Below are positions 1-19,075 of a stretch of 19,075 nt of DNA, piece by piece. This stretch comes from Candidatus Thorarchaeota archaeon. Lineage in GTDB: Archaea > Asgardarchaeota > Thorarchaeia > Thorarchaeales > Thorarchaeaceae. Each line of letters begins with the position of its first letter. Position 1 is the first letter of the stretch. The stretch is from assembly GCA_048882385.1 (NCBI GenBank), contig JBHLRQ010000058.1, positions 1 through 19,075 on the forward strand. Direction: 5' to 3'. The notes under the pieces were generated by a model that saw only the letters and a program-made list of their open reading frames with translations, did no database searches and was not told the origin of the DNA. The translations under genes and the position numbers were made by a program.

Positions 1-434
1 ACCTTTTTTGCTGCACCAAGCGGGTATCCTGCAGGACAGATGAGGTTCCCAACATTCTCTATGAAGATTGCTTGATAGCTGGAAAGGTCCACATCTCTAA
101 GTGCAACTCGTATCATACGTGCATCTAGATGACAGGCGGTTCCAGTGTTGATTTGAACAGTATCAACACCATGCGATGCAACTCGATCAGCATCGATAGT
201 TGTTGCAAGGTCTCCCGCAAGCATTAGAATTCGATATCTTTCACGTAATCGGTCGCAGAGAGCTTCAATCAACTGAGTTTTTCCTGTTCCAACGGAACCC
301 ATGATATCAATGACGTTTATTCCATGCTTTTTGAAGAGAGTAGTATTGAGAGCCGCAGCATCCTCATTCGCACCAAAAAGGTCCTTTCGTATGTCAATCT
401 GGATGGTTTTTTTGTCGTCTTTTGGATTTTTCAT
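1..434 (-). CDS. hypB: Hydrogenase nickel-incorporation GTPase HypB (3'-truncated by window edge)
   Basis: Manual translation from ATG at 434: MKNPKDDKKTIQIDIRKDLFGANEDAA...IDIMGSVGTGKTQLIE (P-loop)...AGDLATTIDADRV...QINTGTACHLDA...IFIENVGNLICPAGYPLGA. CHLDA and ENVGNLxCP are HypB signatures. Absent from the ORF track because its stop lies outside the window. Confidence 0.95.
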   Translation of the reverse strand, partial: MKNPKDDKKTIQIDIRKDLFGANEDAAALNTTLFKKHGINVIDIMGSVGTGKTQLIEALCDRLRERYRILMLAGDLATTIDADRVASHGVDTVQINTGTACHLDARMIRVALRDVDLSSYQAIFIENVGNLICPAGYPLGAAKK

Positions 435-440
435 TATTCT

Positions 441-1004
441 CTAACCTTCTACTTCACCAAGCTCAAGCTGGATTATTTCGGGATATATGTAGTGACCAAT
501 TACTGGACGAATGATGAACTTTTCAATGAGAATTGCAGGAACCACCCAAATCAGTGTTTGAAATGTATCCGCTATTGCAGAAACAATGATTATCTCAAAA
601 ACAACACCATAAAGTGCTGAAATCAAGAACGTGGGAATGAATCCTCCAATAATCGGAGCTCCTAGAATAACGAGAAGATAAAACTTCAGGCTTTCTCTGT
701 TTGCTACAAGATGGATTGCATATCCAGAACCAATACCAAGACAGATATTGCCAATCAATGGCAGTAAAGGAGGTTCAGCAAGAACCATAGCTCCTCCTAG
801 ACCAGTTATTGCTCCAACAAGAATCCCGCCAGGCAATCCTCCAATTATCCCTCCCAAGAGTGAGAAGAGAAATCCCGGAGTTAACTCAACAACACCAAAA
901 ATCAAGGGAATTCGAACAAAGACTCTCACCACAATTCCAATTGCTGAAATTAATGCAAGTGTGGTCAAAGCTACAGTGCTCTTTCGGAGTGGCAAGAGAT
1001 CCAT
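441..1004 (-). CDS. ECF transporter S-component-like membrane protein
   Basis: 187 aa with about 5-6 hydrophobic segments. N-terminal 'ALISAIGIV..VRIP' and Gly-rich 'LLGGIIGGLPGGILVGAITG' are typical of S components. Substrate unknown. Confidence 0.65.
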   Translation of the reverse strand: MDLLPLRKSTVALTTLALISAIGIVVRVFVRIPLIFGVVELTPGFLFSLLGGIIGGLPGGILVGAITGLGGAMVLAEPPLLPLIGNICLGIGSGYAIHLVANRESLKFYLLVILGAPIIGGFIPTFLISALYGVVFEIIIVSAIADTFQTLIWVVPAILIEKFIIRPVIGHYIYPEIIQLELGEVEG

Positions 1005-1029
1005 GTACTAATCCTCGTTTCACAAATCA

Positions 1030-1410
1030 TTAAGGCGTTGGCGACCAGCTCTCCAACAAGTACTTTCTGGTCGATTCATACCAATCATCCAATTGAGCAA
1101 GTATCTCTTCCCGTACTTTTTCAGTGGATTTTGCCACATACTCGTAGTAGTAGCCACCCCTCTCAATTGATTGAGTCCTACGTTCAACCAAGTCTTTCTT
1201 GTAGAGTCTATTCAGTACTCGTTGTACAGTACTTCGATCCTTGTCTACCACAACTGCAATTTCCTCTACAGTCTTTGGACTATCAATTAGATAGAGAAAA
1301 ACAGTGATTTCACTGTCTCGAAGTCCAAACGCACAGCACAGTAGGTCTTCTTCCTTGTCAAAGCTCTTACTAAAGAGTCCAACCATCGAATCTCGAGTCT
1401 TCATTGTCAT
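1030..1410 (-). CDS. TrmB-like winged-helix transcriptional regulator
   Basis: 126 aa: 'LLCCAFGLRDSEITVFLYL', HTH 'TVEEIAVVVDKDRSTVQRVLNRLYKKDLVER', wing 'GGYYYEY'. Confidence 0.85.
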   Translation of the reverse strand: MTMKTRDSMVGLFSKSFDKEEDLLCCAFGLRDSEITVFLYLIDSPKTVEEIAVVVDKDRSTVQRVLNRLYKKDLVERRTQSIERGGYYYEYVAKSTEKVREEILAQLDDWYESTRKYLLESWSPTP

Positions 1411-1438
1411 CCGAACTGTTAAAACACTTCAAAATAAG

Positions 1439-1463
1439 GGTTGTGTAATGAATGTGCACAACC
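1439..1463. promoter_or_regulatory. Imperfect inverted repeat, candidate operator in divergent intergenic region
   Basis: GGTTGTGTA-N7-TGCACAACC: 9-bp arms with one mismatch, 28 bp upstream of the regulator start. Confidence 0.5.
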
Positions 1464-1502
1464 GAATTTGAGGGATAATACTGTGTTTCAAAAGGATACT
1501 AT

Positions 1503-1976
1503 GTGAGCTCAATTTGGTGCACCGCATTGGACTTCAGTTCATTCAGAGAAAGTTATCCTCAAGACACTAGAGAAGATACTGGTTCTAGACGTCTACAATC
1601 TATCAATCTAGCTCCTCTTAAGGGAGCCATCGAGTCAGATCCAGTTCGATCAAGGGTACTGAAAGTACTAATTGAAGACGGATCTTGGGTGACAACCACT
1701 GATTTGCTCAGAGCTGCACGTCATGAAAGACCCATTGTTGGAGCTGTCACTATTGGAACCATTTTGAATGGAATGAATGAACTTGTAGCATCGAGGCTGA
1801 TTTTAAGTCGAACCTCACCCACATCAGGAATTGATTGGGCAGAGTGGAGAATTAATCCTGACTGGCTTGAACCCACAAGAAAGCTTCTCCAGATGATGAC
1901 AAGACCTAAGTTCAGGCCTTCCACATCAATGGATTTTCCAGGAAGGGACGAAAGGCTTCTTGAAGACCCTACATGA
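1503..1976 (+). CDS. Hypothetical protein, possible winged-helix domain
   Basis: 157 aa ORF filling the gap (GTG start uncertain). 'DPVRSRVLKVL..DGSWVTTTDLL...VTIGTILNGM...LI...EWRINP' resembles a wHTH layout. Confidence 0.55.
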   Translation: MSSIWCTALDFSSFRESYPQDTREDTGSRRLQSINLAPLKGAIESDPVRSRVLKVLIEDGSWVTTTDLLRAARHERPIVGAVTIGTILNGMNELVASRLILSRTSPTSGIDWAEWRINPDWLEPTRKLLQMMTRPKFRPSTSMDFPGRDERLLEDPT

Positions 1977-2050
1977 TTAGATTTACTCATTTTTGAGTAC
2001 CTTCAACTAAATGGGTATATTAATAAGGAGATTCTTCAGGCTCCGGATAC

Positions 2051-2704
2051 ATGGTAGACTACACTACTCAAGGGGCTTCAAATTTGATTGATGATGAAGA
2101 TTCCAGTGATTTACAAGAATTTGAGCTCACGGAAGTTTCTGAAACGTCTGAGAGAACAAGGAAAATTGCTGTAGGGGCGATTCTGGCTTCTATCTCAATT
2201 GCTGTTGCTCCATCAATAGGATTCATTGCAAGAGTAGCAGGTTGGGGAATAGCTTTCTTTGATCATGTTTCAATATTCTGGATGGTGTCATTTTTGATAG
2301 GAGGACCTTTAGTAGGTTCAATAAGCTTGATTGCAGGCGGTATTGCTCTATTCCCGTTTGATCCGTTTTCACCTTTTGGACCTATTTTCAAAATCATAGC
2401 TACATTGCCTATGATGGTCGTTCCGTACTATGGTGTTAGAAGGTTGAAGAGCGAGGTAGGAGGGGAGACCCTCTCCAGACCCAAGTTCTATGCTACTCTT
2501 ATGGTTCTAGCTTTCATACTGCGTCTCTCACTTATGATACCAATTAATCTCGCCTATGGTGCACTGATTGCCCCTTCCATGACTGTTGAATTCATCCTCA
2601 ACTTTGCGATAATTCTGAATGCATCACAGAGCCTTTGGGATGCACTGATTCCGTTTGCAATAGTTCATCCAACAGGATTATTCAAACACTTCAAAATGTG
2701 GTGA
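2051..2704 (+). CDS. ECF transporter S-component-like membrane protein with acidic N-terminal tail
   Basis: 'TRKIAVGAILASISIAV', 'FFDHVSIFWMVSFLIGGPLVG', 'GPIFKIIATLPM' and about 6 TM segments match archaeal ECF S components. Confidence 0.7.
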   Translation: MVDYTTQGASNLIDDEDSSDLQEFELTEVSETSERTRKIAVGAILASISIAVAPSIGFIARVAGWGIAFFDHVSIFWMVSFLIGGPLVGSISLIAGGIALFPFDPFSPFGPIFKIIATLPMMVVPYYGVRRLKSEVGGETLSRPKFYATLMVLAFILRLSLMIPINLAYGALIAPSMTVEFILNFAIILNASQSLWDALIPFAIVHPTGLFKHFKMW

Positions 2705-2739
2705 ACGAAAAAAAAGCATCCGGAACAACCGGAATTCGC

Positions 2740-2746
2740 TTAAATA
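2740..2746 (+). promoter_or_regulatory. Candidate TATA box of the Yip1-domain gene
   Basis: TTAAATA about 40 bp upstream of the GTG at 2783. Confidence 0.35.
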
Positions 2747-2782
2747 CACAGACGCGTCAGACATAGTAAGACATCTCTCTAT

Positions 2783-3625
2783 GTGAGTTGGCAAATCGTG
2801 CGACGCTGTGAGTTCTGTGATAGTCCCGTTCCGGCGGATGCAACAGTCTGTCCGGTATGTAAGGAAACGATTGCTGAAGAAACCTTAGAGAGAATCCTTC
2901 CTATGCTGAAGAGACCCGAATCTCCAGAAGTCAGATTCATGGGTACTGGAGAAAGGATGTGGGGAGTTATCAGAAGACCATCATCCACATATCGAGACAT
3001 TGGTCAGAGACCTGATGCCGCAGGTCCATTCATGCTTATCATAATCAATGCGCTAATTATGGCAGGTCTCTTCATAGCCCTATCCTCAAAAGTTACAACA
3101 ACGGTTGTTGTAAATGCAACATCAGGAGCTACTGCACCAGCAAGTCTCATAGTTAGCTCTGAAGGAGGAATTGTTTGGACAGCAGCTCTGGCTGGAATCA
3201 TGCCCACAATCATGCTGGGAATAATCTATCTTATGATAGGAACGATATTTGCCCATTTTGCGTTCAAACTCACAGGTGGTACAGGAGGAAGGGGGAAGAC
3301 ACTCTCAATAATAGGATACAGCATGATTCCTGTAATCCTTGTTCGTCTGATCTCAATCATCATCGTGCTTGTAGCTCTACCGGGATATCCAGGAGTACTA
3401 AGTCCAGGAGAGCTTGTGTCTCTAACACCAGCAATAGTCGATTGGGCATACAACTCAAGTGTCTGGTGGACCATAGATGTCATGACAACTGGATCGTTTA
3501 TTTGGACTGGGTACTTGTTGATATTCGGAATCCGGGAAGCACATGATACTTCTACATTATGGGCGACTGTGATTGCTATAGCCTGTATACTTGTTTTAGG
3601 GTGGACTTTCTGGCAAGTTCACTAG
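2783..3625 (+). CDS. Zinc-ribbon + Yip1-domain membrane protein
   Basis: N-terminal CEFC...CPVC ribbon. Then 'MWGVIRRPSSTYRDI', five TM helices, 'AHFAFKLTGGTG...TLSIIGYSMIP' and 'WTGYLLIFGIREAH', the usual Yip1-family pattern. Confidence 0.8.
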   Translation: MSWQIVRRCEFCDSPVPADATVCPVCKETIAEETLERILPMLKRPESPEVRFMGTGERMWGVIRRPSSTYRDIGQRPDAAGPFMLIIINALIMAGLFIALSSKVTTTVVVNATSGATAPASLIVSSEGGIVWTAALAGIMPTIMLGIIYLMIGTIFAHFAFKLTGGTGGRGKTLSIIGYSMIPVILVRLISIIIVLVALPGYPGVLSPGELVSLTPAIVDWAYNSSVWWTIDVMTTGSFIWTGYLLIFGIREAHDTSTLWATVIAIACILVLGWTFWQVH

Positions 3626-4551
3626 ACAAAGAAAATGCCATATAATGGAATTAGGACAAAGGCAATCAGTCCTATAAGTGCCCCAACCTTGTCCAGAGTA
3701 CTCCCAATGAGTAGTTTCTTTTTGTCATCAGGACCTGTGAGCGGAGCAATCCCCGCACCAAGAACAACAATAACTCCCAGAATCAATAGCGGCCATAGAT
3801 CCCAACTAGCAAAGCCCCAAACCCAGATTAGAACATAGCTTAGAACCCCAATAAAATTAAGCCCAGCAGCTACTCCTGCTGCTACGTTATAACCATAGAC
3901 TCTAGCAATTGTTCTTACATCTCGGGCTTCATCACCCTCTACATCCTCAGCACCCTTGATTGTTTCTCTTGCCTGAAGTATCAGAAATGCTGTGAAGAAA
4001 AATAACCAATGAGGTATCGGAATGGCGTTAGACAGAACTTGCCCTATTGTTTCAGCATATGTGAAAGATCCGTAGAGAACTCCGAATGCAAATGAAAAGG
4101 CGACCATGAAGTTACCAGCAAGACCTAGGGTCTTTACCTTCGCCGCATATGCATAACCAATAATCTCGAAACATAGGACAATTAATGCACTGAGGGGACC
4201 CGTAAGAATTGCGAACAGAAGACCAATAACACTCAGGAAGACTACAAAGTACCAAGCTTGTCGTATTGTCATTCTTCCGCTTGGTAGTGCTCTATGAGGT
4301 CGGTTGATCTTATCTACTTCAATATCAAAAATATCGTTGACGACATTTCCACCAGCAGCAACTAAGAAATATGTGATATATCCATATATGAAAAGGTACA
4401 GGAAATCTGTGATTGCCCCTACAGGAGCAACACGAAATGCCATAGCCACACCTGCAATCACAGTCAGACCCCCAATTATACAATTCTGAGGACGGATTAT
4501 GGACAGAAATGCCATGGGGTAGAAACTCTTCGTTTTCGGTGGTTCTGTCAT
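3622..4551 (-). CDS. Digeranylgeranylglyceryl phosphate (DGGGP) synthase, UbiA prenyltransferase family
   Basis: 'IIRPQNCI', first Asp-rich motif 'NDIFDIEVDKINRPHRALPSGR', 'YAAKVK..GLAGN', second motif 'ARETIKGAEDVEGD'; multi-pass membrane protein. Confidence 0.88.
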   Translation of the reverse strand: MTEPPKTKSFYPMAFLSIIRPQNCIIGGLTVIAGVAMAFRVAPVGAITDFLYLFIYGYITYFLVAAGGNVVNDIFDIEVDKINRPHRALPSGRMTIRQAWYFVVFLSVIGLLFAILTGPLSALIVLCFEIIGYAYAAKVKTLGLAGNFMVAFSFAFGVLYGSFTYAETIGQVLSNAIPIPHWLFFFTAFLILQARETIKGAEDVEGDEARDVRTIARVYGYNVAAGVAAGLNFIGVLSYVLIWVWGFASWDLWPLLILGVIVVLGAGIAPLTGPDDKKKLLIGSTLDKVGALIGLIAFVLIPLYGIFFV

Positions 4552-4646
4552 ATCTTGCTCCAGCTATTTCTGTCAATTAAAGACTTGCGGACCACGGGTG
4601 CTACACCCAATCACTCATATTGAACAAGGCTTGCCGCATAAAAGAA

Positions 4647-5498
4647 ATGTTGCCACAGAGGATTCGCTTTGGTCCTGCAGGATATCCCAGTGATGCCAGA
4701 GGAAATGTGAGAAAAGTATTCGAAATACTGTCCGAGGCAGGACTAGATGCATTTGAGTACGCTGCAGTATATGGTCTTAGGACAAGAGAAGAAAAAGCCA
4801 AACTGTTAGGTGCTCTCTCAAGAGAAGCAGGTATAGCTATGAGTATGCATGCTGCATACTACATTAACTTGGCATCCAACACAATACGAATCCAGAAAGC
4901 ATCCAAGGAAAGATTAGTTAAAGCCCTCAAGTTTGCACCACTAATGAACGTGAAAAGAATCGTATTCCATGCAGGAACTCATGGAAATCGAAGTCGTGAA
5001 GAGGCACATGAAATAATAAGAGATGCTCTAAGAGATGTCTGGAATCAAGCCGGAGAGTTAGGTGAAGGAGCGTATCTTGCCCCTGAAATTGCTGGTAAGT
5101 TGTCTGCGTATGGATCAATAGAACAAATAATCAAACTATGTCAGGAAGTAGATGGGTGTATTCCAACTATTGATTGGGCTCATCTCTATGCAAGAAGTCA
5201 AGGTAAAATCAATGATAAAGAGAGTTACCTCAATGTCATAACTCGTTTCGAAAATGAGCTCGGTGACCTGTTTGTTCAAAATATGCACTTTCATGTGAGT
5301 GGAATAACATTCACGAAAAAGGGTGAAGTTGCACATCAGCCACTAGGACAGAAGTGGGGACCAGACATCTTTCCTCTTTCGGAGATTGTTAAAGAGTGTG
5401 GATACAAGCCCACGTTCATATGTGAATCAACCAATCCTCTTGAGGGAGCACTATATACAAAGTTTCTCTTCGAAGAGCTGGAGAAGGTAATCAAATGA
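4647..5498 (+). CDS. nfo: Endonuclease IV (AP endonuclease family 2, TIM barrel)
   Basis: 'RFGPAG', 'SMHAAYYINL', 'VFHAG', 'PEIAGK..AYGS', 'PTIDWAHLYAR', 'HFHVSGI', 'ICES'. ATG at 4647 preferred to TTG at 4620. Confidence 0.9.
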   Translation: MLPQRIRFGPAGYPSDARGNVRKVFEILSEAGLDAFEYAAVYGLRTREEKAKLLGALSREAGIAMSMHAAYYINLASNTIRIQKASKERLVKALKFAPLMNVKRIVFHAGTHGNRSREEAHEIIRDALRDVWNQAGELGEGAYLAPEIAGKLSAYGSIEQIIKLCQEVDGCIPTIDWAHLYARSQGKINDKESYLNVITRFENELGDLFVQNMHFHVSGITFTKKGEVAHQPLGQKWGPDIFPLSEIVKECGYKPTFICESTNPLEGALYTKFLFEELEKVIK

Positions 5499-6835
5499 CA
5501 AAATACGCATTCGTGCTTGGCTCAAATTGGTTGCTCAGTATTGCTGAGCTTCTAGTGTACATCCAAGACCATGGATATGAAGGTACACTGATAGACCATT
5601 CAAGAAATGCGGCGATTGTTGATATTAAGCAGCGTATTGATGTAGAACAGCTTATGGAGATGCAATCAGCTCTCGGAGGATGCTACAAAGTCGGGAAGGT
5701 CATTTGGGAGTATGATATAGGGGTTCCATTGAAAGCCTATCCAACAAAGAAAGCTGCAGACAAGGAGAACCTGAATGAGATTAGAAAGGCTCCTTGGCTC
5801 AAGATAGTTTGGCCCAGAGTAAAAGGGAAAAAGATCAAATTTGGCATAAGTACATATCCGATATTTAATGGAAAGTTTCCAATCGATTTCAGAAGATTCA
5901 CTCGTGGAATGAACGATCAGGTAAAGAAACTTCTCTTGGAGAACGGAGCTAGACGAGCGGATTATTTCACTTATGACGAGCCAGACAGGCGAGTTTCTAG
6001 TAGACTGAATGTTGCATTGTGGCCTAAAACGATTGCTCAAAATAATCTTCTAGCACCCCCAAATGCTGAATTGCTTGCAGTTTTCTCTGAAAAGAAGCTA
6101 TACATTTCTAGGACTCGTTTTGTGTACGATTCAATGCTACAGCAATATAGAGATGAATCAAGACCGTTTGTTTCTGCGGAAATAAGCACAAGTCCAAAAC
6201 TCTGCAGGTCCTTGCTAAACCTCGCAGGAGCAAGGCCAGGAGATACAATCCTTGATCCATTTTGTGGCACAGGAACTCTTCTCATGGAGGCGGCTATTCT
6301 TGGAATGAACTGTATCGGAGTTGATATCGATGCAAACCAAGTTCAGGGAGCAAGGTCCAATCTAAAATGGCTCGCTAAGGACTTGGGAGAGAAAATTAAC
6401 TACGACATTTTCCAAGGTGATTCCAGAGAATTATCAACGCTTCTCAAAAAACAAGTAGATGCGGTCGCATTTGAACCAGTGTTGGGACCAATATACACAG
6501 AAGTACCCCCAGTTGGCGAAGCGGAGAAGACAATTAGAGAACTAACCACTCTTTATCGACTTGCACTAACAGAAATGGGAAAGATACTCCGACCAGAAGG
6601 CCGCGTTGCAATGACAATTCCCGTAATCAATACTCATGGCGAGCCGATTTCGGTAAAATTCAGTGAACTGACAAAAGGCACTGGTCTTACACTCTATCGT
6701 CTGTTGCCAAGTGACACCATCAGGACACCGAGAGATATTGATAAACAACTTAGAATCAGACCAGATAGAGAACTTATACCGGAGAGAAAGCGAGGACAAA
6801 TAGTTCAAAGAGCAGTAATTGTGCTTGAAAAATAA
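5495..6835 (+). CDS. Trm11/TrmG10-like SAM-dependent (t)RNA methyltransferase
   Basis: 'STSPKLCRSLLNLA', SAM motif 'ILDPFCGTGTLLMEA', 'GVDID'; motif IV reads 'DAVAFEPVLGP'. ATGA overlap with nfo implies coupling. Confidence 0.75.
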   Translation: MTKYAFVLGSNWLLSIAELLVYIQDHGYEGTLIDHSRNAAIVDIKQRIDVEQLMEMQSALGGCYKVGKVIWEYDIGVPLKAYPTKKAADKENLNEIRKAPWLKIVWPRVKGKKIKFGISTYPIFNGKFPIDFRRFTRGMNDQVKKLLLENGARRADYFTYDEPDRRVSSRLNVALWPKTIAQNNLLAPPNAELLAVFSEKKLYISRTRFVYDSMLQQYRDESRPFVSAEISTSPKLCRSLLNLAGARPGDTILDPFCGTGTLLMEAAILGMNCIGVDIDANQVQGARSNLKWLAKDLGEKINYDIFQGDSRELSTLLKKQVDAVAFEPVLGPIYTEVPPVGEAEKTIRELTTLYRLALTEMGKILRPEGRVAMTIPVINTHGEPISVKFSELTKGTGLTLYRLLPSDTIRTPRDIDKQLRIRPDRELIPERKRGQIVQRAVIVLEK

Positions 6836-7672
6836 TCAAAATAGATATCGAACTACATCATCTAAGATTGCATATGTCTGAAGACGCTGGATATCACTTT
6901 TCACGTATGGCATGACACAGTCAAACAATACATCTCGATAGGCCTTCGGAGTGACAATTTCGCCCACAGCTTTAGCAAGTAGACGCAGAACTTCTTCGAG
7001 AGAATCTCTCAAATGCTGATAGGCAACCACATTGACATTTATTTCGAGGACTTCGATTCCAGCCTCATCTATTGGAACAGTGGTAAGGAAAGGGTAACGA
7101 TCCATCAATGGTTCAAGTAATCCCTTAACTCGTTTCACAATATCAGCGCGTTTCTTCTTCCCAGTTTTTACTTTCATGATTCCTCGAAATAGATGATTGT
7201 ACACTTCCAAGCAGTCCATTGATTTACCAGCAAGAAGACTCTCATCGGTAACTTCATACTGTTCTACAAGCTCATCTATGAATTTACTGAATTTCTTGAA
7301 CGTGTTAGGTGCTCCGTGCCAGTTTTTCAATACCGTAGCCACATCTGAGTTTGTGGGCACCTCTTGTTTCATGAACTCGTTCAATGCATATTCCAACATG
7401 AATCTCATATGACCAATTCGTGCAGCTTTTGACACAACCATGACAAATAGAAGATGTTCATTTGCCTCCCAAACGTACCTGTTTGCTTCAGTATCAACAG
7501 TTTTCAGAGTTTCATTTGAAGCTTTGTCGATGAATGTATGTGTGGCAGAAAGAAATGGTGCAATCAAGTCCATGTCCAATTTGACCACGTCAGAATAAGC
7601 TCTAGCAACAAGATTCCTACCACTGCCTCGCTCCATAAGCCAGACACCAAGTATGGATCTTTTACCGGACAT
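6836..7672 (-). CDS. Longin-like N-terminal domain protein with helical C-terminal region
   Basis: Pattern 'ILGVWLMERGSGRNLVARAY' (two strands), 'DLIAPFLSATHTFIDK' (helix), three strands ending 'HLLFVMVV', then helices with 'FKKFSKFIDELV'. This fits longin topology. Confidence 0.6.
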   Translation of the reverse strand: MSGKRSILGVWLMERGSGRNLVARAYSDVVKLDMDLIAPFLSATHTFIDKASNETLKTVDTEANRYVWEANEHLLFVMVVSKAARIGHMRFMLEYALNEFMKQEVPTNSDVATVLKNWHGAPNTFKKFSKFIDELVEQYEVTDESLLAGKSMDCLEVYNHLFRGIMKVKTGKKKRADIVKRVKGLLEPLMDRYPFLTTVPIDEAGIEVLEINVNVVAYQHLRDSLEEVLRLLAKAVGEIVTPKAYRDVLFDCVMPYVKSDIQRLQTYAILDDVVRYLF

Positions 7673-7769
7673 GAAATCCTCTCACTGACAATAGTTTCTG
7701 ATTCTTAGATGATAAGCCTATATACGACAGGCGAAATATACCATCACTATAACATGACGAAGAAAATGT

Positions 7770-7796
7770 AAAAAAGGAGGGGAAAATCCCCTCCTT
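7770..7796 (-). terminator. Hairpin plus T-tract terminator of tfb
   Basis: Minus strand AAGGAGGGGA-TTT-TCCCCTCCTT-TTTT: perfect 10-bp stem starting 3 nt after the tfb stop and ending in a T6 run. Confidence 0.75.
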
Positions 7797-7799
7797 AGT

Positions 7800-8765
7800 T
7801 TAGGTGGTCGAGATGCCTAGCTTCTCCACCATCTCTTTGTAGCGGTTCCGCACCGTAACCTCAGTTACGCGAGCAGTTCTAGCAATCTCAAGTTGAGTCC
7901 TTCTAGCACCTGTGAGAATACTAGCAACGTAGATTGCTGCAGCCGCCATTCCTTTGGGATCTTTTCCGATTGTGAGCCGTTGCTCCCTAGCTAACTCTAG
8001 TATGTCAATAGCCTTCTTTTTCGCTTCCCCTGGGAGTTCTAGTTCGGTGCCGAAGCGGTGAACGAACTCTGCAGGGTTGCTATGTCGGATCTTTAGGTTA
8101 AGATACCGAAGAATGAGTCGAACACAGAGGCTGAGTTCTTTGCGTGTAATGTGTATCTGCTCAACAATCTCTTCGAGGGGTCGAGGGACTTGATGCACAC
8201 GACATGCAAGATAGAGTGAGGCTGCAATCATCCCTAGAATGGTTCGACCACGGGTCAGCCTTTTGCGTAAGGCTTTCCTATAGATCACGGCTGAGGTCTC
8301 TCGAATTGAGTAGGGAATGCTCAACTGAGAGCTTATTCTATGGAGTTCTGTCATCGCAACAGCTAAGTTGCGCTTGTCAGATGAGTGCACTTTAGTTCGA
8401 ATCTGCCACTTTCGTAGCCTATGAATTTCTGCTCTTCGTGTTGAAGTTAGTTTCCTTCCAGATGCATCAACGTTCTGTCGGCCAATTGTAGTAGTCAGAC
8501 CTTGGTCAAACTTACTCCAATCTGTTGGACCTCCTACACGCTGCCTGGCATTTTGCTCATCAGCTGTAAAAGCCCTCCATTCTGGCCCCATATCTATAGA
8601 ATGATCTGATAGAACGAGTCCGCAACTTGAACAAATCACTTCGCCACGAGTGTGGTCGATATATACATCAATACAACTACAAGCAGAACAAACATAACTG
8701 GCCGAACCTGTGCGCTCCTTCTTTCTTTGGGTCTTGTGTCTGCTGGCCAGTCCAATCATCTCCAT
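7800..8765 (-). CDS. tfb: Transcription initiation factor IIB (TFB)
   Basis: Zn ribbon CSAC...GEVICSSCGLV, B-reader 'IDMGPEWRAF..RVG', 'RLRKWQ', two cyclin repeats, C-terminal 'TQLEIA..ARVTEVTVRNRYKE'. Confidence 0.97.
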   Translation of the reverse strand: MEMIGLASRHKTQRKKERTGSASYVCSACSCIDVYIDHTRGEVICSSCGLVLSDHSIDMGPEWRAFTADEQNARQRVGGPTDWSKFDQGLTTTIGRQNVDASGRKLTSTRRAEIHRLRKWQIRTKVHSSDKRNLAVAMTELHRISSQLSIPYSIRETSAVIYRKALRKRLTRGRTILGMIAASLYLACRVHQVPRPLEEIVEQIHITRKELSLCVRLILRYLNLKIRHSNPAEFVHRFGTELELPGEAKKKAIDILELAREQRLTIGKDPKGMAAAAIYVASILTGARRTQLEIARTARVTEVTVRNRYKEMVEKLGISTT

Positions 8766-8932
8766 GCAGGCTTACCATATTAGTAGCACTGCGGTCAGAG
8801 CTGTGGGTCAATCGAATGCGTCGGTCCTCTCTGGCGCGAAAGAACCCTTGTCTTTGTCGCGGCACTGGTGGACTGTCCTACAAGAGGACAAGTACCTTTG
8901 CGCAGACAATAAATCTAAATAAACCCTTTGCC

Positions 8933-8945
8933 ATTTATATTAAAT
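8933..8945. promoter_or_regulatory. AT-rich TATA-like element in divergent tfb/argS region
   Basis: ATTTATATTAAAT reads as a TATA box on both strands (TATAAAT on minus), inside a very AT-rich block at about 8908-9000. Confidence 0.45.
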
Positions 8946-9086
8946 AAGTATTTGAACAATTTTTTGTTTTATCAGACGTAATAATATTGATTCTATCTAA
9001 TGTGGGGATGGAAAAAACAGAGAAATGGGATTCCGAGCACTTCATTTATGAATGAACATGAAGAATTCTCTAGTATTCTTGGGTGA

Positions 9087-10997
9087 ATGTGTGTGACAAA
9101 AACTTCATGGAATCCTTGGGTGACAATAGAACAGTTGGTAGTGAAAATACTAGCCAAAGCAGCTTCAGTAACGGAACAAGAGGTTTCTGAAACAATTGAG
9201 GAACCACCAGATCCAACTCTTGGTGACCTATCATCGACTCTCGGATTCGCTTTGGCAAAAAAGCTCAAGAAAAATCCAGCAGTAATCGCTTCGGAACTTC
9301 TTCCGAAGATTCGAGAGCTGACAGATAAGGAGCCTCGTATTAGTGATATTCAATCCAAGGGACCTTACATCAATATCTTTCTTGACCATGGAAATCTTGC
9401 TGAGCTGACCATAAACAGTGTTCTCAGTGCGGGAGAAGCATATGGACGCAGTGAGGAGTTCAAAGGTAAAAGTGCGTTAGTAGAATATCCAGCTGTGAAC
9501 CCCTCAAAACCTTGGCATATTGGTCATGCACGAAATGCAATTCTTGGAGATACTCTTTGCAACATTCTAGACTGGGTAGGATTTAACGCAGTAAGATTGG
9601 ACTACATAAACGATCTCGGTCTACAGATTGCTCAATTGATTTGGAAACTCAAGCATGTTGAGGAGTTTGATGGAAAGTCCAAGTATGATCATTACTTGGG
9701 TCACCTCTATGTTGAGGTTCAAGAGGAATTTGACAATAACGAGTTAGTTCAAGCTGAGGTGCGTGAGATTTCAAGGAATCTTGAAAACCTAGAGAGTGAT
9801 GATGCAAAACTCAGCGCAAAAATGGTAACCAAATGCATCAAAGCTCAGTTTGAAACATCGTATCGACTTGGGATATATCATGACTATCAGGTTTGGGAGA
9901 GCGCGATTGCTCATAGTGGGATTTTGGATTTAGCACGAAAAATGATGTTGAAGTCGGAGAACATCTTGAAGATTGAGGACGGGGAGAAGGAAGGGTGTAT
10001 AGTTGCAGATCTTTCAGTTATTGATGAGTTTAAAGATATGAAAGATCCTTACAAAATTCTGTTCAGGTCTGATGGAACAAGGACCTATACGGGGGCTGAT
10101 GTTGCGTTGCAACTTTGGAAATTCGGAATAATAGATGATCCTTTCAAGTACTCAATCTTTGAAACCCAACCAAATGGCGAAAAGGTCTTCCGGACTGATC
10201 TGCAGGGTGAGAAGAGGAATCTCGGAAAATTCGATCTTGTAATGAATGTCATTGGGTCACGTCAGGCACACCCCCAGAAGATGGTATATACAATCTTGGA
10301 TATTCTGGGATACTCAAAAGAAAGTGAGAATTCACATCACATAGCATACGAATTTGTAGGACTTGAAGGGGAAGATTTCTCTGGTAGGCATGGAACCTGG
10401 ATAGGATATTCGGTTGATGATGTTCTCGACAAAGCTACTGAACTGGCCAGGAAAGAGGTTGACAAACGAAATCCTGATGAAAGTGACGAGTTTAAGGACA
10501 AAGTTGCGAATCAGGTAGGTGTGGGGGCAGTACGTTATTTCATGCTCAATGCTTCACCGGATAGGCAGATCACATTCCGTTGGAATGAAGCTCTCGATTT
10601 CAATGGAGATGCAGCACCCTATCTTCAGTACTCACTTGCAAGAGCGCAAAGGATACTTGAGAAAATAGGAGAGGAAGTATTAGAACCGGATTTGACCTTG
10701 CTTTTAGCAGATGCTGAGTTTGAATTGATCAAGGAGATTTCACGATTCCCAGAAGCGCTTCGTGATGTGGCTAGGTCATTGAAGAAGAATGTTTGGGGAA
10801 CAAGCTTCACATCAAACAGAATCACTGCATATACATATGGATTGGCTAACTTATTCAGCAAATTCTATGATTCTTGCCCAGTACTCAAAGCAGAACCTGG
10901 TGTCAGAAACGCAAGACTCGCACTTGTTAGGGCATTCAAGAAAACCATGTCAAATTGTCTGACAGTTCTAGGAATTCCTGTTGTAGAAAGAATGTAA
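9087..10997 (+). CDS. argS: Arginine--tRNA ligase
   Basis: 'EEPPDPTLGDLS', 'GPYINI', 'VEYPAVNPSKPWHIGHARNAILGD' (HIGH), 'RSDGT..Y...D', 'FSGRHG', 'GDAAPYLQY'. The true start may be GTG at 9093, given GGTGA at 9082-9086. Confidence 0.97.
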   Translation: MCVTKTSWNPWVTIEQLVVKILAKAASVTEQEVSETIEEPPDPTLGDLSSTLGFALAKKLKKNPAVIASELLPKIRELTDKEPRISDIQSKGPYINIFLDHGNLAELTINSVLSAGEAYGRSEEFKGKSALVEYPAVNPSKPWHIGHARNAILGDTLCNILDWVGFNAVRLDYINDLGLQIAQLIWKLKHVEEFDGKSKYDHYLGHLYVEVQEEFDNNELVQAEVREISRNLENLESDDAKLSAKMVTKCIKAQFETSYRLGIYHDYQVWESAIAHSGILDLARKMMLKSENILKIEDGEKEGCIVADLSVIDEFKDMKDPYKILFRSDGTRTYTGADVALQLWKFGIIDDPFKYSIFETQPNGEKVFRTDLQGEKRNLGKFDLVMNVIGSRQAHPQKMVYTILDILGYSKESENSHHIAYEFVGLEGEDFSGRHGTWIGYSVDDVLDKATELARKEVDKRNPDESDEFKDKVANQVGVGAVRYFMLNASPDRQITFRWNEALDFNGDAAPYLQYSLARAQRILEKIGEEVLEPDLTLLLADAEFELIKEISRFPEALRDVARSLKKNVWGTSFTSNRITAYTYGLANLFSKFYDSCPVLKAEPGVRNARLALVRAFKKTMSNCLTVLGIPVVERM

Positions 10998-10998
10998 C

Positions 10999-12348
10999 TT
11001 ACCCTGAGGTCACTGTAGCAGCATCTATTACAAAGGATGGCGTTATCATCGAGAAGGTTATTTTTGTGTCTGCGCCAACTCGAATAATCCGCTTAAGTAA
11101 ATCACGCATATTGATACCGACTAATGTGTTCTTGAGTGGATGTTTAATTTCCCCATTTTCAATGTAGAATCCTTCAAGTAACATTGCACTTAGGTCACCA
11201 GTCGTCATGTTGGGACGGTCTCCTGTTCGGTTGCAGAGAACACCTCGTTCAATCTCAGATATTAGATCATCAAGTGTACCTGTTCCAGGAGCTAGGATGA
11301 AATTCGATGTGGAAATTGATGGTAGACCGGAATATGATGGACGTCTCGCGTTACCGGTATTGGGAACATCATCCTTGTTAGCTGTGTAGGAGTTGTGCAG
11401 CAGGCTCTTGAGCACACCTGAATCAATGATCGATGTTTGTTGGGAAGGATAGCCTTCATCGTCAAAAGGTCTCGAGCCAATTCCTGATTGTAAAAGACCA
11501 TCATCAGTGATGCTTACAATATCAGATGCTACCTTATCTCCAAAAGCATCCGATATATACGAACGTCCCATCTGGACCTCCTCAGCACTTACTGCACCAG
11601 CAAATCCCCTTCCTATTATCGTGCCAGCACCGATTGGGGAAAATACTACAGGCATCTCACCGCCTTCAATGATTTTGGGTCCTAAGCTATTCAAAGTAAG
11701 TCTTGCTGCGTTCTCACCAATGTATTCAGGATCAATGTCACTCAATTTCCTTGATATCTGATAATCATAACTTGTTGTTTGATCATCTCCCTCTTTCACG
11801 ATTGGGAGAGAATATAGGGTGATTGAAGTTCTCTTAGAAGACTTATCGACGCCAAGGGAATTTACTATTGCACTCACACTCGAAGATGTCTGGATACCGC
11901 CGTCTATGGCATAGTCTCTTCCTTCAAGAACTTGTTTGGATGCATCCACTACTCGAATAATATAGTCTGCAGCATCATCTGATGAGAGATCCTGGATGTG
12001 TTTATCATAGAGTCCTTTGACTTCTGGATATGCATGCTCTGATGATGGAAGACTCACAAATTCAGGATCTGGAATGGATGCCTTTGCCAAGTCGTAAGAC
12101 TTTGAAACAGCCTCTTTGACATCTTCCTCATATAGAGTGGTCACATAGGCAAAACCAATTTTCTTGTCTATAACTGTCCTAATTCCGATTCCAGCATCAT
12201 GTTGTTCTTCTGCGCCTTTAATGGCGCTGTTCTCCACATCAATGATGAACGCATTTGATTGACCAATGTAAGCCTCAGCTTGATCGGCGCCTAATTTTTC
12301 CGCCATTTTGACAGCTCGCTCAGCTATCTCAAGAAATTGTTCCTCCAT
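10999..12348 (-). CDS. pmbA: TldE/PmbA family protein (non-catalytic partner)
   Basis: 'GADQAEAY', 'GIGIR', 'SRPFDDEGYP', 'TGNARR', 'STSNF', 'TGDLS', 'GFYIENGEI..P'; no HExxH; directly downstream of tldD. Confidence 0.9.
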   Translation of the reverse strand: MEEQFLEIAERAVKMAEKLGADQAEAYIGQSNAFIIDVENSAIKGAEEQHDAGIGIRTVIDKKIGFAYVTTLYEEDVKEAVSKSYDLAKASIPDPEFVSLPSSEHAYPEVKGLYDKHIQDLSSDDAADYIIRVVDASKQVLEGRDYAIDGGIQTSSSVSAIVNSLGVDKSSKRTSITLYSLPIVKEGDDQTTSYDYQISRKLSDIDPEYIGENAARLTLNSLGPKIIEGGEMPVVFSPIGAGTIIGRGFAGAVSAEEVQMGRSYISDAFGDKVASDIVSITDDGLLQSGIGSRPFDDEGYPSQQTSIIDSGVLKSLLHNSYTANKDDVPNTGNARRPSYSGLPSISTSNFILAPGTGTLDDLISEIERGVLCNRTGDRPNMTTGDLSAMLLEGFYIENGEIKHPLKNTLVGINMRDLLKRIIRVGADTKITFSMITPSFVIDAATVTSG

Positions 12349-12349
12349 A

Positions 12350-13735
12350 TCACATTCCTCCTACAGGGACAGCGCGAATCCTTGCATGAGGACCTCCAGT
12401 CATTGTTGGAATAGCCTGGCCATCTTTACCGCAGGTTCCAGCGTCAAGCTCGAAATCTTTGCCGATAGCGTCAATCTTTGGTAGTACCTCTAGAATATTA
12501 CCGGCAAGTGAAACATCCCTTACCATCTGACCTTCCTCACCATTCTCAATCACATAGCCGTGACTTGCTTGGAACATGAACTGACCCTTGGCAGGTTGAG
12601 TATATCCATAATTGAAACTACAAAGGAGAATCCCACTCCTTGTGTCCTCCAACAACTCATCGAACTCCCAATCTCTGGGTTCCATGAATGTATTACTCAT
12701 TCGAGGAAGAGGCGGATACATGAACGACTGACTTCGTGCAGATCCGTTGAGTTCCATTTCAAGTCTACTAGAAGTTTCTAAGCTATGAAGAAGTTCATTG
12801 AGTATTCCATCTTTGACTAATACTCGCTTTTGTGATTTAGTACCCTCCCAATCATATTCGTAGGAGCCCCGTTTCCCTTCTAGAGTAGGGTCATCGATTA
12901 TGCTCAAGAAATCGGGACCCATACACTCGCCAATTTTATCTTCCAACACTGTGGAATGAGCTGGCCAATTATCAGCTTCTGCTGCATGTCCGAAAGCCTC
13001 GTGGGTCAAGACACCGTTCAATATTGGATCCATGACCACATCATAGACTCCACCTTTAGCAGCCTGTGAGGACAACAAATCAATGGCAAGCTTGGCTGCA
13101 GTAGTGCCTATATTTAGAGCCGCCTCAGTTTCCATCTCCTCAAAACCACCGCGTACACCTATCGACTTCTGCATTCGTTGCCTATTTGCTCCGTCTTTTG
13201 CAGTTGGTACAGAAATTATTCTCGGAACAGAATTTTGAATTGAAACATTAGTACCAAGGGAATTCGCTATGATGAGTTCTGTCCAGAGTTCTCCATAGAT
13301 TGAGCGTGTTGAAGCAATACGTTTGTCAAAATCTCGAGCTTGGTCATCTATCATCTTGACAAAGCTCATTTTCTCCTCAATAGATATTGAATCAAAGGGT
13401 TTCTTCACATTCAACTTGAATTTCCCTTCAAATGAAGGTCCATCTATTTGGAATTTCTCCTCCACCCGATCACGGGTAGCTAAAGCTAGTTTCGCAACAG
13501 ATTCACCTGTAGAGCGCATTCCATTTGGAGTCAAATCAGTGGTCTGAGCGAAAGCCCAGGCACCATCAATGAAAGCTCGAATTCCAGCACCTCTCATTCG
13601 CGAGGCGATTGATTGTTTGGTTACAGCATCATTAATTTCGATGATCGTCGTGGTGGTGTTTTCCATACGCACATCAACAAAACTAGCACCAACCTTAAGC
13701 GCCGACTCAATGGCAACCTGAGCAAGATCTTCCAT
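12350..13735 (-). CDS. tldD: TldD family metalloprotease
   Basis: 'HEAFGHAAEAD' metal motif, 'DDPT', 'YDWEG', 'PRMSNT', 'GTCGKDGQ', 'GGPH'. Confidence 0.93.
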   Translation of the reverse strand: MEDLAQVAIESALKVGASFVDVRMENTTTTIIEINDAVTKQSIASRMRGAGIRAFIDGAWAFAQTTDLTPNGMRSTGESVAKLALATRDRVEEKFQIDGPSFEGKFKLNVKKPFDSISIEEKMSFVKMIDDQARDFDKRIASTRSIYGELWTELIIANSLGTNVSIQNSVPRIISVPTAKDGANRQRMQKSIGVRGGFEEMETEAALNIGTTAAKLAIDLLSSQAAKGGVYDVVMDPILNGVLTHEAFGHAAEADNWPAHSTVLEDKIGECMGPDFLSIIDDPTLEGKRGSYEYDWEGTKSQKRVLVKDGILNELLHSLETSSRLEMELNGSARSQSFMYPPLPRMSNTFMEPRDWEFDELLEDTRSGILLCSFNYGYTQPAKGQFMFQASHGYVIENGEEGQMVRDVSLAGNILEVLPKIDAIGKDFELDAGTCGKDGQAIPTMTGGPHARIRAVPVGGM

Positions 13736-13904
13736 ATCTATCGCCTTTGAATTGACCTGTCACCAAGTAAATGGGATATAACTCATATGGCTTGTACATT
13801 CAGTCATCAACAGCGGTAGGTGTATCATTCCTAATGTTTCCCATATAATACACGGATTATTCACAGATAATTCCTCGATGAAAATAGATACCGGAGGTTC
13901 TCAG

Positions 13905-15482
13905 TTGACAGAAGACCCCTCGCTTGGAAAATGTAGATCTTGTCAGTCTAATATTGCCACTCACATGTGTGAAGACTGTGGAGCAGCCATTTGCTCTGAT
14001 TGTCTTGATTCAAACTCAAGTGAGTATACTGTGTGCGGTGACTGTCATCACACTTTGGGTAATCCGGAATATGGAGAAAAATTCGAAGAATGCCCAGAAT
14101 GCGAATCTGAGAACTTGACCAAAGGTCGAAGAACAACTGACATCTGTCCCAGATGTCACTCATCAAGGGTTGTACTTCTGGAAGACAGAAGGAGATCCCT
14201 CGCACTAGATATGCGACATGCAATTATGAGTATCCAGTATGGTCATACCAAACTGAGAGAATTCACGAACAAACTTGTTGTTGCTAAGAGATTGCTAGTA
14301 TCTCTCAGGATGGCTAATTTTCTCCATTATAGATGGATAGAGGAGAAAATTGAAGGAATCCATCAAGAATTGCCTGCAATAAAGAACAGGATTGCAAGCC
14401 AAGCAGAAATTATTGCAAAAAGAATGGCTGCAGAAACTAAAAACTTCATTGATTATACACTATGGAATCCTTCACAATTTCCATTCATTGAAGGAATAAC
14501 AAACAGGATTACTGAGATGGGAATTTATTACAAACAGAACGTTGAGCAGGCTCTTGAGCCACTTAGAATTACCCTGAAAGATGTTCGAAGGCAGCTAGAT
14601 GGATTGGATTACTACAAAGGGCAATTCGCAACATTCTATGAGCACAACCAACTCTCCGTCGGAGAACTCCCAGTATGTGCATTACCAGATGTCAAGGTGG
14701 CAGGTAGTGATTTTCTCAAGAATGACAAGGCTCTTGGAACTCTGTTCTTGACAAACAAAAGGTTCCTTTTCATCGCTGAAGTTGGGAGAGTACGGAAGAA
14801 AATGGAAACAGTCTTCGACTTCCCACTCATCTATTTGAAGTCGATAGAGGAAGATGGACTGTTAAGGAAGAGATTAGTACTCAAACTCAAGCAGGGTGAC
14901 CTCAAGATATCATGTTCTGACCAGACAAAGAAGGTCTTTCCAGATTATGTTGAGATTGCTAGGAAATTTGACAAATACATTCAAACAGACATGCAGAGAG
15001 TAAGGAAAATCGAACAGCAAGATGTTAGCACTAGTGATGTAAGACTCAAGATTGAAGGAATGGTATATTCTCTTCTCTCGACTAATACAAGGTCGCAATA
15101 TGTCAATGAGGACCCAATTACACGACCTGCTCCCAGATACAAATATTCTGGCTGGGATACATCTCGTGCTCGTCCCACACCTTTTGGAGATTTTTATGGA
15201 CGACCAGAAACGTTTCGTGAAGAACTTGATAGAACTGTGAAACGTTATGATCAAGGTCGCAATCAAAGGCCAATATATGACTTGAGTCCAAAGATGCATG
15301 CTCTTCGGAGAGATGCTGCTTCAATTGAGAATGCTATTCGGGACACTGTTCATATGCTACGTAGCGGACAACTAATGGCTGAAGATTTCATCAGAAGATA
15401 CAAGGATTTGATGAGAGATTCATATCACAACAGACGTGAGATGGACCAAATCTCACGTAGTGCACGTGACAGCCTTTGGTAG
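13905..15482 (+). CDS. ESCRT-associated multidomain protein: six-CxxC Zn-finger region, coiled coil, PH/GLUE-like domain, Pro/Arg-rich linker, steadiness-box-like C-terminus
   Basis: CRSC/CEDC/CSDC/CGDC/CPEC/CPRC; 'GTLFLTNKRFLFI...FPLIYLKSIEE'; 'IENAIRDTVHMLRSGQLMAEDFIRRYKDLMRDSYHNRR'. TTG at 13905 follows GGAGG (13893-13897); ATG at 13878 is the alternative start. The CDS is secure; domain labels are less so. Confidence 0.7.
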   Translation: MTEDPSLGKCRSCQSNIATHMCEDCGAAICSDCLDSNSSEYTVCGDCHHTLGNPEYGEKFEECPECESENLTKGRRTTDICPRCHSSRVVLLEDRRRSLALDMRHAIMSIQYGHTKLREFTNKLVVAKRLLVSLRMANFLHYRWIEEKIEGIHQELPAIKNRIASQAEIIAKRMAAETKNFIDYTLWNPSQFPFIEGITNRITEMGIYYKQNVEQALEPLRITLKDVRRQLDGLDYYKGQFATFYEHNQLSVGELPVCALPDVKVAGSDFLKNDKALGTLFLTNKRFLFIAEVGRVRKKMETVFDFPLIYLKSIEEDGLLRKRLVLKLKQGDLKISCSDQTKKVFPDYVEIARKFDKYIQTDMQRVRKIEQQDVSTSDVRLKIEGMVYSLLSTNTRSQYVNEDPITRPAPRYKYSGWDTSRARPTPFGDFYGRPETFREELDRTVKRYDQGRNQRPIYDLSPKMHALRRDAASIENAIRDTVHMLRSGQLMAEDFIRRYKDLMRDSYHNRREMDQISRSARDSLW

Positions 15483-15483
15483 G

Positions 15484-16086
15484 TTACATTCCAAGCTCAC
15501 GTTCGAGCGCTTTGATATCCTCTTCCAAAGAGTCAGCTTCACCAACAGGACCTGTAGCAGCAGCATCTGCGAGACCAGCTTCAGCATCTATCTCATGCAT
15601 AGCTGATGCTAAATCATCGGATGTGATTTCCATTGTTGAATCCAGGGCATCATCAGATATGCTTGCTTCTATCTCAAACTCTTCAAGTCTTCGTGCAATC
15701 TCATCAACATTTGCAACAACCTTTGTTGCATCAGAACCATCACCAAGCATCCCAAGTATCTTGGCAACTTCTTGAAGTGCCTTAGTTGTTTTTGCTGATG
15801 TTTGAGCTCGATTTAGGTGTGCAAGAATCTTGAGTATCTGTAGTCGAGATTTGTCAACAGCCAATGCGTATCTCCTAAACCGAACCATTTCAGTTGCATA
15901 AGTTCGGTAGGCATCTGTTTGGCCAGCTTTTCGAGCACGAACTGCGCGAGCCTTTGTGTCGCGTTCTTCCTTCTCTAGCTTATTCCTCTGTCGAGTCAAC
16001 TGCTTTGATAGAATCCGAAGGCGGCTGGATACTTCTCCTACGTCTGGTTTCTTCCTACCCCAAGAGAATGCTTTCCTAATACTCAA
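15484..16086 (-). CDS. ESCRT-III subunit, Vps2/24/46 (Snf7-domain) type
   Basis: Basic helical N-half 'LSKQLTRQRNKLEKEERDTKARAVRARKAGQTDAYRTYATEMVRFRR', acidic C-half, terminal MIM1-like helix 'DSLEEDIKALERELGM'. TTG at 16086 follows AGGTGA (16097-16092); the ORF track starts at 16104. Confidence 0.9.
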   Translation of the reverse strand: MSIRKAFSWGRKKPDVGEVSSRLRILSKQLTRQRNKLEKEERDTKARAVRARKAGQTDAYRTYATEMVRFRRYALAVDKSRLQILKILAHLNRAQTSAKTTKALQEVAKILGMLGDGSDATKVVANVDEIARRLEEFEIEASISDDALDSTMEITSDDLASAMHEIDAEAGLADAAATGPVGEADSLEEDIKALERELGM

Positions 16087-16262
16087 GAATTTCACCTTGT
16101 ACAAGGGGATGATAATCAGGTCATTCAGAGAGTATTACCGTTTAAACCTTCGCAGTTTGCAGCAATAGAGAGCACATTTCACTATTTAGACCATGATGTG
16201 CGTATGCGCTGGGTGTGACAGAAATTCTTAACACTTTACACGCAGTGTTCACATGAACTCGA

Positions 16263-17486
16263 ATGGCAGGATCAGGTAGCGACCGGATTGACCAAGGGTT
16301 GAAAAAACTCTTAGAAGAAGCAATTTCACTAGATCAAAGAGGTCTGAAAAAAGAAGCTTGCCAACATTATCTCAAAGCAAGCAAGATACTCATCAAGATG
16401 TCTAATTCAACTTCGTTGCCTTCAGTCAGGAAACACTACATTGACAGGGCACAGGAATGCGTTGATAGGGTTAGGTACATCTCGGGAATCAAGAAGAAGT
16501 CGAAAGGACCAGTGGATGGTCTTGTTGCTCCTCCGGCTCTTGATATCGGAACAGAACCAGCATCAATCAAAGAACCAACAACCGAAGCTGATGTAGATGA
16601 CGAGTCCAAGAAATTGCAGGAAATGATTTCGGATACAATCCTAACAGAGAGACCTACCGTCAAGATGGTTGAGGTTGCAGGACTTGCAGATGCAAAGCAA
16701 GCCATAGACGATGCAATAATCGCTCCTATGAAACACCCCGAACTATTCAAAGGAAAAGCCAGACAGCCTTGGCGTGGTATACTCTTCTATGGACCTGCAG
16801 GTTGTGGAAAGACTCTTGTTGCCAAAGCAGTTGCATCTGAGGTCAATGCTACATTCTTCAATGTTTCAGCCGCTAATATTGTAAGTAAATGGCTTGGCGA
16901 ATCAGAGAGATTGGTGTTGAACCTGTTTCAACTCGCGAGAAAGAACCAACCAGCTATCATATTCATTGATGAGTTGGATTCAATAGGTGTTTCAAGGTCG
17001 GGAGATGATGTTGGTGGAGAGAGGAGATTAAAGACTCAACTACTCACAGAACTTCAGGGACTCGCTAGTAAGGAGGATGAGAGGATTACTCTGATTGGAG
17101 CCACAAATCTACCCTGGGAGCTTGACTTTGCGTTGAGATCCAGGTTCGAGAAGAAGATACACGTTCCATTGCCAGACAAGCAGGCAAGATCAAAAATATT
17201 TGAAATTCACATGGAAGATGTCGAAGTTTCCCCAACGGTGGACTATGATGAAATGGCAGACCTTACCGAGGGGTATAGTGGACGTGATATTAGTGTGGTG
17301 TGCAGAGAAGCAGCCATGGAACCCATCCGAGACCTCCAACGTTCAGGAAGAATGGATGATTCGCAGGAGATACTAGACATCCGACCAGTGTCGAGGGATG
17401 ACCTTTTGCAGGCAATTGAGAACATTCGGCCTGCAACTCCACCGGAGGATGTCAAAAGGTACATTGATTGGGCGGAGGGTTCCTAA
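16263..17486 (+). CDS. vps4: Vps4 AAA+ ATPase (MIT + AAA)
   Basis: MIT domain 'EEAISLDQRG...ACQHYLKA...YIDRAQE'; Walker A GPAGCGKT; pore loop SKWLGESE; Walker B IIFIDE; 'GATNLPWELDFALRSRFEKKI'; 'TEGYSGRDI'; ESCRT context. Confidence 0.95.
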   Translation: MAGSGSDRIDQGLKKLLEEAISLDQRGLKKEACQHYLKASKILIKMSNSTSLPSVRKHYIDRAQECVDRVRYISGIKKKSKGPVDGLVAPPALDIGTEPASIKEPTTEADVDDESKKLQEMISDTILTERPTVKMVEVAGLADAKQAIDDAIIAPMKHPELFKGKARQPWRGILFYGPAGCGKTLVAKAVASEVNATFFNVSAANIVSKWLGESERLVLNLFQLARKNQPAIIFIDELDSIGVSRSGDDVGGERRLKTQLLTELQGLASKEDERITLIGATNLPWELDFALRSRFEKKIHVPLPDKQARSKIFEIHMEDVEVSPTVDYDEMADLTEGYSGRDISVVCREAAMEPIRDLQRSGRMDDSQEILDIRPVSRDDLLQAIENIRPATPPEDVKRYIDWAEGS

Positions 17487-17489
17487 GTT

Positions 17490-18233
17490 TTGGGTGTCAA
17501 AGAGAGAAGACGTGAAAAGCCCAAAGCCAAAGAAGCGGCAAAGCCTGCTGATAAAGAGGATGTGAAAGCAGAACCAGATGCAGTACTAGAAGAAACTGAA
17601 CTTGAAGAAATCACCCATACCCCAGAGGTGGTAGTTGAAACAAAGGAATCAACAGCAACTATAGACCCAAAGCAGGTAGCAGAAGCTCCCATTGAAGAAG
17701 TTGTTGAGGTTTCGCAGTCAATCGATTATGCAATACCTGCATGGGGAGATGTCGAGGAAACAGAGTGGATGTATAGTGTGCCATCAAGAAAAGAGGACAT
17801 GGAACTCTGGGCAAATGAATGGTCAGACTATCTACTTGAATGGACTGAGAATAGGAAAGTCCACGTGCTTTCACTTGCTACCTTTATTAGTGAGCCACCA
17901 TTCAAGGACTTAAGAGACAAGGTTGAATCATTTAGAAAGATTGCAGAGGTTCTTGTTGACAAAGAAGTTGCAGAATGGAGAGATAGAAAAAAACGTCAGC
18001 TTCGGATATACTGGAAACCTCTTGAAGATTGGGCAGACTTGGTATATCAGTGGGCAATTAAAACAGGAAAACTTCGACTAGATGTCAAGTCAATAGTGAT
18101 CCAAGAATCTTCCGAAGATTTTGCAAGCCTTCCTGAAAAAGACATCCACATTGTCTTGGCACTTATGGTGGAAAAAGGGCTTGCTGAATGGGTGGATACA
18201 AAGAAAGGAGCTATAATCATTTCAACTGACTGA
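17490..18233 (+). CDS. vps25: ESCRT-II Vps25-like tandem winged-helix protein with acidic N-terminal extension
   Basis: 'WANEWSDYLLEW', 'AEWRD', 'IYWKPLEDWADLVYQWAIKTG' (Vps25 W-[RK]-x-x-E-[ED]-W...Y-x-W pattern), 'LMVEKGLAE'; starts 3 nt after the vps4 stop (TTG start). Confidence 0.88.
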   Translation: MGVKERRREKPKAKEAAKPADKEDVKAEPDAVLEETELEEITHTPEVVVETKESTATIDPKQVAEAPIEEVVEVSQSIDYAIPAWGDVEETEWMYSVPSRKEDMELWANEWSDYLLEWTENRKVHVLSLATFISEPPFKDLRDKVESFRKIAEVLVDKEVAEWRDRKKRQLRIYWKPLEDWADLVYQWAIKTGKLRLDVKSIVIQESSEDFASLPEKDIHIVLALMVEKGLAEWVDTKKGAIIISTD

Positions 18234-18234
18234 T

Positions 18235-18996
18235 TCAATAGGCTCCAGTTGTTCGATGGTCAGCTGATGTGTCGCGTGCCCTTAGACCAGGGAAATAGTA
18301 TCGACCCCCCGTTGAGAAACGAATGTCTGCTACAGCCATTCCTGTGTCAACAAGACTTGAGAGAACTTGCCGAGCATGGTCTTCAGACCACTTGAGCTGT
18401 AATATCACTTCTTCAACTGAAACATATCCCTTTGTCGCAGCCAGATTGATTACATCAGCTTGATCTCGTCGAAGTTCTAAGGGTCTCAATTCAACGACCT
18501 TAACTCCACCTCTCAGTGTCCGAATTCCTGGAATCAAGCCATGGTCAGACACTCGGTTGACCGCCTCAATCACATCATTATACGTGACGGATTCTAATTC
18601 GGGAAGACGTCTAACTACCTCAACAATTAGCTCGGCGAGACCCATTAGTCCTTTTGAAGAATGTTCAGTTGCTACATCAAGTATAGCTAGCCCTATGTAA
18701 TCAAAGAACTGGTCTGTAGTCATGCCCTGAAGTGACCGTCGTGGAGTGTGTTCACCAAGCTTCAGCAGTGTTGCTGCATGAGGGAAGACTTCGACAATTC
18801 TTTCTCCGGAAATAAAACCTCCAATGTCTAATCCCATTCTTCGCAGGTTTTCAATCTGTGACCGAACATCTTCAAGGAGTGCTTGTGACTCCCGCTGAAA
18901 GGACCTCACGTCAACGGATCCCAAATCGTACAACTTCTTCAGTTGGTCCAGTGTAGCAATTGAGGCGTAAAGTTCTGAATGGAGCCGCTCGTGCAT
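18235..18996 (-). CDS. vps22: ESCRT-II Vps22/36 (EAP30) protein with N-terminal Vps28-like helical hairpin
   Basis: C-terminal part 'FFDYIGLAILDV...GLMGLAEL...VTYNDVIEAV...PLELRRDQADVINLAATKGYVSVEEVILQLKWSEDHARQVLSSLVDTGMA..D...YYFPGL' closely follows SNF8/Vps22. The N-terminus 'ELYASIATLDQLKKLY' resembles Vps28. Confidence 0.88.
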   Translation of the reverse strand: MHERLHSELYASIATLDQLKKLYDLGSVDVRSFQRESQALLEDVRSQIENLRRMGLDIGGFISGERIVEVFPHAATLLKLGEHTPRRSLQGMTTDQFFDYIGLAILDVATEHSSKGLMGLAELIVEVVRRLPELESVTYNDVIEAVNRVSDHGLIPGIRTLRGGVKVVELRPLELRRDQADVINLAATKGYVSVEEVILQLKWSEDHARQVLSSLVDTGMAVADIRFSTGGRYYFPGLRARDTSADHRTTGAY

Positions 18997-19052
18997 TGGC
19001 AGGATTTCCTATATTGTTATAGTCCGCACTAGGCTGACAATGAGACTAGAAC

Positions 19053-19075
19053 TACTCTCTCTTTAAGAGAGAGTA
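19053..19075. repeat. Perfect inverted repeat at the window end
   Basis: TACTCTCTCTT-T-AAGAGAGAGTA: 11-bp arms, 1-nt spacer, running to the last base. Confidence 0.8.

Follow-up and report, generated by a model that had tools for sequence, protein, structure and literature searches.

The protein encoded at one edge of the analysed DNA is best explained as a natural chimera, in which a Vps28 headpiece domain (residues 1-80) is joined through a linker of about 13 residues to the winged helices of Vps22. To this reading, with its inferred origin and docking included, we assign a probability of roughly 80%. The window, i.e. the whole stretch of DNA that was analysed, is the entire 19,075-bp contig C58 of a Thorarchaeota metagenome-assembled genome. 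This genome comprises 3.70 Mb in 256 contigs and is 95.3% complete, a point that tells somewhat against this reading.

The fusion gene (18235-18996, minus strand) is a complete open reading frame of 253 codons plus stop with an ATG start, and it is the last member of the ESCRT cluster in the window. Three parts can be recognized in its product. Residues 1-80 (18757-18996, minus strand) form the Vps28 N-terminal (steadiness-box) domain, as identified by BLASTP, hhalign, Foldseek and VIA-align. Residues 81-93 (18718-18756, minus strand) constitute a poorly conserved linker of low confidence, as judged from the pLDDT and from variable columns in the orthologue alignment A1. Residues 94-253 (18235-18717, minus strand, stop codon included) comprise two Vps22/EAP30 winged-helix domains and a disordered tail, as identified by Pfam, PDB, hhalign and Foldseek searches. 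In the full-length AlphaFold model, which was built on a 35-row alignment and has a mean pLDDT of 80.5, two winged helices were found after residue 94, while residues 78-93 were without secondary structure and the pLDDT of block 81-90 averaged 54.

Genes for other ESCRT components adjoin the fusion gene. Convergent with it is the gene of the ESCRT-II subunit Vps25 (17490-18233, plus strand; Pfam PF05871, E 6e-15, residues 108-195), and then come a Vps4 ATPase with MIT, AAA and Vps4_C domains according to Pfam (16263-17486, plus strand) and an ESCRT-III protein of the Snf7 family (15484-16104, minus strand; Pfam PF03357, E 4e-11). The same association of Vps25, Vps4 and ESCRT-III genes was observed at locus L012 and in G112, a genome of a sister family within the same order. 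Beyond them lies a gene for a 534-aa protein with Zn-ribbon, coiled-coil, PH and C-terminal hairpin parts (13878-15482, plus strand; DZR and zf-B_box, each at E 0.0013). At E <= 0.001, a search with the fusion protein gave 135 homologues; among the 120 that were listed, identity ranged from 60 to 94% and PF04157 was always present, and the named ones were nearly all from Thorarchaeota.

The original prediction, made from the letters alone, had proposed a Vps28-like N-terminus on a Vps22 protein, and the peptide that it quoted is present as written, being the translation of residues 1-81. Against the Pfam VPS28 profile (PF03997), residues 7-53 of the window protein aligned to positions 2-50 of 188 with an E-value of 0.23, and the score of 11.6 bits was below the gathering cut-off of 24.5. 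The SMTZ1-45 orthologue also remained below this cut-off with 19.3 bits, and the fusion protein of G112 exceeded it with 26.9 bits. The same weak match was given by 23 of the 35 orthologues scanned (the window protein and 34 of the 120 listed homologues, chosen for their spread of identity), the best E-value being 0.0016.

A profile of 34 N-termini, termed A2, was constructed from the window protein and 33 of the 72 related loci. When all PDB sequences were searched with A2, the four best matches were yeast Vps28 N-domain constructs (E 0.031-0.052), and the conserved motif of helix 1 was aligned in register. A search of 1.84 billion representative proteins with A2 gave 52 matches at E <= 0.001. 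Pfam annotation of 47 of them (five fragments of 49-84 aa were left out) revealed 24 proteins with VPS28 over the cut-off, two EAP30 fusions and one protein with UEV/UQ_con only; the remaining matches were three unrelated repeat proteins and 17 without any family at E <= 1e-4.

Direct comparison with Asgard Vps28 gave a much stronger signal. Residues 7-80 are 40% identical to one Asgard Vps28 over 77 columns in a pairwise BLASTP comparison (E 2e-17). By hhalign, A2 aligned to 23 Asgard Vps28 sequences (taken from 30 loci of other Asgard genomes, with seven near-duplicates left out) with a probability of 99.0 and an E-value of 4.4e-18 over 77 columns, query residues 7-83 lying on Vps28 positions 1-77. 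As controls, A2 gave a probability of 0.4 against four Vps22 proteins of Asgard archaea outside Thorarchaeota, and of 3 against the Vps23-type hairpin of the neighboring 534-aa protein. Because of these controls, and because the full-length protein aligns to Vps22 over residues 97-243 only, both readings of residues 1-80, as ordinary helices of Vps22 and as a generic hairpin, are rejected. These residues are a true Vps28 N-terminal domain, with a likeness far beyond chance. The profile-profile comparison thus bore out the proposed Vps28 likeness, and also its specificity for the N-terminal domain of Vps28.

Structural comparison gave the same assignment. Foldseek matches of the full-length model were mostly Vps22/Vps36 chains and other winged-helix proteins, with Vps28 only at ranks 35-41; because of this dominance, the N-domain was modelled and searched separately. 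Its model (pLDDT 85) consists of a helical hairpin (residues 2-24 and 30-53) followed by three short helices at residues 58-77. All of the ten best Foldseek matches were Vps28 N-domains (2f6m, 2caz and 6vme) with TM scores of 0.65-0.72, and the superposition on human VPS28 gave an rmsd of 2.2 Å over 79 columns. The Foldseek E-values (0.075-0.49) were weak, which the small size of the domain would lead one to expect. When 48,161 chains were compared by VIA-align, only two reached Z >= 8 in the whole-model count and both were Vps28 N-domains, namely human VPS28 6vme_E (Z 11.4, rmsd 2.2, 78 residues aligned) and yeast Vps28 2caz_E (Z 9.3, rmsd 2.1, 78 residues aligned); a third row stood at Z 8.0 after re-alignment.

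Helical hairpins are common, and 787 chains scored Z >= 5 with this N-domain, among them CdvA (Z 7.3 over 55 residues) and Vps23 hairpins (Z 7.1 and 6.9 over 56 residues). Table S3 of Makarova et al. (2024, mBio, PMC10936438) likewise gives CdvA at a probability of 85 for the same stretch. Residues 1-80 could on these grounds be taken for a generic helical hairpin, either a steadiness box or CdvA-like, with no special tie to Vps28. However, hhalign separated Vps28 from the Vps23-type hairpin by 99 against 3, and the match to Vps28 extends over 78 residues and includes the three short helices after the hairpin, whereas those to Vps23 and CdvA cover 55-56. Considering also the 40% identity to Asgard Vps28 and the presence of exactly one such domain in every genome with a match, we regard a generic hairpin as very improbable.

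The two winged helices of Vps22/EAP30 occupy residues 94-240. Pfam EAP30 (PF04157) matched residues 92-224 at E 8.4e-13, with 49 bits against a cut-off of 26.8, and human SNF8/Vps22 (3cuq_A) matched residues 96-239 at E 2.9e-16. The hhalign comparison with Vps22 of other Asgard archaea gave a probability of 99.8 over residues 97-243 only, and the best Foldseek matches of the full model were 2zme_A (E 5.1e-7) and 3cuq_A. Of the 219 positions of the EAP30 profile, only 83-218 were covered. As the match begins at position 83, the usual N-terminal helices of Vps22 (positions 1-82) are missing. Vps22 proteins of Asgard archaea outside Thorarchaeota matched the same profile from position 1 or 2 and so have kept their ordinary N-terminal helices, which confirms the earlier claim that these helices are replaced in the window protein.

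It might still be argued that residues 1-85 are ordinary Vps22/Vps36 N-terminal helices that have diverged, for they occupy the same position, and Foldseek strings the full model along Vps22 chains over 240-246 columns at an rmsd of 16-18 Å. This explanation is barely credible, since the EAP30 match begins at 83, the A2 probability against Vps22 is 0.4, the full-length alignment is confined to residues 97-243, and no Vps22 or Vps36 chain appeared among the N-domain fold matches listed by Foldseek and VIA-align. What was found, then, is a likeness to Vps28 and no better fit to the Vps22/Vps36 helices.

The other half of Vps28 is missing from the chimera. Its hhalign alignment to Vps28 ends at Vps28 column 77, and a profile of the Vps28 C-domain (A5, E <= 0.01) detected no such domain in 41 genomes of the window's family (0/41, window genome included) or in G112 (0/1). 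The same profile detected the Vps28 C-domain in all four control genomes of other families (4/4). The prediction that no C-terminal Vps28 bundle would be evident was therefore correct.

The distribution of the domain was then surveyed in 201 sampled Asgard genomes. A2 matched 133 of them, and none of these had more than one match. Of 43 genomes in the window's family, 40 had the match, which lay in a Vps22 frame of about 250-320 aa except for two truncated or disrupted frames (191 and 106 aa). In G112 it lay likewise in the Vps22 gene, whose 265-aa product is above both Pfam cut-offs (VPS28 26.9 bits, EAP30 55.4 bits). In all other Asgard families with an A2 match, the single match fell on a canonical Vps28 (PF03997) locus. 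PF03997 itself exceeded the cut-off in 134 of the 201 genomes, but among the 61 genomes of the window's family it did so just once, in a 441-aa coiled-coil protein. Besides fragments, the library of 1.84 billion proteins yielded no more than two clusters (at 50% identity) of full-length fusions. Among the genomes sampled, only members of the Thorarchaeota order have a Vps28-type domain on Vps22, and the fusion coincides with the absence of canonical Vps28 and of the Vps28 C-domain in the same genomes.

Several other proteins came up in the search for a canonical Vps28. A Thorarchaeota coiled-coil family of about 410-450 aa matched the PF03997 profile weakly, though along most of its length (over the cut-off in 1/61), and could conceivably represent a very divergent Vps28 relative; the "BAR-SB" protein KXH73277.1 in Table S3 of Makarova et al. 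(2024) is another candidate in which a Vps28 C-domain might lie. The copy in the window genome, a 515-aa coiled-coil ORF on contig C41, gave the best PF03997 match there and was not accepted as a Vps28, since this match (E 0.017) stands amid many coiled-coil matches. The second EAP30 match in the genome, a 685-aa protein on contig C86, has a C-terminal pair of winged helices and no Vps28-like part, and is a different protein.

As only 79 bp separate the start of the fusion gene from the contig end, and the genome is a metagenome-assembled one of 256 contigs, an assembly or gene-calling artefact that joined two genes may be suspected. The fusion is, however, intact in related genomes. The same single frame was found in 72 related loci of separate assemblies, including a 3.16-Mb chromosome, and the fusion occurs in the 40 family genomes mentioned above; M1 is invariant and the order of the parts is constant among the orthologues in A1. 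Because the frame is conserved in 72 loci, reads across the fusion point were unneeded, and we consider an artefact practically out of the question.

The gene order of other Asgard archaea indicates how the chimera may have originated. The 30 best Vps28 loci outside Thorarchaeota, which represent 12 families with several loci from one genus, were inspected for a downstream Vps22. A full-length Vps22 followed on the same strand in 28 of them, and the remaining two loci ended about 420-460 bp downstream. These Vps22 proteins covered the model from position 1 or 2 to 239-241, ordinary N-terminal helices included. The gap between the end of the Vps28 match and Vps22 ranged from 26 to 503 nt and did not exceed 120 nt in 19 loci. 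Since vps28 lies just upstream of vps22 elsewhere in Asgard archaea, a deletion between the two adjacent genes is the likely source of the fusion. If everything between the point where the Vps28 N-domain ends and that where the first Vps22 winged helix begins were deleted, exactly the Thorarchaeota protein would result, and this event would have occurred once. In a tree of the N-domain, a single branch supported at 100/99 separated the 34 Thorarchaeota rows from all others. As this tree is unrooted and based on 81 columns, it allows a single origin and leaves it unproven.

A putative binding partner of the Vps28 domain is encoded in the same cluster. Residues 464-534 of the 534-aa protein (15267-15479, plus strand) correspond to a C-terminal Vps23-type helical hairpin, as indicated by a weak Vps23_core match, tblastn and alignment A4. 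In the window genome, Vps23_core (PF09454) matched this C-terminus weakly, at E 0.6 (C58:15315-15434), which by itself is no evidence. Its orthologue at L012:11453-13030 gave weak matches to bPH_3 and to Vps23_core, the latter at E 0.044. Of the 72 related loci, 61 contained the C-terminal hairpin according to tblastn, and short contigs account for many of the other 11.

When residues 1-84 of the fusion protein were modelled together with this hairpin by using custom alignments, the predicted complex reached an ipSAE of 0.82, while the best of three controls gave 0.00. The runs agreed in at least 89% of contacts, and the pLDDT of the partner was at least 81. The mark applied to complex scores was attained by 116 of 157 solved complexes and by 2 of 215 mismatched pairs; as a similar complex (Vps23-C:Vps28-N, 2f6m) has been solved, the pass may reflect likeness only. 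The predicted interface is formed by helix 1 of the Vps28 N-domain (residues 3-40, including the invariant A11, A14, T15 and L16) and partner residues 491-520. The prediction supports docking of the Vps28 N-domain on the C-terminal hairpin of the neighboring Zn-ribbon/PH protein.

A different function has to be weighed here, namely that the Vps28 N-domain mainly pairs two fusion proteins, standing in for the lost Vps22-Vps36 helices, rather than docking on the hairpin of the neighbor. The text of Hatano et al. (2022, PMC9192718) reports self-interaction of Thorarchaeota Vps22 in the yeast two-hybrid assay, and the construct used, ThorAB25_09030, is this fusion. Moreover, the domain sits where, according to the text of Makarova et al. 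(2024, PMC10936438), helices that likely promote the Vps22-Vps36 interaction sit. Yet the winged helices could equally mediate the self-interaction, and the heterocomplex with the neighbor's hairpin, scored at 0.82 against 0.00 for the controls, engages the most conserved face of helix 1. We therefore consider such pairing unlikely as the main function. The two roles, self-pairing and hairpin docking, are mutually compatible.

Under the preferred reading of a chimera that docks on its neighbor, the Vps28 N-domain would form a bundle with the Vps23-type hairpin of the 534-aa protein, as the Vps28 N-domain does with the Vps23 C-terminal hairpin in the eukaryotic ESCRT-I headpiece. A cargo- and membrane-binding module would in this way be covalently tied to the ESCRT-II core, which would in turn recruit the Vps25, ESCRT-III and Vps4 encoded next door. 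The covalent link would replace the non-covalent contact of the eukaryotic Vps28 C-domain with ESCRT-II.

These points can be joined into a wider picture, to which we give even odds. It describes a Thorarchaeota order without a separate canonical Vps28, in which one vps28-vps22 deletion would have hard-wired the ESCRT-I headpiece onto ESCRT-II. Together with the Zn-ribbon/coiled-coil/PH/hairpin neighbor, the product would make up a merged ESCRT-I/II, in which two chains, connected by a Vps28-N:Vps23-C handshake, would supply a Vps36-like set of parts (a PH domain, zinc fingers and two winged helices). If this picture is true, the lineage is a natural experiment which shows that archaea reported to lack ubiquitin can do without a separate ESCRT-I and without the link through the Vps28 C-domain.

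ESCRT-I and ESCRT-II are separate complexes in eukaryotes, and their linkage bears on the Asgard origin of eukaryotic membrane trafficking. A lineage with a covalent ESCRT-I headpiece domain on its ESCRT-II core demonstrates that the junction of these complexes was fluid in evolution. For biochemical work, the Thorarchaeota fusion is moreover a simpler system.

The fusion of a Vps28 N-domain to Vps22 has already been published for the same protein family. Table S3 of Makarova et al. (2024, PMC10936438) lists residues 1-70 of the Thorarchaeota Vps22 KXH75178.1 under PF03997 with an HHpred probability of 99, as "VPS28 protein (N-terminal domain - SB)". KXH75178.1 corresponds letter for letter to L012:7992-8756 and shares 86% identity with the window protein across residues 1-253. 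The window protein is orthologous to this entry, which the table names "Vps22", and cog.002769, to which this entry would belong, is annotated as "EAP30/Vps22 family protein"; as regards the protein itself there is no difference. The accompanying text states of Asgard Vps22 that they "are fused to an SB", and so extends the fusion to the whole Asgard Vps22 family, whereas our survey found a Vps28-like N-domain on Vps22 in no genomes other than those of the window's family and a single one of a sister family.

Among the yeast two-hybrid orthologues of Hatano et al. (2022, PMC9192718) are "Vps22" ThorAB25_09030 and "SB" ThorAB25_08990, and no Thorarchaeota Vps28 is listed. The 534-aa neighbor is an orthologue of ThorAB25_08990|SB, and its architecture is the Znr_CC_PH_SB of Makarova et al. 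(2024). Self-interaction of Thorarchaeota Vps22 is reported by Hatano et al. (2022), whose text, the figure aside, does not state an interaction between Thorarchaeota SB and Vps22. A full-text search of the literature, figures and PDF supplements aside, found no statement of the restriction to the order, of the absence of canonical Vps28 and its C-domain, of the adjacent-gene origin or of the predicted partner. The present analysis adds the restriction to the Thorarchaeota order, the coincident absence of a canonical Vps28 and of its C-domain, the ancestral vps28-vps22 order and the predicted SB partner.

Compared with known systems, the fusion protein shares its N-domain fold and helix-1 motif with Vps28 (PF03997; 2f6m, 2caz, 2p22 and 6vme). 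Vps28 packs on a Vps23-type hairpin in the solved Vps23-C:Vps28-N complex, and the same packing is predicted for the fusion. In eukaryotes, according to the text of Makarova et al. (2024, PMC10936438), the hairpins of Vps28-N, Vps23-C and Vps37-C make up the ESCRT-I headpiece, and Vps28-C contacts ESCRT-II. The C-terminal helical bundle of Vps28 is absent from the fusion, to which the ESCRT-II part is attached covalently instead. With Vps22/SNF8/EAP30 and the Vps22 of other Asgard archaea (PF04157; 3cuq_A, 2zme_A and 1u5t_A) the fusion has the tandem winged-helix core in common, whereas their N-terminal helical domain (profile positions 1-82) is missing from it and replaced.

A further parallel is the UEV-Vps23-Vps28 fusion of Heimdallarchaeota (HeimAB125_14070), which, according to the text of Hatano et al. 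(2022, PMC9192718), likewise combines in a single chain ESCRT subunits that eukaryotes have as separate proteins. Frames of about 450-490 aa with a C-terminal VPS28 were also seen among our Asgard matches. HeimAB125_14070 joins two subunits of ESCRT-I and keeps the whole of Vps28, whereas the Thorarchaeota fusion joins ESCRT-I to ESCRT-II and has kept the Vps28 N-domain only.

Profile A2, built from 34 fusion N-termini, was searched against the library of 1.84 billion proteins (E ≤ 0.001), and it also matched proteins outside the fusions. Among these, P0139, P0141, P0144, P0146, P0151, P0156, P0158, P0159, P0167 and P0172 are only 123-153 aa long, with the Vps28-N-like domain spanning approximately residues 13-146, and none was assigned to a Pfam family at E ≤ 1e-4. 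These may be proteins made up of a free-standing Vps28 N-domain. P0128, a protein of 3237 aa with 24 Rx_N repeats, was matched in 26 stretches (E 1.3e-19). It is a false positive of the helical profile, driven by the repeats.

A family of coiled-coil proteins of about 410-450 aa, with orthologues in the window's family, matched the Pfam VPS28 profile PF03997 weakly over positions 10-185, i.e. most of the profile, and exceeded its cut-off in 1 of 61 genomes. The window's own genome encodes such a coiled-coil protein as a 515-aa ORF on contig C41 (L002:841-2388, minus strand), whose weak PF03997 match (E 0.017) lies amid many coiled-coil matches. This family could represent a highly diverged relative of Vps28 or the 'BAR-SB' protein of Makarova's Table S3, or the match could be a mere effect of composition.

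The same genome encodes a second EAP30-domain protein of 685 aa on contig C86 (L005:1432-3489, minus strand). It has a long coiled coil with a weak V-SNARE match, a CarboxypepD_reg-like domain and, at the C-terminus, a winged-helix pair of the EAP30 type, which scored 24.1 bits in one scan and 27.8 bits in another. A similar 810-aa frame was observed in G112, a genome of a sister family.

Within the window, Vps25 (17490-18233, plus strand) matched the ESCRT-II domain at residues 108-195, preceded by a charged N-terminal extension about 100 residues long. Extra N-terminal subdomains of Asgard Vps25 are mentioned by Makarova 2024 (PMC10936438). The contig that carries the ESCRT cluster also encodes a 280-aa Yip1-domain membrane protein (2783-3625, plus strand; PF04893, E 9.3e-22) and two tandem TldD/PmbA genes (10999-13735, minus strand). 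In Thorarchaeota SMTZ1-45, two genes are located upstream of the fusion at a distance of 2-4 kb, one for a 434-aa Ras/Roc-family GTPase (L012:4752-6056, plus strand) and one for a leucine-rich-repeat protein (L012:3860-4492, minus strand); in the window, the contig ends before the corresponding region.

The 534-aa protein of the window (13878-15482, plus strand) has Zn ribbons at its N-terminus, followed by a coiled coil and a PH-like domain, and ends in a conserved hairpin. This architecture is named Znr_CC_PH_SB by Makarova 2024, and the 534-aa protein is orthologous to the one used as Thor 'SB' by Hatano 2022 (PMC9192718). Eukaryotic Vps36 contains a PH domain and zinc fingers, and the same kinds of parts are united in the 534-aa protein.
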